A stretch of 64,000 nucleotides of DNA from the NCBI GenBank assembly GCA_944331865.1, contig CALVIZ010000001.1, positions 18,766-82,765 on the forward strand, in the 5' to 3' direction. The stretch's first letter is position 1. Every line of letters starts with the position of its first letter. Source of the stretch: an uncultured Bacilli bacterium. Its GTDB lineage: Bacteria; Bacillota_I; Bacilli_A; RF39; UBA660. The notes under the pieces were generated by a model that saw only the letters and a list, made by a program, of their open reading frames with translations, was not told the origin of the DNA and made no database searches. The translations under genes were made by a program, and so were the position numbers. Below are positions 1-64,000 of this stretch, piece after piece.

Positions 1-124
1 ATACTGTTTTGACACCATTTATCTTTTTAGCATTTATAATAGCTGTTTCAACATTTTCTAAAGTTATTGATTTATTATTTTTAAACAACCAGTTTCACTT
101 TTTATATCTACATTAGAACCTATT

Positions 125-517
125 TTATAAGTATTTTTTTAAATCTTTTAAATAATTATCATTTGGTGTAGTTTTTTTATTATACTTCTTTTTATGCAAT
201 ATTAAAAACAAATTAAAACTAATATTAGAATACGCCGGAAATATTTTATATTTTTCACAATCAGATATTGCTTTAATAAAATCATCTTCTTTAAAATCAT
301 GGTCAAAAACTGCAATTTTCATATTATCAGTACTTGAGTATAATTTTGCTTTATGAACTATTTTTGATGCTGACCCACCATTTGCGTTTTTAAAATTAAA
401 ATTTACTCGTTTATTAAACTTATCACAATTATTAATTAAATTTTGAAGATAATCAAAATATAGTACTTCTTGTAATCCTTCCACGCATCCTCGATATGTA
501 ACTACAGTTTTTTGCAT
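125..517 (-). CDS. RloB-like (Toprim-related) protein, AbiLii-like partner of the adjacent ATPase; 3' end possibly decayed
   Basis: 130 aa. 'GCVEGLQEVLYFDYL' near the N-terminus and 'AYSNISFNLFLILH' resemble RloB-family motifs. Starts 15 nt after the ATPase stop. The ORF ends just after an A7 run (T-run 134-140 on +), and RloB-like C-terminal sequence (..LENVETAIINAKKING..) continues in other frames at 1-124. Confidence 0.5.
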   Translation of the reverse strand: MQKTVVTYRGCVEGLQEVLYFDYLQNLINNCDKFNKRVNFNFKNANGGSASKIVHKAKLYSSTDNMKIAVFDHDFKEDDFIKAISDCEKYKIFPAYSNISFNLFLILHKKKYNKKTTPNDNYLKDLKKYL

Positions 518-531
518 AAAACCTCCCCAAA

Positions 532-1752
532 TTATTTTATTAAATTGCTAAAATCAAAATTAGGTAATACTGTATAATTACCATTTAAATAATTTTTCAA
601 ATAAACCTGATCATTTCTAATATTATAATCATCTAAAGTATGTAAATGAGACCCATTATTATCTTTTTCAATAAATACTATTTCATCTCTTCTTAAAAGA
701 TCTTTATTTAAATAAACCGGGTTATGTGTGGTAAAAATTAATTGAGCACCATTTTTATTTATCTCTGAATCTCCAAATGTTTGTATTATATTATAAATAA
801 TTTCATGATGAATCGATGCATCCAATTCATCTATAAATATAGGACTACCATATTTTAAAGTTGTAATAAATGGATATAATAAATCAATTAATTTAATTGT
901 TCCTTTAGATTCTATTGAATTAATCGGAGCAATAATATTTATATCATCATTATTTTTATAAGATACAAAATTATTTATTTTACCATCCTCAGAATATTTA
1001 AAAATAACTTGTTCTTTTCCAACATTTAATTCTTTTAATAAATTATTTATATTTTTATCTTGATATAACATATTTTTATCATTAATTTTTATAAAATTAT
1101 TTATATTAAATTGTTCCGGATCAATAATAGTTGTTATATTAGAAAAATAAGTAATTATTTTTTCACATAATTTATTATCAACTGTAGAATACCAACTTGT
1201 AAATATATCCGTTGATTTTATATTTTCTTCAATCATTTTTACTATTATATTTTTAGAATTATCATCTAAAAGAATTTTATAATGTTCTTCAATTACTTTT
1301 TCTTCAGAAGAAAATTTAATTTTATTATTTGTTCTTTCAAAAATAATTTTTTTATTTTCTTTTAATATTTCTTTTAATATTTTACTTTCTTTCTCTTTAA
1401 AGTAATTAACAATAGATAAAAAATAATAATATTCTTTATTATCATTAATAAAAGTAATTGAAAATTCTATTGGTTTTTCATAATTATCAAAATTAGTACA
1501 TAAGTCTATGTAATCATCCCTTTGAAAGCGTACACCTTTTTTTAATATAAACATTTTTAATATATATAATGCCTCCAACAAATTACTTTTACCACAAGCA
1601 TTACTTCCATATATTACCTTAATCGGTAATAACTCATAATTTTTGATATGTATAATATGATGATTTAGTTCTCTTTTTTTACCTTTTTCAAATGAAAGAA
1701 TAGTTTTTTCTTTAAAAGTTTTAAAATTTTTAATTCCAAAATTAACTAACAT
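532..1752 (-). CDS. AAA_21/ABC-type ATPase (AbiLi-like)
   Basis: 406 aa. Walker A 'GSNACGKSNLLEAL', Walker B 'IFIDELDASIH', 'FTTHNP' switch. Long helical insert between the A and B motifs, typical of SMC-like AAA_21 ATPases paired with Toprim/RloB proteins. Confidence 0.7.
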   Translation of the reverse strand: MLVNFGIKNFKTFKEKTILSFEKGKKRELNHHIIHIKNYELLPIKVIYGSNACGKSNLLEALYILKMFILKKGVRFQRDDYIDLCTNFDNYEKPIEFSITFINDNKEYYYFLSIVNYFKEKESKILKEILKENKKIIFERTNNKIKFSSEEKVIEEHYKILLDDNSKNIIVKMIEENIKSTDIFTSWYSTVDNKLCEKIITYFSNITTIIDPEQFNINNFIKINDKNMLYQDKNINNLLKELNVGKEQVIFKYSEDGKINNFVSYKNNDDINIIAPINSIESKGTIKLIDLLYPFITTLKYGSPIFIDELDASIHHEIIYNIIQTFGDSEINKNGAQLIFTTHNPVYLNKDLLRRDEIVFIEKDNNGSHLHTLDDYNIRNDQVYLKNYLNGNYTVLPNFDFSNLIK

Positions 1753-1833
1753 AATTATCTTCCCCTCTTTTATAATATATACTAAAAAGTCAAAAAAATC
1801 AATAAATTTACGAAAAAATCGTAATTTTATTGA

Positions 1834-2538
1834 CTATTTTTTCTTTATCTTAAACATAAATTTAATATTATTATTCCAGAATCTTTTAATTCTCTTTGGT
1901 TCTTTAACTATTCTATATAACCATTCTAAATTTAATTTAATAAATATCTTTGGTGCTCTTTTTTTACTTCCGCTAAGTACATCAAAAGATCCACCTACTC
2001 CAATATATATACCTTTTTTTACTTTATCAAAATATTTATAAATCAATTTTTCTTGTAAAGGAATACCTAAAGCAACCATACATATATCTGGTTTTAAATT
2101 AATTATTTCATTCATTGCTTTATCTTTATCTTCAACATAACCATTTTTATAACCAAGTATCTTAATATTTTGATATTCACTTTTAATTTTATCAACTAAT
2201 AAACCAATAACATCTTCTTTAGCTCCAAATAAATAAATTGAATAACTATTTTCATTAGCAACATTTAATAAATACTCTGCAATATCTATTCCTGTAATTC
2301 TTTCATTTACATTAATGCCTAGCTTCCTTGCAGCCTTTACAACAGCAATACCATCAGGAACAAAACTATAATTACCATCAAGAATATTTTCTAATTCCTT
2401 ATCTTTTTCACTCATCATTAAAGTTTCCGGATTAACAGTAATTATAAATCTTTTCTTTTTACTATTTAAATCATTATCTAATTCTTTATAATAGCTATCT
2501 TTACTATCTTTATATAGTTTTTTTAAATATTCTTGCAT
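1834..2538 (-). CDS. tagA: WecB/TagA/CpsF-family glycosyltransferase (N-acetylmannosaminyltransferase-like)
   Basis: 'ITVNPETLMMS...FVPDGIAVVKAARKLG...GVGGSFDVLSG..RAP' are typical TagA-family blocks. Likely start is the ATG at 2538, preceded by AAAAGGAGAA; the track ORF extends to 2577. Confidence 0.75.
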   Translation of the reverse strand: MQEYLKKLYKDSKDSYYKELDNDLNSKKKRFIITVNPETLMMSEKDKELENILDGNYSFVPDGIAVVKAARKLGINVNERITGIDIAEYLLNVANENSYSIYLFGAKEDVIGLLVDKIKSEYQNIKILGYKNGYVEDKDKAMNEIINLKPDICMVALGIPLQEKLIYKYFDKVKKGIYIGVGGSFDVLSGSKKRAPKIFIKLNLEWLYRIVKEPKRIKRFWNNNIKFMFKIKKK

Positions 2539-2552
2539 AGTTCTCCTTTTTA

Positions 2553-4100
2553 TTAACAAATACCATTCAAAATACAATCATCATAAAATATCGATCTTTT
2601 GTTCATTTCATCCATAAAATAATAATAATCATATTTTTCTATTAATGTCTCTTCACCACTAAAAAGATTTACTCCCAAACCAAGTTTATTTCCTTCAATT
2701 TCAACGCCTAAAGAAGCTAAAGTTGTTGGATATAAATCAAAAGAACTAAACATCCTATTTTTATAGTATTTATCATCTTCTGCTTCTATAGCAGAATTAA
2801 TAAAAGCATTATATATTGTTCTTTGATAATCACCAATATTATCAAAGGAATAATTATTCATACTTAAATGATCACCTACAATTACTACTGTTGTATTATC
2901 ATAAAATTCTTGTTCTTCTAACCAAGATATAAATTCTCCTAATTGATAATCACTACAAGCCATTGCATTTAAATAAGGATTGTCAGATACTTCTTCGCAA
3001 AAATCACTTAAATAACCATCTGGAGTATGAGTATCAACAGTAAGCATTGTAAAATTAAATGGTTCAGAATTTTGAGATATTTCAATTAATTTTTCTTTGG
3101 CATATTCATATAAAATCTCATCTTCAAATCCCCAAAACACATAATAATCTTCGTCTATTAATCCATCTTCTATAGCTTGATAATAATCAAGTATTTCATA
3201 ATTACCATGATTTTCAAAATAATTATCTCTTCCCGCAAAAGCAACATCAGATCCCATCATAATATAATTTTTATAACCATTATCTTCCAATATTTCTCCA
3301 ATACTATATGCACCAGGAAATAAAACATTATAATAATCTGACATTAAATTTCCATCAAAAACAGTTTTTATCGGAACACCAGCAGTTTGAGCAAGCATTC
3401 CAGCAATTGTCCATGTTGTGCCATAAATAGCATATGCTCCACCTAAAAGTTCAGAGTTAGAAAAAGAAATATTATCTTGGGCAATTTTTGTTAATTCCGG
3501 AATATAATTTTCTTCATATGCACCACCATTTTCTTCAGAAGAATATGTCGCCTCCATAGATTCAACAAAAATATAAATTAAATTTCTTTTCTCTTCAGGA
3601 AAAGTTAATGCTACATTTTCTGGATTTATATACTCATTTTTTATAAATTCAGAAGTTATCGAATTATTTTTTAAATAATCAAAAAATAATAAATCATTAC
3701 CAAATTTCACAAATGAAATTACCAACATACAAATAGGAATAATATAAGCTATTTTTTTTAATACTCTAAAAAATTTATTGTTAAATAAATTAATTTTAAA
3801 TTTCCAATGTTTCGGAATAAACTCAAAATTTAAATAAACCTCATATTTTTTATCATAAGTTTTATAAATGATAATAATTAATATTACAACCAATAATATT
3901 ACAAAAGGAAATAAAACATTATTAAAAATAAAATCTGGAATTAAATTTTGTCCGGCATTTAATACTGGAGAAGTCAAAGTATATAATATTTCATCAAATG
4001 ATGTAAAAGCAAAAGTTTTTTTTGCCCATTCAACACTAAAATATATTACTATTGATAACCACATCAATAACAATTCTATGATTAAAATTGCTTTTTTCAT
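2553..4100 (-). CDS. LTA synthase-family / sulfatase-domain phosphotransferase (short LtaS paralogue)
   Basis: 515 aa. N-terminal TM helices followed by a sulfatase domain with 'ESMEATY', 'TVDTHTPDGY', 'VVIVGDHLSM'. Confidence 0.7.
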   Translation of the reverse strand: MKKAILIIELLLMWLSIVIYFSVEWAKKTFAFTSFDEILYTLTSPVLNAGQNLIPDFIFNNVLFPFVILLVVILIIIIYKTYDKKYEVYLNFEFIPKHWKFKINLFNNKFFRVLKKIAYIIPICMLVISFVKFGNDLLFFDYLKNNSITSEFIKNEYINPENVALTFPEEKRNLIYIFVESMEATYSSEENGGAYEENYIPELTKIAQDNISFSNSELLGGAYAIYGTTWTIAGMLAQTAGVPIKTVFDGNLMSDYYNVLFPGAYSIGEILEDNGYKNYIMMGSDVAFAGRDNYFENHGNYEILDYYQAIEDGLIDEDYYVFWGFEDEILYEYAKEKLIEISQNSEPFNFTMLTVDTHTPDGYLSDFCEEVSDNPYLNAMACSDYQLGEFISWLEEQEFYDNTTVVIVGDHLSMNNYSFDNIGDYQRTIYNAFINSAIEAEDDKYYKNRMFSSFDLYPTTLASLGVEIEGNKLGLGVNLFSGEETLIEKYDYYYFMDEMNKRSIFYDDCILNGIC

Positions 4101-4414
4101 TTCTTTTTTTCCTTTAACTTAAAACTTATTTTAAAATTGCTATGTAAAAACCTATACAATAATGGTAAAGTAATACTTATAATCAAAGCTAATATCATAT
4201 ATTTTGTACTAAAATCAATAGTAAATAAATTAATATCATATATATTTTCTTTAATATTACTTACAAAATAACTGAATAAATTTATAAACAGATTTATTAA
4301 AAAATTATATATTACATAAATTATAAACAAATCAACTAATTCTTTGTTTTTATAAATTATTTTATGTATTGCTAAAGAAATTACAGCTGGAAAAAACAAA
4401 CAAATAATTAACAT
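4097..4414 (-). CDS. small hydrophobic membrane protein, unknown function
   Basis: 105 aa with about 3 predicted TM helices. Overlaps the downstream gene start by 4 nt, suggesting operon coupling. Confidence 0.4.
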   Translation of the reverse strand: MLIICLFFPAVISLAIHKIIYKNKELVDLFIIYVIYNFLINLFINLFSYFVSNIKENIYDINLFTIDFSTKYMILALIISITLPLLYRFLHSNFKISFKLKEKKK

Positions 4415-4483
4415 ATTAAACCTCCATAACTAATTAAATAATACATATATTGTACAAAAAATCTAATCAAGTCAAATAAATAC

Positions 4484-5755
4484 TTATCTCTCATCCTTTG
4501 CTATTAAATCAATTATAGCTTTAGCTTTCTTAGACCAATCATTTTCCCTAGCTTCTTTATCTAATAATCCTATATATTTTTTATCATTTTTAAGTTTCAA
4601 AGCTTCATCTATTTTTTTAATAAATTCATCATGATTATGACCAATTAAAACACTTTTATACTTACGACATTCTGGCATATCAGTTGTAACTATTGGTTTA
4701 TGAAGTGCCATATATTCAAATATTTTAACAGGAGATGTAGCTAAAGTTATATTATTTATAACAAAGGGAATGGTTAAAACATCAGCATATTTTGCATATT
4801 CTTTTAACACTTTATAATCTCTAGGTCCCATAAAATATATATTTTTTTCATTACTTAAATTTTCATCAAAAGATTCATCATATTTAATTCCAAATAAGAC
4901 AATACTATATTTATTAGTATGAGCAAGTTTTTTGATTAAATCATAATCAAACCATTTTGCAAGTGCTCCATAATACATAATTATTGGTTTTTTCTTATTT
5001 AATATTTCTTGAAATTCATTTTCATATTTATAATTTTTATTATAAGTTTTAAAAAAGTCATAGTCTACCCCATTTGAAGAAAATACCATATTAGTTTTAC
5101 CACGCTGGCTAATTACATCTTTTTCTAAGGCATCAGCAGTAACAATTACATAAGTATTTTTATTATTCATAACATAATTATATTTATCTATTATATTTTG
5201 AGGAATATCTTTTGTTCCAGCAAGTTCAGGAGATATATCATCAATATATTCATAAATAAATTTAAAACCATTATTTATATAATTTTCTATATTTTGAACA
5301 GATAATTTCCAATCTGTTGAATACAATTGAACATATTTAGGTTTAGAAATATTTTCTAATTCATTCATTAATATTTTGTTTAATGCAATATTATTAAAAT
5401 TAATTAAATATAAGTTATTAGCATGTTTTTTTATAGTTTTTATTTTATCAGTCATAGTAGTAACTTCATAAAAAATTAAACAACCATTTTTAGCTAAATT
5501 ATTTGCTATATGTTGTGGTCTTTGAAAAAGTGGTACATTATAACCAAAAGAACTTCGCCATAATATTATTCTTTCATACTTATTTTTACTTAATATATTT
5601 TTAATTTCATTACGATATTTCTTTTTATTAAACATTACTTTAAAACTAATTTTATCCATATAATTTGCTTTTATATATGCATATAATTTTTTACAAAACC
5701 CAACAAATCCATATTTTTTATATACATTTACTAATTTAGATAATTTTTCTTTCAT
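4484..5755 (-). CDS. glycosyltransferase, GT1/GT4-like (TuaH-like)
   Basis: 423 aa. C-terminal 'ATSPVKIFEYMALHKPIVTT' is a GT-B nucleotide-sugar binding block. Confidence 0.6.
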   Translation of the reverse strand: MKEKLSKLVNVYKKYGFVGFCKKLYAYIKANYMDKISFKVMFNKKKYRNEIKNILSKNKYERIILWRSSFGYNVPLFQRPQHIANNLAKNGCLIFYEVTTMTDKIKTIKKHANNLYLINFNNIALNKILMNELENISKPKYVQLYSTDWKLSVQNIENYINNGFKFIYEYIDDISPELAGTKDIPQNIIDKYNYVMNNKNTYVIVTADALEKDVISQRGKTNMVFSSNGVDYDFFKTYNKNYKYENEFQEILNKKKPIIMYYGALAKWFDYDLIKKLAHTNKYSIVLFGIKYDESFDENLSNEKNIYFMGPRDYKVLKEYAKYADVLTIPFVINNITLATSPVKIFEYMALHKPIVTTDMPECRKYKSVLIGHNHDEFIKKIDEALKLKNDKKYIGLLDKEARENDWSKKAKAIIDLIAKDER

Positions 5756-5783
5756 CTTTAATCACCTTTAACACTAGAATAAC

Positions 5784-5811
5784 AAAAAAAAGAAACTATT
5801 ACAAGTTTCTT
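5784..5811 (-). terminator. rho-independent terminator downstream of galE
   Basis: AAGAAACT-6 nt-AGTTTCTT stem (5790-5811), followed on the minus strand by a T-run (A-run 5784-5789 on +). Confidence 0.6.
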
Positions 5812-5822
5812 AACTAAATTTC

Positions 5823-5858
5823 CAGGATAAACGCATGAGAAATTATGCGTTTATCCTG
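5823..5858. other. perfect 14-bp-stem hairpin immediately after galE
   Basis: CAGGATAAACGCAT-8 nt-ATGCGTTTATCCTG. Noticeably GC-richer than its surroundings and sits in tandem with the terminator at 5784-5811. Confidence 0.5.
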
Positions 5859-5877
5859 TCCAAATATACTCATTACT

Positions 5878-6885
5878 TTAATTTTTTTCATTTTGTTCTT
5901 GCATTAATATGAAATTATATGAATCTTTACACATATCATCTATGCCAAGTTCTGCTTTCCAACCTAGCTCTTTAAAAGCCTTAGTTGGATCAGCATAACA
6001 CTCTGCAACATCACCAGCTCTTCTTCCAACAATTTCATAAGGTATCTTAACATTATTTACTTTTTCAAAAGTATTTACTAAATCTAAAACACTATATCCC
6101 GTACCAGTACCTAAATTATAAATAAATAGTCCAGTTTCATTGTTTTCTAATGCTTTAACATGACCTTTTGCTAAATCAACAACATGAATATAATCTCTTA
6201 CTCCCGTACCATCATGAGTAGGATAATCATTACCAAATACACTTAAATGATCAAGCTTACCTACCGCTACCCTTACAATATATGGCATTAAATTATTTGG
6301 GATATCTTTTGGATCTTCTCCTAATAATCCTGCTTTTTCTGAACCAATAGGATTAAAATATCTAAGTAATGTTACCTTCCATTCATTATCAGCTTTATAA
6401 ATATCTGATAATATCCATTCATTTACTAATTTTGTTGTTCCATATGGATTAGTAGTAGAAAGTGGAAAATCTTCTTTTATAGGCAATGTTTCAGGAGTTC
6501 CATAAACAGTAGCACTTGATGAAAATACAATATTTTTACAATTGTGTTCCTTCATTACCTTTACTAAATTCATTGTTGACCCAACATTATTTTCATAATA
6601 TTCTAATGGTTTTTCTACAGATTCCCCAACTGCTTTAAGACCCGCAAAATGAATTACGGCATCAATTTTATTATCATCAAAAATTTTTGTTAGCAATTCA
6701 TAATCACAAACATCACCTTTAATAAAAGTAAACTCTTTATTTGTTAATGTCTTTATTTTATCAACTACCTCTATTTTAGAATTAACTAAATTATCAACAA
6801 TTATTACTTCATATCCATTATTAAGTAGTTCTACTACTGTATGACTTCCAATATAACCAGTTCCCCCAGTAACTAATATTTTCAT
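5878..6885 (-). CDS. galE: UDP-glucose 4-epimerase
   Basis: 335 aa. 'MKILVTGGTGYIGSHT' Rossmann fold, 'SSSATVYG', 'YGTTK' catalytic YxxxK. Full-length GalE pattern. Confidence 0.9.
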   Translation of the reverse strand: MKILVTGGTGYIGSHTVVELLNNGYEVIIVDNLVNSKIEVVDKIKTLTNKEFTFIKGDVCDYELLTKIFDDNKIDAVIHFAGLKAVGESVEKPLEYYENNVGSTMNLVKVMKEHNCKNIVFSSSATVYGTPETLPIKEDFPLSTTNPYGTTKLVNEWILSDIYKADNEWKVTLLRYFNPIGSEKAGLLGEDPKDIPNNLMPYIVRVAVGKLDHLSVFGNDYPTHDGTGVRDYIHVVDLAKGHVKALENNETGLFIYNLGTGTGYSVLDLVNTFEKVNNVKIPYEIVGRRAGDVAECYADPTKAFKELGWKAELGIDDMCKDSYNFILMQEQNEKN

Positions 6886-6950
6886 TTATACCTCCATTAA
6901 ACATATTATATTATAAGTTTAGCATATAAAATAATTTTTGTAAATTATAT

Positions 6951-6991
6951 AAAATTCGAAAACAGCTTATCATTTGCTGTTTTCGAATTTT
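6951..6991. terminator. 16-bp-stem hairpin terminator after the 117-aa membrane protein gene
   Basis: AAAATTCGAAAACAGC-9 nt-GCTGTTTTCGAATTTT, T/A-rich on both sides. Lies 2 nt after the stop at 6993. Confidence 0.65.
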
Positions 6992-6992
6992 A

Positions 6993-7346
6993 TTACTTTT
7001 TTACAATTATCATTAAAATGCCTAATAAAATCAAACCGGAACCAATTAGTTTAAATACTGTTATTTCTTCTTTAAAAAATATAAAAGCAGTAACCATTAA
7101 CAAAACATAAACTATTCCTACTGTTAACGGTGAAATAAACGACAATTCGAATTTACTAAGCAATATTGTATAAAAAACAAAACTTAATCCATATGATACA
7201 AACCCGATTAACATTAATAAAGATACATTTAAATTTATAGCTGGTACTGTAAATAAAGCCTTTACTGAATTTGATGAACCTAATTTTAATAAAGTTGAAC
7301 CACTTACAGAACAAATTACATAAAAAACTAAATACAACCAATTCAT
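6993..7346 (-). CDS. small DMT/SMR-like 4-TM membrane protein (ArnE/ArnF-like, putative lipid-linked sugar flippase)
   Basis: 117 aa with four hydrophobic helices. N-terminus 'YVICSVSGSTLLKLGS' resembles EamA/SMR-type transporters. Located inside a glycopolymer locus. Confidence 0.5.
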   Translation of the reverse strand: MNWLYLVFYVICSVSGSTLLKLGSSNSVKALFTVPAINLNVSLLMLIGFVSYGLSFVFYTILLSKFELSFISPLTVGIVYVLLMVTAFIFFKEEITVFKLIGSGLILLGILMIIVKK

Positions 7347-8410
7347 TATCTCTTATTAACCTTTCCTATAATTTGATTCATATACTTAACAGTATCTTTG
7401 CCAACATTTCCACTTAAATAAGGGTCTACTTTCCTAGTTTCTATTGAATCAATGAAATGTTTTAAAACAATTTCATGACCATATAACAAATTTCCTGTTA
7501 TCATTTTAAATCCACTTTTTATAAATTTTAGCCAAAATTGAAATGTTTTAGATAAATCGTTTTTTAATATATCTTTACTATAGTGTTCATTATCAGTCGG
7601 TAAATCAATTACAATGTCTCTAAATAAATCATATATAACTATCCTCTTTCTGAAATTAACTATATATTTCCATTCACATACTGGTGAGTTAAAATTTAAA
7701 AACATATGAACAGGAACTTGACCTGCTATTGCAGAAACACTCATTAATCTTGGAGTCTTATCATTTTTATCATCATTATATATTGCGTAAGCATTTTTTA
7801 TATTAATTTTTCCTCCATGGCGTTCTAACAAATAAATAAAATGAGCCGCTTCGTCATAAAAAAGTCCTAATGGTAATTCATTATACCAATGTGGTAGTCT
7901 TCTCTCTCTATTTGTAAATTGAACTTCAGTTATTGATAAAATATCACCATAATTTTTTTCTTCAATTATTTTGTTAATCTTATTCATGCCAGAAGTATAA
8001 TTAAAATTATGAACAACACTAAAAATTAATTTATTCTTATTTGCCAAATCTATCAATTCTTGCGCCTCATCCTCATTCATAGTCATTGGCTTTTCCACCA
8101 ATACGTCTTTCTTTAATAGCAAAGCCATTTTTACTAAAGGATAATGTTGTTGCGGTGGCGCTCCTATAACTACTGCATCTACTTCTTTAAACCACTCACA
8201 TTTCTCTACTTTTTTTATATCATTTTTAGGATCATTAACCAACAGTTTATTAACAATTTTTTGCTTTTTACAAGTATAATCCAACTTTTTAGGATTACTA
8301 CTAATAACGCCTACAATTTCTACGTTTTTTATTTTTCTCAAAGCTGGAATATGCCTTGTATTAGATATGTTTCCACCACCAATTATGCATATTTTAATTT
8401 TTTTAATCAT
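7346..8410 (-). CDS. Gfo/Idh/MocA-family NAD(P)-dependent oxidoreductase (sugar-nucleotide modifying)
   Basis: 354 aa. N-terminal 'KICIIGGGNISNTRHIPAL' Rossmann fold and 'VLVEKPM' motif. Confidence 0.75.
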   Translation of the reverse strand: MIKKIKICIIGGGNISNTRHIPALRKIKNVEIVGVISSNPKKLDYTCKKQKIVNKLLVNDPKNDIKKVEKCEWFKEVDAVVIGAPPQQHYPLVKMALLLKKDVLVEKPMTMNEDEAQELIDLANKNKLIFSVVHNFNYTSGMNKINKIIEEKNYGDILSITEVQFTNRERRLPHWYNELPLGLFYDEAAHFIYLLERHGGKINIKNAYAIYNDDKNDKTPRLMSVSAIAGQVPVHMFLNFNSPVCEWKYIVNFRKRIVIYDLFRDIVIDLPTDNEHYSKDILKNDLSKTFQFWLKFIKSGFKMITGNLLYGHEIVLKHFIDSIETRKVDPYLSGNVGKDTVKYMNQIIGKVNKR

Positions 8411-9533
8411 TTTTATTCAACTCCTTAATTACATTTTCTGCAGTTATTTTCCATGTAAAATGTTTTTTCACTCTATTATATATTTCATTTTTCATACTTT
8501 TTACCTTAGAAGGATTATCTATTAAATATTTTAAAGCATTGTAAAGTGAATTTTCATTTTCTTCGATTATAATTCCATATTTTTTATCATTAATCACTTC
8601 TTTAGTACCACCACGATCCGTAGCTATGATAGCACATTTCATAATACCAGCCTCTAATATAGATGTTGGAAGTCCTTCTGGATACATTGAAGGATTTACA
8701 AAAATGTCTGTTGAATTATACAATGACATAACATCATCATAATCTAATTTACCTTCAAAGTAAATATTTTTATTAGTGTATTTTGACTTTATTTCATTTA
8801 ATAATGGACCATCTCCAGCTATAACCAAAGTAATATTATTATATTCCTTTTGTAACTTAGTAAACGAATCCAACAATAATAATACTCCTTTTTCTTTTAT
8901 TATTCTTCCAACATAAGTTATAACTATTTTATTTTTTAAATTTCTTTTATATTTGCTATTTTCATATTTTTCATAGACATTTTCATCTACAGAATTATAA
9001 AATATTCCTGATGCTATAATCTTAAAATGCTTTAACCAATTATTACATCTTTCTGATACCCCAAAAAATTGAGGATTATATTTTTTTAATCTATTAGTTA
9101 AAAAATGTTCATACTTAGCTCCCATAAAATCCAAAATTTTATTATTAACCGTAAAATGACTACTACCATGTTCGATGACAAACATTTTTTTATTATATTT
9201 TTTAGCTATTTTACCACAAAGTATTGATGTTAAATAAAACCTTGTGTTACATATATAAAAATCACAATTTTCTTCTTCAATCATTTTTATAATTTTTTTG
9301 AATGCTTTGGTTTTCTTTAATATTGGATATTTTGATTTAACTATATTATATGTTGGCAACCTATAAATAAAACAGTTTTCTAATTGTTCATAATCAGCAT
9401 AATTATTATCATTACTACATACTACAATTACTTTATAACCTTTATTTTTTAATTCTTTAGCTAATTTATCAGTATATCTCTCAACACCACCTAGATGGGG
9501 AAGAAAAAAGCCAGTAAAAATACAAATTTTCAT
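8403..9533 (-). CDS. glycosyltransferase family 4 (GT-B)
   Basis: 376 aa. 'PEGLPTSILEAGIMKCAIIATDRGG' is the EX7E-type GT4 block. Confidence 0.75.
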   Translation of the reverse strand: MKICIFTGFFLPHLGGVERYTDKLAKELKNKGYKVIVVCSNDNNYADYEQLENCFIYRLPTYNIVKSKYPILKKTKAFKKIIKMIEEENCDFYICNTRFYLTSILCGKIAKKYNKKMFVIEHGSSHFTVNNKILDFMGAKYEHFLTNRLKKYNPQFFGVSERCNNWLKHFKIIASGIFYNSVDENVYEKYENSKYKRNLKNKIVITYVGRIIKEKGVLLLLDSFTKLQKEYNNITLVIAGDGPLLNEIKSKYTNKNIYFEGKLDYDDVMSLYNSTDIFVNPSMYPEGLPTSILEAGIMKCAIIATDRGGTKEVINDKKYGIIIEENENSLYNALKYLIDNPSKVKSMKNEIYNRVKKHFTWKITAENVIKELNKND

Positions 9534-9865
9534 TTTTTATTTTTCCTCTCCGCTTTTAGTAAAGCGATATTTTGAGCCAAATCTGTAATTTTTTCTTCTT
9601 GTTCTGCAATTTTTCTGCTACAACGAAAATTAATAAATAAAAGAAAAACAATGCAAATGGTAAAAAGTAAAGATGGGGAATAACCTATTCCTAAAAAGTT
9701 AGCCAATTTATCTAATAAATTAGGAACTATTGCTAATATCAGCATTATTAATGAAGCTAAAAACCAATAAATACTTTCCTTTATTGAAAACTTACCTTTT
9801 TTAACTTCAGCAATCACATATATAATTGCTATAAGTGCTACAATTATAAAATAAATTCGTTTCAT
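9530..9865 (-). CDS. DUF2304-like small membrane protein
   Basis: 111 aa with 3 TM helices and a C-terminal amphipathic/coiled tail. This architecture and its position right after a GT2 domain are typical of DUF2304. Confidence 0.5.
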   Translation of the reverse strand: MKRIYFIIVALIAIIYVIAEVKKGKFSIKESIYWFLASLIMLILAIVPNLLDKLANFLGIGYSPSLLFTICIVFLLFINFRCSRKIAEQEEKITDLAQNIALLKAERKNKK

Positions 9866-9867
9866 CT

Positions 9868-12243
9868 TTACCTCCTTTTACCATTAATAATTATTATAAA
9901 CATTATAGTATAAATTACATTAATCATATATTTGATTGGTTTTATTATTCCGCTATGCATACTTTTTCCTTCATCGTTTTCTTTCATTTTAACTGCTACT
10001 TCTGATATTTTATAATCTTTAAGTAACATTTCTATTATTAAATTAGCATCAGGAAATTCTGGATAATTTCCAATTTTTGAATAATATTTAATTACATTTT
10101 TATCTAGAAGTTGAAAACCTGAGGTAGGATCGGTAATATTTTCTTTACAAAACCATTTAATTATTAATTGAAACAATTTTGTTCCTATCTTTCTAAATAA
10201 AGGATGCTTATAATCTGTTTTTTCCAAAAATCTTGAGCCAATAATTATATTAGAATCACTTTTTTTATATTTATTTATTAATTTTTTGGCTTCGCTAGCT
10301 AAATGTTGACCATCTGCATCAAATTGAATTACAAAATCATAATCATGTTCGTAAGCATACTTTATTCCTGTTTGTACAGCCATTGCATACCCCATATTAA
10401 ACGGAACATTTAAACATGGAATACCAAGATTTTCTACTATTTCTTTAGTATTATCTGTCGAATAATCATTAGTAACTACTATATCAGCATTTGGCATATT
10501 CTTTCTAATATCAAGAATTACTTTTTCAATATGTTTAGATTCATTAAAAGCAGGAATTACAAAAATAATTTTACTTTTATCTGTCAGTTTTATTTTTTCT
10601 ATTTTTTCAGCCTTTATTTTTGTAGGCATATTTTTAGGAATAAATAATAGAATCAAACCAAGTAATATAAGGGGAAATGCAACAAAGGCATATCTATCAA
10701 TTATTGCTCCCAGAACTGCATGAAATGCTACATGCAAAAAAGCAGAACCAAACAAAACCGTCGATAATAAAAATATATCATTTTCTTTATGTTTAACAAA
10801 TTTAACCAAACTATATATAGCTAAAGGTAATGCCAAGAAAAATAATATCTTAAACAAATATAAATAAAACGGCGAAATATCATTTATAATTTTTCCTAAT
10901 GTTTCATTATGATTTTCCACGCCTTCAAAAGCTGTCATATATTTTACTTCATTATATTCGTACACTTCTTCTCCCCAAGAAGGATACTCCCACCAACATT
11001 TTGTTGTCTCTTGAAAAATTAAAAGCCCAATACTTGTATTTTCGTGTGTAGCATTAAAATTAAATTCATTTATTGTGGTATATCCTAATTCATATGAAAT
11101 TACATTAGATTGATATAAATTTATTATTCCCATAAAATTTCTATAATAAGAAGATAAAGTTAATGTTGGATTTTTTAATGTATTCTTAAACCAAAAAATT
11201 AAACTTTCTCCAACAGAAATCTGAGTATCTTCTGAAATTAATGAAGTTTGTCTAATTAAATTACCATAATTATCACGAACATCATAAATCTTTACATAAT
11301 CGCACCAATTTTTATTTGTTTCACTTAATTCAACAATTCCGATTTTTTCATTTTGGGACAACTCTGAATTAATTATATAATCTATATTACAATATATATC
11401 TTTCGACAATTCGGAATAATGAGCATTTAATCCCGTAATAATACCTTTGGATAAAAAACCAGAACTACTATTACTAGTATTTATTTCAATGTCATTATTC
11501 TGTAATACTCCATTCCATATTAAAATAGATATTAATAAAACAAATAAAGAAATTAATATACAAATAAATTTTTCACCAAACTTTTTAAAACTTTTTTCTC
11601 TAATTCCAATTAAAATACTAAATATAAATAAAATAAAAATTATTATTGGCATATACGGTTGTTTTAAAAACCACATAAATACAACAATTAATGTAAATAT
11701 AATTGTATATAAGATTGTTTTTTTCTTACTTTTATTCCAAAACATATCTTTCCATTTATAAGCTAAATACACTGTTAACATAATTATAGAAGGAGCCACA
11801 GCCTCAGTTAAAAGAGTATGCGAATAACCTATAATTAGAGGGTTAAACATAAACAATATTAAATATAAAAACCAATAAATAACATTACTTCTGCCTTGAT
11901 TATATTTATTTAAAATGCTTTTTAATATCAAGGCAGAAGTCAATAACAAAACAATATACAATAAGAAAAAACCAATTAATATGCCTGTAGGATTACTTCC
12001 AAATAAATGTTTAAACACATACAATATCACAGGAAATGAAAAACCACGCGTAATTGACCACGTTGAAAACGGCGAATCTCCATCCAAAATATTTGTATAC
12101 CAGTAATACGCAGACCCATCTGGAGTTACAATCAAAGAAAATTGAAAATATAATATTCCAAAAAGTATTAGAAAGATTAATGGAATAATAATTTTTTTAT
12201 TTATTTTTTTCTTCATTTTTTTTCTCCTCAAAATTTTCATCAA
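9868..12243 (-). CDS. fusion protein: N-terminal polytopic GT-C-like membrane domain + C-terminal GT2 (Dpm1/GtrB-like) glycosyltransferase
   Basis: 791 aa. About 540 aa with many TM helices, then 'IFVIPAFNESKHIEKVILDIRK...VVTNDYSTDNT...QFDADGQH' GT2 blocks and a terminal TM helix. Confidence 0.65.
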   Translation of the reverse strand: MMKILRRKKMKKKINKKIIIPLIFLILFGILYFQFSLIVTPDGSAYYWYTNILDGDSPFSTWSITRGFSFPVILYVFKHLFGSNPTGILIGFFLLYIVLLLTSALILKSILNKYNQGRSNVIYWFLYLILFMFNPLIIGYSHTLLTEAVAPSIIMLTVYLAYKWKDMFWNKSKKKTILYTIIFTLIVVFMWFLKQPYMPIIIFILFIFSILIGIREKSFKKFGEKFICILISLFVLLISILIWNGVLQNNDIEINTSNSSSGFLSKGIITGLNAHYSELSKDIYCNIDYIINSELSQNEKIGIVELSETNKNWCDYVKIYDVRDNYGNLIRQTSLISEDTQISVGESLIFWFKNTLKNPTLTLSSYYRNFMGIINLYQSNVISYELGYTTINEFNFNATHENTSIGLLIFQETTKCWWEYPSWGEEVYEYNEVKYMTAFEGVENHNETLGKIINDISPFYLYLFKILFFLALPLAIYSLVKFVKHKENDIFLLSTVLFGSAFLHVAFHAVLGAIIDRYAFVAFPLILLGLILLFIPKNMPTKIKAEKIEKIKLTDKSKIIFVIPAFNESKHIEKVILDIRKNMPNADIVVTNDYSTDNTKEIVENLGIPCLNVPFNMGYAMAVQTGIKYAYEHDYDFVIQFDADGQHLASEAKKLINKYKKSDSNIIIGSRFLEKTDYKHPLFRKIGTKLFQLIIKWFCKENITDPTSGFQLLDKNVIKYYSKIGNYPEFPDANLIIEMLLKDYKISEVAVKMKENDEGKSMHSGIIKPIKYMINVIYTIMFIIIINGKRR

Positions 12244-14215
12244 AAAATTTTTTAAATCCTTTAGTTATTTGTTTCCAGTCCCATTTTTGTATTTGTCTTA
12301 AATTTTCTTTGCTTAATTCATTTAAAATTTCTCTGTTATTAACTAATTCAATTATTTTTTCTTTAAATGCCTCTTTCGTTCTTTCTTTTATAATAAATCT
12401 TTTTTGCTTAGTACCTAAAGCATCTGATACAATTCCAACATCAGTAGATATTACAGGAACTCCACAAGCCATTGCTTCTAATACGGGATTTGGTGTTCCT
12501 TCCATTTTTGATGAACATATACATACATCTATTTTAGAATAATATTCTGGCATTTCTTCATGAAGTATCATTTTTTCTTGTTTATCCGCAAAGTATGTTT
12601 TTATATTATAACCTTCATTTTGTAATTCTTGTAATGCCGGCTTTAATATAGTTTTAAATCCTTTAAAATCCTCAATTTCTTGAGACCAAGCACTATTTCC
12701 TACCCAACCAATAACAAGAGGTCTTTCTTGCAAAAAGCGTTCTAAATTTTTAGGCTTAAATAACTCTAAATCAACACCATCAGTAATTACCATCTGCGGT
12801 TTTTTAATTATTTCCGGATTACTATCATAAATTTTCATTAAAATATTAGAAGACACACTATAATTTCGACAATAACTTAAAATATTATTAGTAAAATCCA
12901 AATTATCTAAATATAAATGGTCATAAACAGATGTTGTAATATATTGAGAATTTACATACAACTCCTTAAATCCTTCTAAATCTAAACCACAACTATTAAT
13001 ATAAGCTACACTACTATCAATAAAAGACAAATGAGCCCTCCAAAAAAAGTGTACTAAATCAAACTTTTTAGTATAAAATAACAATTTTACTATATTATTG
13101 TCTAACTCATTTAAAGGAATAATTTCAAAATCATAATATTTTCCCAGATATTTAACTATTTTTTGAGAAATATTCCAAAAGCACCAATCTTTCACATCAA
13201 CAATCAACGCTATTTTTTTCTTATTAGTGTTTCCCTGGCTTTTCAATTGTAAATCAGCATTCTTTTTAGAAATAATATTAAGATCCTTTTGTCTTTCAAT
13301 TATCCATTTTTCAACATTTGCATTCCAAACCTTACAGCCTCTTTTTTGTTCAAAATATAAAGCCGAATCTTTTAGAATTCCATGATCAAAACGAATTTTT
13401 TCATATTCTAAAGCATCTTTATTAGTAGATATAGTATGGTTATGTACTAAACTAATTTTTGGACAGTTTCCTATTTTTAGTCCTTTATTGAAAACTGTTA
13501 TAGAAAAATCCAAATCTTCAAAACCAATAAACATATTTTCGTCAAACATTCCACAATCAATAAACGCTTTTTTATTAATTATAGATGCTCCACCTAATAA
13601 AAATGTTGAAAGTGTAGGTTTAAATTCAATACTTTTATCATATTTTGATTGTTCATATAATGAACCACCACCAATTAAAACATTATTATCATAGTAATCA
13701 ACATATAAAGCTCCGCCATTAGAAAAAATAGACTTTTTATCTTCCGATAATAGAGGAAGATTTACAAACATAACTCCCAATGAAGCTATAGTTTCTTGAA
13801 TTCCTTGTAATGGATTACTGATAAAATAAATGTCATTATCTAAATTCAAAATCCAATCGGTTTCTACATATTGTATTAATTTATTTCTTCCACCTGCAAC
13901 ACCATAATTTTTACCAAATTCAATTAATCTTATATTTAATTTTTTGTGATTTTTAATATATTGTTTTAAAATAGATATTTCTTGATGAGTTGAACCATTA
14001 TCAACAATCAATATTTGTCCTGCAAAATTTATTAATTCTTTTTCAATAGAATTAAGTAAATTGATAGTAGATTCCGAACGATTAAACGACAAAACAGCTA
14101 TTGTTAAATTATCTCCATTTTTCCCAATGTTATTATTCGTAAAAAGTAACCAATCTAATTTAGAGTAACCATATACAGTTGTATTAAGCGTTGATTCAAT
14201 TTTATATTCATTCAT
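12197..14215 (-). CDS. bifunctional glycosyltransferase (N-terminal GT2 + C-terminal GT1/GT4 domain)
   Basis: 672 aa. 'IAVLSFNRSESTINLL...ILIVDNGS' and 'GFEDLDF' (GT2). C-terminal 'EGTPNPVLEAMACGVPVISTDVG' (GT-B). Confidence 0.7.
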   Translation of the reverse strand: MNEYKIESTLNTTVYGYSKLDWLLFTNNNIGKNGDNLTIAVLSFNRSESTINLLNSIEKELINFAGQILIVDNGSTHQEISILKQYIKNHKKLNIRLIEFGKNYGVAGGRNKLIQYVETDWILNLDNDIYFISNPLQGIQETIASLGVMFVNLPLLSEDKKSIFSNGGALYVDYYDNNVLIGGGSLYEQSKYDKSIEFKPTLSTFLLGGASIINKKAFIDCGMFDENMFIGFEDLDFSITVFNKGLKIGNCPKISLVHNHTISTNKDALEYEKIRFDHGILKDSALYFEQKRGCKVWNANVEKWIIERQKDLNIISKKNADLQLKSQGNTNKKKIALIVDVKDWCFWNISQKIVKYLGKYYDFEIIPLNELDNNIVKLLFYTKKFDLVHFFWRAHLSFIDSSVAYINSCGLDLEGFKELYVNSQYITTSVYDHLYLDNLDFTNNILSYCRNYSVSSNILMKIYDSNPEIIKKPQMVITDGVDLELFKPKNLERFLQERPLVIGWVGNSAWSQEIEDFKGFKTILKPALQELQNEGYNIKTYFADKQEKMILHEEMPEYYSKIDVCICSSKMEGTPNPVLEAMACGVPVISTDVGIVSDALGTKQKRFIIKERTKEAFKEKIIELVNNREILNELSKENLRQIQKWDWKQITKGFKKFFDENFEEKKNEEKNK

Positions 14216-14216
14216 A

Positions 14217-14483
14217 TTACTTTTTCCTTCTTATTTTTTTTATTACTTTAAATATTATACTTTTTCTAAATTTTTCAATATATGGAAAATAATTTTGATA
14301 TTTTAATAAAAGTCCATTACAATAATCAGCATCAGTTTTGCATTTTTCATAAGCTAAACGCAAACCGTTGTTAATCTTTTTTAACTCTTCAACCTCACTA
14401 CTTAAAAATTTGTTAATTTCTTTTTCTCTGTTTAATAAAAATTCCAATTGTTCTTTTTGCTTTTCATTCATTCTTTTTACCAC
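14217..14483 (-). CDS. small coiled-coil protein, unknown function
   Basis: 88 aa, heptad-rich 'EQLEFLLNREKEINKFLSSEVEELKKINNGLRLAYEK'. Stop lies 1 nt before the next gene start. Confidence 0.4.
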   Translation of the reverse strand: MVKRMNEKQKEQLEFLLNREKEINKFLSSEVEELKKINNGLRLAYEKCKTDADYCNGLLLKYQNYFPYIEKFRKSIIFKVIKKIRRKK

Positions 14484-14564
14484 CCTTCATAAAACTTCAG
14501 TTGTTTTGATTATATCATTATTTTTAATAATTAGCAAAAATTTACTTAGCCTTTTTTAGTCCGT

Positions 14565-15323
14565 TTATTTATCATCGAATGGAAAAATTGAAGAAGGAAA
14601 AATTACAGCTTGTTCTTTAACATTTGAAATATTTATCATTGCTGTAAAATATGAGCAATTTTTAATTCCAATTTCATGTTCTGGATTTACCTTTATTGAA
14701 TTAATATCAACAAAATTATTTATCATGTCTTTTTGATAATTTAATTTTTCATTTTGATCCAACAAAATATTAATAAATCCTTCAGTCTTAGTACCTATCA
14801 TATATTTAATTTTTGAACTATCGAAAACCTCATTTAAAAGTTCTTGAAACTCTTCAAATGTATATTTTTTAACATGATAAGGATTGAATTGATCTTCCGT
14901 TGGATAATATGCATAATCATTAGGGCAAGTTATAATATAGCATGCCTTTTTCTTGGCAACTCTTTTTATTTCTTGCAAAAATTTTAATGGTTCTTGTAAA
15001 TGTTCAATAGTCTCAAAAGAAACAATCATATCAAAAGTATTATCTTTAAAACAACTTAAATCAGTAGCATCATGAACAATATACCCAACGCCTTTTTCAG
15101 CAAATTCATTATTTGCTTGATTAATGCTTTCTTCAGAAATATCTAATCCAACTACTTTTTTAGCTCCCCATTTTTTTAGCAATTTTGTACCATATCCTTC
15201 TCCACATGCAATATCTAAAATCACTTTGTTTTTACAATATTTTTCAGCTAAACTATATCTCCCCATATGAATTGATGATTCTATTGCAGAATATTTTGAT
15301 TCCATCGGTAATCTTTCTATCAT
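14565..15323 (-). CDS. class I SAM-dependent methyltransferase
   Basis: 252 aa. Motif I 'VILDIACGEGYGT', then 'VVGLDIS' and 'FDMIVSFETIEHL'. Confidence 0.8.
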   Translation of the reverse strand: MIERLPMESKYSAIESSIHMGRYSLAEKYCKNKVILDIACGEGYGTKLLKKWGAKKVVGLDISEESINQANNEFAEKGVGYIVHDATDLSCFKDNTFDMIVSFETIEHLQEPLKFLQEIKRVAKKKACYIITCPNDYAYYPTEDQFNPYHVKKYTFEEFQELLNEVFDSSKIKYMIGTKTEGFINILLDQNEKLNYQKDMINNFVDINSIKVNPEHEIGIKNCSYFTAMINISNVKEQAVIFPSSIFPFDDK

Positions 15324-15325
15324 TG

Positions 15326-17119
15326 CTATTCACCTATAAACCTTTCTACGCTTTTTTTAGAATTTTTATCATATTCTTTTTTCCAATCTTTATAAATTTT
15401 TATTACTTTTTCTTTATTTTCAAGACAATATTTTGCTTTTTTATATATGCTAATTACATTATCATTTTCATTTACAATCAAATATTTCTCTAATTCAGTA
15501 CCTTCCCAAAAATGATGGTTATTACCCGTAATGCAAAGAACTCCCAATTCCAAACTTTCCAATGGAATTAGTGGAGCGCATTCTGAAAAAGTTACATAAA
15601 AATTAATATCATTCTTAGCCATTCTCTCCATTAGTTTATTCCTTGGAATTGAACTACTTAAGCCAGATATTGCAATTTTAAAATTTTTAGCCATTTTTAA
15701 TGCGCTCTCTTGAATTGGAATACAATCTATTTCACAATTTTCAAATAAGCTAGCAGCTCCTAATTGGTTATAAAAATTTTTAACCCATCTATCTCCTGAA
15801 GCATATAATCCAATTTTTATTTTATCAGTATCATTTCTTTTCTGTTCAAATTTAGGTATATTATGAACAGTATTTAAAACTAGTTCAACATTATATCCTT
15901 TTATTTTATAAAACTCATACATACTTTTTTTTACAAAACCTATACTATCTAATAACTCATTATCTAACAGTTTAAATATAGCTTGAAACATATTCCAATC
16001 ATAATCTTCGACATTCATTGCAAGACTTCCATGCCATATTACTTTAACTTTTGTTTTGGAATTTTTATATTTTATTTCCTTAACTAAATCATCCCAACCA
16101 CAAGAAAACGCACTAAATATTACTAATTTTATATTACTATTGTCTATTGCATTAACAATATCATGTATTAATCTTTCATCATGAACTTCATCAATACCTA
16201 TTGTATTATCAAACAACTCTTTAGTGGCATTTTGAGTACCAAGCCAATTTTTATTATAAAAAACTATATATTTTGGATTATTTAAATTATTATACTGTTT
16301 AAAAAATTCTTCTTTAGCAGCAACATATAACTTTTCTTTTTTTTGTTTTCTTTTATGCAATACATAAGGATATAATACCACTTTACCAATTTTCCTTAAC
16401 ACTCGCTTACCAAACACTAAAAAATTTAAAATAGCATTTCCTAATGTTTTTCCAAAAATCATTTGAAACTTTATTCTTTTTTGTTCACCTTGAGGAATCC
16501 AACTACCTACATAGTAATGAATCATACAAGTTCTATTAGTAAACATATTTGGTGACCTATCACTGCTTATTGGATAAAAATAATCCCTGGCATAAATAAT
16601 AACTCCATCTTTTAATTCTTGATTATTTAGGTGATCAAATTTTAAACCATAATCTCTTTTTAAAATATTAGACAAAATGGTAGGAATAGATAGAGAATAA
16701 ATATTTTCTTCTGAAAATTCATTTTCACAATAAAAATCCCATATCTGATTTATTAATTTATTATTTGGCTTTTTTACTCCTAGTACACCAACAGCAACAT
16801 TATATTCGGATTCCCAACCAGCAAAAACTTCATTTTCTAATAATTCATCAATGTTTTTAGTAACTATCATATCGGTATCAAAATATATTCCCCCCATTTT
16901 TTTTAAGGCATAAATTCTTGCTACATCACTAACAAAAGCCCATTTTTTTGCATCATAAGCTTGTTTAGAAAACTTGGTCATATTAACATCAAAATTATTT
17001 TCATTCCATTCTATAATTTCATAATCAGGTAAAAATTTTTTCCAACTTTTAATACATTTTTTAGCTAATTTAGGTAATGGCTTCCCACCGAACCAACAAT
17101 AATGAATATATTTTTCCAT
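15326..17119 (-). CDS. two-domain glycosyltransferase (N-terminal GT32/Gly_transf_sug-like with DXD, C-terminal GT-B-like)
   Basis: 597 aa. 'IHYCWFGGKPLP...', 'FVSDVARIYAL...GGIYFDTDM' (DXD). Confidence 0.65.
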   Translation of the reverse strand: MEKYIHYCWFGGKPLPKLAKKCIKSWKKFLPDYEIIEWNENNFDVNMTKFSKQAYDAKKWAFVSDVARIYALKKMGGIYFDTDMIVTKNIDELLENEVFAGWESEYNVAVGVLGVKKPNNKLINQIWDFYCENEFSEENIYSLSIPTILSNILKRDYGLKFDHLNNQELKDGVIIYARDYFYPISSDRSPNMFTNRTCMIHYYVGSWIPQGEQKRIKFQMIFGKTLGNAILNFLVFGKRVLRKIGKVVLYPYVLHKRKQKKEKLYVAAKEEFFKQYNNLNNPKYIVFYNKNWLGTQNATKELFDNTIGIDEVHDERLIHDIVNAIDNSNIKLVIFSAFSCGWDDLVKEIKYKNSKTKVKVIWHGSLAMNVEDYDWNMFQAIFKLLDNELLDSIGFVKKSMYEFYKIKGYNVELVLNTVHNIPKFEQKRNDTDKIKIGLYASGDRWVKNFYNQLGAASLFENCEIDCIPIQESALKMAKNFKIAISGLSSSIPRNKLMERMAKNDINFYVTFSECAPLIPLESLELGVLCITGNNHHFWEGTELEKYLIVNENDNVISIYKKAKYCLENKEKVIKIYKDWKKEYDKNSKKSVERFIGE

Positions 17120-17121
17120 AT

Positions 17122-18198
17122 TTACTTCCCTTCTATTATTAATTTTAAATCTGCAATTTCATTTTCATTAATTTTTGCAAAATCAATTTTATATTCTATA
17201 TTTTTCTTTTTAAAGTTCAAAATATTATTAGCTATTTTACTAGCATTATTTTCTAACTTTATAGCATAATCATTAATATCAATATATGGACAACTTACAG
17301 GAATAGTTGTCATTATTTGTTTATTTAAAACTAAGGCTTCTAAATATACAACAGGAAACCCTTCATAATTAGAAGTTAAAATTAAACAATCACAATTTTT
17401 CAAATAAGAATATGGATTTTCCTTTGTTGATAACATAAAAATATTATTTTCTAAATTGTTTTTTAAAATAAATTTTTCTATATTCTTAAAATATGGACCA
17501 TCACCAATCAAATATAGTCTAAAGCAAGAATTTTTAACAACCACTTTTTTAAAAGAGTTTAACAACAAATCTAAATTTTTTGATTCATTTTCCAATCTAC
17601 CTAAGAAAATAAAATTTGTATATTTTTTATCAAAAATTGTTACTTTTTCATTAGATAATTTTAAAATGTCTTGGTAATCAAATAAATTATTAATAACCAC
17701 AAAATTATCAGATAATTTTGGAAAAAAAACATCCATTGCTTTTTTACTTTCATTAGATACAAATATTATTTTATTAAATTTGTTTATTTTATGTTTTTCA
17801 AAAAAGTCAACAATATTATTTTTATTCTTTAACATTTGTACATAATTGCTATGAACATATAAAGCATTATTTTTAGATGAAAATTGAGCTAATCTTGATC
17901 CCCAAAAAGAATATGTTGAATAATTACAAGCAAAATCATATTTTTTATTGTTTTTTAACCACCAACTAAATCTTCTAAAACCATTTTGAAGTTTTCTTAT
18001 TAAAACATTCTTGCTCTTGGATATTTTATATTCTTTTACATCAATTTTTTTATCTAGTTTTTTTAATAAAAAACCAGTTTTATTTTCTAAAACCAATGTT
18101 ATATTATAAAATTTTACTAATTCATTTAAAAGAATTACTAAAGATTTTTCCATACCACCTATATTTAGGTCTTTACTAAAAAATACTATATTTTTCAT
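17122..18198 (-). CDS. glycosyltransferase family 4
   Basis: 358 aa. 'SNYEGFPVVYLEALVLNKQIMTT' GT-B block. Confidence 0.7.
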   Translation of the reverse strand: MKNIVFFSKDLNIGGMEKSLVILLNELVKFYNITLVLENKTGFLLKKLDKKIDVKEYKISKSKNVLIRKLQNGFRRFSWWLKNNKKYDFACNYSTYSFWGSRLAQFSSKNNALYVHSNYVQMLKNKNNIVDFFEKHKINKFNKIIFVSNESKKAMDVFFPKLSDNFVVINNLFDYQDILKLSNEKVTIFDKKYTNFIFLGRLENESKNLDLLLNSFKKVVVKNSCFRLYLIGDGPYFKNIEKFILKNNLENNIFMLSTKENPYSYLKNCDCLILTSNYEGFPVVYLEALVLNKQIMTTIPVSCPYIDINDYAIKLENNASKIANNILNFKKKNIEYKIDFAKINENEIADLKLIIEGK

Positions 18199-18210
18199 TA
18201 CATACCCCCA

Positions 18211-18960
18211 TCATTTTTGATTCATAAATGATGTATATTCATCACACACTTCTTTTCCACCTTTTTTTTGTACTACCCCATGTTCTATCCATATAACTTT
18301 ATCACACATCTTTTTTATTTGTTCAATTGAATGAGACACAAATAAAACTGTTGTTCCACCACCAATCATTTCCATCATTTTTGCTTCACTCTTTGCTTGA
18401 AAAGCAATATCACCAACAGATAATATTTCATCAACGATTAAAATCTCTGGTTCCACAATTGTAGCTATAGAAAACGCAAGTCTTGCAACCATCCCAGATG
18501 AAAAATTTTGAACAGGAACATCTAAAAATTCTCTCAACTCAGAAAATTCTACTATTTCATCAAATTTTTCATCAATAAAACTTTTTGAATAACCCATTAC
18601 AGCTCCATTAAGATATATATTTTCTCGAGCTGTAAGTTGTGGGTCAAATCCTGCCCCAAGTTCAATCATAGGGCAAATATTACCATAAACTTTTACATTA
18701 CCTTTGGTTGGTTTCATTACTCCGGCCACAACTTTTAAAAGCGTTGACTTACCAGCCCCATTTGATCCAATAAATCCAACAACTTCACCTTTATTGATTT
18801 TAAAATCAACATTTTTTAAAGCCCAAAATTCCGTTTTATCCTTTTTCTTGCGTTTTCCCAAATCTACAAACCATTGTTTTAAAGAAAATCCTTTTTCAAT
18901 TCCTAGATTAAAACGCATTGATACATTATTTACTTCAATCATAGTTTCTTTTTTCTTCAT
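18211..18960 (-). CDS. tagH: polysaccharide/teichoic-acid export ABC transporter ATP-binding protein (TagH/Wzt-like, no C-terminal extension)
   Basis: Walker A 'GSNGAGKSTLLK', signature 'FSSGMVARLAF', Walker B 'ILIVDEILSVGD'. Likely start is the ATG at 18960 after GGGGTG. Confidence 0.8.
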   Translation of the reverse strand: MKKKETMIEVNNVSMRFNLGIEKGFSLKQWFVDLGKRKKKDKTEFWALKNVDFKINKGEVVGFIGSNGAGKSTLLKVVAGVMKPTKGNVKVYGNICPMIELGAGFDPQLTARENIYLNGAVMGYSKSFIDEKFDEIVEFSELREFLDVPVQNFSSGMVARLAFSIATIVEPEILIVDEILSVGDIAFQAKSEAKMMEMIGGGTTVLFVSHSIEQIKKMCDKVIWIEHGVVQKKGGKEVCDEYTSFMNQK

Positions 18961-18970
18961 AAAGACACCC

Positions 18971-19762
18971 CTATACATAATAAATAAATTTATCTTGGTT
19001 TTTCTTAAATATTATTATTCCTAGAACCAAAAATACTACTGCAAATAAACCACAATAAATCCAGACATTTATACCAGGAACTTGATTATACAAAATAATA
19101 TCTCGAGCAAAATATATAAACCAATACAATGGATTTAATTTAAAAATAGTTTGTAATGGACCAGAAATAATTGCAATATCATACATTATTGGAGTCATGT
19201 AAGTCCATAAAGTTAATACAACTCCATATATATAAAACATATCTCTTAAAAATACTGCAACAGTTGATAATATTAATCCAAAACCTACTGTAAATATAAA
19301 CATACACAAAAATGCATATGGTAATAACAAATGATAAATATTTATACCTGTACCTGTAATAAAAATTATTGCATATAAAGGAATAAGTGTTAATAAAAAG
19401 TTAATTCCTACAAATAAGCATTTAGAAATCGGAAAAATATATTTAGGAATATAAACTTTATTTATTAAACTAAAATTAGCAACAACACTACTCATTGCAA
19501 GATTTGATGCTTCACTAAAATAGTTAAATATAACAAGCCCACTCATTAAATAAACTAAATAATTAACTCCAGGGGTTGAAAACTTAAACATTCTAGTAAA
19601 AACTAAAGCCATAACTGCCATAGTCAACACTGGATAAAGAAGACTCCAAACAATTCCCAAAACACTTCTTTTATATTTAACTTTAAAGTCTCTTGAAACT
19701 AATTGTTGCAACAAAAAGCCATATTTTTTATAAGTATATTTTAAATTATTAATTATTTTCAT
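18971..19762 (-). CDS. tagG: ABC-2 type polysaccharide/teichoic-acid export permease (TagG/Wzm-like)
   Basis: 263 aa with 6 TM helices. N-terminal 'LLQQLVSRDFKVKYKRSVLGIVWSLL' is the ABC-2 hallmark. Confidence 0.8.
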   Translation of the reverse strand: MKIINNLKYTYKKYGFLLQQLVSRDFKVKYKRSVLGIVWSLLYPVLTMAVMALVFTRMFKFSTPGVNYLVYLMSGLVIFNYFSEASNLAMSSVVANFSLINKVYIPKYIFPISKCLFVGINFLLTLIPLYAIIFITGTGINIYHLLLPYAFLCMFIFTVGFGLILSTVAVFLRDMFYIYGVVLTLWTYMTPIMYDIAIISGPLQTIFKLNPLYWFIYFARDIILYNQVPGINVWIYCGLFAVVFLVLGIIIFKKNQDKFIYYV

Positions 19763-19827
19763 TATTAAATCCTTTCATTAATCATTATAACAAAAAAAAT
19801 CACCAATAAGCAACTTATTAATATTTA

Positions 19828-20871
19828 TTATTTCTTTTTATGTTCAAATAATATATCTGTATTTAAAACTACAAATAATAATAAAATCATTAAAATAACA
19901 TATATAGCAATAGCTATTTGATTATCTCCTAAAACATAAAATATTGATATTGCTGCAAAAGCTATATCTATTGCATAAATAATTAAAATACTTTTAGTAG
20001 GACTATATTTCATTTTAAGAAGTTGATGATGAAAATGTTCTTTATCAGCAACTCCAATATTTTGTCCTTTTAAAAGTCTTCTAAATATTGCAAAAATTGT
20101 ATCAAATATTGGAATAGCTAAAATAATTATTGGCACTATTAATGATGTAAAAGTAGTTACTTTATAACCAAGTAATGCAATAATTGATATCATAAAACCT
20201 AGAAACAAACTACCAGTATCTCCCATAAATATTTTTGCTGGAGGAAAATTATGAAACAAAAAGCCTAAGGTAGATCCTAACATTATTAAAGAAATTATAA
20301 CATCTAAACCCCCAATACGATTTAATATAAATGCAATTATAGCAATTGTTAAAAAGTATATTGAACTAATACCAGCCGCTAAACCATCTAAACCATCAAT
20401 TAAATTTATAGCATTTGTTATTGCTACAATAAATATAATTGAACAAAGTGAGCCAAAAAAAGCATTAAAATGAATGTTATAACCTAATAAAGACACTTCT
20501 GAAAAAGATAAATTACCATATAAAACCACTATTGTAGCAGCAATAATTTGAACAATTAATTTATATCTTGCTTTAACGGATTTTATATCATCTACAATCC
20601 CCACTAAAATGAGTAAAAAACTGCCAATTAAAATAGATAACATTTGAGTACTTACTTCCCCATATAAAATATAACCGAGTAAAAATGCTAGATAAATCGC
20701 TAAGCCCCCTAGTCTTGGCATAGGAACCTTATGTATTTTTCTTGCATTAGGTTCATCCATAGCATTAATATGTATTGCTACTTTTTTAACAATTGGAACT
20801 AATATTAAACTTGTTATAAAAGTTACTATTACTATAATAAATACATTATGTTCATTTACAACTAAATTCAT
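19828..20871 (-). CDS. tagO: MraY/WecA-family polyprenyl-phosphate HexNAc-1-phosphate transferase (TagO-like initiator)
   Basis: 347 aa, polytopic. 'NAINLIDGLDGLAAG' and 'FMGDTGSLFLGF' motifs. Confidence 0.8.
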   Translation of the reverse strand: MNLVVNEHNVFIIVIVTFITSLILVPIVKKVAIHINAMDEPNARKIHKVPMPRLGGLAIYLAFLLGYILYGEVSTQMLSILIGSFLLILVGIVDDIKSVKARYKLIVQIIAATIVVLYGNLSFSEVSLLGYNIHFNAFFGSLCSIIFIVAITNAINLIDGLDGLAAGISSIYFLTIAIIAFILNRIGGLDVIISLIMLGSTLGFLFHNFPPAKIFMGDTGSLFLGFMISIIALLGYKVTTFTSLIVPIIILAIPIFDTIFAIFRRLLKGQNIGVADKEHFHHQLLKMKYSPTKSILIIYAIDIAFAAISIFYVLGDNQIAIAIYVILMILLLFVVLNTDILFEHKKK

Positions 20872-20951
20872 ATTTATTTCTCCTAGTAATATTATTATAA
20901 CTTAAAAAAAACGAAAATAAAAGAAATATATTTATTTTTTCTTTTTTACGA

Positions 20952-21872
20952 TTAAATATCTAATTCCTTTGCATATTTAAAATCAATAATTTCCCCATCT
21001 TTAGTTTTAATCCAACCAATAAAAGCATGTGACCAATCAGTTAATTCATTAGCACTCATACCTTTAAAATTATTTATTATTTTATTTAATACATTTATCT
21101 CTTGTTCATTGAAATTATACAAATCCGCTTTTTGAAGAGGAACAAATAACATAGAATTATCTATAAAAGATGATTCTAATTTAATATAATCTTGTTTTAT
21201 TAATAAATTAATTAAAGCATCTTGATCATTAACAATAGGTCCATATGTAGCATGAGCATATTTAAACTCACTTATAGATTTGTTAAATAATTTATAATTT
21301 AAAAAATCAATTGCAAAGAGATATTTCATTAATTGAGTTCTATTTAACTTAACCTTATTTAAAATATATAAAATAACATTAATACTTTTAAAATCAATTT
21401 CAACATTTATTCTATTTAAAATCTTATAATATTTTTCTTTAGTTAAATTATTATTATTTTTTAAAATACTATAAATATTACTTTTATTATTTAGCAAAGA
21501 AATATAAGTATCTAAATATTCTTTTTGAGGAAGTGACTTTCCATTTTCATATCTATTTATTGTCTTTTTACTCCAACCTAAAGCTTCCGCAAATAACTCT
21601 TGTGATAAATTTAATGTCTCTCTAATTTCTTTTAATTTTTCAAAACTTAAGCCAAATAAATTTAAATAAGCAATATAACCTTTTTGTAGATGTTCATCTA
21701 TATCTTCATAATTATATTCAGTTCCACAATTAGAACAAATAAAAACTAAGTCATCGAGAACAACTTTTCTACCATGAATAATATATGTAGTTTTTTCTTT
21801 TTTTATTTTTCCATATACTTTTTTATTACATTCAAAACAATACATCTTTTCCATTTTATCAGATCCTTTCAT
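20952..21872 (-). CDS. antitoxin: MqsA-like zinc-ribbon + XRE HTH fused to a C-terminal DUF4065/Panacea (SocA-like) domain
   Basis: 306 aa. 'CFECNKK..(27 aa)..CSNCGTEY' (2x CxxC), HTH 'LSQELFAEALGWSKKTINRYENGKSLP', then 'QLMKYLFAIDFLNYKLF...YAHATYGPIVND', which looks like DUF4065. Confidence 0.65.
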   Translation of the reverse strand: MKGSDKMEKMYCFECNKKVYGKIKKEKTTYIIHGRKVVLDDLVFICSNCGTEYNYEDIDEHLQKGYIAYLNLFGLSFEKLKEIRETLNLSQELFAEALGWSKKTINRYENGKSLPQKEYLDTYISLLNNKSNIYSILKNNNNLTKEKYYKILNRINVEIDFKSINVILYILNKVKLNRTQLMKYLFAIDFLNYKLFNKSISEFKYAHATYGPIVNDQDALINLLIKQDYIKLESSFIDNSMLFVPLQKADLYNFNEQEINVLNKIINNFKGMSANELTDWSHAFIGWIKTKDGEIIDFKYAKELDI

Positions 21873-21874
21873 AA

Positions 21875-22234
21875 CTAATAATTACTTTCATGAAACGATA
21901 AACAAATTACCTTATTTCTATATGTTAATTTTATATATACTTTCTTTTTATTAATAATTTTAATAAATTCATATATTTCTGAATTATTATCTCTTCTTTT
22001 ATCATAATCAAAACTTATTTTAAAACATTCATTAGAATCTAAATCAAGTACATAATTCCAAATATCTTCTATCTTCATAATACCTATATCAAATAATTCT
22101 TGTAAAGCATTTTTCACTTTGCCATTTACTTTTACTTTTCTATAATTAATAAATTTACAATTACCCTTTTTTATTTCTGTTTTACATAATTTTAAAAATA
22201 TCTCTACTGCATTTTTATCCAAAGTTGTTAACAT
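21875..22234 (-). CDS. MqsR-family toxin (mRNA interferase-like)
   Basis: 119 aa. The C-terminus 'VYIKLTYRNKVICLSFHES' parallels E. coli MqsR '...VYLKITVIHDVLIVSFKEK'. The toxin-first gene order with a 2-nt gap to the antitoxin matches mqsRA. Confidence 0.6.
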   Translation of the reverse strand: MLTTLDKNAVEIFLKLCKTEIKKGNCKFINYRKVKVNGKVKNALQELFDIGIMKIEDIWNYVLDLDSNECFKISFDYDKRRDNNSEIYEFIKIINKKKVYIKLTYRNKVICLSFHESNY

Positions 22235-22334
22235 TTACCCCTCCTCTTTATAAAGTAATTAAATTATATCAAAAAGCATTGTTGGTGTCAATTGTCGCCA
22301 TAATAAGTCCATATAAAAATAAGCACTTAAGTGC

Positions 22335-24950
22335 CTATTCATCTTTAAATAACTTCGTAATAATTGGTTTAAATAATTCTAAAACAATAAAAGATATTAA
22401 ATTAACTAATATTACAAATATAAACTGTGAAATATTAATAATTTTTAAACCAAACAATTTACCAACTGGAGTAAAGAAAACAATCATTTGGACTATAAAC
22501 AAAACAAATATTCCTAAATTTAAGTATTTATTAGAAAATATACCCTTTTCTATAATAGGATCTTTTAAACTACGACAGTTATAAGCAAACACAAATTCAT
22601 TTAAAACAATACTAAACAGTGCTAATGTTTGAGCAACATCTGTCCCAATATTTTCAAATAAGAAATAAACAAGTATACTAATTCCTGCTTCAAGTATAAC
22701 TGAAAATATTAAAAAAGCCATAAAAAATGGTGAAAAAATTCGTTTATTTAAACCATTTGGTTTTTTCTTCATATTATTTTTAGATGGTCCTTCAAAAGCT
22801 AAAGCAATTGATGGAATAGTATCAGCAACCAAATCAATATATAAAACATGTATTGCAGAAATTATATTTGCCCCCATAAACATACCTAATAAAATAATAA
22901 CAATTTCTGTAAAGTTACTTGATAAATTATATAATACATTTGTTATAACATTATCATAAATTCTTCTACCTTCAGCAACTGCAGTCGTAATAGTAGCATA
23001 AGAATCATCTAATAAAACAATATCAGCAACATCTTTAGTTACATCAGTACCACTTTTACCCATACCAATTCCAACATTAGCTAACTTCATTGCTGGAGCA
23101 TCATTTACACCATCCCCAGTCATTGCCACAACTTTTTTTCTACTTTGTAAAGCCTTAACAATTTGTAACTTATTTTCAGGACTAACTCTAGCAAAAACTG
23201 AATATTTATCTAAATATTCTAATAATTCTGATTTTTTTAATCCTTTTAACTCTGTTGCATTAACTCCTTCAATATCTTTAGTAATTATGCCTACTTCTTT
23301 ACCTATTGCAATAGCCGTTTCTAAATTATCTCCAGTAAGCATTATTGGTCGAATTCCAGCTTCTTTACAAGCCATTATTGCTTCTTTAACATTTTTTCTA
23401 GCAGGATCTTTTAAACCTACTAAACCCACTAATATTAAATCATTTTCTTCTTTAAAATAATCAATTTCTTTTTCATAATTTACTTTTACTTCTTTATAAG
23501 CAAAAGCTAATACTTTTAATGCTTTACTTGATAATTCCTTTTCAATAATTTGATAACTATTTTTTATTTCCTTAGTTATTTTTTCTTTTTTACCATCTAT
23601 TAATATATATTTACATCTACCAATTAAATTTTCTAAACTACCTTTTGTATATATTACTTTCTTTTTATTTATTTCATATATTTTACTCATTAATTTACGA
23701 TTTGAATCAAAAGGTAATTCTATTACTTCATTACTGTTTTTCTTTATTTGATTAATATCTATTTTATTATTTTTTAAAAAATTACTTATAGCAACTTCTA
23801 TACTATCTCCTATAAATTTATCTTTATCAAATTCAGCATTATTACAAAAAATCATAATGTTGATAAGTTCTTCATTATTAACTATATCTTTTAAATTTAT
23901 CAATTTATTATTAACATATATTTTAAGTACTTCCATTTGATTAGTTGTAAGAGTTCCTGTTTTATCAGTACATATTACTTGTGTAGCTCCTAAAGTTTCT
24001 ATCGCTGCTAAATTTCTAACTATAGATTTCTTCTTAGCCATTTCACTAACTCCAATAGATAAAGTAGCAGTAATAGCAATAGGTAAACATTCTGGTACAC
24101 TAGCAACAATCATTGAAATACATAACATAAATACATTTAATAAAGTATAATCCATTATTAAACCATAACACATTACAAATGCTACTAAAAAAGCAGCAAT
24201 AAATGATATAAAAGTAGATATTTTTTTAATCTTTACTTGTAAAGGAGTAATAGGTTCCATTTTAACATCTATACTAGCAGCTATTTTACCAAGCTCAGTA
24301 TCCATACCTATATCCACAACTATTGCTTCTACCTTTCCAGCAGTTAAAACAGTACCAGAATATAACATATTTTTCCGTTCAGCGATACTTAATTCTCCAT
24401 TTAAAACTTCATCTGTTTTATCAACATTTAGGCTTTCACCAGTAAGTATTGCCTCATCACATTTAACAAAATGATTTTCTATGATTCTAGCATCCGCCGG
24501 AACTTTATCCCCCGCTTCTAAAATAATATAATCCCCTTCAACTAAATCTTGAGAATTAATTTCTTTTATTTTACCGTTTCTTTTAACCATTGTATATTCT
24601 GCACTATATTTTTTTAATTTCTCTAAAGCATCTTCAGCTTTAGATTCTTGTAAATATCCCATTATACAATTTATTATAGTAGTACCAAGAATTACAAATG
24701 GTTCTAAATAATCGCCATCACTAAAAATAGCATTAAATAGTGACATTAATCCCACTATTAATAAAAGAATAATCATTACATTTTTAAATTGTTTTAAAAA
24801 AATACTTAATTTACTTTTTTTATTCTTTTCAATTAATATATTTTTTCCCATAATATTTTGTCTTCTAATAACTTCTTTATCACTTAAACCATTTATAGAA
24901 GTATTATATTCTTTAAATATTTCTTCTTTAGTTTTTTTGTAATCTTCCAC
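22335..24950 (-). CDS. P2-type cation-transporting P-type ATPase (Ca2+/Mg2+ class)
   Basis: About 870 aa. 'TGES', 'VPECLP', 'ICTDKTGTLT', 'MTGDGVNDAPAMKLANVGIGMG'. Probable GTG start at 24950 after AAAGGTGA; the track starts at 24959. Confidence 0.85.
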   Translation of the reverse strand: MEDYKKTKEEIFKEYNTSINGLSDKEVIRRQNIMGKNILIEKNKKSKLSIFLKQFKNVMIILLLIVGLMSLFNAIFSDGDYLEPFVILGTTIINCIMGYLQESKAEDALEKLKKYSAEYTMVKRNGKIKEINSQDLVEGDYIILEAGDKVPADARIIENHFVKCDEAILTGESLNVDKTDEVLNGELSIAERKNMLYSGTVLTAGKVEAIVVDIGMDTELGKIAASIDVKMEPITPLQVKIKKISTFISFIAAFLVAFVMCYGLIMDYTLLNVFMLCISMIVASVPECLPIAITATLSIGVSEMAKKKSIVRNLAAIETLGATQVICTDKTGTLTTNQMEVLKIYVNNKLINLKDIVNNEELINIMIFCNNAEFDKDKFIGDSIEVAISNFLKNNKIDINQIKKNSNEVIELPFDSNRKLMSKIYEINKKKVIYTKGSLENLIGRCKYILIDGKKEKITKEIKNSYQIIEKELSSKALKVLAFAYKEVKVNYEKEIDYFKEENDLILVGLVGLKDPARKNVKEAIMACKEAGIRPIMLTGDNLETAIAIGKEVGIITKDIEGVNATELKGLKKSELLEYLDKYSVFARVSPENKLQIVKALQSRKKVVAMTGDGVNDAPAMKLANVGIGMGKSGTDVTKDVADIVLLDDSYATITTAVAEGRRIYDNVITNVLYNLSSNFTEIVIILLGMFMGANIISAIHVLYIDLVADTIPSIALAFEGPSKNNMKKKPNGLNKRIFSPFFMAFLIFSVILEAGISILVYFLFENIGTDVAQTLALFSIVLNEFVFAYNCRSLKDPIIEKGIFSNKYLNLGIFVLFIVQMIVFFTPVGKLFGLKIINISQFIFVILVNLISFIVLELFKPIITKLFKDE

Positions 24951-25036
24951 TAGTATCACCTTTTATATTTTAACAAATTATATTTTTAAAGTCTATTAAT
25001 TTATTTCATTCATTATATTTTAAAAAAGCACAAAAA

Positions 25037-25063
25037 TGCACAATATTTTGAGAATATTGTGCA
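25037..25063. terminator. bidirectional hairpin terminator between the Fic remnant and the ATPase promoter region
   Basis: TGCACAATATT-5 nt-AATATTGTGCA with T-rich runs on both sides. A second palindrome, TGCACAAT-c-ATTGTGCA, lies at 25089-25105. Confidence 0.55.
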
Positions 25064-25108
25064 TTTTGCCATTTTTTAATACCCCTTTTGCACAATCATT
25101 GTGCATTT

Positions 25109-25860
25109 TTAAAAATTATCTTTTCCTACAAACACATTGTAAATTTCATTATATCTATAACCTAGTTTAATATGGTTTGAATCTTTTACTAAAATTTTTA
25201 AATCAACTAATTTATCAATTAAAGTAGAAACTGTATTTCTAGAAACACCTGATTCGTTTGCTATTTCTTGTTTAGTAAAAACTATTTGGTGCATTATCGC
25301 TGGCATAATTCTAAAAACAGCATTACTTTTTAATATTTCAATTTTTTCCATATCCTTTATATATATTTGTTTAATTCTATTTATCTTAGCAATATAATTA
25401 TCACATTGATCAATTATACATTGTAAAAAGAATTTAATAAAACCACTTATATTCCCATTTCTACTTTCATTTAATAATTTATAATATGTAGGTTTATATA
25501 ATTCTATAATTTCAGATAAAAATAAAATAGGTTCATCATTAGTTAACATAGCTAATTGGATAGAAATTAAAGCCCTTCCAAGTCTTCCATTACCATCTCG
25601 GTAAGCATGAATTGTTTCAAATTGTGAATGCGAAATAGCTAAATTAATAAATATAGGATCAATATAAGCATCATTCATATATTGAAATAAATTATCTAAT
25701 AAAATTGGAACTTCTTCTGGTTCTGGTGGAATAAAAACCGCTTGGTCTATTGTACATCCTTTAGGTCCAATCCAATTTTGAATATTTCTAATTTTTCCAG
25801 GTTCTTTTTCATTACCCTGCGTACAAATTGCATTATAGCATAAAAAAAAATTTTTGTGTA
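25109..25860 (-). pseudogene. 5'-truncated Fic-family gene (Fic core + C-terminal wHTH; Fic_N region missing)
   Basis: Fic motif 'HAYRDGNGRLGR'. The frame stays open upstream of the first Met (..GKIRNIQNWIGPKGCTIDQAVFIPPEPEEVPILLDNLFQY-MNDAY..) and runs into the 3' end of the neighbouring gene without a start or RBS. About 100 N-terminal residues of a typical Fic_N domain are absent. Confidence 0.6.
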
Positions 25861-25871
25861 AGCAAAAATTT

Positions 25872-27287
25872 TTATTTTTTATTCTTATTCTTTTTTTTCT
25901 TATTATTGTCTATGTTATCATAAACTATTTCTTTAGTTTTATTATTTTCTTCTTTTATTATATTCTCATTTTTTTCCTCTTTTACTTCCACAGTATTATT
26001 CTTTATATGTTTTTTCTTCTTACCTTTAGTAACAGCAATTAATATAATAAACATTAAGATAAATACACCAATAAAACCAAATATAATATAAGTGTATAAT
26101 TTATTTTTTTCCATCAATAAATTAATCATTTCGTCATCATATTTTATAGCAGTTTGGTTTTTCTTATCATATTTAAAGAATCCTTCTTCACCAGTTTCAA
26201 CATTTATTCCATAAATAATGGCAAATCTAGAACTTTCACTCACAAAATATGCTGGAATTTGCACTTCATTTATAGTTATTTCTCCACTTTTATAACCATT
26301 TAAAACTTCTTTTGTATCTTTAGGATAAATAGTTATATTTGTAAACTTTAATTCATTATAAACTTTATAACTATTATTTTCTTCATCATATATATATAAA
26401 TTTATATTTCCAGAAGAATCTTTAAGACCTACCAAAACAAAACCGGTAAGTTCACTTTTATATGCTGGAATCTCAAAATCATTAATATTAACGGTAGTTT
26501 CTTGATAAGCATTAACACTTGGTAAATATTCTTTTATTTTAACTACTGTATAATTTTGATTATCTATTGTTACATTTATAGGATTTTCATCTTTTACTTC
26601 TACAGTTAAATTATAAGTTCTTTCACTTCCATTTTGAGCCCTAACAACTATTTGAAAAGTATTAGTTCCTTGGGTTACTTCAACAGTACCTACTCCTGAT
26701 AAATCAGATTTTGAATCATTAACTGCAGCATTTATAGTAATTTCTTTGGTATTTTCAGGAACTACTACACTATAATCAGCAACATCTTTATTAAATTCTG
26801 GAGTTATTTCAAAACCTTCAACTGACAAACTTTTTAAATAATTATCTTTAGAATATGTTGCTTCTAATTCTTCTTGTGTCATAATTTTTACTGTTTTACT
26901 TGATGCACTTAAATTCATTTCACTCATATCTTCATAAGCAAAGGCTTGATAACTTGCCATACTAATTTTAGTATTTCCCTTTTTTAAGGCTTTAAACTTA
27001 AAAGTATAACTTTTACTAGTTACTCCAGCAGAAGAATTAACCATATTTACACCGCCAGCCTCACTTGTTGCACTAATAAGCTGCAAATAATTCTTATCAT
27101 AGTTTAAGTCCATATCCCAACTACCAATTTTAGTTTTACTAGATAAAACAACATTTATTGTAACAGTATTTCCAATTACAACTTGTGATGTACCAGTAAT
27201 TCTAATGGTACCACTTGCAGCATTAACTGAAAAAGGTATTACTAATAAACAAAACAAACTAAAAATTATTTTTTTTAACTTTCCCAT
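25872..27287 (-). CDS. membrane-anchored surface protein: signal peptide + cohesin-like domain + cadherin-like beta-sandwich domain + C-terminal TM and Lys-rich tail
   Basis: 471 aa. 'IRITGTSQVVIGNTVTINVVLSSKTKIGSWDMDLNYDKNYLQLIS' looks like a cohesin. 'LKSLSVEGFEITPEFNKDVADYSVVV...ERTYNLTVEV' looks like a cadherin-like domain. TM helix 'YTYIIFGFIGVFILMFIILIAV'. Strong RBS AAGGAGGA. Confidence 0.6.
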   Translation of the reverse strand: MGKLKKIIFSLFCLLVIPFSVNAASGTIRITGTSQVVIGNTVTINVVLSSKTKIGSWDMDLNYDKNYLQLISATSEAGGVNMVNSSAGVTSKSYTFKFKALKKGNTKISMASYQAFAYEDMSEMNLSASSKTVKIMTQEELEATYSKDNYLKSLSVEGFEITPEFNKDVADYSVVVPENTKEITINAAVNDSKSDLSGVGTVEVTQGTNTFQIVVRAQNGSERTYNLTVEVKDENPINVTIDNQNYTVVKIKEYLPSVNAYQETTVNINDFEIPAYKSELTGFVLVGLKDSSGNINLYIYDEENNSYKVYNELKFTNITIYPKDTKEVLNGYKSGEITINEVQIPAYFVSESSRFAIIYGINVETGEEGFFKYDKKNQTAIKYDDEMINLLMEKNKLYTYIIFGFIGVFILMFIILIAVTKGKKKKHIKNNTVEVKEEKNENIIKEENNKTKEIVYDNIDNNKKKKNKNKK

Positions 27288-27297
27288 TTTATCCTCC

Positions 27298-29031
27298 TTA
27301 TTGAACTATTTTATAAGTGCCTAATATATCTTTTTGAACTTGTAATAAATCAAGAGCATTTATAATACCATCTCCTGATGTATCACCAGCTTCTTTATAT
27401 ACTCCACTTAAAGTATATGTTCCTAGTATATATTTTTGGACTTGTAATAAATCAAGAGCATTTATAATGCCATCTCCTGATGTATCACCACTTATAACAA
27501 TTTGTAATATTTCACTTCCATTTTTATTATTAATTTTAACTTTCATGCCAGTTGTGCTCTTCCCACTAGTTATAATATTACCATCTTTATCCATAACAGT
27601 AACACTATTATAACCTGCAACTGATTCTAAAACTCCTTTAACAGTTGCAATATCGGTATTTACTTCTATCCCTTTAATATAACCACTTTTATATTTATAG
27701 CCACTTGAAGTAACTATTGTATTAATAGATAAATCGCTTAAATTAGAATCAGGAGTTTCTCCAGTTGCTCCACCACTACTATTACTAATTGTTGCATTCA
27801 TATTATTATAAACAGGAATATAAAACACAAAAGATTCATTTAATAAATTACTTTCACTATATGATTTATAAGTAGATGCAGATTCGCTTGATGGACCTTT
27901 TAAATTAGTTTGATATTGATGAATAAATTGATTATTTGAATTTGTAGGAACAACATTAAATTTTTGTAAATATGTATTATATTGACCTTTATCTATATAA
28001 GATGAAGAAATATAACTAGCTCCCCCTTTAATTGCATTATAAACTCCATACCAATTATTATCTTTAGCATATTTTAATCCACAATAAGTAGCCCCATTAG
28101 TTGTAGCACAAGTATCACTTACACCATAATTATAAAAATTATAATAGCCTTCAAATCCTGGATATACACCACTATATAAATTATATAATGATGTTTTTGA
28201 CCCTAATTCTAGTAGTGATCTAGAGGCTAAAAAAACAGGATTAGCATTAACTTCTTTACCGGCATCATTAAATACATTTGCTAAATCTACACTCAAAGCA
28301 AGATGATATTTATAAAATTCTGCTCCAGATATAATTAATTTAATTGTACTAGGATAAATTTCATTAAGATTGTTTGAATATTTTAAATATTCAAATTGAA
28401 ATATATATCTTTCAGACAAAAAGTTTCTAGGATCCATATAATATGCTACAGCTTTTTGACTAGCATTTTTCCATTCACTATCCCAGCCATATGTATTATC
28501 ACAACTTCTATCCATAAATTCTTCATTACTAGTTTGTATATAACTTTTTCCACAAATACTTTCTCTTTCAACAGCATAAGACCAATCAACATTTGTTTGA
28601 ATGGCAACAAATTGCCAATTAGGATGATTTTCTTTTAAAGTACACAATCCCCCCCAATAACTAGATGGAAAACCAGCATCACTCATTTCTTGTTCACAAG
28701 TATTACTAGGTGCAATATCATCAGTGCTATAACTTCTAACAACATCAACATGGTCTCCACAAATATACCCAACATCAATACCATTATAATATGCTTGATA
28801 CCAATCACTATTGCAATTATAATGATTATTAGTGTCTTGATAAGTTTTATCTTCCACTAAAATATAATTGTCTCCTAAATAAGCAATGCCAATATTCTTA
28901 TATTGAGTTCCAGGGCCTGTTCTTATATTACAAGTTGCATTAATATAACCACGAACAGTTTCACTAGCACTTACATCTATCATAAATAAAAATAAAATCA
29001 TACAAAATGTTATAAATTTTATATATTTCAT
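27298..29031 (-). CDS. secreted SH3b + glucosaminidase-like (putative peptidoglycan hydrolase) protein with C-terminal dockerin (two repeats)
   Basis: 577 aa. Signal peptide, then SH3b-like 'INATCNIRTGPGTQYKNIGIAYLGDNYILV'. 'YYMDPRNFL...IFQFEYL' is a motif seen ahead of GH73-type autolysin domains. C-terminal 2x 'GDTSGDGIINALDLLQVQK.ILGTY' forms a dockerin. Confidence 0.6.
   Translation of the reverse strand: MKYIKFITFCMILFLFMIDVSASETVRGYINATCNIRTGPGTQYKNIGIAYLGDNYILVEDKTYQDTNNHYNCNSDWYQAYYNGIDVGYICGDHVDVVRSYSTDDIAPSNTCEQEMSDAGFPSSYWGGLCTLKENHPNWQFVAIQTNVDWSYAVERESICGKSYIQTSNEEFMDRSCDNTYGWDSEWKNASQKAVAYYMDPRNFLSERYIFQFEYLKYSNNLNEIYPSTIKLIISGAEFYKYHLALSVDLANVFNDAGKEVNANPVFLASRSLLELGSKTSLYNLYSGVYPGFEGYYNFYNYGVSDTCATTNGATYCGLKYAKDNNWYGVYNAIKGGASYISSSYIDKGQYNTYLQKFNVVPTNSNNQFIHQYQTNLKGPSSESASTYKSYSESNLLNESFVFYIPVYNNMNATISNSSGGATGETPDSNLSDLSINTIVTSSGYKYKSGYIKGIEVNTDIATVKGVLESVAGYNSVTVMDKDGNIITSGKSTTGMKVKINNKNGSEILQIVISGDTSGDGIINALDLLQVQKYILGTYTLSGVYKEAGDTSGDGIINALDLLQVQKDILGTYKIVQ
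27331..27489. repeat. near-identical 57-nt direct repeat (period 102 nt) encoding the two dockerin segments
   Basis: 27331-27387 versus 27433-27489 differ at 2 of 57 positions. Confidence 0.9.
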
Positions 29032-29176
29032 TGTATTCTCCTTACTTTAGACTCATATTAATTATAACATTTAAATAAAATATCGACAAATATTTACAAA
29101 AATTAATGTAAATCCACTGTAAACTCTATTAATTTTTATTAGTTTATATTATAATAAATTTGAAATGGTGGTTTTA

Positions 29177-29515
29177 ATGGATAAACAATTTGATAGGATA
29201 GACATAATATTTATAGTTTTAATATCACTATATTTACTAGTATTAGTAATAGGTATATTATGGATAATTTTAGATAAAATTGAAAAAAAGAACAATTTAA
29301 AAAAAGAACATAAAATGATTGAAGAAAAGAGCAAATATAAAACAAAAGATACAAATCAAAAAAATTCAAATAGCAAAAATAAAAATAATAAAGTCAAAAA
29401 TAAAACTACAACAAAAAAGAAAAATACTAAAAATAACTCTTCTAAAAGGAACACCGGTTATATATCTCCAACAAAAAGGAAAAAGAAGAAAAAAAAGACA
29501 TCTCGCAAAAAGTGA
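29177..29515 (+). CDS. small single-TM protein with extremely Lys/Asn-rich tail
   Basis: GGTGG RBS 5 nt before the ATG at 29177. One TM helix ('IIFIVLISLYLLVLVIGILWIIL'), then about 75 aa of K/N/T-rich low complexity. One of the few plus-strand ORFs. Confidence 0.45.
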   Translation: MDKQFDRIDIIFIVLISLYLLVLVIGILWIILDKIEKKNNLKKEHKMIEEKSKYKTKDTNQKNSNSKNKNNKVKNKTTTKKKNTKNNSSKRNTGYISPTKRKKKKKKTSRKK

Positions 29516-29523
29516 TGTCTTTT
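29495..29523. terminator. hairpin between convergent genes
   Basis: AAGACATC-11 nt-GATGTCTT followed by T residues. It spans the stop of the plus-strand ORF and abuts the stop of the GT2 gene. Confidence 0.45.
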
Positions 29524-30462
29524 CTAAATATTTTTTTCAGTTTCTTTAATTATATATATAGGGCGTTTTTTTGTTTCCAAATATGTTTTTGATAAGTATA
29601 AACCAATAATACCTAGACAAAATAATTGAATACCCCCAACAAACATTATGATACAAACAAGTGATGGCCATCCAGCAACAGGATCTCCAAAACATAGAGT
29701 TCTTATAATTATTACAATAATCATTATAAAAGCAATTAAACAAAATATAATTCCAACTATAGCACTAAATACTAATGGAGTTGTTGAAAATGCTGTTATT
29801 CCTTCGATAGCATATGCAAATAATTTCCAAAAACTCCATTTGCTATATCCTGCTACTCTATCAATATTTTCATATTCAATCCATTTTGTTTTAAAACCAA
29901 CAAAACTAAATATTCCCTTTGAATACCTATTATATTCTCTTATACTTAAAATTGCATCAACCATTTGTCTTGTCATAAGACGGAAATCTCTTGCTCCATC
30001 AACCATTTCAGTTTTAGAGATTTTATTAATTATTTTATAAAACATTTTTGTAAAAAATTTTCTAAGTGGTGAATAACCATTTCTTGTAACACTTCTCGAT
30101 GCACAACAATCATATTCACCAGTTTCTAATGTTTCGAACATTTCAATTAACAATTGAGGAGGATCTTGTAAATCGACATCCATAGTTGCAACATAATCTC
30201 CAGTTGCATTTTCTAAACCTGCAAGAATACCAGCTTCTTTACCAAAATTCCTAGAAAAAGAAATATATCTCACAGTTTTATCTTTTTTAGCTAAACTTCT
30301 TAATATTTCTAAAGTTTTATCTTTACTTCCATCATTAATAAATAAAAATTCAAAATTTGCTTTTTTACTTAATTTATTTTTTATTTTTTGCATTTCATCG
30401 TAAAATATAGGTATTGTTTCTTCTTCATTAAACACCGGTACTATAATAGATATTTTTTTCAT
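29524..30462 (-). CDS. GT2 polyprenyl-phosphate glycosyltransferase (GtrB/CsbB-like)
   Basis: 312 aa. 'ISIIVPVFNEEETIPIFY', 'INDGSKDKT', 'DVDLQDPP', two C-terminal TM helices. Confidence 0.8.
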   Translation of the reverse strand: MKKISIIVPVFNEEETIPIFYDEMQKIKNKLSKKANFEFLFINDGSKDKTLEILRSLAKKDKTVRYISFSRNFGKEAGILAGLENATGDYVATMDVDLQDPPQLLIEMFETLETGEYDCCASRSVTRNGYSPLRKFFTKMFYKIINKISKTEMVDGARDFRLMTRQMVDAILSIREYNRYSKGIFSFVGFKTKWIEYENIDRVAGYSKWSFWKLFAYAIEGITAFSTTPLVFSAIVGIIFCLIAFIMIIVIIIRTLCFGDPVAGWPSLVCIIMFVGGIQLFCLGIIGLYLSKTYLETKKRPIYIIKETEKNI

Positions 30463-30473
30463 ACATACTCCTT

Positions 30474-30872
30474 TTATTTCTCAATAAAAATTTTTCTAGT
30501 AATAAAATTATAAATCATTACAATAATTGTAGCCATTATTTTACATAACATATAATAAATATTTAAAAAATCGACACCTACATACATAACTAATTGATTT
30601 ATTCCCAAACCAATAACACTAAGAATAGTAAATAATAAAACTTCTTTATAAGTTTGTTTCTTTTTAACATCAAATACCCAAAATATACTCAAAATATAAT
30701 TATAAATTAAAGATACAATAAAAGATATTACTGATGATATCAAATAATGAATATGTAAAAAATCTGTTAAAACATATAATAATCCCGCATCTATTAAAAA
30801 GGCAGTAAATCCAACTATTCCAAAACGGAATAATTGTTTGAATATTTTACTATGTATAAATTTATTTATCAT
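30474..30872 (-). CDS. GtrA-family membrane protein (putative lipid-linked sugar flippase)
   Basis: 132 aa with 4 TM helices. 'FRFGIVGFTAFLIDAGLLY' and C-terminal 'YNFITRKIF' are GtrA hallmarks. Confidence 0.75.
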   Translation of the reverse strand: MINKFIHSKIFKQLFRFGIVGFTAFLIDAGLLYVLTDFLHIHYLISSVISFIVSLIYNYILSIFWVFDVKKKQTYKEVLLFTILSVIGLGINQLVMYVGVDFLNIYYMLCKIMATIIVMIYNFITRKIFIEK

Positions 30873-31794
30873 TTCTACTCCACAAATTTAAATATAATTC
30901 ATATAATTGTTTATGTTTTTTAACAATTACTTCAAGTATAATACCAGTAATCCAAAATAACATACTCAATACTAAAAAAATACAAGCAACTATTAATGTT
31001 GGAAATCTTGGTACTAATCCAGTATTAAAATATTCTATTAATACAGGTATTCCAAAAATCAAAGCAATTATTAAGAACAAACTAGCTAAAATTCCAAAAA
31101 AATAAAATGGTTTATATTCTTTAAACAATATAGCAATCGTTTTAAGTACTTTAAATCCATCACTATAAGTATTAAGTTTTGATGCACTACCTTCAGGTCG
31201 ATCACGATATTCTACAGGAACTTCTACTAATTTAAAATTTTTATCCACTGCATGAATAGTCATTTCTGTTTCAATTTCAAAACCTTTAGATAAAACAGGA
31301 AACCCCTTAACAAAATCTTTACTAAATGCTCTATATCCCGTCATAATATCTTTAATTTTGTTTTTAAACAAATGATTTATTAACCATCTAACAATTCTAT
31401 TACCGAAATTATGAAAAGGTCTTTTATTTTCAGAGAAATAAGTACTAGAAAGTCGATCACCTATAACCATATCAGCTTTACCTGATAAAACTAAATCACA
31501 CATATAACGAGCACTTTCTGCTGGATATGTATCATCCCCATCAATCATTAAATAGCATTCAGCATCGATTTCTCTAAACATTGTTCTTATAACATTGCCT
31601 TTTCCCTGACGATATTCATATCTAACCTTGGCTCCAGCCCTACGAGCTATTTCATCAGTCTTATCTGTAGAATTATTATCATAAACATATATATCAGCTT
31701 CTGGCAAAGCCTTTTTATAATCCTTAATTACTTTTTCAATTGTTATTGCTTCATTATAACAAGGTATTAATACAGCAATCTTTTTATTTTTCAT
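30862..31794 (-). CDS. GT2 family glycosyltransferase with C-terminal TM helices (second Dpm1/GtrB-like enzyme)
   Basis: 310 aa. 'IAVLIPCYNEAITIEKVI', 'YDNNSTDKT', 'DGDDTYP'. Confidence 0.75.
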   Translation of the reverse strand: MKNKKIAVLIPCYNEAITIEKVIKDYKKALPEADIYVYDNNSTDKTDEIARRAGAKVRYEYRQGKGNVIRTMFREIDAECYLMIDGDDTYPAESARYMCDLVLSGKADMVIGDRLSSTYFSENKRPFHNFGNRIVRWLINHLFKNKIKDIMTGYRAFSKDFVKGFPVLSKGFEIETEMTIHAVDKNFKLVEVPVEYRDRPEGSASKLNTYSDGFKVLKTIAILFKEYKPFYFFGILASLFLIIALIFGIPVLIEYFNTGLVPRFPTLIVACIFLVLSMLFWITGIILEVIVKKHKQLYELYLNLWSRNDK

Positions 31795-31819
31795 TATTAC
31801 ACCTCAACATCTAACTTCA

Positions 31820-33628
31820 TTATACAATATCTTTAGACTGCTTTTCAAGAAATACCGCAAATATAAATGGCATTGCAAATATAAACGGTAAAGCATATCT
31901 AAAATATGTATTTGCAGGGCCTAAAATACAAACTAGAATTAGTGCTAAAACTGGAGATAATATTACAATATTTTTATATAATTTTTTATATATTGCATAA
32001 GTTAATAAAACAAGTATAATCCATACATTAAATCCAATATTTGATATTAAACCAATAACAGGTATATAAGGAAAACATACAGCATAATTTGATAAAACAT
32101 TTCTTAATGTACCCAAAGAATTATAACTATATGAAAATCCATCTTCAACAATTCTATCATCATATTTATAATATACATACCAATTTGTCTTTTCTGGATA
32201 AAAATAACCATAAGTGTTATTCATAGTTGCTTCAATATAAGTCCCTGGATGTTTAATTAACCCAGAAAACCAAACTTTAAAATATTCTTTTAAATCTTCA
32301 TTAGTTGCATATTTGTTATACTCATTTTTAACAGGATCAGAAAGCTCAGGATTATATCTTTCAGCCAAATCATCATAACCCAATATTTTATCAATAACTT
32401 CAATTTGCTCACTAGTTAAATCATCACTATGATATTTAACCAAACGAGCCGTTTGTTGAAAAGGAACCGATAAAGTCTCTCTAATACTACCCGGTGTAAT
32501 TTTAAAATATGGCAAAACAATTTTATCAAATACTCCATAAAAACCAAAAACACATATCATAACAATTAATATTTCTTTCCATTTTTTTCTTACAACAAAT
32601 AATAAAAATGGTAATGATAAAATTAAAGTATGTATTCCATTATTTCTAAATAAGCAAATTAATATTAAAAGTAATATTATTAATATATATTGCCACCATT
32701 TATAATCACCTTTAACTTTAATATAGTTATGTAAAAAAATTAAATATAAGAATATTAATGTTCCAAATATAACATCTTTAACCCCACTCATGGCATAAAG
32801 GGGAAACATTGGAACTAGTGCATACAAAAGCAAAACCCCAAATAAATATTTTGTTTTTAAATTCATTTTCTGCATATAATAAATACTAAAAGCCAAAGTC
32901 GTAACTAAAAAAGCCATTTGAATTATACTATAAAAAAATAATCCTAAATTATCATTACCCATAAGTTCACCTAACTTTAAACATCCTCCAAGCAAAGCCG
33001 TATGTGTAACAGGATGATGATTTGTAATAACTACATTATCATCAATTAATATTGAATAATCAGCATATTTCGTTCTAATTCCAAAAAACTGTTTAATTTG
33101 ATAACTAGGATCGGGTGAAAGTATAATTGGATAAAAAGAAATTATGTATGGAAGCCAACAAATAATAATAAATACAACACTAAATAAAAAAGGATGTTTT
33201 TTAAATAAAGAGATTATTTTATTATTTTTTTTATTACCAACTTCATCATAGTTATTTTTATCAATAAATCTAAAAATATAACTTATTATAATTAAAAACA
33301 AATTATAATAACCAATATACATAAGTAAAGATATTATAAAATAACCAATATTTTTAAAAACTAAAAGAGTAGAAGAAACTAACATAAAACTATTACCAAA
33401 AATCATAAAAAAAGCTAGTATTAAACTCAAAACTTTTATAGACTTTTTTTGATGAATTATCGTACTATTTTTAATACATTTATAGATAAAATATAATAAT
33501 AATATACTTCCAATTAATCCTAATCTAAATAAATTCTTTGTTTCTCCTAAATATAAGTTATATATATTAAAATTAATAGCTAAAAAACTACAAATCAATA
33601 AAAAATAAAATATTATATTTTTTTTCAA
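31820..33628 (-). CDS. large polytopic membrane protein (DUF6020-like), probable GT-C-type extracytoplasmic glycosyltransferase
   Basis: 602 aa with at least 12 hydrophobic helices. Its position directly after the GT2/GtrA genes supports the call. The family assignment is from memory only. Confidence 0.45.
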   Translation of the reverse strand: MKKNIIFYFLLICSFLAINFNIYNLYLGETKNLFRLGLIGSILLLYFIYKCIKNSTIIHQKKSIKVLSLILAFFMIFGNSFMLVSSTLLVFKNIGYFIISLLMYIGYYNLFLIIISYIFRFIDKNNYDEVGNKKNNKIISLFKKHPFLFSVVFIIICWLPYIISFYPIILSPDPSYQIKQFFGIRTKYADYSILIDDNVVITNHHPVTHTALLGGCLKLGELMGNDNLGLFFYSIIQMAFLVTTLAFSIYYMQKMNLKTKYLFGVLLLYALVPMFPLYAMSGVKDVIFGTLIFLYLIFLHNYIKVKGDYKWWQYILIILLLILICLFRNNGIHTLILSLPFLLFVVRKKWKEILIVMICVFGFYGVFDKIVLPYFKITPGSIRETLSVPFQQTARLVKYHSDDLTSEQIEVIDKILGYDDLAERYNPELSDPVKNEYNKYATNEDLKEYFKVWFSGLIKHPGTYIEATMNNTYGYFYPEKTNWYVYYKYDDRIVEDGFSYSYNSLGTLRNVLSNYAVCFPYIPVIGLISNIGFNVWIILVLLTYAIYKKLYKNIVILSPVLALILVCILGPANTYFRYALPFIFAMPFIFAVFLEKQSKDIV

Positions 33629-33691
33629 AACAAATCCCTCCGTTATCTAAATTATATCAAAACAATAAAAAAAAGCAACTTTTAAGCTGCC

Positions 33692-35629
33692 TTAATTAAT
33701 CATATCTTCAATAATATCTAAATCTTCATCTTCTAAATCATCTATTATTTCTTCATCATCTTTTTCTTCATCTTTAATACTTTCTTTACTATTTACAACA
33801 TAGAAAGTTATTTCCGTAACATTATTTAATAACGTATTTGCATGAACACTTTGATCCCCTATTAAACCAACATTTACACTAGAATTATAATGACTACTAT
33901 TAGGATCAACATATTCTATATTATACATTATTCCTTTTGATGAACAATATTCTTCAGCATCAGTTACAGTATTTCCAATAAAACTAGGTAATACTTCACT
34001 TGACTTTTCTTGTCTTTTACCTTTTCCTGGACTATAGGCTTTATAAGTTTCATTAACAGAAAAACTAAATGTTTTAATTTCTTCTTCTTTTTCTTCACCT
34101 AAAGTAACTTTTAAAGCATGTGTTATATCTCCTAAAGAATCTTTATAATATCCTTGAGCAGAAGTAGTATTTCCCATACTAGGTACATAAACAGGTAAAC
34201 TATAAGTTTCTAAATAAGCTTTATTTATTGTAAGTAAATCTTCACCACTTAAAACATTTGCAACCATATTTTTAATTACACTATAACCAGATAATATCGC
34301 ATCAATATCCATATTTGTTGCAATATTGTTACTTATAGCATTTAATATATCTTGTAAAGATTTAACACTACTAAAACCTAAAGCTTTATTAGCTATTGCT
34401 TCAACTACTTGTTGTTGATGTCTAATTCTATCTAAATCACTACCAATATATAAATGTCTATTTCTAGCATATGCTAAAGCCTGTTCTCCATTTAATGTTT
34501 GTAAACCAGGTTCTACACAAACTAAATGATCACCAAACAATCTATCAGAATTTTGTTCACACATCTTACCATCATATTTACCGGCATTATAAGTTGGTGC
34601 TTCTACATCAACTTCTATTCCACCGATAGCATCAACTAATTCAACAACCCCTTTAAAATTAATTTTAACATAATAATCTATATTAATATCTAGAAAACTA
34701 CTTACAGTATCAATTACACAACTTGTTCCATATGCAGCTGCTGAATTAATTTTAGCATAATTATCATTACGGCAAGTAATTGGAACATAAGTATCTCTTG
34801 GAATGCTTACCATGGTAGTTTGTAAAGTATCAGGGTTAAAAGTAATAATCATTAAAGTATCACCATTAAAAGCAGCATTAGCATTTAAACCATCACTTTC
34901 TGAATCAACTCCTAAAAGTAAAAATGTCAGTGGTTCTTCAAATGTTTTATTACTAGATAATATTAAATCCTCGTTTTCTCTTTCTTCACTATATTTATAT
35001 AATATTTTAGTATCACCTGCTATATTTTTATAATTTTCTTCTTCATTAAATAAAGTTACATAATTACTTGGTACAAATATAGCATCAATTTTTTCATCAT
35101 ATAAATCTTTAATTAATTGATAATAATCATCATATTCTTCTATACTATTTGCTAACTTTTCTTTACTATATAACTTTTTAGCTAATATATTACCCTCTAT
35201 TTCATCTTCATCATTAATCATTCCTATTACAGATTTATTATCAAAATCAGTTTCTTTTAAAGAAATAAGTAAACTTGTATAAACTAAATTTTCATCATCA
35301 GTCATATTATTTAAATTATTATAAATAATGTTTATATAATATGAACCAAAACAAAATATTAAAATAAATATTATAGATATTAATGAAGTAAGTATAAATA
35401 CTTTATATTTATGTTTAATCAAATTTGCTAAATTAATAAATAAGTATAATATTAAATAAAGAATAAAAAATATAATAAATACAAATCTAAGAGTTGTTTC
35501 AATTCCCTTTAAATTTAATAAATTTTTTATAAAGAAAAATAAAGAAATTATATAAACAATTCCTATTATATAATATAAATATCTATATATTCCTTTAGAT
35601 CTTTTCAACTTTCTTAATACTTTTTCCAT
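33692..35629 (-). CDS. LCP (LytR-CpsA-Psr) family glycopolymer ligase with PASTA-like C-terminal module and acidic tail
   Basis: 645 aa. 'LLGVDSE...GDTLMIITFNPDTLQTTMVSIPRDTYVP' is the LCP core. 'LPSFIGNTVTDAEEYCSSKGIMYNIEYV...' looks like PASTA. The protein ends in a D/E-rich tail. Confidence 0.7.
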   Translation of the reverse strand: MEKVLRKLKRSKGIYRYLYYIIGIVYIISLFFFIKNLLNLKGIETTLRFVFIIFFILYLILYLFINLANLIKHKYKVFILTSLISIIFILIFCFGSYYINIIYNNLNNMTDDENLVYTSLLISLKETDFDNKSVIGMINDEDEIEGNILAKKLYSKEKLANSIEEYDDYYQLIKDLYDEKIDAIFVPSNYVTLFNEEENYKNIAGDTKILYKYSEERENEDLILSSNKTFEEPLTFLLLGVDSESDGLNANAAFNGDTLMIITFNPDTLQTTMVSIPRDTYVPITCRNDNYAKINSAAAYGTSCVIDTVSSFLDINIDYYVKINFKGVVELVDAIGGIEVDVEAPTYNAGKYDGKMCEQNSDRLFGDHLVCVEPGLQTLNGEQALAYARNRHLYIGSDLDRIRHQQQVVEAIANKALGFSSVKSLQDILNAISNNIATNMDIDAILSGYSVIKNMVANVLSGEDLLTINKAYLETYSLPVYVPSMGNTTSAQGYYKDSLGDITHALKVTLGEEKEEEIKTFSFSVNETYKAYSPGKGKRQEKSSEVLPSFIGNTVTDAEEYCSSKGIMYNIEYVDPNSSHYNSSVNVGLIGDQSVHANTLLNNVTEITFYVVNSKESIKDEEKDDEEIIDDLEDEDLDIIEDMIN

Positions 35630-35635
35630 CCCTAA

Positions 35636-36265
35636 TTATTCTCCTACAAAATATTCAACCACATATAATTTATTATCTAAAATAATTAATGTTATTGTAG
35701 CATTATCATCATACCCTAAATCTTTCACATAATCCCAATTTAATTCAACAATAAAGCTATCATAATTTTCATCATCAATTAAAAATTCTCCAGTATTAAT
35801 TGCAGTAATATTTGAACCACTCACTTCAGGTAAATCTTGTTTTCTTTTACCATCAGAATTATTTTCCATATGTTTATAAATGGTATCTTCAACATTTAAT
35901 TTAAAATTTTCAATAGAATCTGGATACACATATTCTGCACTACCAACATCATATTTATTAATTTTATTATTCAATGTAAATAAATCAATGATAAATAATT
36001 CAGCAAGAATTTTGGCATATTCTTCATAATCTATTTCATCACTATTTAACACTTTTTTTAACTCTTCATACTTACTTTTCATTAAAGCACTATCTCTATC
36101 ATCTAAATTATAACCATATTTTTCTATACTATCTACTACTTTAATGTTATCATTAGTATTATTATTTTTTAATAATTTATAAACCAAAAAACTTATAATT
36201 AACAAAATTGCAATTACGATAAATATCATTATTAATCTTTTGAATTTTTTCTTCATTTTATTCAC
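35636..36265 (-). CDS. N-terminally anchored extracytoplasmic protein, unknown function
   Basis: 209 aa with a single N-terminal TM helix. Translationally overlapped by the upstream LtaS gene. Confidence 0.4.
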   Translation of the reverse strand: MNKMKKKFKRLIMIFIVIAILLIISFLVYKLLKNNNTNDNIKVVDSIEKYGYNLDDRDSALMKSKYEELKKVLNSDEIDYEEYAKILAELFIIDLFTLNNKINKYDVGSAEYVYPDSIENFKLNVEDTIYKHMENNSDGKRKQDLPEVSGSNITAINTGEFLIDDENYDSFIVELNWDYVKDLGYDDNATITLIILDNKLYVVEYFVGE

Positions 36266-38279
36266 CTGTCATAGATACTTGATTAAGCAAATTATAAACA
36301 ATTATATAATTAGATATTTCTAAACGGTTTTCACCAATCAAACTAATATCTGAAATATAATCTTCATCCAAACTAGCACCATCTTCTAAAACTTTATATT
36401 CACCAGTTGAATTATTATAATAAACTTTTTCAGTTAAAATATTACCATTAGGAAATACTATTATATTATCATCTTTTGAATTAAAAATATCATCACCAAC
36501 AGTATATTTATTATATAATCCATACATATTTAGTATAGTTGGTGCAACGTTATACATACCTGTATAATAAGTTATTTCACCTTTAAATACATTTTTTAAA
36601 CTTTTATCTTTTGTCCAAATTATTAATGGTGTCTTCTTATTTAATTCATGATCATAATAATCATATTCTACATATTCTTTATCAGTTTCTTCATATGTTT
36701 TACCAGTTTCTGGATTTAAATTATATAAATAATTTATATCACTACGATTTAATTTAGCATCATGATCACCAAAAAAGACAAATACTGTATTATCAAAAGC
36801 ATCAGATTCATTTATATAATTAATAAAATCACCTAAAGCTATATCAGCATAGTTAGCGCTTTTAATATATTCACCTACTGATGTATCAGATAAGTAATCA
36901 ACACTCATTTCTATTTCTTCCATTGTATTTTCATCAATTTTTGTATAGTGAGTAGTTAAATCTAAAATACTATGTGTAGCAGCATCACTAAAAGGTGAAT
37001 GATTAGATAGAGTAATCACATACCCCATATAATTTTCATAGGTATTTTCTATATTTTCCATAATAGGTATAGCTTGTTTAAAAAATAATTGGTCATTTAT
37101 TCCTAAATTTATAACATCTTCGTCTTTATAAGTGAATGAACTTTCAAAATACATTCCTTCATATCCTAAAGATGGATGAGCTAAATTTCTACCCCACATA
37201 GTATCAGAATTACCATGCATACTAAAAGTATAGTAACCTAAATTATTTAAATATTTTGGTATTGTAAAATAATTACGATCATAATAACTAGTAAATACTG
37301 CACCACTTGCTGCAGGCATGAGTCCAGTTAATATTGTGAACTCAGTATCTGATGACGTACCAGTACTAACTTGAGGATAAAAATTAGAAAAAAACATTCC
37401 TTCACTAGCAAGTTTATTTAAATTCGGTGTTACTTCTTGACCATTAAATTCTAAATCCATTAAAAATGTTTGCATACCTTCAAGATGAACCAAAATTATA
37501 TTTTTACCTTCCAAAATACCTGTATATTCATTATCAATATGTTCTTCTTTCTGATCAAAATACGCATTAAAAGCTTCAAGAGCTTCTTCTTCACCAAACA
37601 AACTACTCAATTGTGATCTTAAAACTTGAACAACATCATTTATTTGATATAAAAGTATTCCAAAACGTTCTACAACATATACCCTATTCCATTGTTTTGC
37701 AAGCCTTGAATAATCTGTTCCCGTAGCTGTTCCAAAACTATATCCTAAACATAATATTCCAACTAATAAGGTTGTAACAACCATTTTTTTACCTTTTTCA
37801 ATTTTATCAACAAAATAATAATATGATGAGGCTAATAATTTTTTATGAATAACATAAAAAATCACTGGTACTAATATATACATTACATCATAAAAACTTA
37901 CTTTTTCAAATATAGAACCTGTTACAGTTTCAGCTTGAGATAATGTCGATAAATAACCAACTGAAGTAAAATTTACATAAAATTTATAATAAATTGAATT
38001 TACTACATTAATAATAGTAAAAATAATCAACCAAATAAAATAATATTTAAATTGATTTTTAGGTTTAACAAAATATCCTAATCCCCCGATGATTAAAATA
38101 ACTGCTAAGTCTGTTATAAAAGATTTAAAATAGAAAAATGTTCCCAAAGTAAAATATCTTAAAAACATTGTACCTATTATTGCTAATATAACATAGGATA
38201 TAAATAAACGATTTGTTATTATATATTCAACAATACTTTTACGAATTGTTTTATATGTTTTTTTAACTTTTTCTTTCAT
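36258..38279 (-). CDS. ltaS: LTA synthase family protein (LtaS-like polyglycerolphosphate transferase)
   Basis: 5 TM helices plus a sulfatase domain ('LEGMQTF', 'TGTSSDTEF', 'FGDHD'). Likely start is the ATG at 38279 after AGAAGGGAAAA; the track ORF starts at 38330. Confidence 0.75.
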   Translation of the reverse strand: MKEKVKKTYKTIRKSIVEYIITNRLFISYVILAIIGTMFLRYFTLGTFFYFKSFITDLAVILIIGGLGYFVKPKNQFKYYFIWLIIFTIINVVNSIYYKFYVNFTSVGYLSTLSQAETVTGSIFEKVSFYDVMYILVPVIFYVIHKKLLASSYYYFVDKIEKGKKMVVTTLLVGILCLGYSFGTATGTDYSRLAKQWNRVYVVERFGILLYQINDVVQVLRSQLSSLFGEEEALEAFNAYFDQKEEHIDNEYTGILEGKNIILVHLEGMQTFLMDLEFNGQEVTPNLNKLASEGMFFSNFYPQVSTGTSSDTEFTILTGLMPAASGAVFTSYYDRNYFTIPKYLNNLGYYTFSMHGNSDTMWGRNLAHPSLGYEGMYFESSFTYKDEDVINLGINDQLFFKQAIPIMENIENTYENYMGYVITLSNHSPFSDAATHSILDLTTHYTKIDENTMEEIEMSVDYLSDTSVGEYIKSANYADIALGDFINYINESDAFDNTVFVFFGDHDAKLNRSDINYLYNLNPETGKTYEETDKEYVEYDYYDHELNKKTPLIIWTKDKSLKNVFKGEITYYTGMYNVAPTILNMYGLYNKYTVGDDIFNSKDDNIIVFPNGNILTEKVYYNNSTGEYKVLEDGASLDEDYISDISLIGENRLEISNYIIVYNLLNQVSMTGE

Positions 38280-38336
38280 TTTTTCCCTTCTTACAAATAC
38301 AATTATAACAATAAATGTATTTTTTAGCAATTATTG

Positions 38337-38365
38337 TTGCAAAAAAAATAGAAATTTGATACAAT
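38337..38365 (+). promoter_or_regulatory. sigma-A type promoter of tRNA-Gly
   Basis: TTGCAA (38337-38342), a 17-nt spacer, then TACAAT (38360-38365) preceded by TG. It lies 8 nt upstream of the tRNA 5' end. Confidence 0.6.
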
Positions 38366-38373
38366 TTATTTAC

Positions 38374-38448
38374 GCAGGTGTAGTACAATGGCTAGTATAC
38401 GACCTTGCCAAGGTTGAGATGGGAGTTCGATCCTCCTCACTTGCTCCA
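38374..38448 (+). tRNA. tRNA-Gly (anticodon GCC), CCA encoded
   Basis: Manual cloverleaf. Acceptor GCAGGTG/CACTTGC, D-stem GTAC/GTAT, anticodon stem CGACC/GGTTG with loop TTGCCAA, T-arm GGGAG-TTCGATC-CTCCT, discriminator T plus CCA. 75 nt. Confidence 0.9.
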
Positions 38449-38487
38449 TAAGGTAAAATCGTCGCACCAATGTGACGTTAATGATTA

Positions 38488-38513
38488 AATCAACTGAAAA
38501 GTTGATTTTTTTT
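38488..38513 (+). terminator. rho-independent terminator of the tRNA
   Basis: AATCAAC-6 nt-GTTGATT followed by T6. Confidence 0.7.
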
Positions 38514-38540
38514 GTTAAAAGAAAGGATTGGTGTGATATA

Positions 38541-38813
38541 ATGATTAAAATAATAAAAAAGAAAATCAATATGAGTGATGAACTCAAAGCCAAAATTAAT
38601 TGGTCTTGCAAATTTAATAAGAAATCCTATCAAATAATTGAAGGATTCTTACGTATTGTGGAACATACCAATTTAGCTTATGTAGAGCCACATAAGGTTA
38701 TAATAAATAACCAATTATATTTATTCTTTAACGAACAAAAATACTTTTACATAGGGAATCTACAAAATAAGATTCCATTGTCTGAATTATCAGAGTACAT
38801 AGCAAGGCATTAA
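38541..38813 (+). CDS. hypothetical small protein
   Basis: 90 aa counted from the ATG at 38541; the track ORF starts inside the tRNA terminator. No recognisable motif and a weak RBS. Confidence 0.3.
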   Translation: MIKIIKKKINMSDELKAKINWSCKFNKKSYQIIEGFLRIVEHTNLAYVEPHKVIINNQLYLFFNEQKYFYIGNLQNKIPLSELSEYIARH

Positions 38814-38874
38814 TTGGAGAGTTTATATACTCCCATTATATTGATTATTTTTGGTGTGTAATAATCTATTAATG

Positions 38875-40765
<1,891 letters not shown>

Positions 40766-40783
40766 AAAGGAATTGATTAAATT

Positions 40784-41137
40784 ATGAATATTAAATATAT
40801 ACAAGTAGGAGATTATTTATTACCAAACTTAATAATAAAAAAAGAAACTTTTCAGCAAATTGGAAAGTACGGTTATTTAAGATTAAATTATATTAAGAAA
40901 TATAAAAAAGGATTATATCAATCATTATTAATGAAAAACGAATTAACAAAACATCTTCTTTCAGTCAGTAATGAATGTGAAGAAAGATTAAATGAATTAA
41001 TGGATAATTATATTAAAATTGATGAAAGACTATCTGAAAAAAATAAGGAAATAAATCAAATTGAATGGGTAAAATTGATGAATAATTACAAAAATATGGC
41101 TGAAGAAATTATATTAAAGGAGTTAATCTATGTTTGA
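40784..41137 (+). CDS. tnpV: TnpV-family transposon protein
   Basis: 117 aa. 'YIQVGDYLLPNL...GKYGYLRLNYIKKYKKGLYQSLLMKNELTKHL...WVKLMNNYKNMAEEIILKELIY' matches the TnpV pattern of Tn4451-type elements as I recall it. Confidence 0.7.
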   Translation: MNIKYIQVGDYLLPNLIIKKETFQQIGKYGYLRLNYIKKYKKGLYQSLLMKNELTKHLLSVSNECEERLNELMDNYIKIDERLSEKNKEINQIEWVKLMNNYKNMAEEIILKELIYV

Positions 41138-41158
41138 TATTATTTATAAGCAAGCAAC

Positions 41159-41185
41159 GGATTTATACTCCCACCATATAAATCC
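41159..41185 (+). promoter_or_regulatory. candidate oriT hairpin upstream of the relaxase gene
   Basis: Perfect 9-bp inverted repeat GGATTTATA-CTCCCACCA-TATAAATCC, 27 nt before the relaxase ATG. Confidence 0.4.
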
Positions 41186-41211
41186 ACTTTTTAGAAAGGA
41201 TAAACCTTTGT

Positions 41212-42516
41212 ATGGCAACAACTTCAATTTGGAGTATTAAAAATAATTTAAAACAATCTATAAATTATATCATCAACCCAAAGAAAACAATTAATAAAGA
41301 TTATGGTAAAGACACTTATAATTATCTTGAACTTAACGATAACGAGTATAATTTTAAACAAGAAAAAGTATGTTATGTTAGTTGCATAAATTGTTCTGAA
41401 AATAATCCTTATGATGATATGAAGTTTACAAAAGAACAATATGGAAAAATAGATGGTATCCTTGCTTTTCACGGTTATCAGTCTTTTAAAGAAGGAGAAG
41501 TAACTGCTAATATTGCACACGAAATTGGAGTTAAGTTTGCAGAAGAAATGTTTGGAGATTATGAAGTGGTTGTTGCTACCCATCAAAATACTAATCATAT
41601 ACACAATCATTTTATACTGAACTCCGTTTCATTTAAAACTGGAAAGAAATATAATAACAATAGAACTAATTTAGCAAAATTAAGACAAATATCAGATTCA
41701 ATTTGTGCAGAATATGGATTAAGTGTTCTTGAAGAAGATGTTGGTTATAAAAATACCTGTAAATATAAAATTTTAAATAATGATTATTATAAAATAATGA
41801 AAGAAGATTTAGATAATGTCATAAGTTATTCAGTTACTCTTAAACAAGTTATAGAACGACTTAAAAAAATAGATTATCAGGTATATTCTCGTAATGGTAT
41901 AATAACTATTTATAAAGATGGATATGATAAAGTTAGAATAGAAAAAGCATTTGGTAATGATTATTCAATAGATAGTATAAATAAGCGATTATATTCATCC
42001 AGACAAATTATATTTAAACCTTTAACACAAAGAATTATCTTTGAAGAATATTCTAAAACTGATAAACATCATAAAGGTATATATGGCTTATATTTATATT
42101 ATTGTTATTTATTAAAAGTCTTTCCAGAAAAGCATCCTAAACAATATTTACCTTATTCAATTAGACAGGATATAAAAAAGATGAATCAAATATCTGAAGA
42201 AACAAGATTTATGGTAAAAAATAATATTGAAACTATTGATGATTTAAAAGCATTTTCTAAAAATAATTATCAAGAATATAGTTTACTAATGAGTAAAAGA
42301 GAAAATCTTTGGAAACAATATCATAGAGCAAAAAATGAAGAGGATAAATCTAAAATACTCACTGAAATAAATAATATTCAACCATTAATTAAAGAACTTC
42401 GCAAACTGAAAAATTATTGCAATAATATTGAAGAACGTTCTAAAATTATACAAAATAATATTAATAATTTCGATAAAGATTTAAACAAAGAAAAAGACAA
42501 TTCTAGGTGTTTATAA
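41212..42516 (+). CDS. relaxase/mobilisation nuclease (MobA/VirD2 family)
   Basis: 434 aa. N-terminus 'MATTSIWSIKNNLKQSINYIINPKKT' and the histidine triad 'HQNTNHIHNHFILNSV'. Confidence 0.8.
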   Translation: MATTSIWSIKNNLKQSINYIINPKKTINKDYGKDTYNYLELNDNEYNFKQEKVCYVSCINCSENNPYDDMKFTKEQYGKIDGILAFHGYQSFKEGEVTANIAHEIGVKFAEEMFGDYEVVVATHQNTNHIHNHFILNSVSFKTGKKYNNNRTNLAKLRQISDSICAEYGLSVLEEDVGYKNTCKYKILNNDYYKIMKEDLDNVISYSVTLKQVIERLKKIDYQVYSRNGIITIYKDGYDKVRIEKAFGNDYSIDSINKRLYSSRQIIFKPLTQRIIFEEYSKTDKHHKGIYGLYLYYCYLLKVFPEKHPKQYLPYSIRQDIKKMNQISEETRFMVKNNIETIDDLKAFSKNNYQEYSLLMSKRENLWKQYHRAKNEEDKSKILTEINNIQPLIKELRKLKNYCNNIEERSKIIQNNINNFDKDLNKEKDNSRCL

Positions 42517-42532
42517 CATGATTGTCTTTTTT
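42493..42532. terminator. hairpin between the convergent relaxase and restriction genes
   Basis: AAAGACAAT-19 nt-ATTGTCTTT followed by a T-run. The large loop lowers confidence. Confidence 0.4.
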
Positions 42533-42534
42533 AT

Positions 42535-44301
42535 TTATACATCAATTAATTTTATTTCTGAATTTTGAGTAATTAAGTTGTAAACTTGTTCCATATCAAT
42601 AAATTTGGATTTTATATTTTCAGCAAGAATTAATAAGTTTACTACATTTAAAGCCCCACCATTAATTTTGGTAGATTGTGCAATATTTTCTAATTTTTCT
42701 TCAAATTGGCCGTTAAATTCACTTGATACAAATAGGAAACTAAATTTATTTAATAAATCGGGAAAATTATTCCACCATTTGTTTGAATTTATTTTTACAT
42801 CTCTTTTATTGTTTTCCTCCACATATCTTCTCATTTCATCAGCCTGTGAAATTGGTAATGAATATCCTTTAGAGTATGCTTTAGTATCAATAATAGTTCC
42901 ATAGTTTTCCTTTAAATTTTCGGTATAGATTATTCCGTCAGGTTTTCTTCCACCACCTAGATGAATGCCTTTATAACCACATTCTGAAACAAATAGGTCA
43001 ACAACTTCCATTTCAAATTGTCTATTTGATTTTGGATCATATGCTAAATCAATTAAATTAAGATAATTGTGAGATATATTTTCAAGCATGTCTCTACAAA
43101 AATCTTTTAACCTTAATGTATCGCTTTTGCCACTTCCAATAGAGTTAATAGGAATAACTAAATTTTGAATATCATCATTTAATATGAAACCATTACTAGA
43201 TTCTTTAACAAATAATCCTATATTTTGTAAACCAATTAGATCATCCCTAATTGTTTCAATAGACTCTTCAAATTCTACTTCTTTTAATTTTTCTTGTAGT
43301 TTTGTTAAAGAGAGTGGAGAATTAGAATCCGATAAAAATTTTATCAAATATGCGCGCCTATTTCTTATATAATATCTATCAGTTGCTTTAGTACATAGCA
43401 TTTCCCAAAACACATTTTTTGGGAGCCTTGAAACTTTATTAATCCCTTGCAATTTTCTATAAGCTTTTAATCCATCAGGTGTAATTAAATATGCTTGTCC
43501 TAGTTTTTCTGTGTATTCTTTGTTACCAACTATAACTTTATATTCTTTTTCAACTTGTCTAACTAATCCTAATTTTTGAAGCCATTTACATATTTGTCTA
43601 GCATATTTGTCTGATGAACCATCCCAATCAGATTTCATTTTATTCTTTTCTTTCAAATCATCTGTCATAGCAAGAGATGTAAGTAATATGTTTTGAGGTA
43701 GCGAGGTAAAACCTTCATCTCCTACAAAACCTAGTTTACTACCAATTTCAAATTTTGATAAATGTTCTCCATTTGATAAAAGTTGTAAAATTCTTGAAAC
43801 TGGTGGATATTTTAAAATAGCATTTAATAAACATTCTTTTTCTTCGTTAGAATTATTTTCAGTCTTTGAATATGCTAATCCATCTTCAGTAATTTCAAAG
43901 GTATCATCTTCACCGTTATATTTTATAAATCCACACAAATGAGCCCATCTTAAAAAACTATCAGAAGCCCAATCCGTTATATAAGGTTTTACTTGACCAC
44001 AAACTGAAGCTTGTATAATTGAATTACATTGAGAATTTTTACGAGGAATTGAGTGTGTTCCAACAAGATCTGCATATGTAATTTTTAAAGGTTTAGATTT
44101 TAAAATTGTTTGAAATTTTTCTACTAAATTTCTATCATCAACAAGCATTGGTAATCTAGCAATAATTAAGTTCTCATGAAATTTAGATTTATTATCAAAA
44201 ATTTGAACAACATTTTTTAAACTGTTGAAATCTGAAGCATCTTGTGACCATCCAAATGATCTTTTTGATGAATATTTTGTTGATAATTCTATATTACTCA
44301 T
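42535..44301 (-). CDS. FokI-like type IIS restriction endonuclease
   Basis: 588 aa, collinear with FokI as I recall it: 'SFGW', 'FLRWAH', 'GLAYSK', 'YPPVSRIL', 'GSSDKYAR', and a cleavage domain 'LGGGRKPDGIIY...IIDTKAYSKGYSLPISQADEMRRYVEEN' with the PD...D-x-K residues intact. Confidence 0.9.
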   Translation of the reverse strand: MSNIELSTKYSSKRSFGWSQDASDFNSLKNVVQIFDNKSKFHENLIIARLPMLVDDRNLVEKFQTILKSKPLKITYADLVGTHSIPRKNSQCNSIIQASVCGQVKPYITDWASDSFLRWAHLCGFIKYNGEDDTFEITEDGLAYSKTENNSNEEKECLLNAILKYPPVSRILQLLSNGEHLSKFEIGSKLGFVGDEGFTSLPQNILLTSLAMTDDLKEKNKMKSDWDGSSDKYARQICKWLQKLGLVRQVEKEYKVIVGNKEYTEKLGQAYLITPDGLKAYRKLQGINKVSRLPKNVFWEMLCTKATDRYYIRNRRAYLIKFLSDSNSPLSLTKLQEKLKEVEFEESIETIRDDLIGLQNIGLFVKESSNGFILNDDIQNLVIPINSIGSGKSDTLRLKDFCRDMLENISHNYLNLIDLAYDPKSNRQFEMEVVDLFVSECGYKGIHLGGGRKPDGIIYTENLKENYGTIIDTKAYSKGYSLPISQADEMRRYVEENNKRDVKINSNKWWNNFPDLLNKFSFLFVSSEFNGQFEEKLENIAQSTKINGGALNVVNLLILAENIKSKFIDMEQVYNLITQNSEIKLIDV

Positions 44302-45184
44302 TTTCTACCTCCCCATAATTTGTAATTAAAACTTCAATTGTATCATTTTTATTTTTTCTTCTATAATTAGAATTATTAAATGTATTTTCTATTATATAAA
44401 CATTATATTTTTTTGACCACTCAGTTAAAACTTCGTTTTTCCTATTATTAGCGATTAGTACATTTGATAATGCAAATTTTATTTTCCTAGAATTTAAGTT
44501 ATCTAATATATTTAATAATTGTTTTTCATCATCAACTGTCCAATCTTTTACACCTCTATTGCCGTCATTATAACTACCAGTCGTAATTAAATATGGTGGA
44601 TCACAATAAACGAAATCATCTTCTCCCAATTTAGAAAAATCAAAATCTACAAATTTTTCTTTTGAAATTTTTATGTTAATATTGTTTATTTTATCAACAA
44701 ATTGTTTTAAATTTTTCTTTGTATTTTGATTATAGCAACTTCTATTTTTTCCAAATGGTGTATTATATTTCATATTTTGATTAAATCTTATTTGATAATT
44801 AAAACTATACAAAATTAAAGTGTAAAAATCTAAAACTCTTTCATCAATATTTTCATATATATAATGATTATATTTGTTTCTTAATTTTAAAAATGCTTCT
44901 GAATTTTCTTTATTCAAATTATTAAAATTAATATTATCTTCAAGTTTATCAATCACTTCATTAGCTGTATTATCAGAAAAGTAATTCATTAATTCACATA
45001 ATGGCTCAATTACATCATTATAAATTACGGTTTCAGCATCAACATTAATTCCTACATTAAATCCACCACCAAATAAATCAACAAATGTATTTATTTTTTT
45101 AGGAAATTTGGGAATTATTTGATTTAATATTTTATATTTACCACCAACATAATTTAATGGAGATTTTATATATACCTCACTCAT
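44294..45184 (-). CDS. Dam-like (D12 class, alpha-group) N6-adenine DNA methyltransferase
   Basis: 'SPLNYVGGKYKIL', 'FVDLFGGGFNVG', 'YCDPPY'. Overlaps the R gene start by 8 nt. Likely start is the ATG at 45184 after GGTGA. Confidence 0.85.
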   Translation of the reverse strand: MSEVYIKSPLNYVGGKYKILNQIIPKFPKKINTFVDLFGGGFNVGINVDAETVIYNDVIEPLCELMNYFSDNTANEVIDKLEDNINFNNLNKENSEAFLKLRNKYNHYIYENIDERVLDFYTLILYSFNYQIRFNQNMKYNTPFGKNRSCYNQNTKKNLKQFVDKINNINIKISKEKFVDFDFSKLGEDDFVYCDPPYLITTGSYNDGNRGVKDWTVDDEKQLLNILDNLNSRKIKFALSNVLIANNRKNEVLTEWSKKYNVYIIENTFNNSNYRRKNKNDTIEVLITNYGEVENE

Positions 45185-45185
45185 C

Positions 45186-45893
45186 TTAATCACCATTTAT
45201 CCTTTTTATAGAGGAATTAAAATATTTTTCATCTAATTCAAAACCAATATAATTTCTATTAGTTTTAATGGCACTAATTGCGGTTGTTCCTGACCCCATA
45301 AAAGGGTCTAAAATCAAATCGTCTTTATTACTATGTATTTTTATTAGATATTCTATTAATTTTAACGGTTTTTGCGTTGGATGATATCTTTTGCAACCAC
45401 CACCACTTTCAGATGGAATGGAAATAACACTGCTTTCATATTTAGCGTTTTGTCTGTTATACGTCCATTTTCCAGGTTTTACAAACCAAATAATCATTTC
45501 TATATCTGGAACATACCTTCTATCTCTATTTCTAGGCATTGGATTAGTCTTTTTCCAAATTAATGTATCTTTATAAACAAAACCTAAATTTTGTGCATAA
45601 TTAATAATTTCTGTCGCTTTTTTAAAGTCATTAAAAACTAATAAAGAACCACCTTTATTTAATAATTCATAAGATTTTTTTATCCAAGGTTTATTATTAA
45701 ATTCCTTATCCCATTCGCCAAAATCAGTTCCTTTTCTAGGATTTTTTCTATCTTTCATTGTATGAAATTGAGATTTCTTTGATATTACGTATGGAGGGTC
45801 TGCAATAATTAAATCAACTTTTAAGTTTTCTTTAATCATTTTATTCATACCTTTGTTACAATCGATATTATAAATATTATTGATTTTCATCAT
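45186..45893 (-). CDS. beta-group N4/N6 DNA methyltransferase (DPPY first, FxGxG last)
   Basis: 'LIIADPPYV' near the N-terminus and 'LDPFMGSGTTAISA...NYIGFELDEKY' near the C-terminus. RBS GGGAGGTG. Start is the ATG at 45893 or 45890. Confidence 0.85.
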   Translation of the reverse strand: MMKINNIYNIDCNKGMNKMIKENLKVDLIIADPPYVISKKSQFHTMKDRKNPRKGTDFGEWDKEFNNKPWIKKSYELLNKGGSLLVFNDFKKATEIINYAQNLGFVYKDTLIWKKTNPMPRNRDRRYVPDIEMIIWFVKPGKWTYNRQNAKYESSVISIPSESGGGCKRYHPTQKPLKLIEYLIKIHSNKDDLILDPFMGSGTTAISAIKTNRNYIGFELDEKYFNSSIKRINGD

Positions 45894-45994
45894 TACACCT
45901 CCCAAACAAGAACATTATAACTAATAAAATTATACTATAAAACCGCTAATTATTCTAGATTTTCCCAAATATTTATAAAAAAAGATGGTAAAAG

Positions 45995-46003
45995 TGATAT
46001 AAT
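45995..46003 (+). promoter_or_regulatory. extended -10 element (TGaTATAAT) for the AAA_13 ATPase gene
   Basis: TG at 45995-45996 and TATAAT at 45998-46003, about 32 nt upstream of the ATG at 46035. No good -35 element. Confidence 0.35.
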
Positions 46004-46034
46004 ATTATGCAAACAACTTTTGGGCGGTGATAGT

Positions 46035-48224
46035 ATGAAATTCGAGTTTTTTAATTATGAAACAAAGAAAAAAATTAACTTTGAAACAGAAAAACATTTA
46101 ATAGCAATATATGGTAAAAATGGTAGTGGTAAAACGACATTTAGTAGAATTAATTTATTTGATAGTAAATATGTATTTAACGAGGATTTTATATATTCTA
46201 ATGTTTTTAATGTATCAGAAAAAGGATTTACTCAAACATCCATAACTAAAGAAAATTTTTCTGGTTTATGGTTAGGAGAAAATATTGTTAAAATTAGACA
46301 AGAAATTTCAAAAATTAGAGAACAGGAAAAAGAAATAAAGGAAAATTATCAGCAAATAGCAAGTAAATATGTAAAATTTTTTTCTGAACAAGGTATCCCA
46401 TTTAATTACGAGCAAAAAACAAAAGAAATTAAAAATGATAACTTCAATTTAACTGATGAAGATATTACTGTTCAAGCAAGCAAGTACATTGCTTCTTACA
46501 CATTTAAGACAGATATCAAAAATAAAACTGAACTAAAAGAAAAAATTAATTATTTAAAGAAAAATGATATATATAATAATTTGATTTTAAAAATACAAAA
46601 TAATAAATTATTAAGTGAATTACTATTAAAAGAGAAAAATAATTATGTTACTATTTTAAATAAGAGAATTGATATACTAAAAAAGAACCAAGAAATAATA
46701 AAGAAAACAGAAAATATATTTAAAGAAGATGAAATAACTGATGATATTAAAATAAAAGTACATGAATGGTATTTAATACACGAAAATAAAGATCATTGCA
46801 TTTTTTGCGGAAATAAAAATATAAATGATTCGTTAGAAAAGTGGAAAACAGTATTTACTAATACAAATATAATAGAAAAACAAGATATTATTAAAGATTT
46901 GGATAATATAATAGATGATTGTACTAAAATTGTAAATGAAAAAATATACAAATCAGTAGATGAAGAAATAATTGATTACATAAATACTATAACTGAAAAA
47001 ATTAAAATAGCAAAATCTATGATTGAAATAGGAATTTATGAAAATATTAATTTTGATTTAAATATAAAAAATATTAAAATAATAGAGATAAGGGAGTTAA
47101 CAAATAATATTATTAATTATTCCATGAATCTATCAATTAATAGTATAGAATTTTATTATAATGCCCAATTATATAACGAGAATTTAAGAAAAACTAAAAC
47201 TAATGAATTAGATAAATTAATGGATACTGAGGGAGAAATAATTGCTAGAAATATTAATGATATATTTAAGAATTTAGGGTTAAACAAAAATATAAATATT
47301 ACTGTTGATAAACACTCTGTTCCACATAAATTTGCTTATAGTATTACAAATCATAAGGATGTCAATGAGTTGAGTGATGGTCAAAAGCATAAATTAGCAC
47401 TTGCGATTTTTATAAATTCTATAATAAATGATGATTTAACAAATAAGGTAATTGTTATAGACGATCCTGTTGTTTCATTAGATATTTCAAGTTATATATT
47501 GTTTAAACAATTTCTTGTTTCAGAATTAATAAAAGAAAAATTTAAGGATTCAACTAAACTAATATTGTTAACACATGACATTACTTATCTTTACATTCAA
47601 CTTTCAAATATTTTTAATGATAATAATATGAAAAATGATACTTGTGTGTATAAGTTATCTAGTGACAAAATTTCTGAAATACCAATTGATTATATTAAAA
47701 CTGATGATATATCATTATTTAAATTAGCACTTTCAAAATGTTCAAATATTCAAGAATTAAAAAGTTTAAATGTAATAACTAATAAAATTTTTAGAATAAT
47801 TATTGATATACGATTAAGATTTTATGGAATATCTGATACTTCTGAAGTTGGTCATCAATTACTACCTATTGATAATGACAAAAAAGAACTGCTACAAACA
47901 TACAGCAATCATTTATCTAAAGTATCGAGACAAAATAATCCGATATTATGTGATATATATAATAGTATTTTATACATTAAAAACACTGCCGAATTATTTG
48001 GAATTAATGATTTTATTAGCAATAAAGAACTAAATAACATAAAAAATATTATTAGCAACAACATAAATGGAAATATTAGTGATGATATTTTCAATGTAAT
48101 TAATTCAATAAGCAGTTTCTTAAAGAAAACAACAAATAAAGAAATGAAAGGATATGTAGAACATACACGTGTTTCTTATACAAGAAATTTAATAGGTTTA
48201 AGTTTAGATGACTTTTTTGAATAA
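46035..48224 (+). CDS. AAA_13-type ABC ATPase with long coiled-coil insert and CxxC motif (PrrC/RloC-like putative anticodon-nuclease defence protein)
   Basis: Walker A 'GKNGSGKTTF', then about 410 aa of K/E/I/N-rich helical insert containing 'DHCIFCGNK'. Signature 'LSDGQKHKLALA', Walker B 'VIVIDDPVVSLD', 'LLTHD'. About 230 aa C-terminal domain of unknown fold. Start is the ATG at 46035 after GGCGGTGA. Confidence 0.6.
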   Translation: MKFEFFNYETKKKINFETEKHLIAIYGKNGSGKTTFSRINLFDSKYVFNEDFIYSNVFNVSEKGFTQTSITKENFSGLWLGENIVKIRQEISKIREQEKEIKENYQQIASKYVKFFSEQGIPFNYEQKTKEIKNDNFNLTDEDITVQASKYIASYTFKTDIKNKTELKEKINYLKKNDIYNNLILKIQNNKLLSELLLKEKNNYVTILNKRIDILKKNQEIIKKTENIFKEDEITDDIKIKVHEWYLIHENKDHCIFCGNKNINDSLEKWKTVFTNTNIIEKQDIIKDLDNIIDDCTKIVNEKIYKSVDEEIIDYINTITEKIKIAKSMIEIGIYENINFDLNIKNIKIIEIRELTNNIINYSMNLSINSIEFYYNAQLYNENLRKTKTNELDKLMDTEGEIIARNINDIFKNLGLNKNINITVDKHSVPHKFAYSITNHKDVNELSDGQKHKLALAIFINSIINDDLTNKVIVIDDPVVSLDISSYILFKQFLVSELIKEKFKDSTKLILLTHDITYLYIQLSNIFNDNNMKNDTCVYKLSSDKISEIPIDYIKTDDISLFKLALSKCSNIQELKSLNVITNKIFRIIIDIRLRFYGISDTSEVGHQLLPIDNDKKELLQTYSNHLSKVSRQNNPILCDIYNSILYIKNTAELFGINDFISNKELNNIKNIISNNINGNISDDIFNVINSISSFLKKTTNKEMKGYVEHTRVSYTRNLIGLSLDDFFE

Positions 48225-48335
48225 TGTCTATTGATTTTTAAATGTTTATCATATATAATTTATTTAGTTGATTTAATCCATCTTGGGAGTGTAATTTTTC
48301 TTATACGTGTATAGTTAAGGCTCCATTTAAAAATA

Positions 48336-48373
48336 ACTTACGAACTTTTTATTGTTCGTAAGTTTTTATTTTA
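48336..48373. terminator. bidirectional rho-independent terminator
   Basis: ACTTACGAAC-8 nt-GTTCGTAAGT followed by TTTTTATTTT on +, and T-rich on the other strand as well. Confidence 0.7.
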
Positions 48374-48441
48374 TATAAATAATTATTAAAAAATAGGTAA
48401 AAATCATAAAAGTAATTTACTTTTTTTCATCTAAAATATTT

Positions 48442-48831
48442 TTAATGATTATCATATAAATCTTTAAATATTAATTTATCAACAGGTGAAATTGTCACTT
48501 TCAAATTACTATATTCTAGCCACTTTATTTCTTCAATTTCTGAAGCCGGTTTTAAAATTTCTTCAAAGTCAGCTATATAACAAGGCATTTTAACTATAAC
48601 ACCTCTGTCTTGACATGTACTTGTGCTTTAAAAACTCATAACATTTGATTGTATCTTTTAATATATCTATAGTTAATTCTTCCATACATTCTCCAATTAA
48701 GTTTCTTCATCAGTTTCAGTCCTTTCTATTTTTTCGCCTGGTATATAATAAGGATTTTTTTCTTTTGATAAAATACTTAATATCTTACCATTTTTTAAAT
48801 ATATAAAAACTATTTTATCTATTTCTTTCAT
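48442..48831 (-). pseudogene. NUDIX-hydrolase-like gene disrupted by at least 2 frameshifts
   Basis: Frame a reads 'MKEIDKIVFIYLKNGKILSILSKEKNPYYIPGEKIERTETDEET*'. Shifted frames read '..LIGECMEELTIDI..' and '..GVIVKMPCYIADFEEILKPASEIEEIKWLEYSNL..*'. Together these resemble a ~130-aa MutT-like protein with a degenerate Nudix box. Confidence 0.45.
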
Positions 48832-48921
48832 TGTCACCTTCTACTCTTTGATGCTTTCAATAAATACGTTCTAAAAAGTCAATAAACTTATTACGGTTTT
48901 TAACTTAAAATACAAACTAAA

Positions 48922-50271
48922 TTATTTATTTTTACCATTTATTTTAGGAATCTCTATTATACTACTCATTGCTTGACACATATTATATTTACTTAAATTG
49001 CCATCTCTTTTTAAAGTTTGGAAAATATCGACTAATTCTTCTTTATAAATTTTAATTAGATTATATATTTCATTACAACCATTATTTTGTTCAACTTGTT
49101 GCAATAATTCATTTCTAGACATTCCTACATAAGACATTAATGAATGAAAAGCTATATAATTTTTATCAGTTTCTGATAAATTACTTTTATATTTCATAAT
49201 ATCTATATAATATATTGGCAAATTCATTTCTGAAGAAAGCATTATAGCATCTTGATAATCGATATTTAAATCACTTTCTCCCAGTCCTATAACCACTATT
49301 GCACAAGGTTTAGCATTAACAAGCACCTCATTATAGCAACTAGATGAATATATATCTTCACCATTTTTAATTGCCCTTGCTTTACCAATTTTTTCTAAAG
49401 CTTGTGGTGTAACGAGAATAGTTCCTTTTTCTTTATTAACTGATCCTTCTCCAAAAACATTAGAACCAAGATCATATGCACTAGCCATAATTATGTCTGA
49501 ATTACTTGGATAAATAAATCCAATTTTTCTAGTTTCATCCCCATAAGTTGCTATAAAATTAGAACTAATCATACTGCATGAGGATTGATTAGGACGATTT
49601 ATTAACCGTATAGCGCCATCTCTTAAAGTACCACCCGAAATATTTGAAAATAAAAATCTAAAATTATTATTTTCATTTATTTCATTTGTCAATGACCTTG
49701 CCCAAATAGAATTTATAATTTCTTTATATTTTAATTCAAGTATTTTAATATTTGCAATACCCATATTCAGACTTATACAATCAACTATTATACTATTTAT
49801 TTGATTATCACCAATTAAGGCTCTATATTCAGTATTAGTAATCAAAGATTTTAAAGATTCAACTGCAAGATATAATCCTTCTTTACCTTGAATTCCTTCA
49901 TAATTGTTTTTTATAAAATCAACATCGACAATTTTACTTAAAACACTATTATATAAATTTATAATACGATTAAATTTGGTAATTATTTCATTATCACTTA
50001 AATCAATACCATCGATTTCATTTTTTAAATTTTCCAATTCAGGAATGCTATTAATTACAATACTTTCAAAACCATATTTTAATCTAATAATTCCAATTAA
50101 AGCTACTAACCTATCATAAAGCAATTTTAAATTTGTATCGGAAGCATTTTTTATTGCATTTTCAATAGAATATATATAGTCCATGTCTTTATCTAAATTT
50201 TCATTACTATTATATTTCCATGTTTCTTTTTCAAAATTAAAAATTAAATCTAACAAATCTTTTTTCAACAT
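48922..50271 (-). CDS. hypothetical protein, no recognisable family
   Basis: 449 aa and soluble. Helical N-terminal half and a mixed alpha/beta C-terminal half. No motif I can assign. Confidence 0.5.
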   Translation of the reverse strand: MLKKDLLDLIFNFEKETWKYNSNENLDKDMDYIYSIENAIKNASDTNLKLLYDRLVALIGIIRLKYGFESIVINSIPELENLKNEIDGIDLSDNEIITKFNRIINLYNSVLSKIVDVDFIKNNYEGIQGKEGLYLAVESLKSLITNTEYRALIGDNQINSIIVDCISLNMGIANIKILELKYKEIINSIWARSLTNEINENNNFRFLFSNISGGTLRDGAIRLINRPNQSSCSMISSNFIATYGDETRKIGFIYPSNSDIIMASAYDLGSNVFGEGSVNKEKGTILVTPQALEKIGKARAIKNGEDIYSSSCYNEVLVNAKPCAIVVIGLGESDLNIDYQDAIMLSSEMNLPIYYIDIMKYKSNLSETDKNYIAFHSLMSYVGMSRNELLQQVEQNNGCNEIYNLIKIYKEELVDIFQTLKRDGNLSKYNMCQAMSSIIEIPKINGKNK

Positions 50272-50303
50272 TATTATGCACTTCCTTTTTAATATAAATT
50301 ACA

Positions 50304-52511
50304 CTATTTTAAAACTTCAATTAAAATTTTACTTAAAGCACTACTTCCTTTATCACTTAAATGCAATCCATCTAATATTAAATAATTTTTATTATCTTTA
50401 ATTTGTTCATAAAAGTTTATAATTTCTACATTTTCATTATTTAAGTCGCCCAATTTATTCATTGTACTTTCCTTTGTTACTACAATATATACTTGCCTAT
50501 CCTGACATAATTCTATTAATTTTTGATAATCTTTTAAACTTAAATTAATAGTTTCAAAAGATAAAACCACTTTATTTCCTAAATTGTTATTTTTTATTGC
50601 TTCACTTAATAAATTATATATTTTATCAAAATCAAAGTCATTATCTAAAACAAATTGAACATTAGGCACACTATCTTCAATTTCATCTAAAGCATTTACT
50701 AAAATATCATCACTATAAAAATTAATTTTATTATTAACATAATTATTAGTAATTTCTTCTTTTTTATTATTATATTTTTCTAAATATAATTGATATATAG
50801 CATCATAAATTACTTTGGTATATGCTTTTCTTCCAGGAATGGTTAGATGAATTCCATCAGCATAAAAGTATTCATCATGTCCTTCAGAAATTTTATTCCA
50901 ATCAATAACATGAACATTTTCATATTTTATTGACAAATCTTGCAATTTTTGATTAACATGAACATTTTCATCATTAGTAACATTAACCCAAAATATGTCT
51001 CTATCTCCCGCAGATTTAATTATTTCATCTTTACAAGATGAAGAACAATCACCATTAGCACCTAAATTTAGGACGATTACATCTCCAAGCATATTTTTAT
51101 TATTTAAGTCATTTAAAATATCTATTGCAGTTTTCATTGCTCTAGAAACTTTAGCATCAAAATAACCATTAGGAAATTGATCATATAAATTATTTACGGC
51201 CCCAAGCATAACAGAATCTCCGATTCCAACAACAGATAAATTACTTACAGTTGAATCTAAATTATTTAAAATTTCATCTATTTCACCAATATTCATTACA
51301 TACTCTTCATGTTGATCTTTAACCTTTTGTTCATATTCTTTTTGTTTTTCTTCCATAGTTTTTTCATTTTTATTTAATAATTCTTCTAATTGTTGCATTT
51401 GTTTAATATATTCTCTTGCTTTTTCAAATTTATAAAAACCAAACATTGAAATTATAATAAAAATTACTAATAATATAACTTTAAATATATTTTTTCTTTC
51501 TTTATCAAACTTTAAACTAAAATTAAGTAAATAAGATAATACTAACGTAATAATAACAATAATTATTACTTTTAAAATATTATTTATATAAACATATTGA
51601 AATAAATATATTACTGGATATTGAATTAAATATATTTCATAACTAATATTTGCTAAAGATTTTACAATTTTATCAAATACATTTAATTTTTTATTTATTA
51701 AAATTACTACATTAATTAATAAACATGTAATTAAACTTACTACAATCATACTTATAGCAAAATATGGTGAATTAGAATCAATAAAAATAAATAAAACTAA
51801 TAATATTAAAATACAAATTCCAAATATTATTTTATATAATAAAGCTTTTTTATCTTTTAATAATGGTTTGTAATATGAATGGATTACTCCTAAAGCTAAA
51901 CCAAAAAACAAGGAAAACAATCTACTAAAAGTTCCATAATAAACACTCATCATATCTTGATTTTTACTAGCAACATAAAAATACACACCAAAAATAATTG
52001 CTAAAGCTAAAGAAATAAACAAAGGAATAGATTTTTTTATTTTTTTACCTATTTTTCTTAAGCCGATATAAATAAAAGGAAATATCAAATAAAATTGAAA
52101 AAGAATAGAAATATACCATAAATGAATAAAAGGTGAATTTAACTGTTTTGTAAAATAATCTAAATTAGCATGTAATTGCCAAAAATTATTATAACCAAAT
52201 AAAATCGAAATAGTTTCTGGTCTTAAATTTACCCAATGAACATTTGGAATTAAGGATACTACGGCGATAGTTACAAAAACAAATAATAATAAAGGAATAT
52301 AAACTTTTTTTAATTTTTTACCAAAATAGGATTTAACTGAAAAATATTTTTCACTAAATGCAGATTTCCAAGCAAGATATCCACTTAAAACAAAAAACAT
52401 GCATACTGCAAGATATCCACCTTTTAAAAGTCCTAAATGATATAAAAATATAGCAATACATGCTATAACCCTAATATAATCAATACCTGTACAATACTTC
52501 TTATCTTTCAT
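50304..52511 (-). CDS. OatA-like O-acetyltransferase: acyltransferase-3 membrane domain + SGNH domain + second degenerate SGNH-like domain
   Basis: 735 aa. 'IDYIRVIACIAIFLYHL..GGYLAVCMFFVLSGYL' (AT3), 'VVGIGDSVMLGA' (GDS block) and 'ADGIHLTIPGRKAY' (block V). A second 'LDGLHLSDKGSSAL' at the extreme C-terminus has no matching GDS block. Confidence 0.75.
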   Translation of the reverse strand: MKDKKYCTGIDYIRVIACIAIFLYHLGLLKGGYLAVCMFFVLSGYLAWKSAFSEKYFSVKSYFGKKLKKVYIPLLLFVFVTIAVVSLIPNVHWVNLRPETISILFGYNNFWQLHANLDYFTKQLNSPFIHLWYISILFQFYLIFPFIYIGLRKIGKKIKKSIPLFISLALAIIFGVYFYVASKNQDMMSVYYGTFSRLFSLFFGLALGVIHSYYKPLLKDKKALLYKIIFGICILILLVLFIFIDSNSPYFAISMIVVSLITCLLINVVILINKKLNVFDKIVKSLANISYEIYLIQYPVIYLFQYVYINNILKVIIIVIITLVLSYLLNFSLKFDKERKNIFKVILLVIFIIISMFGFYKFEKAREYIKQMQQLEELLNKNEKTMEEKQKEYEQKVKDQHEEYVMNIGEIDEILNNLDSTVSNLSVVGIGDSVMLGAVNNLYDQFPNGYFDAKVSRAMKTAIDILNDLNNKNMLGDVIVLNLGANGDCSSSCKDEIIKSAGDRDIFWVNVTNDENVHVNQKLQDLSIKYENVHVIDWNKISEGHDEYFYADGIHLTIPGRKAYTKVIYDAIYQLYLEKYNNKKEEITNNYVNNKINFYSDDILVNALDEIEDSVPNVQFVLDNDFDFDKIYNLLSEAIKNNNLGNKVVLSFETINLSLKDYQKLIELCQDRQVYIVVTKESTMNKLGDLNNENVEIINFYEQIKDNKNYLILDGLHLSDKGSSALSKILIEVLK

Positions 52512-52600
52512 ACTAACACCCTAATTGCTATTATGAAACTATAATATCATAATAAATTTCATTTGACAACCATTTGGGAAAAAAAATAATATACAAGTTT

Positions 52601-53647
52601 TTATAATATAATCCAAAATCCGTTCTTTTTACCATTTTTTCTAGTAATTAACCCTTTATTTTGCATTTCAGTCATTCTTGTTTTTACTGTTCTTAAAGAT
52701 TTATTAATAATCCCCGCAATTTCTTCTTGAGTAATCGAAGGATTGTTTTTTATTATATTAATAATAGCTTGTTCTTCTAAAGTATACTTGATATTTTCAT
52801 TATTTTCTTCTGTTTGATTTTTATAATCAACATGAGTATATCTATTTTTTAGTTCATAATTGGTATCCGTTAAAAGATTATAAAAGAATTTTTCTAAAAA
52901 TGATATATCTTCAAATACATTTTTTTCATAATTTTTATAATTAGCTCTAACTAATGAATTTCTAAAATACCATGAATGTTTAGCAAAAGCATCATCATTA
53001 ATATCAAAACCAAATGTTTTTAAATATTTAATAATAAATACTGCAACAGAGCGAGTATTACCTTCACAAAAAGGATGAATTTGCCATATGTTAGAAGTAA
53101 ATTTACATAAATGTTTTATCGCTTCATCGAGAGTTTTATCTTTATATGAATATTCTTTTTCCTCATCAAAATCATATTTTAAAGCTGCTTCAATTGTTTC
53201 AAAAGATGCATAAGTAACTGTATCACCATTTAAAACCCATTCGTTTTTTATAAAGTTATAATCTCTTATTTTTCCAGCATCCTTAAAGATTCCTGAAAAT
53301 AATCTTTTGTGAATATTAATTAATTCAGTTGGATTAAATGTAAAAGATTTTTCACTTAATAATTCGATAATTCTTACAGAAACTTTATCGGCTTCTTCAC
53401 TAGCCTCTTCAAGTGTTCTATTATCTAATACTTTATAATATTGATTAATTCTTTTTTCTGCTTCTTTTAAATCAATATTACCTTCAATATGTTCTTTGGC
53501 GGTTTCAATTAAATATTTCGATGGTTTTAATCCATCAACATCTTGAAGGCCAATAGCAATTTCCCAATTTTTAGCTTTCTCTACAGTATTATCTTCAGAA
53601 CTTTTTATATATTCTGATAATTCTAAATTCCATTTTTCTTTTTCCAT
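52601..53647 (-). CDS. Fic-family protein with N-terminal VbhA-like segment and C-terminal winged HTH
   Basis: 348 aa. Fic motif 'HPFCEGNTRSVA'. N-terminal 'WEIAIGLQDVDGLKPSKYLIE..' aligns to the VbhA antitoxin motif region. C-terminal 'ITQEEIAGIINKSLRTVKTRMTEMQNKGLI'. Confidence 0.75.
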   Translation of the reverse strand: MEKEKWNLELSEYIKSSEDNTVEKAKNWEIAIGLQDVDGLKPSKYLIETAKEHIEGNIDLKEAEKRINQYYKVLDNRTLEEASEEADKVSVRIIELLSEKSFTFNPTELINIHKRLFSGIFKDAGKIRDYNFIKNEWVLNGDTVTYASFETIEAALKYDFDEEKEYSYKDKTLDEAIKHLCKFTSNIWQIHPFCEGNTRSVAVFIIKYLKTFGFDINDDAFAKHSWYFRNSLVRANYKNYEKNVFEDISFLEKFFYNLLTDTNYELKNRYTHVDYKNQTEENNENIKYTLEEQAIINIIKNNPSITQEEIAGIINKSLRTVKTRMTEMQNKGLITRKNGKKNGFWIIL

Positions 53648-53695
53648 TTCAATACCTCTTACTACTATATTATATCATTAATTTTATTATAAAAC

Positions 53696-53747
53696 AATTT
53701 AAAGTGCAAAATTTGCACTTTAAATTTAAATAATTGCACTTTAAATT
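53696..53747. promoter_or_regulatory. three copies of a 14-nt motif TTGCACTTTAAATT (one inverted, two direct) upstream of the Fic gene
   Basis: AATTTAAAGTGCAA at 53696-53709, then TTGCACTTTAAATT at 53713-53726 and 53734-53747. The first two form a palindrome. The array lies 49-100 nt upstream of the Fic ATG. Confidence 0.5.
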
Positions 53748-53991
53748 AGATATTATCATTTCTAATAGTTTCAATGATATTTTGTTTATTTATTTTCTTA
53801 ACAGAGAAATGCATTATTATACTTATTAGTAAGAACACTACAATACTAGCTATAATAATAGACTCCCAAGGTATAATGTAACCTAAATCATTGCCGACTT
53901 CAAAAGCTTTATAAATTAGAATTGAACCAATTATACCTAAAGGTATACCAATAACTAATGATTTAGTTCCATAAAATAAACTTTCTATTTT
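53746..53991 (-). pseudogene. 3' remnant of an FtsX-family ABC transporter permease gene
   Basis: Open frame with no start codon: '..IESLFYGTKSLVIGIPLGIIGSILIYKAFEVGNDLGYIIPWESIIIASIVVFLLISIIMHFSVKKINKQNIIETIRNDNI*'. This is the typical last two TM helices and 'IIE.IR.ENI' ending of FtsX permeases. Confidence 0.5.
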
Positions 53992-54073
53992 TTATCCACC
54001 TTAATTATACCATGGCAAAAAAAAAGTAAAATTTTGTTCTTAAATTTAAATTACTTTACTTAAGTTTTTTACA

Positions 54074-54769
54074 CTAATTTAAATTATTTTTTTCTAAATA
54101 TTCATTTAAATAATTTATCCAATCTATTGCCCCTTCTTCTTCAAATAAGATATATAAAAAATTAACAATAAATTGATATCTTTTATTTGCTTCTTTTTTT
54201 CCTTCAGAAGTTAACATTAAATGCTTTAATTTTAAAACTTTTTCAAATATATGACAAACACTATTAGAACAATTATGCTTATATTCTTCACTAGTAATAT
54301 TTATATTAGGAAATACATTTTTATCAAAAAAAGGTTGATTATATTTTTTACTATAATTATAAGTTCTTAATATACCATTAACTCCCAAAAGATCACACAT
54401 ATCAGCATCAGATACAATTTTACTTTCTATAGTGCAAGGAACTATACCTTGCATTCTTTTACTAAAACCTATCTCCGATAGACCTTTTAAAACTTGTTTT
54501 TCATAATTCTTACTTATTTTATATTTATGCAATATTTTTTTAGCATTAGTTAAATTATTTGCATTATACCCACCAAAAAGTTTATAATCATCAATATCAT
54601 GTAATAAAGCAATTAATGCAACTATATCACTATTAACATCATAATTCTTCTGAAATTTCATTGCTAAATTAAGTACTCTATTTATATGATTAATATCATG
54701 ACCAGTATCATCATTTTTTAAGATTTCAAATACTTCATTTTTTACTTTTTCTAAATCAATTTTATTCAA
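54074..54769 (-). CDS. HD-domain metal-dependent phosphohydrolase
   Basis: 231 aa. 'GHDINHINRV' and 'ALLHDIDD' (H...HD...D). Confidence 0.75.
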   Translation of the reverse strand: MNKIDLEKVKNEVFEILKNDDTGHDINHINRVLNLAMKFQKNYDVNSDIVALIALLHDIDDYKLFGGYNANNLTNAKKILHKYKISKNYEKQVLKGLSEIGFSKRMQGIVPCTIESKIVSDADMCDLLGVNGILRTYNYSKKYNQPFFDKNVFPNINITSEEYKHNCSNSVCHIFEKVLKLKHLMLTSEGKKEANKRYQFIVNFLYILFEEEGAIDWINYLNEYLEKNNLN

Positions 54770-54784
54770 ATTAATTCCACCTTT

Positions 54785-55417
54785 TTAATTATCATATATC
54801 TTACATATTATATCTTTATTAATTAAATTTTTAAATTTAATAGCATCTTCTCTTGAACCAACAATTACTCCATAATGAATTGGCACAACCATTTTTGGTT
54901 TAATTTCATTTATTAACTCTGCAGCTTCTAAATAATTCATTGTATAAGTTCCTCCGATAGGAACAAATGCAACATCACATAAAACACTACTATTTTCAGG
55001 TGTTTTATCAGTATCACCAGCAATATAATAAGTAAAATTATTTATATTGATAATATAACCTATCCAATCATAACTTCTTAAATGAAAATTTTTATTTGTG
55101 TTATATGCAGGAATAGTATTAAAAGTTATATTTAATACTTCATATTGTTTGTTAGGTTTTACCATGATAACATTATTTATTTTAAATCCTAAATTTAAAA
55201 CACTTTCTTCTAAATCATAAGGTATTACGATAAAACTATCATCTTTCATTACTTTTTTAATATCTTCTTCCGAATAATGATCATAATGATTATGGGTAAT
55301 AAAGATTATATCAGCATCATTATAAAATTTATCTATTTTAAATGGATCAAAATAAATAACTAAATTATCACAAATTTTAATACAACTATGTTTTACAAAT
55401 TTTACATTATCTAACAT
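54785..55417 (-). CDS. MBL-fold metallo-hydrolase
   Basis: 210 aa. 'IIFITHNHYDHY' is the HxHxDH motif. Confidence 0.75.
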   Translation of the reverse strand: MLDNVKFVKHSCIKICDNLVIYFDPFKIDKFYNDADIIFITHNHYDHYSEEDIKKVMKDDSFIVIPYDLEESVLNLGFKINNVIMVKPNKQYEVLNITFNTIPAYNTNKNFHLRSYDWIGYIININNFTYYIAGDTDKTPENSSVLCDVAFVPIGGTYTMNYLEAAELINEIKPKMVVPIHYGVIVGSREDAIKFKNLINKDIICKIYDN

Positions 55418-55419
55418 TA

Positions 55420-56682
55420 TTAATTCTTCCCTTCTAAATATTTACTAATTCTTTCTGCTGCGTCAATCCCTGATCTAGCAGCAAATGCAACAGTACTTTT
55501 AATACCTGCAACATCTCCACCTACAAATACTTTTTCATCACTGGTTTGAAAATTATTAATTTTAATTTTACCATTATCTAGTAAATCTAAATTTAAAGAA
55601 TTAACTAAATTTAAATTAGGCATAGAACCTATTGCCTTAATAACATAATCACAATTTATTTCATAATTACTATTTATAATACTTTTAATACCTACATTAT
55701 CACCATCATTAACTAATTCATTTTTAATTAATTCGATGCTTTCTACTTTATCAGTACCTTTTATTGCAACAATACTACTTAAAAAAATGAATTTAACTCC
55801 TTCACTTTTTGCATTTTCGATTTCACTTTTTAAAGCTGGAGCATTATTTTCATCTCTACGATATATTACATATACTTTGCTCGCATTCATTCTTATAATT
55901 GTTCTTGATAAATCCATTGCAACATTTCCACAACCATATATTACAACTTTTTTATTATTAAAATCTGGATAGTTCTTATGCTCTAATAATTCATTTCCCC
56001 CATATACACCATTTAAATTTTCTCCTGAAATATTTAATTTTTTAGAAATATTAGTACCTATTCCTAAGAATATAGCATCATAATTATTTTTTAAATCATC
56101 TAAAGTAAAATCTATACCTAAACATTTATTATATTTTACTTCTATACCCATATTTAAAATATTATTTATTGTTTGTTTCAAAATATTTTTATCTAATCTA
56201 AAATCAGGTATACCATATGAAAGTAATCCACCTAAAGAGTTATATTTTTCAAAAATAGTAACTTTATAACCTTTTTTTCTTAAAAAAGCCGCACAGGAAA
56301 GTCCTGATGGTCCACCTCCAACTACAGCAACCTTTTTATCTTTATCAACAATATTACTTTTTATTGACCAATTATTTTCAATTGCTTGATCCCCAATAAA
56401 AGCTTCTAACATACCAATTTTCACCGATCTTGAAGCAATTTTCTTAACACATTTTCCTTCACATTGATTTTCATGAGGACAAATTCGTCCACAAACTGAT
56501 GGCAATACTGTAGTTTTCAACAATAAATCATAAGCATCTTTATATTTCTTTTCTCTTATTAAATCTATAAATCCTTCAGTGTCATTATTTAATGGACACC
56601 CTTCTTGACAGGGCTTAGCTAAACAATGGATGCAAAAGTTTGCTTCATTTAAAATTTCTATTTCTTTATTCATTTTCACCAC
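55420..56682 (-). CDS. GltD/PreT-like FAD/NAD(P)-dependent oxidoreductase with N-terminal Fe-S cluster motifs
   Basis: 420 aa. 'CIHCLAKPCQEGCP' and 'CGRICPHENQCEGKC'. Dinucleotide folds 'VAVVGGGPSGLSCA' and 'VVIYGCGNVAMD'. Confidence 0.75.
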   Translation of the reverse strand: MVKMNKEIEILNEANFCIHCLAKPCQEGCPLNNDTEGFIDLIREKKYKDAYDLLLKTTVLPSVCGRICPHENQCEGKCVKKIASRSVKIGMLEAFIGDQAIENNWSIKSNIVDKDKKVAVVGGGPSGLSCAAFLRKKGYKVTIFEKYNSLGGLLSYGIPDFRLDKNILKQTINNILNMGIEVKYNKCLGIDFTLDDLKNNYDAIFLGIGTNISKKLNISGENLNGVYGGNELLEHKNYPDFNNKKVVIYGCGNVAMDLSRTIIRMNASKVYVIYRRDENNAPALKSEIENAKSEGVKFIFLSSIVAIKGTDKVESIELIKNELVNDGDNVGIKSIINSNYEINCDYVIKAIGSMPNLNLVNSLNLDLLDNGKIKINNFQTSDEKVFVGGDVAGIKSTVAFAARSGIDAAERISKYLEGKN

Positions 56683-57187
56683 TTACATTTATCCAATTAC
56701 TTATAATATCATCAGTATTTAAAACATCGCTTCCCTTAATAACTAAAGCATCCATTATAGTTGCACCTTTACATAGTTCGTTTAAGTCATTAATAGAATT
56801 AGCTTGTTTACTTCCTTCATGAGTAACAAAAGGTTTTATAATTTTATCATTAAAATCAAGTCTTTCTAATAATGATACCAAAGGCATAGGAAAAGAACCA
56901 CACCAAATAGGATATCCAATATAAATAATACCATAATTAGATATATCACTTAAATAATTTTTTAAATCAGGATGAATATCATTACTTTTTTCTATTTGAG
57001 CAACCTTACAACATTCTCTATAATCATCAGGATAATCTTTTATTGTTTCTACTTTAAAAACTTGAGCATTAGTTAACTGTGCAATTTTTAAAGCAACAAC
57101 TTCGGTATTACCAACTTCTAAACTTTTTATTTCGCCATTTACATAATTTTGTCCAGCTTTTGAAAAATATATAACTAAACTTTGCAT
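56666..57187 (-). CDS. flavodoxin-family protein
   Basis: 173 aa. 'SLVIYFSKAGQN' N-terminus and 'GYPIWCGSFP'. Confidence 0.65.
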   Translation of the reverse strand: MQSLVIYFSKAGQNYVNGEIKSLEVGNTEVVALKIAQLTNAQVFKVETIKDYPDDYRECCKVAQIEKSNDIHPDLKNYLSDISNYGIIYIGYPIWCGSFPMPLVSLLERLDFNDKIIKPFVTHEGSKQANSINDLNELCKGATIMDALVIKGSDVLNTDDIISNWINVSGENE

Positions 57188-57315
57188 AATGCCTCCTTAT
57201 GTTTACAATATTATTTTAACACAATAAAAAAATATATACTATTATTAATAACAATTCTTCTATTTAATAGACAAAATATATATAATTTTGTATAATTATT
57301 ATGAAAGGAGACTAA

Positions 57316-57795
57316 ATGAAAAAAATACATTATATCATTATCATTTTACTTGGAGCATTTTTATTAAGTGGCTGTGAATCTCAAAAAGAATTTACCATTG
57401 ATGATTTAACAATTACTTTACCTAAAGAATTTGAACAAAAAGAAATGGATGGCTATCTTGCTTATTTAGAAAATAAAGAAGTTGGTATAACTTTTCTAGA
57501 AGAAACTTTTACTGATTTAGAAACAATTGGTTTAAATAAAGATTCAACTTTAGAAGATTATGCTAATGCCGTAAAGGAAAGTAACAATGCTAACTACGAA
57601 ATAAAAGAAGGAAATAATTATTTATATTTTATTTATGATAATACAGTTGATGAAACTGATTATCATTATATGAGTAATGTATTTAAAAGTGATGATGAAT
57701 TTTATTTAATAACTTTCTTTTGTTTTAAAGAAGATACTGAGAAATATGAATCTGAATTTATCAAATGGGCAGATTCAATTAAATTAAAAAAATAG
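57316..57795 (+). CDS. lipoprotein, unknown function
   Basis: 159 aa. Signal peptide with lipobox 'LLSGC'. RBS AAAGGAGA. Confidence 0.6.
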   Translation: MKKIHYIIIILLGAFLLSGCESQKEFTIDDLTITLPKEFEQKEMDGYLAYLENKEVGITFLEETFTDLETIGLNKDSTLEDYANAVKESNNANYEIKEGNNYLYFIYDNTVDETDYHYMSNVFKSDDEFYLITFFCFKEDTEKYESEFIKWADSIKLKK

Positions 57796-57815
57796 TGAGG
57801 TACACTATTTTTTTT
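57792..57815. terminator. hairpin terminator between convergent genes
   Basis: ATAGTG-5 nt-CACTAT followed by T7. Confidence 0.55.
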
Positions 57816-58728
57816 ATTTCAAAAATCCTTTAATAATTGCTTCTTCAGCCTCTTTTTTACTTAATCCCAAAGTCATTAATTTGATTAATTGGTCTCCAGC
57901 AATTTTACCGATACTTGCTTCATGAATTAAATTAGCATCTACATTTTTAGCAAAAATTTCTGGAATAGCTAAAACTTTTCCATTATCTTTAATTATAGCA
58001 TCACAAGATACATGAGCATAACACTTATTATTACCAATAATATTAGATTTAAATTCTTGATATGAATCTTCGGTAGCTATAGATCTCGAAGTTATTTTAG
58101 TACTTGCATTTTCACCATTTAATTCAACTAAAAATTCACTTTTCGCATTTTGAGAATTATTAGTAAATATTTTTTCATTAATAGTTAAAGTAGTATTATT
58201 ATCTAAATAAGCCTTTGTAACTCTTAGTGTATCATCTACTCCTTTAAATTGTGAAGAATCAATAGTCATACTTGAATTAGGTTTCATATATATCTCTGTA
58301 ACAGGATTTAAAGTCTTTTTACCACTACCTTTACCTTCTCCGTAATGCTTTTCAACATATTTAACTTTGGCATTTTCACTTAAGAAAAAACGATGAATTC
58401 CATCATGTTCACTATCTTTATGCAAATCATTATGAATTCCACAACCAGCAAGTATTATTACATTAGCATTTTTTCCAATATAAAAATCATTATAAACAAC
58501 ATCTTTTAAACCACTTTTAGTAATTATTACTGGAATATGCACTATACCAAATTTAGTATCATCCTTTATATAAACATTTATTCCATTTTTATCATTTTTT
58601 GTTTCTATATTTATATATGGAGATACTTTTCTATCAACTAATTTCCCATTACTTCTTATATTATAAGCATCACTTTTTTGATAATCACTAGCATCAATAA
58701 ATTTTAACATTTCTTCTGTTTTATTCAT
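57814..58728 (-). CDS. short SufB/SufD-family Fe-S assembly scaffold protein
   Basis: 304 aa. C-terminal 'LIHEASIGKIAGDQLIKLMTLGLSKKEAEEAIIKGFL' is typical of the SufB/D C-terminus. Confidence 0.7.
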   Translation of the reverse strand: MNKTEEMLKFIDASDYQKSDAYNIRSNGKLVDRKVSPYINIETKNDKNGINVYIKDDTKFGIVHIPVIITKSGLKDVVYNDFYIGKNANVIILAGCGIHNDLHKDSEHDGIHRFFLSENAKVKYVEKHYGEGKGSGKKTLNPVTEIYMKPNSSMTIDSSQFKGVDDTLRVTKAYLDNNTTLTINEKIFTNNSQNAKSEFLVELNGENASTKITSRSIATEDSYQEFKSNIIGNNKCYAHVSCDAIIKDNGKVLAIPEIFAKNVDANLIHEASIGKIAGDQLIKLMTLGLSKKEAEEAIIKGFLK

Positions 58729-59428
58729 AATTCACCTGCTTACAACATTTTTTATTATCTATTAAATCAACAACATCATTAATATTTCCTTTTTTAACAA
58801 CTATTCCATCATTTAATAAAATAATTTCATCCGCTATTTGTAAAATTCTTTCTTGATGAGAAATAACTATTGTAATACCTTGATTATTTTTTTCTAAATC
58901 TTTAAATATATTATTTAAATTTTGAAAGCTCCATAAATCAATCCCCGCTTCGGGTTCATCAAATATAGCAACTTTAGGATTCCTGGCTATAATACTAGCA
59001 ATTTCTATTCTTTTTAATTCTCCTCCCGATAATGAATTATCTACAACTCTATCTATATATTCTAAAGCACATAAACCGACTTTTGATAAAATTAAACATG
59101 CTTCTTTTTTTGATAAGATTTTCTCACTAGCAAAATTTAATAAATCAAAAACAGTAATTCCTTTAAAAGTAATTGGTTGTTGAAAAGCAAAAGATATTCC
59201 AATTTGGGCTCTTTTATTAATATCTTTTTTAGTAATATCTATTCCATTATAAATTATTTTCCCCTTGGTTGGTTTAATAATTCCCATAATTACTTTTGCT
59301 AAAGTTGACTTTCCACTACCATTTGGCCCCGTGATACAATAAAACTTTGTTTCATCAAACTTTAAATTAATATTATCTAAAATTTTTTTATTATCTATAA
59401 TAACTGAAACATTTTGTAATTCTAACAT
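58721..59428 (-). CDS. sufC: SufC-like ABC ATPase
   Basis: 235 aa. 'GPNGSGKSTLAKVIMG', 'LSGGELKRIEIA', 'VAIFDEPEAGID'. Overlaps the SufB/D-like gene. Confidence 0.7.
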   Translation of the reverse strand: MLELQNVSVIIDNKKILDNINLKFDETKFYCITGPNGSGKSTLAKVIMGIIKPTKGKIIYNGIDITKKDINKRAQIGISFAFQQPITFKGITVFDLLNFASEKILSKKEACLILSKVGLCALEYIDRVVDNSLSGGELKRIEIASIIARNPKVAIFDEPEAGIDLWSFQNLNNIFKDLEKNNQGITIVISHQERILQIADEIILLNDGIVVKKGNINDVVDLIDNKKCCKQVNYE

Positions 59429-59504
59429 AATTTTCCCTTCTTTAAATGACTATAACTATTATATCCATTCTTATATTTTTAATCAATAATTAATTAAAAA
59501 AAGA

Positions 59505-60383
59505 TTATATTTCTATAATCTCATAATCTCTAGAACCAATACCTAATTCTGCTGCTCTTTCAACAGTATGTATTCCATGTAAAGATTCAATTCTTTTTAT
59601 TAATTTTTCTTTACCGGGATCATTAGAATTATAAATAGTATCTAAACAAGCTTGATCAATAGCAACAGGATCTAAACTTGCCATTATTCCAATATCTTGC
59701 ATACATGGCAAAGATGCATTACAATCACAATCACAATCAATAGATATATTTTTTAATACATTTATATAAACGATATTACCATTAAAAAGTTTAACCACGC
59801 TAGATGCCGCTTCGGCCATTGCTTCTAAAAACTTATCTTGTTCTGGTAGATTATCAAATAATATTTCTTGCTTATCTGTTACACCTGCTGTATGAATTAA
59901 AGTTTTTCCAGCACTTGATGCACAGCCAATAGAAAGCTGTTTCAATGAACCACCATAACCACCCATCGCATGACCTTTAAAATGTGATAATACTAATAAA
60001 GAATCATAATTAACTAAATTTTTACCAACATAATTTTTCTTTAAAATTTTACCTTCAGGAATATCAAGCTCTAAGTCTGGCCCTTCTTTATCCAATAAAT
60101 CAAATTTAAAATATTTATCCCATCCATGTTCTTTTATTAAATTAAGATGTTTTTCTGTATTATTCCTAGCACCTTCATATGCTGTATTACATTCTACTAC
60201 TGTTCCATTTACATAATTTACTAAATCTCGCACAAATTCTGGTTTTAAATAATTCTTATTACCTTTTTCTCCAGAATGTAATTTAACTGCAACATTACCT
60301 AATAACTCTTTATCTAATTTATTAAATATTTTTATTAAATTCTCACTACTTATATCTTTTATAAAATATACTTTTGCTTTCAT
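59505..60383 (-). CDS. DUF362-domain protein
   Basis: 292 aa. 'VAVKLHSGEKGN', 'LSHFKGHAMGGYGGSLKQLSIG' and 'DCDCDC' resemble the DUF362 family. Confidence 0.55.
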   Translation of the reverse strand: MKAKVYFIKDISSENLIKIFNKLDKELLGNVAVKLHSGEKGNKNYLKPEFVRDLVNYVNGTVVECNTAYEGARNNTEKHLNLIKEHGWDKYFKFDLLDKEGPDLELDIPEGKILKKNYVGKNLVNYDSLLVLSHFKGHAMGGYGGSLKQLSIGCASSAGKTLIHTAGVTDKQEILFDNLPEQDKFLEAMAEAASSVVKLFNGNIVYINVLKNISIDCDCDCNASLPCMQDIGIMASLDPVAIDQACLDTIYNSNDPGKEKLIKRIESLHGIHTVERAAELGIGSRDYEIIEI

Positions 60384-61327
60384 TTTAATCCATCCTTTAC
60401 TTTATTTTTATTTTCCTTAGTATAACCTTTTAATGCATCTTTTGCTTTATTTACTAAATCTTGATAAAGCTTTCCATATTCCGATTCTTTTTCTTCATCA
60501 ATTTTTGAAATAGAACCTATATTATATTTATTATTATTAGTCATAATAAATATATTTCTCTCACAAACTTTTTTATTATTCCTTACTTCATATGGATATA
60601 ACCATTTTATATCATCTATTTTTATTACTAATAACCTAGGTTTATAATTAACAACATAATTATTAGTAACTATAACATGACAATTAGCATAATTATTAAA
60701 ATCTTTTAATTCTTCTTCTGTAATTAAATTTATTTTTTTCTTTCTTTTTATATATTTAACTATCCATAATATTATTATAACTAATTCTAATAAAAATATA
60801 GGAATAAATATATATAACACTTTATGTAAAATATAAGTATTAGTAATAGTAGTATCTAGATAATATATAATATTTTCATCTATATTACTATTTTCTAAAT
60901 TCATTGATATTAAATAATCTAATGCATAATTCTTTATTTCACTTGGAAGCAATTTTGTTCTTCCTGTAATTAATTCACTATTTGCTTTATCTATTTCAGC
61001 ATTATAAGTATATTCATGAATACTACTTAGTTCATCAAAAGTCTCATCATCTAATCTAACTACAAATATATTTTCATTTTCATCAAATACTATATAAAAT
61101 CTTTCTATATCCCCAGAATTATTTAAAGTCGCAAAATAATCTGTTAGTAAATATACATTAACATTTGCTAAAGTATATTCATCATCTACTTTGTCTAAAT
61201 AAACTGCCTTTTGATTATTTATATAAATGTTTATATAAATAAATACAAATAATGTTAATAAAGTTAAAATTATTAACATAGTAAAAAACAACTTTTTAGT
61301 TTTAACTAGTTTTTTAAATTCTTGCAT
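60380..61327 (-). CDS. two-TM membrane protein, unknown function
   Basis: 315 aa. TM helices near residues 15-35 and 165-190. Overlaps the downstream gene start. Confidence 0.4.
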   Translation of the reverse strand: MQEFKKLVKTKKLFFTMLIILTLLTLFVFIYINIYINNQKAVYLDKVDDEYTLANVNVYLLTDYFATLNNSGDIERFYIVFDENENIFVVRLDDETFDELSSIHEYTYNAEIDKANSELITGRTKLLPSEIKNYALDYLISMNLENSNIDENIIYYLDTTITNTYILHKVLYIFIPIFLLELVIIILWIVKYIKRKKKINLITEEELKDFNNYANCHVIVTNNYVVNYKPRLLVIKIDDIKWLYPYEVRNNKKVCERNIFIMTNNNKYNIGSISKIDEEKESEYGKLYQDLVNKAKDALKGYTKENKNKVKDGLK

Positions 61328-61386
61328 TTATTTCACCAATATAATTATACTAAATTTTATTAAAACAAGTAAACTATTTATTAATT

Positions 61387-62151
61387 TTATATAAAATCTT
61401 CAGTAAAATCAAAATCTTCCCTAGATATATTTTCCATTTGATTTAAATAATAATTATATTCATTTTCTAAATCAGTATTAGCAAAATAAATATATTCCCC
61501 ATCAACCATCCAATAATCTTGATTAACTTTTAAAAAGGTAAAAAAGTCATGATATAAATCAATAACATTACTTATAAAATTTAAATCAGTATTTATAGCA
61601 TTTTGATTTTCAAATAGTTCTTCATCTGTACTTAATAAACTATTATAATATTCAACATAAAATTGTGATAAACTTGGATCAAGATAGGAATTAATTACTG
61701 TTTTATCTAACAATTTACTAACATTTTCAAATGCTTCAGTTATTTCAATCTTTTTTTCTTCCAAAATATTTAATGAATCATTAAAATTAGGCATATCTAC
61801 ATAAAAATTATCTAAACTAAGAACCATAATCAAATCTAAATCATTACCTAAATCATCTACTCTTCGACAATAAAATAATAAATCACTAAAATATTCTTTT
61901 ACTGCCTTTTCAACTTTTAAATATTCTCCACTACTTACATAAGTATCTAATAATCTATCTATATTTGCATTATTTATATCATAATCAATTAAATCATTTA
62001 TTTCATTTATACTATCTTCTAATAATATTTCTTGATATGCGTGTTTAAATACAAATATTGTTCCAATAAATATCAATACTACAAATAAACTTGATAAAGT
62101 TAAAATAATTCCTATAGTTAATTTACTAGTTCTCTTTTTCATATTCACCAC
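61387..62151 (-). CDS. N-terminally anchored protein, unknown function
   Basis: 254 aa with a single N-terminal TM helix and an acidic extracytoplasmic domain. Confidence 0.4.
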   Translation of the reverse strand: MVNMKKRTSKLTIGIILTLSSLFVVLIFIGTIFVFKHAYQEILLEDSINEINDLIDYDINNANIDRLLDTYVSSGEYLKVEKAVKEYFSDLLFYCRRVDDLGNDLDLIMVLSLDNFYVDMPNFNDSLNILEEKKIEITEAFENVSKLLDKTVINSYLDPSLSQFYVEYYNSLLSTDEELFENQNAINTDLNFISNVIDLYHDFFTFLKVNQDYWMVDGEYIYFANTDLENEYNYYLNQMENISREDFDFTEDFI

Positions 62152-62191
62152 TATTATAAGTTTATCATATTTTAATAATTTTTAATAGCAC

Positions 62192-63676
62192 TTAATTAGT
62201 TAAATTATTTATATTTGTTATTTTTTCTTCTAACTCTTCTATTTTTAATTCTAACTCATATATTTTTTCATCTTTAAGACTATTTTCATTTTCTAATCTC
62301 TCTATTTCTTCATTATAATAATCTTCTAATGCATTAATTTCTTCCATATTATTATTTATTATATTTAAATTTTCTTCACTAATATAAATATATATTTTAA
62401 TTTTACTTAATTCATTATAATTATATATTTTATTATCAACTAAATTACTTTTTAATAACTCAAAATAATTCATTGCTTTATTCCAAGGTACATAAGTATA
62501 AATACTTAAATAGTTATTAATAATATCTATATTATAACTAACATAATCTTCATAACTTTCAATATTAACTTTTATTTTATCACCTAAACTATTATCTATT
62601 ATTACTTCTTTATCATAATAATCAGAAATAGAAAATTTCAAATTGTTATTCATATCAAAAATATATTCATTATTTACAATACTATTATTTATAGGGACTT
62701 CATCAATATATTTTATTTTAGTTAATTCAAAAGTAGATATACCACAGCCTATTCCAAATAAAGTTAAACTACTAATAAATATAATAAACATTCTACTAAC
62801 ATGTAATCTACTATTTAATAAAAATCTAATTAATAATTCAATTATAATAGCAAGTATTATTGATAATGCTAAGAGAGTTAAAGATATTCCAATAAAATGT
62901 ATACCAATAAATTGAACTATTATGCTAAATACTAACATAATAACTGTAAATATAAAAAATAATAATATTGGTATAAGTATTAATAATAAACATATTTTAA
63001 TAAATATATTAAATAATCTTCCTAAAACACTAAACAATACAAAAGTATGTTTTTCTTCTTTAATTACTTTTTTTTCTGATATTTTTTCTTCATTAGTTAT
63101 ATTATTTTCTATTTTTTCTTCATATTTATTAGTCTCATATTTATCTAAAAATCTAATTTTATAAATATAAATAAATATTGTAATAAATAATATTAAATAA
63201 ATTGTATTAGATAAAAATAACCAAATACTATTTAAAATATTAAATGCTTTTAAAGAAAAATTTACAAATATATTTTCAATAGAATTATTAATATAATTAA
63301 AAGGTATTCTTAATAACAATAATATTAAAAATAAAATAATTAATTCTGTAATACATTTAGCAATTTCTAATTTATTCATTTTTCTAAACATTTCCACACT
63401 TCTATTAATCATTTCTAACATAGAGTTAAATATATTACTAAAATTATTCTTTTTCTTTTCTAAAATATTTCGGTCAGTTATATCATCATTAGTTAAATCA
63501 TCCAACGAAACATTAAATATTTTACAAAGACTTAACAATTTATCCATTTCAGGATATGTAGTACCAGATTCCCATTTAGAAACTGATTGCCTTGAAACAT
63601 CTAATAAATCTGCAAGTTGTTCTTGCGAATACCCCTTTTCTTTTCTTAACTTTTGTAACTTTTCACAAAATTTCAT
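62192..63676 (-). CDS. membrane-tethered XRE-family HTH regulator
   Basis: 'LRKEKGYSQEQLADLLDVSRQSVSKWESGTTYPEMDKLLSLCKIFNVSLDDL', then several TM helices, an extracytoplasmic domain and a C-terminal coiled coil. Start is the ATG at 63676 after GAGGTGG. Confidence 0.75.
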   Translation of the reverse strand: MKFCEKLQKLRKEKGYSQEQLADLLDVSRQSVSKWESGTTYPEMDKLLSLCKIFNVSLDDLTNDDITDRNILEKKKNNFSNIFNSMLEMINRSVEMFRKMNKLEIAKCITELIILFLILLLLRIPFNYINNSIENIFVNFSLKAFNILNSIWLFLSNTIYLILFITIFIYIYKIRFLDKYETNKYEEKIENNITNEEKISEKKVIKEEKHTFVLFSVLGRLFNIFIKICLLLILIPILLFFIFTVIMLVFSIIVQFIGIHFIGISLTLLALSIILAIIIELLIRFLLNSRLHVSRMFIIFISSLTLFGIGCGISTFELTKIKYIDEVPINNSIVNNEYIFDMNNNLKFSISDYYDKEVIIDNSLGDKIKVNIESYEDYVSYNIDIINNYLSIYTYVPWNKAMNYFELLKSNLVDNKIYNYNELSKIKIYIYISEENLNIINNNMEEINALEDYYNEEIERLENENSLKDEKIYELELKIEELEEKITNINNLTN

Positions 63677-63752
63677 TTTTTCCACCTCGCCATAAATATA
63701 TTATAAATAATTATTTTAAACTACCAACTTTAGGTTGTTTTTTGTCAATATT

Positions 63753-63771
63753 AAGTTGCAATTTGCAACTT
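63753..63771. promoter_or_regulatory. perfect palindrome (candidate operator) upstream of the XRE regulator gene
   Basis: AAGTTGCAA-T-TTGCAACTT, 77-95 nt upstream of the ATG at 63676. Confidence 0.45.
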
Positions 63772-63796
63772 GGTTGCCAAATTAGTATATTTTATA

Positions 63797-63916
63797 TTAT
63801 ACAAAAAATTTAAAAATATACAAACTAAATAAAATTAAAACTAAAACAAATATAACATAAATAAATATTTTTATTGTAGTAATAATATTATCTATTATTT
63901 CTTTTAATTTATCCAT
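63797..63916 (-). CDS. possible 39-aa single-TM micro-protein
   Basis: GGTGAAG RBS 5 nt before the ATG. 'MDKLKEIIDNIITTIKIFIYVIFVLVLILFSLYIFKFFV'. Preceded by a copy of the same upstream sequence found ahead of the XRE gene. Confidence 0.25.
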   Translation of the reverse strand: MDKLKEIIDNIITTIKIFIYVIFVLVLILFSLYIFKFFV

Positions 63917-64000
63917 TTTTACTTCACCAAATAAATAATAAAAAAATTAGTAGCTATTTACTACCAATTTTAAGGTTCATTTTGTTAATTTTCAGTTACT

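Follow-up and report, generated by a model that had tools for sequence, protein, structure and literature searches.

A cohesin–dockerin gene pair that may tether a peptidoglycan hydrolase to the membrane in genome-reduced gut Bacilli

Two adjacent genes of an uncultured Bacilli bacterium from the chicken gut are probably a single operon encoding a self-contained tether, in which a dockerin-bearing glucosaminidase is held at the producer's own membrane surface by a cohesin-carrying anchor encoded by the neighboring gene. A first-pass annotation had proposed a dedicated cohesin–dockerin pairing at this locus, and the proposal is supported by the cohesin and dockerin complement of the genome, by a nearly invariant gene order across related genomes, and by specific co-variation of the two modules. 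Both genes lie on the minus strand of the 64,000-nucleotide stretch of DNA that was analyzed (the window), as do all features described below.

The upstream gene (27298–29031; ORF of 577 aa) encodes a secreted protein with SH3b, GH73-like glucosaminidase and dockerin modules, as read from Pfam, NCBIfam, PDB, AlphaFold2 and Foldseek comparisons. The gene for the membrane anchor (25872–27287; ORF of 471 aa; Pfam, AlphaFold2, Foldseek) follows 3′ on the same strand after a gap of 10 nt, and the two co-oriented ORFs have the positions and lengths given in the first-pass annotation. About 30 nt 5′ of the hydrolase start codon, a consensus scan identified a promoter-like site (29061–29089; TTGTCG, a 17-nt spacer and TG-TATAAT), a pattern match only, with 10 of 12 consensus matches and an extended −10 element. 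The anchor gene has an AAGGAGG ribosome-binding site (27293–27299, read from the sequence) that overlaps the TAA stop codon of the hydrolase gene. Short metatranscriptome contigs cover part of the hydrolase gene, which is weak evidence. The genes 5′ of the pair (GT2, GtrA, GT2, DUF6020, LCP and an LtaS-like gene) make wall glycopolymers, and the neighborhood contains no CBM or glycoside hydrolase for plant polymers; both the cell-wall-biogenesis context and the lack of plant-polymer enzymes nearby had been noted in the first-pass annotation and hold.

Judged from its sequence and model, the upstream product appears to be a Sec-secreted peptidoglycan glycan-strand hydrolase with a GH73 catalytic domain nearest to the SagB, AtlE and Atl glucosaminidases; its predicted activity is cleavage of the GlcNAc-beta-1,4-MurNAc bond. 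It begins with a signal peptide (residues 1–23, 28963–29031), seen in the sequence and as an N-terminal helix at residues 2–15 in the AlphaFold2 model (pLDDT 87.4), with putative cleavage at ...DVSA|SE, and neither sequence nor model contains a further transmembrane (TM) helix. The following SH3b domain (residues 24–100, 28732–28962) scores just under the cut-off of Pfam SH3_3 (26.8 versus 27 bits), passes it in many orthologues, and recovers SH3b structures with Foldseek, in line with the SH3b-like domain described earlier. Residues 101–410 (27802–28731) form the GH73-like N-acetylglucosaminidase region, which matches NCBIfam SagB over residues 184–401 (2e-17, 63.3 bits) and, by sequence, the solved GH73 enzymes AtlE (4pi7, 2.7e-12), SagB (2.3e-11), Atl (7.6e-10) and Acp (6.3e-8). 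The top Foldseek match of the model is SagB 6fxp (1.1e-11, TM 0.76), with SagB structures ranging from 1.1e-11 to 3.3e-11 at TM 0.67–0.76 and 25% identity. The motif SLLELG aligns with ALVETG of AtlE, so that E275 (codon at 28207–28209) corresponds to the AtlE catalytic glutamate, the residue mutated in 4pi8; E275, D200 and R202 are invariant among 69 orthologues. Membership in the SagB family NF052642 itself was rejected, since the score of 63.3 bits falls far short of the 425 required, the signal peptide is cleavable, and there is no TM helix. The glucosaminidase-like region of the first-pass annotation is thus retained in its GH73 fold and catalytic glutamate, but not as a match to the PF01832 profile: Pfam gave no PF01832 match at E<=1, a PF01832 search of the genome did not recover the protein, and distant orthologues score only 18 bits. 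Between this region and the dockerin lies a small alpha/beta module (residues 436–512, 27496–27726; AlphaFold2 pLDDT 81–96) with no Pfam match. Because the genome contains another GH73-like ORF, a small one that has a TM anchor of its own, the 577-aa enzyme is not the sole candidate glucosaminidase.

The C-terminal type I dockerin (residues 513–577, 27301–27495) comprises two segments of the form GDTSGDGIINALDLLQVQKxILGTY, as the first-pass annotation had it. It reaches 49.5 bits with Dockerin_1 (PF00404; cut-off 22.9, residues 515–570) and superposes on 1ohz_B with a TM score of 0.94 and an rmsd of 0.7 Å, and on 2ccl_B with 0.90 (Foldseek). Each segment of approximately 22 residues consists of an EF-hand-like Ca2+ loop and a helix, the loops being D516-x-S518-x-D520-...-N524-...-D527 and D550-...-D561. 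Across the 69 orthologues, D516, S518, D520 and D527 are invariant, and conservation of the loop acids is complete or above 90%. No module of the hydrolase is better conserved than the dockerin, whose mean identity is 76% compared with 55% for the catalytic core. At the DNA level, the two segments form a 77-nt direct repeat with 92% identity, and their identity within a protein (0.64) exceeds that between orthologous segments (0.50); the two segments evolve in concert.

The downstream gene is predicted, from sequence and model, to encode a bitopic membrane protein with a three-domain beta stalk that carries the cohesin at its tip, above the cadherin-like domain and D3. In order, the protein comprises a signal peptide, the cohesin, the cadherin-like domain, D3, a TM helix and a Lys-rich tail (AlphaFold2 pLDDT 86.3; 90–97 in the cohesin). 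The cohesin domain (residues 24–136, 26880–27218) matches PF00963 over residues 28–134 by a small margin (26.0 bits, cut-off 24.1) and scores 30.1 bits in a six-frame search of the whole genome. This match passes the check set in the first-pass annotation, which called for a cohesin HMM match over residues ~25–140. Its model is a nine-stranded beta-sandwich superposable on solved cohesins: the top Foldseek matches of the anchor are the Clostridium perfringens GH84C cohesins 2w1n (1.8e-9) and 2jh2 (TM 0.69, rmsd 3.5 Å), followed by cellulosomal type I and type II cohesins (4ums, TM 0.61; 4uyp_C, TM 0.59). The cadherin-like beta-sandwich (residues 146–235, 26583–26852) matches PF12733 over residues 151–230 (34.6 bits, cut-off 24.2). 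The C-terminal TM helix (residues ~395–420, 26028–26105) coincides with the hydrophobic stretch YTYIIFGFIGVFILMFIILIAV and lies inside a modeled helix spanning residues 385–421; this one helix in the sequence suggests that the protein serves as a membrane tether. The Lys-rich, disordered cytoplasmic tail (residues 421–471, 25875–26027; pLDDT <50 over 424–462) is conserved in composition, not in sequence. All the anchor parts listed in the first-pass annotation, namely a signal peptide, a cohesin-like N-terminal domain, a cadherin-like beta-sandwich, a TM helix and a Lys-rich tail, were recovered, but the list had overlooked a third extracellular domain (residues ~233–392). This membrane-proximal, all-beta domain, D3 (residues 236–390, 26118–26582; AlphaFold2 pLDDT >90), contains approximately 150 residues with two internal repeats ending in G..G.Y.YD....T.Q.Y. 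It has no Pfam or PDB sequence match and is conserved out to Erysipelotrichaceae homologues.

The genome (1.19 Mb, 95% complete) encodes exactly two dockerins and two cohesins, and both dockerin genes lie directly upstream of a gene for a cohesin-TM protein. A cellulosome or amylosome was rejected in view of this set, with one module per protein, and of the wall-hydrolase cargo. The second pair combines a 1572-aa Big_2 dockerin protein with a paralogous anchor (29% identity, 1e-15), and the dockerin helices of the two pairs clearly differ (NALDLLQVQKxILG versus NMTDLIKLRKYFAG), each beside its own cohesin. The pairing of the second anchor with a Big_2 protein, together with the abundance of PF12733 in giant surface proteins, could be taken to mean that the anchor is primarily an adhesin or cell–cell contact protein with a cadherin-like and Ig-like stalk, the link to a hydrolase being secondary. 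We regard this as extremely improbable, as the stalk is short with a single cadherin-like domain, and the gene immediately upstream of the orthologous anchor encodes a wall hydrolase in every one of the more than 130 genomes through which it was followed.

This arrangement was surveyed in 201 genomes of the order from 98 genera, 200 of them in the family of the window (f1), a lineage with genomes of 0.6–1.6 Mb. The anchor is present in 167 of the 201 genomes and the hydrolase in 156. Where both were listed, the hydrolase gene is directly upstream of the anchor gene on the same strand in 133 of 134 genomes. The same adjacency is found in all 73 named MAG loci, with gaps of −11 to +20 nt, and a two-segment dockerin ends the hydrolase in each of the 73. 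No pair was detected in between 34 and 45 genomes (17–22% of the 201), although FtsW/RodA is encoded in all 201, and the system is thus not essential.

Mirror-tree analysis of 119 pairs, with partial correlations controlling for the GH core and 2000 permutations, revealed that dockerin and cohesin distances correlate with r 0.88 and a partial r of 0.79, a value reached in 0 of 2000 permutations. The partial r of the dockerin is 0.27 with the cadherin-like domain and 0.13 with D3; the distant-only subset gives 0.71 for the cohesin versus 0.09 and 0.19 for the other anchor domains, and the close-only subset 0.48 versus 0.15 and 0.03. Shared recombination history of adjacent DNA can inflate such correlations, and here no more than approximately 0.6 kb separates the 3′ end of the dockerin from the 5′ end of the cohesin. 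Among the anchor domains, it is specifically the cohesin that co-varies with the dockerin; the other two do not. This co-evolution across more than 100 genomes makes it most likely that the enzyme is tethered at its own membrane surface.

It also weighs against the idea that the two products are merely co-expressed, the cohesin-like domain having some other binding partner (a glycan, a host molecule or the genome's second dockerin protein) and the dockerin binding elsewhere or acting as a Ca2+-stabilized tail. The marginal cohesin HMM score fits such a reading, as does the N-terminal anchor domain of distant genera, which Pfam reads only as TIG-like or Inhibitor_I42-like, and the second dockerin of the genome could cross-bind; the distinct helices of the two pairs, each next to its own cohesin, speak against it. 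One genus (g49) bears on both sides. Its hydrolase has lost the dockerin and carries five SH3_3 repeats instead, with the anchor gene still directly downstream, and this retention suggests that the anchor may have a dockerin-independent role. However, the cohesin is the fastest-evolving anchor domain in this genus (46% identity versus 59–64% for the other domains, the 5th percentile of comparable pairs), a pattern that fits relaxed constraint after loss of the partner. Taken together, we consider a pair that does not bind very unlikely.

In the tethering arrangement that we favor, the dockerin of the exported hydrolase would bind the cohesin on the protein encoded by the neighboring gene, presumably in a Ca2+-dependent manner by analogy with other dockerins, and the near-identical dockerin helices suggest that either of two orientations is possible (a dual binding mode). 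Rather than being released, the bound glucosaminidase would be kept on the producer's membrane, one stalk length off, with the SH3b as its N-terminal wall-binding domain. In that position its substrate would be the glycan strands of the producer's own wall, and it could plausibly trim strands that are nascent or lie in the inner wall, or help daughter cells to separate. Such a tether would be functionally comparable to the membrane attachment of SagB in Staphylococcus aureus, where SagB and SpdC constitute a peptidoglycan release complex (PDB 6u0o; bioRxiv 10.1101/2020.05.21.109470). By this analogy, the present system probably works like SagB–SpdC, in that a GH73 glucosaminidase is predicted to be kept at the membrane through a second, membrane-embedded protein. 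The attachment differs: SagB is itself anchored by an N-terminal TM helix and meets its partner, the polytopic, CAAX-like SpdC, inside the membrane, whereas the present enzyme starts with a cleavable signal peptide and its predicted cohesin–dockerin link is extracellular.

The same anchor also occurs in other families of Bacilli, with a dockerin-bearing wall glycosidase encoded directly upstream in 8 of 8 loci fetched. These include Erysipelotrichaceae, among them the cultured Merdibacter massiliensis (WP_075877298 and WP_075877299). Of the eight enzymes, two belong to the query subtype, one is a GH25 muramidase, and the other five are canonical GH73 enzymes that pass the PF01832 profile at 52–66 bits. 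The cargo is swapped, yet only among peptidoglycan glycan hydrolases. We find it conceivable, if rather doubtful, that the anchor is an active ruler, in which the constant domain D3, the TM helix and the Lys-rich tail dock onto other machinery while the stalk sets the depth at which the hydrolase cuts. The docking partner could be the wall-synthesis or division machinery, or lipoteichoic acid, and the cutting depth could be set for any glycan hydrolase that is plugged in, whether of either GH73 subtype or GH25. Autolysins would in that case be controlled by a modular, extracellular plug and socket, as an alternative to the FtsEX or SpdC type of control, and this arrangement would be common to gut Bacilli with reduced genomes, to Erysipelotrichaceae and, if a report on Ruminococcus bicirculans is a guide, to Clostridia; the anchor retained next to the dockerin-less hydrolase of g49 would then reflect this second function.

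Cargo swaps between GH73 subtypes and GH25 are also typical of diversifying, competition-related genes, and the cohesin might instead display the hydrolase at the cell surface to lyse neighboring gut bacteria. Dockerin-bearing lysozymes and other cell-wall hydrolases are described from Ruminococcus champanellensis and rumen cellulosomes. In rumen metagenomes, the lysozymes and D-Ala-D-Ala peptidases have been read as tools of attack or defense (PMC6487960), and the term "lyticome" has been used (PMC6403190). Like these proteins, the present hydrolase fuses a dockerin to a module predicted to cleave peptidoglycan, its SH3b domain could target foreign walls, and 17–22% of the sampled genomes of the order do without the pair. 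The rumen dockerins, however, plug into multi-cohesin scaffoldins and are thought to attack other bacteria, while here the genomes lack cellulosomes and a one-to-one operon supplies the dockerin with a membrane-anchored cohesin of its own. A short three-domain stalk in the producer's membrane would put the enzyme within or below the wall of the producer itself. No immunity gene is evident, and the nearest solved relatives are the housekeeping autolysins SagB, Atl, AtlE and Acp. Moreover, the pair is retained in most genera of a lineage with genomes of 0.6–1.6 Mb, and the dockerin and catalytic core are under strong purifying, not diversifying, selection. A weapon is therefore unlikely, and attachment at the producer's own membrane remains the best explanation.

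Single-cohesin anchoring proteins are known from cellulosomes, for example OlpA and OlpC of Clostridium thermocellum; they are attached to the wall by SLH domains and take plant-polysaccharide enzymes as cargo. The present pair resembles them in its type I-like dockerin with near-identical segments and, if binding occurs as predicted, in the capture of one dockerin enzyme by one cell-bound cohesin; it differs in its C-terminal TM helix, its stalk of cadherin-like domain and D3, and its predicted autolysin cargo. The best structural matches to the cohesin, the C. perfringens GH84C/NagJ modules (2w1n, 2jh2, 2o4e), are likewise non-cellulosomal. They assemble secreted, non-cellulolytic glycoside hydrolases, with the cohesin on one enzyme and the dockerin on another, into soluble toxin–enzyme complexes acting on host glycans, in contrast to a dedicated membrane anchor with a single cohesin and a peptidoglycan hydrolase as cargo. 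The closest precedent is R. bicirculans, for which a lone cohesin and a lone dockerin associated with a GH73 enzyme were reported (Wegmann et al, 2014, cited by Ze et al, 2015, PMC4611034). As described there, it too is a gut Firmicute that is not cellulolytic, and its minimal complement of cohesin and dockerin is tied to a GH73 peptidoglycan hydrolase; the genome studied here has such a set. Compared by literature description only, the two differ in that R. bicirculans belongs to the Clostridia and the present pair to the Bacilli; the account in question is a single sentence, which gives no cohesin-protein architecture, synteny survey or co-evolution analysis. The pair is thus neither unique nor new as an idea, its kind having been noted in print; with the basic association published and very frequent in genome data, the surprise is moderate.

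How potentially lethal wall hydrolases are kept in place is an active question for Gram-positive bacteria. Their known solutions are TM anchors with membrane partners (SagB–SpdC, LytH–ActH), coupling to FtsEX, and wall-binding repeats. If the pair binds as predicted, a cellulosome connector would provide a fourth, modular solution, put to housekeeping use throughout a family of gut Bacilli that are uncultured and genome-reduced, and in cultured Erysipelotrichaceae as well, and the accepted biological role of cohesin–dockerin modules would be wider. It would also offer naturally orthogonal cohesin–dockerin pairs, with two sequence types in this genome and several across genera. The tethering idea is testable in the cultured carrier M. 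massiliensis, which carries two such pairs.

Both genes lie on the minus strand, and their products, a 577-aa hydrolase (window 27298-29031) and a 471-aa anchor (25872-27287), have the lengths given in the first-pass annotation, which had read them as a cohesin-dockerin pair that may tether a peptidoglycan hydrolase to the membrane. That observation is confirmed, and the tether interpretation is supported. Six lines of evidence mark the pairing as meaningful: the genome's content of cohesins and dockerins, synteny in the order, synteny at named loci, the conservation of the dockerin, its co-evolution with the cohesin, and the concerted change of its two segments. As proposed there, the hydrolase begins with a signal peptide and has a Dockerin_1 module (49.5 bits in Pfam) at its C-terminus. 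Its SH3b domain, matched by SH3_3 after the signal peptide, scores 26.8 bits, just under the Pfam cut-off of 27, and the Pfam Glucosaminidase profile (PF01832), which had been suggested as a check, neither hits the central region nor detects this GH73 subtype in its own genome. The glucosaminidase-like region itself stands: it matches NCBIfam SagB (2e-17) and, among solved GH73 structures, AtlE, SagB, Atl, and Acp, with Glu275 aligned to the catalytic Glu of AtlE. An AlphaFold2 model built from an alignment of 69 orthologues (pLDDT 87.4) retrieves SagB first in Foldseek (6fxp; 1.1e-11, TM 0.76), followed by the SagB-SpdC complex, Atl, Acp, and AtlE, and its dockerin superposes on that of C. 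thermocellum Xyn10B at 0.7 A. Glu275, the Asp and Arg of 'YYMDPRNF', and the acidic residues of the dockerin Ca loops are invariant among the orthologues, the dockerin being the best-conserved module of the protein (76% versus 55% for the catalytic core).

The architecture proposed for the downstream gene is borne out in full by Pfam, sequence, and model. The anchor comprises a signal peptide, a cohesin (26.0 bits against a cut-off of 24.1; 30.1 bits in the genome search), a cadherin-like domain (34.6 bits in Pfam), and, at the C-terminus, a single TM helix with a Lys-rich tail that is disordered. The best structural matches of its model (pLDDT 86.3) are cohesins from C. perfringens GH84C, which are non-cellulosomal (2w1n, 2jh2, 2o4e), with cellulosomal cohesins of types I and II next. 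The first-pass annotation was silent on a further membrane-proximal, all-beta domain, D3, which is confidently modeled at residues about 233-392; window 26118-26582 (minus strand) covers its residues from about 236 to 390. D3 shows two internal repeats, each ending in 'G..G.Y.YD....T.Q.Y', and is conserved out to Erysipelotrichaceae. A profile of 26 diverse D3 segments found no credible relatives among PDB sequences or in Pfam, and a Foldseek search with the whole anchor model did not identify the domain, its output being dominated by cohesin and Ig matches. When the anchor alignment is used as a profile, giant proteins with many cadherin-like repeats swamp the list; full-length matches occur in dozens of 50%-identity clusters.

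The genes are separated by 10 nt, and the TAA stop codon of the hydrolase overlaps the AAGGAGG of the anchor. A sequence scan found no terminator-like hairpin between them, and pattern matching points to a possible promoter, including an extended -10 element, ~30 nt before the hydrolase ATG. Metatranscriptome contigs from chicken gut and wastewater contain only a few fragments of 150-355 nt over the hydrolase gene and do not cover the anchor gene or the gene junction.

This arrangement is widespread. In a survey of the order (201 genomes from 98 genera, 0.6-1.6 Mb), the anchor occurs in 167/201 and the hydrolase in 156/201 genomes, and the hydrolase lies immediately upstream of the anchor on the same strand in 133 of the 134 genomes with both listed. 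Relatives that bear names comprise gut MAGs of uncultured 'Bacilli' or 'Tenericutes' as well as Candidatus Onthocola, Candidatus Caccenecus, and Clostridium sp. CAG:609, which NCBI places in 'Bacilli incertae sedis'. At all 73 named MAG loci, the distance from the end of the upstream ORF to the anchor start is between -11 and +20 nt, and the ORF terminates in 'GDTSGDGxINALDLLQVQKxILGTY' twice. The pair is absent from 17-22% of the order genomes sampled. Loss of peptidoglycan does not explain this absence because FtsW/RodA is encoded by all 201 genomes; the window bacterium is likewise walled.

Beyond the order, a class-wide sample contains full-length anchor homologues in three other families, and a dockerin-bearing enzyme is encoded directly upstream in all eight loci fetched. 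The cargo varies (two full-length homologues of the window hydrolase, five canonical PF01832 GH73 enzymes, and one GH25 muramidase), and the constant element is therefore the anchor with its cadherin-like domain, D3, and TM helix. The cargo is swapped only among enzymes that cut peptidoglycan glycan strands, which is the strongest argument for the dedication to wall hydrolases previously inferred for the pair. Two such operons are found in Merdibacter massiliensis, a cultured member of the Erysipelotrichaceae (loci L139 and L140, contigs 23 and 20). One combines the GH73 cargo WP_075877298 with the anchor WP_075877299, named by NCBI only as 'dockerin type I / glucosaminidase domain-containing' and 'cadherin-like beta sandwich domain-containing' proteins; the other carries a GH25 cargo whose second dockerin segment is partly degenerate. 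M. massiliensis is a tractable experimental model. The system is real and coherent, it occurs widely, and this cultured relative makes it testable.

Domain-wise pairwise distances in 119 hydrolase-anchor pairs spanning the family further connect the two modules. Dockerin and cohesin distances correlate with r = 0.88, and with a partial r of 0.79 when the catalytic GH73-like core is controlled for, a co-variation signal that joint replacement of these modules, encoded within about 0.6 kb, by recombination would also yield. The partial r with the dockerin is 0.27 for the cadherin-like domain and 0.13 for D3, both domains of the same anchor polypeptide. None of 2000 permutations reached 0.79, bootstrapping gives a 95% interval of the difference in partial r that lies far from zero, and the cohesin-specific contrast is present in both the distant and the close subset. 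Like the operon structure and the fold assignments, this co-evolution is shown by the analysis. The dockerin helices diverge strongly between genera (NALDLLQVQK, SAVDYVKIKN, DKLDYLAVLR, and others), which implies that the cohesin has kept pace with the dockerin through several type changes. Whether by co-evolution or by recombination, the distances indicate that dockerin and cohesin are inherited as a matched set.

The two dockerin segments of the window hydrolase form a direct repeat of 77 nt (27312-27388 and 27414-27490, 102 nt apart) with 92% identity. Segment identity is higher within a protein (0.64) than between orthologous segments (0.50), and parallel change of the two segments is seen across orthologues. 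This pattern points to concerted evolution or gene conversion; concerted change of the segments is what a dual binding mode predicts.

An exception is the genus g49, whose hydrolase orthologues (L088 and L095; G162:C38 and G157:C1) feature five SH3_3 repeats and a C-terminal GH73 domain but no dockerin. The anchor gene is still located directly downstream. In a single species pair, the g49 cohesin is the fastest-evolving anchor domain (46% versus 59-64% for the others; 5th percentile of comparable pairs), which would fit relaxed constraint in this one case; the remainder of the anchor may have a role that does not depend on a dockerin. Another g49 dockerin-like module (37.5 bits; L136:961-3030, minus strand, at ~501 kb of G157:C1) was rejected as a rescue of the pairing since it sits mid-protein in an unrelated, Cna-B-like surface protein of the LPxTG type. 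That protein ends in 'VPNTG' and a TM helix, a sortase-type sorting signal, and is an unusual location for a dockerin.

The whole genome of the window bacterium holds exactly two dockerins and two cohesins. The second set is encoded on contig 37 (L005, minus strand). There, a Big_2-domain protein of 1572 aa (6370-11088) carries a dockerin with 'NMTDLIKLRKYFAG' helices at its C-terminus, and a 376-aa anchor (5243-6373) has a signal peptide, a cohesin, a pair of cadherin-like domains, and a TM helix. The two genes overlap by 4 nt. No catalytic domain was recognised in the 1572-aa protein, and the smaller protein is a paralogue of the window anchor (29% identity). The helices of the two dockerins clearly differ in sequence, and the pair on contig 37 is probably orthogonal to that of the window.

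A local tblastn search had suggested that the dockerin enzyme is the only glucosaminidase of the genome. We abandoned this idea because a PF01832 search revealed a second, small GH73-like ORF on contig 20 (271 aa; L146:1441-2256, minus strand). This ORF matches weakly, its 23.9 bits falling short of the cut-off. It has an N-terminal TM helix and the motif 'AQIESGYTS' and is a candidate SagB-like membrane-anchored glucosaminidase.

In the mechanism we propose, the hydrolase would be exported by Sec, and its dockerin would plug into the cohesin that tops a membrane-rooted three-domain stalk. The SagB-like glucosaminidase would thereby be retained close to the membrane's outer surface and would there act on the cell's own peptidoglycan, and the SH3b domain may add substrate affinity. 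We infer binding, its Ca2+ dependence, the enzymatic specificity, and the physiological role. Established non-cellulosomal cohesin-dockerin pairs occur in the toxin complexes of C. perfringens, the species whose cohesins are the top structural matches of the window anchor model. Such pairs are also established for the R. bromii amylosome (PMC4611034), and rumen cellulosome surveys describe dockerin-lysozyme fusions, the source of the 'lyticome' suggestion (PMC6487960, PMC6403190). The most relevant precedent comes from Ze et al, who associate a lone cohesin and dockerin with a GH73 enzyme in Ruminococcus bicirculans (PMC4611034). Our literature search found no paper testing binding, describing a membrane-anchored stalk protein, or reporting the module from Bacilli or Erysipelotrichaceae. 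To cellulosome specialists the idea would be no novelty and no surprise, and the window pair is a further, well-documented case of a kind noted before but uncharacterised.

The window spans positions 18766-82765 of contig 1. The genome measures 1.19 Mb at 95% completeness, with about 24% G+C, and near-identical DNA is present in chicken-gut metagenomes of many independent studies. The genes just upstream of the pair encode GT2, GtrA, GT2, DUF6020, an LCP ligase, and an LtaS-like enzyme, in agreement with the cell-wall-biogenesis setting described earlier. On the other side, a 189-aa ORF (25109-25678, minus strand) abuts the anchor gene and combines a winged-helix HTH with a partial Fic match covering only positions 52-93 of the 93-position profile, its C-terminal part; it resembles a Fic gene truncated at its 5' end. 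In the interval from the hydrolase promoter to the GT2 gene, the opposite strand (29165-29515, plus) contains a candidate 116-aa ORF with spurious Pfam matches only, whose product would have a single TM helix and then a Lys/Asn-rich tail.

Follow-up and report, generated by a model that had tools for sequence, protein, structure and literature searches.

A FokI-family restriction-modification operon with two separate methyltransferases, predicted cargo of a Tn4451-like element in an uncultured gut Bacilli lineage

We analysed a stretch of 64,000 nucleotides, referred to here as the window, from the genome of an uncultured gut Bacilli lineage (1.19 Mb, 25% GC). The features of the locus are collected in Table 1. 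Three coupled genes, the ORF positions of which were re-checked, form a minus-strand operon in the order M2, M1, R. Direct reading of the junctions confirmed the arrangement given in the original prediction: the TAA stop of M2 is followed by a single g and then by the ATG of M1, and M1 shares 8 nt with R (ATGAGTAA). An alternative in-frame ATG of M1, located upstream at 45196, would add four residues; in two relatives (L006 and L007), M1 starts at the MSEVY position, as in the 296-aa reading. Compared with four diverged relatives, each of the three genes shows purifying selection (dN/dS 0.03-0.14). In the relatives L001-L007, homology at the nucleotide level stops at about 46004-46006. A scan of the region for promoters and terminators gave no signal above chance, and since promoter-like sites were no more numerous than in shuffled sequence, the promoter listed in Table 1 is a weak assignment.

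Table 1. Features of the locus; positions are counted from the first nucleotide of the window.
Feature	Position	Strand	Description
tRNA-Gly(GCC)	38374-38448	+	just beyond the recombinase end of the element; ARAGORN
Mobility module	38879-42516	+	adjoins the R-M operon; Pfam-based
Large serine recombinase	38879-40765	+	Pfam Resolvase + Recombinase
TnpV	40784-41137	+	Pfam TnpV
MobA/VirD2-type relaxase	41212-42516	+	Pfam Relaxase
R	42535-44301	-	588 aa; full-length FokI-family Type IIS restriction endonuclease; motifs 'RKPDGIIY', 'IIDTKAY'
M1	44294-45184	-	296 aa; predicted alpha-class Dam-like (D12) N6-adenine methyltransferase
M2	45186-45893	-	235 aa; beta-class DNA amino-methyltransferase; motif IV DPPY before motif I FMGSG
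M2/AAA_13 intergenic region, divergent	45894-46019		RBS GGGAGG; sequence read directly
Promoter-like TTTATA-16-TATAAT	45941-45914	-	weak match in the M2/AAA_13 intergenic region
AAA_13 ATPase	46020-48224	+	734 aa; divergent from M2; Pfam AAA_13 5e-16

The R protein contains four Pfam domains, all passing their cut-offs and following each other in the FokI order D1-D2-D3-cleavage (FokI_D1, PF02981, 1.5e-35; FokI_dom_2, PF02980, 8e-47; FokI_D3, PF16902, 9.8e-14; FokI_cleav_dom, PF09254, 2e-67). Its residues 11-577 are collinear with residues 3-572 of FokI (PDB 2FOK/1FOK; E 3e-155, 45% identity), and scores of this size are not expected by chance. In the alignment, the FokI catalytic residues D450, D467 and K469 correspond to D455, D472 and K474, which are invariant in 13 relatives. 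Residues D483 and R487 of FokI belong to the dimer interface of the cleavage domain; their counterparts in the window, D488 and R492, are invariant across the family alignment. The collinearity with FokI and the intactness of the catalytic residues, both claimed beforehand, are thus borne out, and R is apparently a complete and active FokI homologue.

M1 is a Dam-like enzyme (Pfam MethyltransfD12 6e-38; TIGR00571 dam 9.8e-44; T4 Dam, E 8.5e-42) with a single D12 domain, a single DPPY motif and dN/dS of 0.09-0.14. When compared with seven fused methyltransferases, it matched their C-terminal halves at full length (47-54% identity over ~285 residues) and gave no significant match to their N-terminal halves. 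Judged from these alignments, M1 is orthologous to the C-terminal, CATCC-specific half of fused enzymes of the M.FokI type, the link to the CATCC domain running through the fused methyltransferases that adjoin FokI homologues, and through the literature, rather than through the M.FokI sequence. According to the literature (PMC3985630), the N-domain of M.FokI serves GGATG and its C-domain CATCC. M1 would be expected to methylate adenine at N6 in the CATCC strand.

M2 belongs to the beta class (Pfam N6_N4_Mtase 2.9e-48), with DPPY near residue 32, FMGSG near residue 197 and dN/dS of 0.03-0.05. Pfam and motifs therefore agree with the earlier assignment of two separate, translationally coupled methyltransferases, one of the beta and one of the alpha, Dam-like class. 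The N-terminal, GGATG-specific Dam-like module of M.FokI type was found neither in the operon nor in the rest of the 1.19-Mb host genome, and the same holds for any other GGATG-type methyltransferase; the sole other genome match to the N-type module search was a Dam-like gene on contig C15, with 26-29% identity. It would consequently fall to M2 to cover the second strand.

Which base M2 modifies deserves closer consideration, as N4-cytosine had been put forward as a possible target, which would make the two strands differ, with m4C on one and m6A on the other. The beta class includes m6A as well as m4C enzymes, M2 has weak matches in PDB to the m4C enzymes 8S9M (9.5e-13) and M.PvuII (1.9e-8), and the GGATG/CATCC site does offer cytosines, on the CATCC strand only. 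However, the catalytic motif of M2 is DPPY, present in every methyltransferase module of the family, whereas m4C enzymes typically carry SPP[YF]. By far the closest relatives of M2 are m6A enzymes: M1.HpyAVI (PDB 5HFJ/5HEK) aligns at full length (E 2e-58; residues 6-233 of M2 with 3-230), followed by M.MboIIA (5e-25) and CcrM (1.3e-22). Moreover, if M1 serves CATCC, M2 must act on GGATG, a strand without cytosine. On these grounds we reject N4-cytosine methylation by M2, which retains hardly any probability. Given the DPPY motif of M2 and its full-length match to the N6-adenine enzyme M1.HpyAVI, the most likely modification is m6A in the GGATG strand.

The original prediction set the split layout of methyltransferases against the fused M.FokI. 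A special status of this layout is not supported: the same operon occurs in distant lineages, and BstF5I and Prevotella Pin25611FI are published examples of GGATG being served by separate methylases that differ in class. An enzyme of the fused M.FokI type is one polypeptide of ~650 aa with two D12 domains; in the window there are two separate genes, M1 representing the C-terminal (CATCC) module. Of the 60 related loci that were classified, 36 have a fused double-DPPY methyltransferase of ~650 aa ahead of R. Since the arrangements found beside FokI-type R genes comprise fused N+C, beta+C, N+X and beta+C+N, the textbook fused M.FokI is only one among them. Woesebacteria and further unrelated genomes likewise contain operons of beta, Dam-like and FokI-like genes; one Bacillus locus combines a beta methyltransferase with both Dam-like modules. 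M2 is 62-69% identical to the beta methyltransferases occupying the same position in other FokI-type operons. A beta gene is directly followed by a C-type D12 gene in 7/7 loci of the window clade and in 5/7 sampled relatives; in the remaining two, a D12 gene lies close by in opposite orientation. The next gene is a FokI-type R in 7/7 clade loci and in three sampled relatives, while a fourth has it convergent nearby.

In the tree of C modules, the beta-paired ones mostly form deep, separate branches. Together with the presence of the operon in distant phyla, this indicates that the layout is old, and a recent replacement of the N-terminal half in this lineage was rejected on the same evidence. 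The beta+C layout is, as far as sequences tell, widespread, and the window system appears to be an ordinary member of the FokI-family systems. At least four interchangeable strand-specific modules seem to serve FokI-type nucleases: the N-type Dam-like, the C-type Dam-like, the small beta and the 316-aa 'X' type. The proposed independent recruitment of methyltransferases stands insofar as interchangeable sets occur beside FokI-type R genes, and fails for M1, being an orthologue of the C-terminal half of fused enzymes.

Pairs of beta and C-type genes devoid of a FokI-type R also exist (L071, probably L117 and L120). Such orphan pairs raise the question whether R in the window is a silent or attenuated passenger, in a unit functioning mainly as a methylase pair with an epigenetic or anti-restriction role on the element. 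We consider this quite improbable: R is full length, keeps all catalytic and dimerisation residues, is free of stops in 8 clade members, has dN/dS of 0.08-0.11 and, through its 8-nt overlap with M1, forms part of a single operon.

FokI itself, from Planomicrobium okeanokoites, is specific for GGATG 9/13 (R.FokI, PDB 1FOK/2FOK) and is accompanied by the fused M.FokI. The window system resembles it in the collinearity of R over four domains and in the shared catalytic and dimerisation residues, in the correspondence of M1 to the CATCC-specific C-terminal half, and in the location of methylase genes upstream of R on the same strand. It differs in that its methylases are unfused and a beta-class enzyme replaces the missing GGATG-specific N-terminal half, in the change of Asn13 to Asp in R, and in being located on a mobilisable element. 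M1.HpyAVI (H. pylori HP0050) shares with M2 the DPPY and FxGxG motifs, the small size and an alignment over the full length, and is likewise one of two strand-specific methylases in a Type II system with an asymmetric site. Unlike the enzyme predicted here, it recognises GAGG/GGAG/GAAG; its partner M2.HpyAVI is of another kind, not Dam-like, and the nuclease is not FokI-like. Systems of the BstF5I/BtsCI type (M1-M4.BstF5I; Cup_ORF1489, Nfl_ORF1032; Prevotella Pin25611FI/Pin17FI) also employ separate strand-specific m6A methylases for one asymmetric site. M3.BstF5I is similar to the N half of M.BtsCI, a fused FokI-type methylase, and M2.BstF5I to its C half; M4.BstF5I falls into a different topology class, so that mixed methyltransferase classes were already documented for GGATG. 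Their nucleases, in contrast, have two catalytic sites, cut 2/0 and are unrelated to FokI (PMC2831314).

We then turn to site specificity. The recognition domain had been described as diverged; identity to FokI is 44% in D1, 50% in D2 and 39% in D3 against 45% in the cleavage domain, and the recognition subdomains have diverged no more than the latter. In FokI, Asn13 contacts the adenine of GGATG (PMC2673415). The aligned residue in the window R is Asp21, and in an alignment of 13 family members at least 90% have Asp at this position, so for the clade GGATG is a probable rather than an established specificity. Among the other residues that we take to be base contacts of FokI, Arg79, Lys225 and Arg228 are identical in the window R and Glu220 is changed to Asp.

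The change of Asn13 to Asp, the identity to FokI of just 45%, the long branch (0.79) carrying the window clade in the R tree, and the preference of the nearest characterised M2 relative for GAGG/GGAG instead of GGATG would all fit an R clade and a beta+C pair which, with the same architecture and mechanism, recognise some other asymmetric site. Were this so, R would be a natural enzyme of FokI architecture with a new Type IIS specificity, of interest to restriction-enzyme suppliers. We nevertheless regard it as unlikely. Asp is the family norm and occurs also where the partner of R is a fused methyltransferase of the M.FokI type, and the comparison of domains given above shows no excess divergence in the recognition part. 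With about 50% identity to C-terminal halves, M1 falls within the isospecific range, considering that M.BtsCI is 62% identical to M.FokI and M.StsI 48% to M.BtsCI, all of them serving GGATG (PMC2831314). Finally, of the 512 pentamers in the host genome, only one is more strongly depleted than GGATG/CATCC (O/E 0.59), and the list of the 15 most depleted words contains no single-base variant of GGATG, at any position. The avoidance count suggested as a check thus revealed the depletion in the host; it is not decisive for specificity, because O/E values overlap between non-carriers (0.70-0.77 in three congeners) and carriers (0.64 and 0.76 in two others). R and its methylases most probably recognise GGATG/CATCC.

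We judge it likely that the locus encodes a functional FokI-family restriction-modification operon, with GGATG/CATCC as the most probable site and two m6A methylases, carried as cargo by a Tn4451-like element. M2, M1 and R would be transcribed in this order and translationally coupled, the order suggesting that the methylases are translated before the nuclease. An R monomer would bind the asymmetric site, most probably GGATG/CATCC, by D1-D3, then dimerise through the cleavage domain and presumably cut downstream of the site in the FokI manner. Protection of the host would come from two N6-adenine methyltransferases, one for each strand. The CATCC strand would be methylated by M1, which corresponds, as a separate protein, to the C-terminal half of M.FokI; M2, of the M1.HpyAVI type, would fill the role of the absent N-terminal half and methylate the GGATG strand. 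The operon contributes one more FokI-family system, clearly bounded and apparently active, from an uncultured lineage of gut Bacilli with a small genome. Its practical value is modest: a GGATG barrier is predicted for transformation or engineering of these bacteria, and pre-methylation of the M.FokI type should get past it.

The accessory nature of the operon is shown by the absence of R from 24/24 same-genus genomes. The block of recombinase, TnpV and relaxase genes next to the operon also flanks the R-M operon in L004, and the same gene row is found in Tn4451/Tn4453 (TnpX serine recombinase, TnpV, Mob relaxase). In contrast to these transposons, the window cargo consists of the R-M operon and the AAA_13 ATPase gene instead of a resistance gene. 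Neither terminal repeats nor a second copy of a tRNA end could be convincingly identified for the element. By gene content, the operon is predicted to be cargo of a Tn4451-like mobilisable element beside tRNA-Gly. In L001, where the adjoining R-M operon is 98% identical, the AAA_13 slot holds a different AAA_13 protein of about 26% identity. The AAA_13 gene of the window appears to be a second cargo gene of defence type, occupying a slot with variable content.

The window operon is a FokI-family Type IIS system of a widespread 'beta + C-type' methylase subtype, carried on a mobilisable element. Its three co-oriented genes lie exactly where the original prediction placed them, and both junctions are as it described: the TAA of M2 (the beta-class methylase) is followed by one base and the ATG of M1 (the Dam-like methylase), and M1 overlaps R, the nuclease gene, by 8 nt (ATGAGTAA). 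R is indeed a collinear FokI homologue. Besides the domain order given in the table, sequences from FokI crystal structures align with it over residues 11-577 (E 3e-155; 45% identity counted over the whole alignment), and equivalents of FokI D450, D467, K469, D483 and R487 are all retained. The recognition domain did not prove to be particularly divergent, since identity to FokI is 44% in D1, 50% in D2 and 39% in D3, on a par with 45% in the cleavage domain.

Positions of the R-M genes, element features and compared loci (window coordinates unless a locus or contig is named)
Feature	Position	Strand	Description
M2	45186-45893	minus	235 aa; Pfam N6_N4_Mtase
M1	44294-45184	minus	296 aa; Pfam MethyltransfD12
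R	42535-44301	minus	588 aa; Pfam, all four FokI domains, in order
Homology with other carriers	42.5-46.0 kb		R, M1, M2 and leader
Left end region segment	38438-38676		matched in L006
Relaxase 3' end segment	42287-42435		matched in L006
AAA_13 ATPase	46020-48224		slot beside M2
Candidate right end	48254-48396		just past AAA_13 gene
AAA_13 ATPase, L001	2132-4282		slot beside M2
L006	1047-1477		short matches to both window segments
L066/L067	6001-12735		Bacillus sp., GCA_900112075.1
L068	9358-12094		beta + C-type + FokI-type R locus
L071	4832-7628		beta + C-type pair
Dam-like gene, host contig C15	26217-27185		sole other methylase match

The nuclease is kept by purifying selection, as are its methylases. 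In comparisons with four relatives of about 78-85% protein identity, dN/dS was 0.03-0.05 for M2, 0.09-0.14 for M1 and 0.08-0.11 for R, and none of the eight members of the window clade carries a stop in R.

To place this layout, one genome per prokaryotic species was scanned for FokI homologues, which gave 65 loci, and the genes upstream of R were classified. Pairwise BLASTP separated four methylase modules, all of which, M2 included, contain DPPY. The N-type Dam-like module comprises the N halves of fusions, a 356-aa Poribacteria gene and a 346-aa Bacillus gene; the C-type comprises the C halves, window M1 and stand-alone genes of 283-295 aa; the small beta module comprises M2 and its relatives; and the 'X' module is a 316-aa Poribacteria gene with motif I about 90 residues ahead of DPPY, a spacing resembling the 'topology E' described for M4.BstF5I, a methylase of a different topology class. 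The M.FokI layout, a single N+C fusion of 643-693 aa with two DPPY motifs, occurs at 36 loci, mainly in Clostridia and also in Spirochaetota, Bacteroidota, Synergistota and others; annotated Lactococcus and Weissella plasmids likewise have a fused 'Dam family' methylase adjoining a FokI-like gene. The window layout was found at seven loci (uncultured Bacilli MAGs and one contig in an Acidaminococcus bin). Separate N and X genes occur at 11 loci of sponge-associated Poribacteria (L031, L040, L042, L044-L046, L049, L050, L052, L053, L063), and modules of these two types are joined in proteins of 625 and 830 aa at two proteobacterial loci (L057, L058).

Relatives of M2 number thousands. Neighbourhoods were looked up for seven of them (62-69% identity), and three have the identical operon of beta methylase, C-type D12 methylase and FokI-type R: a metagenome contig, where it adjoins an OLD/UvrD pair, a Woesebacteria contig and another genome assembly. 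In a Bacillus relative (L066/L067), a row of three methylases of 244 aa (beta), 295 aa (C-type) and 346 aa (N-type) is convergent with a FokI-type R; the GGATG strand appears to be covered twice, a redundancy recalling BstF5I with its four methylases. For one relative (L071), which has the beta + C-type pair, the fetched flank contains no FokI-type R; in the remaining two, a D12 gene lies close to the beta gene but on the other strand, and FokI-type R is again missing. The neighbours of the L071 pair, a HamA-domain gene plus a helicase, resemble a Hachiman pair. At L068, another beta + C-type + FokI-type R operon precedes an OLD-family ATPase/TOPRIM gene, a UvrD-like helicase (the two forming a Gabija-like pair) and then an integrase, surroundings that look like a defence island.

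Published systems offer parallels. M.BtsCI is fused in the manner of M.FokI, its two halves matching M3.BstF5I and M2.BstF5I, and BtsCI homologues are accompanied by two separate methylases (PMC2831314); in the active GGATG system of Prevotella intermedia, M1 and M2 are separate and both strands carry m6A (PMC5608340). The predicted architecture of two separate methylases of different classes stands, while its supposed unusualness does not, given these parallels and the recurrence among M2 relatives. The R tree recovers the eight members of the window clade as a monophyletic group (100/100) lying among R genes whose methylases are fused; another beta + C-type lineage branches elsewhere, and N+X systems form a clade of their own. 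In the C-module tree, most C modules that pair with a beta methylase branch deeply and fall outside the fused clade, which argues that the split layout is old and not a recent replacement.

The strands can be assigned by orthology. M1 is 47-54% identical over about 285 residues to the C halves of fused methylases, and none of the N halves matches it significantly in pairwise BLASTP. Since the N-terminal domain of M.FokI acts on GGATG and the C-terminal domain on CATCC (PMC3985630), M1 is the predicted methylase of the CATCC strand. The rest of the host genome holds no N-type module or other GGATG-type methylase, its sole other match being a Dam-like gene 26-29% identical to N- and C-type modules; judged by gene content, it must be M2 that protects the GGATG strand. 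The suggested m4C on one strand is probably wrong on two counts. First, M2 has DPPY, and its alignment with M1.HpyAVI (5HEK/5HFJ; E 2e-58) runs the whole length of the protein; M1.HpyAVI is an N6-adenine methylase of the beta class and belongs to a strand-specific pair that serves an asymmetric-site system (PMC5173035). Second, GGATG contains no cytosine.

The case for GGATG as the predicted site rests on four points: the orthology of M1 to the CATCC module, the even conservation of all four R domains, the equal divergence of known isospecific enzymes (M.BtsCI is 62% identical to M.FokI and 48% to M.StsI, all isospecific; PMC2831314), and pentamer depletion. Among 512 pentamers in the 1.19-Mb host genome, just one is more under-represented than GGATG/CATCC (765 observed, 1290 expected). 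The case has two weak points. One is that depletion extends to non-carriers: observed/expected ratios are 0.59 in the host, 0.64 in G042 and 0.76 in G041, all with R, versus 0.70, 0.75 and 0.77 in the same-genus genomes G014, G002 and G010, which lack it (three versus three genomes). The depletion could stem from these gut bacteria being exposed to GGATG systems in general. The other is FokI Asn13, which contacts the adenine of GGATG (PMC2673415): this position is Asp in the window protein and in at least 90% of 13 aligned family members. We consider recognition of another site unlikely. The most under-represented host pentamer is CACTG/CAGTG (0.52), strongly depleted also in four of five related genomes sampled (G002, G010, G041, G042; 0.35-0.61), a pattern suggestive of long-term restriction directed at some site that contains CAGTG.

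Pfam identifies a large serine recombinase, TnpV and a MobA/VirD2 relaxase to one side of the operon, where tRNA-Gly(GCC) lies just beyond the recombinase end, and a divergent AAA_13 ATPase to the other side. None of the 24 species representatives from the same genus has R. Nucleotide homology with other carriers spans the operon and leader (table), and in L004 extends to the mobility genes as well. L004 (CAVKYO010000076.1), an 8.7-kb contig labelled Acidaminococcus fermentans, contains the operon together with the relaxase, TnpV and recombinase genes, all sharing about 83% DNA identity with the window; its G+C of 25% is at odds with the label, and mis-binning or a transfer of very recent date is the probable explanation.

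The AAA_13 proteins of the window and L001 are only about 26% identical, while the adjoining operons share 98% DNA identity; in L004 this position is taken by an unrelated ORF of 710 aa that lacks a Pfam match, and the position looks like a hypervariable companion-gene slot. Past the slot, a stretch of 74-147 nt is kept in L001 (79%) and L005 (88%), with differing cargo between it and M2, and is a candidate conserved right end of the element. In L006, matches to the relaxase 3' end and the left end region adjoin each other on the operon's far side, an arrangement that a copy of the element would show if it were circularly permuted, tandem or deleted.

What the first reader, a model, noticed from the sequence alone, without database searches (positions are those of the whole stretch)
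46035..48224. PrrC/RloC-like AAA_13 ATPase divergently paired with a type IIS (not type I) R-M system
The sequence shows a 729-aa protein with split ABC ATPase motifs: Walker A 'GKNGSGKTT' at the N-terminus, then 'LSDGQ', 'VIVIDDP' and 'LLTHD' about 410 aa later. The two halves are separated by a long charged helical insert carrying a CxxC ('CIFCG'). A ~230-aa C-terminal domain follows, containing 'FRIIIDIRLRFYG...SNHLS'. Established knowledge: PrrC is an ABC-ATPase-fused anticodon nuclease embedded in a type Ic R-M locus and acts as a backup when phage disables restriction. RloC is its larger relative with a Rad50-like coiled-coil and zinc-hook insert. The R-x3-D...H spacing here loosely echoes the PrrC Arg/Glu/His nuclease triad, but I cannot verify the alignment. 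Pairing of such a protein with a FokI-type IIS system through a shared 130-bp divergent promoter region, on a mobile element, would extend the R-M guardian paradigm.
Basis: partly seen in the sequence, partly recalled or inferred. Interest (0 to 1): 0.7.

Follow-up and report, generated by a model that had tools for sequence, protein, structure and literature searches.

The report
RloC-like defence ATPase, novel effector domain
The gene encodes a Rad50-like "zinc-hook" ATPase whose front part is clearly related to the bacterial anti-phage tRNA-cutting enzyme RloC. Its tail is an uncharacterised domain found only in this small family, and relatives sit next to many different restriction-modification systems, so it is probably a mobile single-gene backup defence rather than a dedicated partner of the neighbouring FokI-type system.

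Summary
**Observation:** it is real. ORF 46035-48224 (+) encodes a 729-aa protein with every quoted motif. It lies 129 bp from, and divergent to, an intact FokI-like type IIS R-M system on a ~9.5-kb mobilisable element.

**N-terminal module:** residues 1-520 are homologous to labelled RloC (hhalign 99.6%, E 1e-23), with the CxxC hooks aligned.

**C-terminal domain:** residues ~530-729 do not match RloC's nuclease domain (hhalign 0.2%; score no better than shuffles). They also match no Pfam or PADLOC model and no PDB or viral fold. A profile search of 1.84 billion proteins finds the domain only in this ~730-aa family (78 clusters).

**Conserved core:** D557-D558, K/R584, R587, D591, R595, G598, Y707, H710, R712, T716.

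**Best reading:** an RloC-type, self-regulated, DNA-break-sensing single-gene defence with a new effector domain, probably a nuclease. This is a new variant of a known kind.

The parts
46035..48224 (+). Gene for the 729-aa RloC-like AAA_13 protein (stop codon included)
   Evidence: ORF. Pfam AAA_13 59 bits, E 5e-16. About 140 full-length homologues. AF2 model mean pLDDT 87.6.
46035..46277 (+). ABC ATPase N-lobe (residues 1-81), with Walker A GKNGSGKTT (residues 27-35, nt 46113-46139) and the clade motif VFNEDF
   Evidence: G27, N29, G30, G32 and K33 are invariant. Aligned to RloC's DNGRGKST and VFDxDF by hhalign. Foldseek hits to Rad50/SMC heads.
46278..47276 (+). Coiled-coil insert (residues ~82-414) with the apical CxxC zinc hook C255-I-F-C258 (nt 46797-46808)
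   Evidence: Long helices 82-249 and 264-414, with the loop 250-263 holding the CxxC. C255 is 100% and C258 99% conserved. Aligned to RloC's CPxC.
47277..47618 (+). ABC ATPase C-lobe (residues 415-528): signature LSDGQ 446-450, Walker B VIVIDDP 472-478, D-loop SLD 481-483, H-loop TH 513-514
   Evidence: Invariant S447, G449, D476, D477, P478, D483 and H514. hhalign to RloC ends here.
47622..48221 (+). Family-specific all-helical C-terminal domain (residues 530-729), the putative effector. Conserved D557-D558, K/R584, R587, D591, R595, G598, Y707, H710, R712, T716.
   Evidence: AF2 pLDDT 87.5, pTM 0.83. Conservation. No PDB or BFVD fold match. No Pfam, PADLOC or PDB sequence match. Found only in this family among 1.84e9 representative proteins.
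45995..46030 (+). The gene's own expression signals: extended -10 TGaTATAAT (45995-46003) and SD GGTGA (46026-46030)
   Evidence: Sequence. A TATAAT at the same distance from the ATG is kept in relatives with a different upstream cassette.
48335..48364 (.). Bidirectional intrinsic terminator (11-bp stem) after the gene, at the right end of the element
   Evidence: 2 sites found against 0.3 expected. Homology to L001 ends at 48344.
42535..45905 (-). FokI-like type IIS R-M cassette, a swappable neighbour and not part of the protein's conserved unit: REase 42535-44301, D12 MTase 44294-45196, N6_N4 MTase 45186-45905
   Evidence: Pfam FokI_D1/dom_2/D3/cleavage, MethyltransfD12 and N6_N4_Mtase. PADLOC REase_II E 1e-169. 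Replaced by other genes in L021/L022 between window positions 42531 and 45979.
38876..42516 (+). Backbone of the mobilisable element: large serine recombinase, TnpV, MobA/VirD2 relaxase. The whole element spans 38876-48344.
   Evidence: Pfam Resolvase+Recombinase, TnpV and Relaxase. Boundaries from blastn against L001, which has different flanks.

Best explanation
The gene encodes a single-protein defence module of the RloC type, carried as cargo on a small mobilisable element.

**Shown**
- Residues 1-528 form a Rad50/SMC-like ABC ATPase head, split by a long antiparallel coiled coil tipped with a CxxC zinc hook.
- This module is homologous to that of RloC.
- Residues 530-729 form a separate helical domain unique to this family. 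Its strictly conserved polar core is D557-D558, K/R584, R587, D591, R595, H710, R712 and T716.
- The gene has its own promoter and terminator and no conserved partner gene.
- It is found again and again directly beside R-M systems of many unrelated types, and on mobile elements.

**Inferred**
- As in RloC, the hook plus the DNA-dependent ATPase act as an internal switch. The switch keeps the C-terminal effector off until the head meets DNA ends or breaks, for example during phage attack or when restriction is under way or failing.
- ATP-driven head engagement then switches on the effector.
- The effector is most likely a nuclease or phosphodiesterase that stops growth or translation (abortive infection). 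An RNase or tRNase is the leading guess but is unproven.
- The FokI-like system next door is one of many interchangeable first-line partners, not a dedicated silencer.
For: **Head homology**
- hhalign of the family against labelled RloC: 99.6%, E 1.3e-23, 467 columns. The P-loop, VFNEDF/VFDxDF, CxxC, signature, IDDPxxSLD and H-loop all align.
- Foldseek top hits are Rad50/SMC heads.
- Pfam AAA_13. PADLOC PDC-S06 is the same as DefenseFinder RloC.

**Distinct effector domain**
- Confident AF2 model.
- Conserved charged core in 95 non-redundant members.
- K584, R587, D591 and R595 are spaced i, i+3, i+7, i+11, so they lie on one helix face. This is read directly from the sequence and the helix 582-596.

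**Single-gene unit**
- No conserved neighbouring ORF across contexts.
- Own -10, SD and terminator.

**Defence context: 9 of 16 independent neighbourhoods have an adjacent R-M or R-M-like module**
- FokI.
- Type I.
- AlwI.
- C5 + NgoFVII-like.
- BglII-like + MT-A70 at a prophage end.
- C5 + MTaX1.
- Eco57I-type.
- The other neighbourhoods sit by AAA_21+RloB, Fic, GmrSD, HEPN or Schlafen genes on integrative or mobilisable elements.

**RloC precedent for the switch**
- Zinc hook plus DNA-break-responsive ATPase; activation by DSB inducers even in an R-M-deficient host (PMC3458546, PMC3874168).
Against: - There is no experimental evidence for this family.
- The effector chemistry is not established. 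There is no similarity to any nuclease by HMM, profile-profile or fold search.
- The HEPN-like [KR]-N-x3-H preceding H710 is only 70% and 55% conserved.
- The context sample is small, was chosen for long contigs and is not phylogenetically weighted. Seven of 16 contexts have no adjacent R-M.
- The PADLOC hits cover the ATPase only, so current defence finders may not call the gene at all.
Confidence: 0.6

Rival explanations
1. It is a true but highly diverged RloC/PrrC-type anticodon nuclease. On this view the C-domain is a HEPN-like ACNase domain with an ~70-80-aa helical insertion. R587-x3-D591 would correspond to R-x3-E, and [KR]705-N706-x3-H710 to the HEPN R-x-N-x3-H. The protein would cut or excise tRNA anticodon nucleotides.
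For: - Same head as RloC.
- R-x3-acidic on a helix ~73 aa after the H-loop, against 77 aa in labelled RloC, and followed in both by R-F-x-G.
- N706-x3-H710 matches the spacing of PrrC N352-x3-H356.
- The domain is all-helical, like HEPN (PMC3710099).
- R-M linkage as for PrrC and for rloC in Campylobacter.
Against: - hhalign C-domain against RloC C-domain: 0.2% probability, with the motifs not aligned.
- The sub-region score is matched or beaten by 11 of 100 column shuffles.
- The C-domain profile finds no RloC or PrrC among 1.84e9 proteins.
- No HEPN or other hit in Pfam, PADLOC, PDB or Foldseek.
- The acidic residue is Asp in 96% of members, whereas PrrC does not tolerate substitutions of Glu324.
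- The spacing to the His is 118, against the defining 36-52.
- K/R705 and N706 are poorly conserved.
- The upstream His conserved in PrrC and RloC (H295/H650) has no counterpart: H710 is the only conserved His.
Confidence: 0.25
2. One reading: a PrrC-style guardian that is physically held inactive by the adjacent FokI-like R-M proteins and is released when a phage inhibits them. The shared divergent promoter would couple the expression of the two.
For: - Immediate divergent adjacency in the window and in P0002 loci.
- The whole intergenic region is conserved among FokI-carrying relatives.
- The PrrC precedent.
Against: - 85%-identical genes in the same element backbone lack the R-M and have a helicase + Schlafen cassette instead.
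- Partners elsewhere span at least 7 unrelated R-M architectures, and 7 of 16 contexts have none, which is hard to reconcile with a specific protein-protein silencer.
- The protein has the RloC-type internal switch (hook + coiled coil), which PrrC lacks.
- The gene keeps its own -10 whichever cassette is present.
Confidence: 0.08
3. An anti-restriction sensor of the PARIS type. The ABC head would detect phage anti-restriction proteins or DNA mimics rather than DNA ends, which would explain why the gene travels with R-M systems.
For: - ABC-ATPase sensors of this kind exist; the embedding paper discusses PARIS or Gabija triggered by the anti-defence protein Ocr.
- Strong R-M adjacency.
Against: - The partners include many type II systems, for which broad DNA-mimic inhibitors are not the typical counter-defence (general knowledge, not tested).
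- The head is specifically RloC/Rad50-like with a zinc hook, and the documented trigger for that architecture is DNA or DSBs.
- There is no direct evidence either way.
Confidence: 0.07
4. Not a defence gene: a Rad50/SbcC-like DNA-handling or maintenance factor of the mobile element, involved in transfer, repair or stabilisation.
For: - Pfam notes that many AAA_13 proteins are on conjugative elements (general knowledge).
- The family is almost always on integrative or mobilisable elements.
Against: - It is in variable cargo positions of unrelated element types (serine recombinase, tyrosine integrase/Mob_Pre, prophage end, conjugative element), not in their core.
- It also follows chromosomal type I operons.
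- There is no Mre11/SbcD-type partner nearby.
- A conserved extra catalytic-looking C-domain is present.
Confidence: 0.05

Closest known systems
RloC (wobble-nucleotide-excising anticodon nuclease; COG4694; DefenseFinder RloC = PADLOC PDC-S06)
   Same: - Size class: 729 aa, within 658-897.
- ABC ATPase split by a coiled coil with a CxxC zinc hook.
- IDDPxxSLD Walker B/D-loop and the H-loop.
- hhalign 99.6% over residues 6-520.
- Single-gene, laterally mobile, sometimes R-M linked.
   Different: - The C-terminal domain is not detectably homologous.
- R-x3-D...x118...H instead of R-x3-E-x36-52-H.
- No counterpart of the upstream conserved His.
- R-M adjacency is much more frequent here: 9 of 16 sampled contexts, against 8 of 72 reported for RloC.
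PrrC (EcoPrrC tRNA-Lys anticodon nuclease in the type Ic prr locus)
   Same: - Same ABC clade motifs (Walker A, IDDP, SLD, TH).
- C-terminal effector fused in cis.
- Life next to an R-M system.
- R-x3-acidic and N-x3-H motif spacings are reminiscent.
   Different: - PrrC is ~400 aa with no coiled coil or hook.
- PrrC is always embedded in type Ic hsd and silenced by it.
- This protein has the hook, its partners are diverse or absent, and its C-domain is unrelated at detectable level.
Rad50 / SbcC / SMC heads
   Same: - Best structural matches of the full model.
- Zinc hook at the coiled-coil apex.
   Different: - Much shorter coiled coil.
- No Mre11/SbcD partner.
- An extra C-terminal domain follows the H-loop.
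Other ABC-ATPase + effector defence proteins (ABC-HEPN such as APECO1_4465 and ERFG_01251; OLD/PARIS/Gabija/Septu ABC + Toprim or HNH)
   Same: - The general logic: an ABC sensor coupled to a toxic effector, located in defence islands, R-M loci or prophages.
   Different: - The effector here is neither Toprim nor a recognisable HEPN.
- Only weak PADLOC hits to PtuA and mad3, limited to the ATPase.

Membership tests
RloC | ABC ATPase motifs (Walker A, signature, Walker B/D-loop, H-loop) shared with PrrC | tested here: met
   Invariant GxNGxGK(T/S), SxGQ, IDDP, SLD and TH. Aligned to labelled RloC.
RloC | Coiled-coil insert with a central CxxC zinc hook splitting the ATPase | tested here: met
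   C255/C258 conserved at 99% or more, in the loop between long helices. Aligned with RloC CPxC.
RloC | Size 658-897 aa | tested here: met
   729 aa here; the family ranges 694-770 aa. Range taken from PMC2610378.
RloC | C-terminal Arg-X3-Glu-X36-52-His ACNase triad (Ser often before His) | tested here: not met
   The conserved set is R587-x3-D591-x118-H710. The His at x34 (H626) is only 24% conserved. The residue before H710 is N, E or R, not S.
RloC | C-terminal domain homologous to the RloC/PrrC nuclease domain | tested here: not met
   hhalign 0.2%. Score at shuffle level. The profile search finds no RloC or PrrC. PDC-S06 models do not hit the C-domain. This is a limit of detection, not proof of non-homology.
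RloC | Anticodon nuclease activity, Zn- and DNA/ATP-regulated | not testable with these tools
   Needs biochemistry.
PrrC | ~400-aa ABC ATPase without a coiled coil, plus an ACNase domain | tested here: not met
   729 aa with a ~330-aa coiled-coil/hook insert.
PrrC | Always embedded in a type Ic hsd locus that silences it | tested here: not met
   In the window it is divergent to a type IIS system. The family has at least 7 kinds of R-M neighbour, or none.
HEPN superfamily | R-x4-6-H motif, with a polar residue after the R | tested here: inconclusive
   [KR]705-N706-Y-x-x-H710 fits R-N-x3-H, but K/R is present in only 70% of members (mostly K) and N in 55%. H710 itself is present in every sequence without a gap at that column (93 of 95).
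HEPN superfamily | Four-helix HEPN fold | tested here: inconclusive
   The domain is all-helical, but Foldseek finds no HEPN or any other significant match in PDB or BFVD. No Pfam HEPN family is hit, even at E up to 10, across 26 members.
Pfam AAA_13 (PF13166) | Score above the gathering threshold | tested here: met
   59 bits against 36. All homologues are annotated PF13166.
Type IIS FokI-like R-M (the neighbour) | FokI recognition subdomains D1-D3 plus the cleavage domain, with two adenine MTases | tested here: met
   All four FokI Pfam domains, plus D12 and N6_N4 MTases. PADLOC REase_II E 1e-169. The PDG...IIDTK catalytic residues are visible in the translation (their identity with the FokI D450/D467/K469 motif is from memory).

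The most novel reading that the evidence does not exclude
The C-terminal domain is a previously unrecognised effector fold. The protein would be a generic 'restriction-coupled' abortive-infection module. Its Rad50-like hooked head would read out DNA ends produced, or left unprocessed, during restriction by any R-M type, and would then fire a new kind of nuclease or toxin. That would explain why it travels beside type I, IIS, IIG and IIP systems alike.
Probability: 0.25. Interest if true: 0.7.

Novelty: new variant of a known kind. Interest (0 to 1): 0.45.

Why it matters
If the model holds, this family shows that the RloC sensor chassis (ABC head plus zinc hook) has been re-equipped with an effector that no current database recognises.

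It would also show that second-line defences associate with restriction systems in general, not only with type I as in the PrrC paradigm.

- **A new candidate catalytic domain.** The invariant residues D558, R587, D591 and H710 are clear targets for mutagenesis.
- **A natural test of partner dependence.** The same element carries either the FokI cassette or the helicase cassette, so one can ask whether such guardians need their R-M neighbour.
- **A gap in defence annotation.** Current defence-system models touch only the ATPase part of the protein.

Tried and rejected
**Fold and sequence searches**
1. Foldseek of the full model against PDB returned only Rad50/SMC heads and no PrrC or RloC structure.
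2. Foldseek of the C-domain model against PDB and BFVD returned nothing (best E 0.23 and 0.38).
3. Pfam at E up to 10 on 26 C-domains, a PDB hmmsearch with the C-domain profile, and PADLOC on the C-domains gave no consistent hit.
4. NCBIfam gave only sub-threshold ABC-transporter hits.

**Looking for a PrrC/RloC reference alignment**
5. The supplement of the HEPN paper held no alignments.

**Profile comparisons**
6. I had noticed by eye that 'FRIIIDIRLRFYG' resembles RloC 'IRPLLEGYLHRRFPG'. I tested this with hhalign and 100 column shuffles and rejected it as unsupported.
7. The 873-aa cousin P0120 was tried as a bridge. It aligns weakly and co-linearly with this family's C-domain (E 0.015) but not with RloC's.

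**Locus and context searches**
8. The first genome-contig scan failed because the P-loop pattern was too generic. The retry without it gave 13 loci.
9. tblastn against plasmids found only distant AAA_13/RloC proteins. Against GenBank phages it found nothing. IMG/VR gave 2 loci.
10. A recurrent Fic partnership was considered and dropped: the Fic genes are only distantly related to each other and at variable distances.
11. A conserved small partner ORF was looked for and none was found.
Full report
**1. The observation**

The window has an ORF at 46020/46035-48224 on the + strand.

- **Start site.** The ATG at 46035 gives 729 aa. It is preceded by a GGTGA Shine-Dalgarno (46026-46030) and an extended -10, TGaTATAAT (45995-46003).
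- **Terminator.** A strong bidirectional terminator lies at 48335-48364.
- **Family.** Pfam AAA_13 is hit above its curated cut-off (59 bits against 36).

On the opposite strand, 129 bp away, lie three genes:

- an N6_N4 MTase (45186-45905)
- a D12/Dam-class MTase (44294-45196)
- a 588-aa REase with all four FokI Pfam domains (42535-44301)

To the left are a large serine recombinase, TnpV and a MobA/VirD2 relaxase. Comparison with a relative that has different flanks shows the mobile unit spans 38876-48344. A tRNA-Gly sits just outside its left end.

The one factual weakness is the proposed catalytic His (section 3).

**2. The head is RloC-like**

- A homology search returned 120 proteins. Nearly all are ~730 aa and AAA_13-annotated, down to 27% identity.
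- In 95 non-redundant members the Walker A, the signature S-x-G-Q, Walker B IDDP, the D-loop SLD, the H-loop TH and both Cys of the CxxC are conserved at 96% or more.
- The AF2 model (pLDDT 87.6) shows an ABC head split by long helices, with the CxxC in the apical loop.
- Its best PDB matches are Rad50 and SMC heads.

For a labelled reference I used a 763-aa plasmid protein from Erwinia, found by tblastn. JGI, UniRef and NCBI name its relatives 'wobble nucleotide-excising tRNase', which is COG4694/RloC. Their alignment shows H650, R672-x3-E676 and H730/H731 as invariant, approximately (x53) the published RloC triad R-x3-E-x36-52-H (PMC2610378).

Profile-profile comparison of the two families gives 99.6% probability, E 1.3e-23, over residues 6-520. 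The hooks and all ATPase motifs are in register.

The weak PADLOC hits are to PDC-S06. DefenseFinder calls the same proteins RloC.

**3. The tail is not recognisably RloC or PrrC**

The hhalign alignment stops at the H-loop. The tests on residues 530-729 gave the following results.

| Test | Result |
|---|---|
| hhalign, C-domain against RloC C-domain | 0.2% probability; catalytic motifs not aligned |
| hhalign, sub-region around R-x3-[D/E]...RFxG | score 12.6; 11 of 100 column shuffles score as high or higher |
| C-domain profile against 1.84 billion representative proteins | 78 hits, essentially all the same ~730-aa architecture or fragments of it; no PrrC-sized or differently built protein |
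| Pfam at E up to 10 on 26 members | nothing consistent |
| PDB sequence profile | nothing consistent |
| PADLOC on C-domains | nothing consistent |
| Foldseek with a confident C-domain model (pLDDT 87.5, pTM 0.83) | nothing in PDB or BFVD |

Conservation in the domain is sharp:

- D557 99%, D558 100%
- K/R584 100% (K 87%)
- R587 100%
- D591 96%
- R595 92%
- G598 97%
- Y707 95%
- H710 98% (the remainder are gaps)
- R712 93%
- T716 92%

An R-x3-D...H set therefore exists, but with 118 residues between Asp and His. The published definition is 36-52 residues after a Glu.

PrrC mutagenesis shows that the residues conserved in PrrC and RloC are H295, R320, E324, R349, N352 and H356 (PMC3025547). 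Here there is no upstream conserved His. The HEPN-like [KR]705-N706-x3-H710 is conserved at only 70% and 55%.

I therefore treat the C-domain as a family-specific putative effector. A very diverged HEPN/ACNase origin is not excluded but is unsupported.

**4. Genomic context**

I examined 16 independent neighbourhoods of family members.

An R-M or R-M-like module is the immediate neighbour in nine:

| Member / locus | Adjacent module | Arrangement |
|---|---|---|
| Window and P0002 | FokI-like type IIS | divergent |
| P0060 | hsdMSR type I | upstream, same strand |
| P0088 | hsdMSR type I | upstream, same strand |
| P0104 | AlwI REase + fused double D12 MTase | 16 bp upstream |
| L029 | C5 MTase + NgoFVII-like REase | upstream |
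| P0099 / L042 | BglII-like REase + MT-A70 MTase | upstream, at the end of a siphovirus prophage |
| L043 | Eco57I-type R and M | upstream |
| P0057 | C5 MTase + MTaX1 | convergent |

Seven have none adjacent. These mostly sit among other defence or mobility genes:

- AAA_21+RloB on a tyrosine-integrase/Mob_Pre element
- Fic, GmrSD and a type IIG-like MTase on a conjugative element
- serine recombinases
- Mob_Pre

The most telling case is L021/L022. The gene is 85% identical and sits in the same recombinase-TnpV-relaxase backbone. The segment equivalent to window 42532-45978 (FokI R, M1, M2) is replaced by a ResIII+HA helicase and a Schlafen/AlbA_2-HATPase_c_4-HTH protein. The upstream DNA differs but keeps a TATAAT at the same distance from the ATG.

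No neighbouring ORF is conserved across contexts.

The family is rare in phage collections: 2 IMG/VR loci and none in GenBank phages. It occurs mainly in gut-type Bacilli, Erysipelotrichaceae, Acholeplasmataceae, Clostridia and some Bacteroidota MAGs.

A caveat applies to the tally. The sample was chosen for long contigs and spread over the tree, and it is not weighted. Still, 9 of 16 is far above any plausible background, and above the 8 of 72 reported for RloC.

**5. Mechanism**

Shown:

- an RloC-homologous hooked ABC head
- a distinct, conserved, charged C-domain fused in cis
- an autonomous transcription unit
- recurrent R-M and defence-island adjacency on mobile DNA

Inferred by analogy with RloC. 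RloC's zinc hook and DNA-break-responsive ATPase form an internal switch. RloC is activated by DSB inducers even without an R-M system (PMC3458546, PMC3874168). By analogy:

- the head senses DNA ends or breaks
- ATP-driven engagement activates the C-domain
- the C-domain then damages a nucleic acid and aborts infection

K584, R587, D591 and R595 fall on one face of helix 582-596. H710, R712 and T716 sit in the loop after helix 702-709. This pattern suits phosphate binding plus acid-base catalysis, but the substrate is unknown.

The diversity of R-M partners argues for a generic signal, DNA ends, rather than a PrrC-like specific protein contact.

**6. Comparison, novelty and verdict**

- **What it works like:** most probably RloC.
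- **Membership:** it meets the head, hook and size criteria of RloC but fails the triad definition and the C-domain homology test. It fails the PrrC criteria outright.
- **Classification:** an RloC-like family with a new effector domain, so a new variant of a known kind.
partly supported. The family call and the R-M link are right. The triad, the ACNase assignment and the idea of a dedicated FokI pairing are not.
- **Interest:** moderate (0.45). The ABC-sensor-plus-swappable-effector theme and R-M-embedded defences are established. The orphan effector domain, the unusually strong and type-agnostic R-M linkage and the natural cassette-swap make it a good experimental target.

Noticed in passing
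window 52601-53647 (-): A 348-aa Fic/DOC-family protein with a C-terminal wHTH. It matches the PADLOC candidate PDC-S72 at E 5e-118. It lies ~4.3 kb outside the element. Fic genes also occur near other family members (L015, L025, L027, L031), but these are only distantly related to each other.
   Followed up: partly
window 48922-50271 (-): A 449-aa ORF immediately right of the element, with no hit in Pfam, PADLOC or NCBIfam. Its function is unknown.
   Followed up: no
window 38374-38448 (+): A tRNA-Gly(GCC) ~430 bp left of the element's left boundary (38876), so a possible integration landmark. The listed 81-aa ORF 38366-38611 (-) overlaps it and is probably spurious.
   Followed up: partly
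L022 3858-8486 and L021 2146-6351: In the same element backbone the FokI R-M slot holds a 1018-aa ResIII helicase with six HA domains and a 450-aa Schlafen AlbA_2/HATPase_c_4/wHTH protein, possibly another defence pair. Their upstream region contains repeated GTCGTAAGAA(A)T motifs.
   Followed up: partly
L004-L007 and L023 (upstream of the AAA_13 gene): In a second clade (51-59% identity) the gene always follows an AAA_21 ATPase + RloB pair (an OLD/PARIS-like two-gene module) on a tyrosine-integrase/Mob_Pre element. That element also carries HEPN, type I and type IIG R-M genes.
   Followed up: partly
L038 6482-11305 / L042: A Paludibacter-type member sits at the distal end of a siphovirus prophage (tail genes upstream). 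It lies after a BglII-like REase + MT-A70 MTase and before a DUF4238 protein, which is a moron-like defence cluster.
   Followed up: partly
P0120 (873 aa): A larger cousin with the same head, CxxC and terminal Y-L-x-H, and a longer C-domain. It aligns co-linearly but weakly with this family (E 0.015) and lacks the Asp equivalent to D591. It may represent a sister family.
   Followed up: partly
P0118 (417 aa): A LacI/periplasmic-binding-domain protein that shares 50% identity with 26% of the query. It is possibly a chimeric or mis-assembled gene call.
   Followed up: no
L034 976-1809 and 662-976: The Pantoea plasmid carrying an RloC gene also encodes an RNase A-like CDI toxin/immunity pair and a second AAA ATPase nearby.
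   Followed up: no
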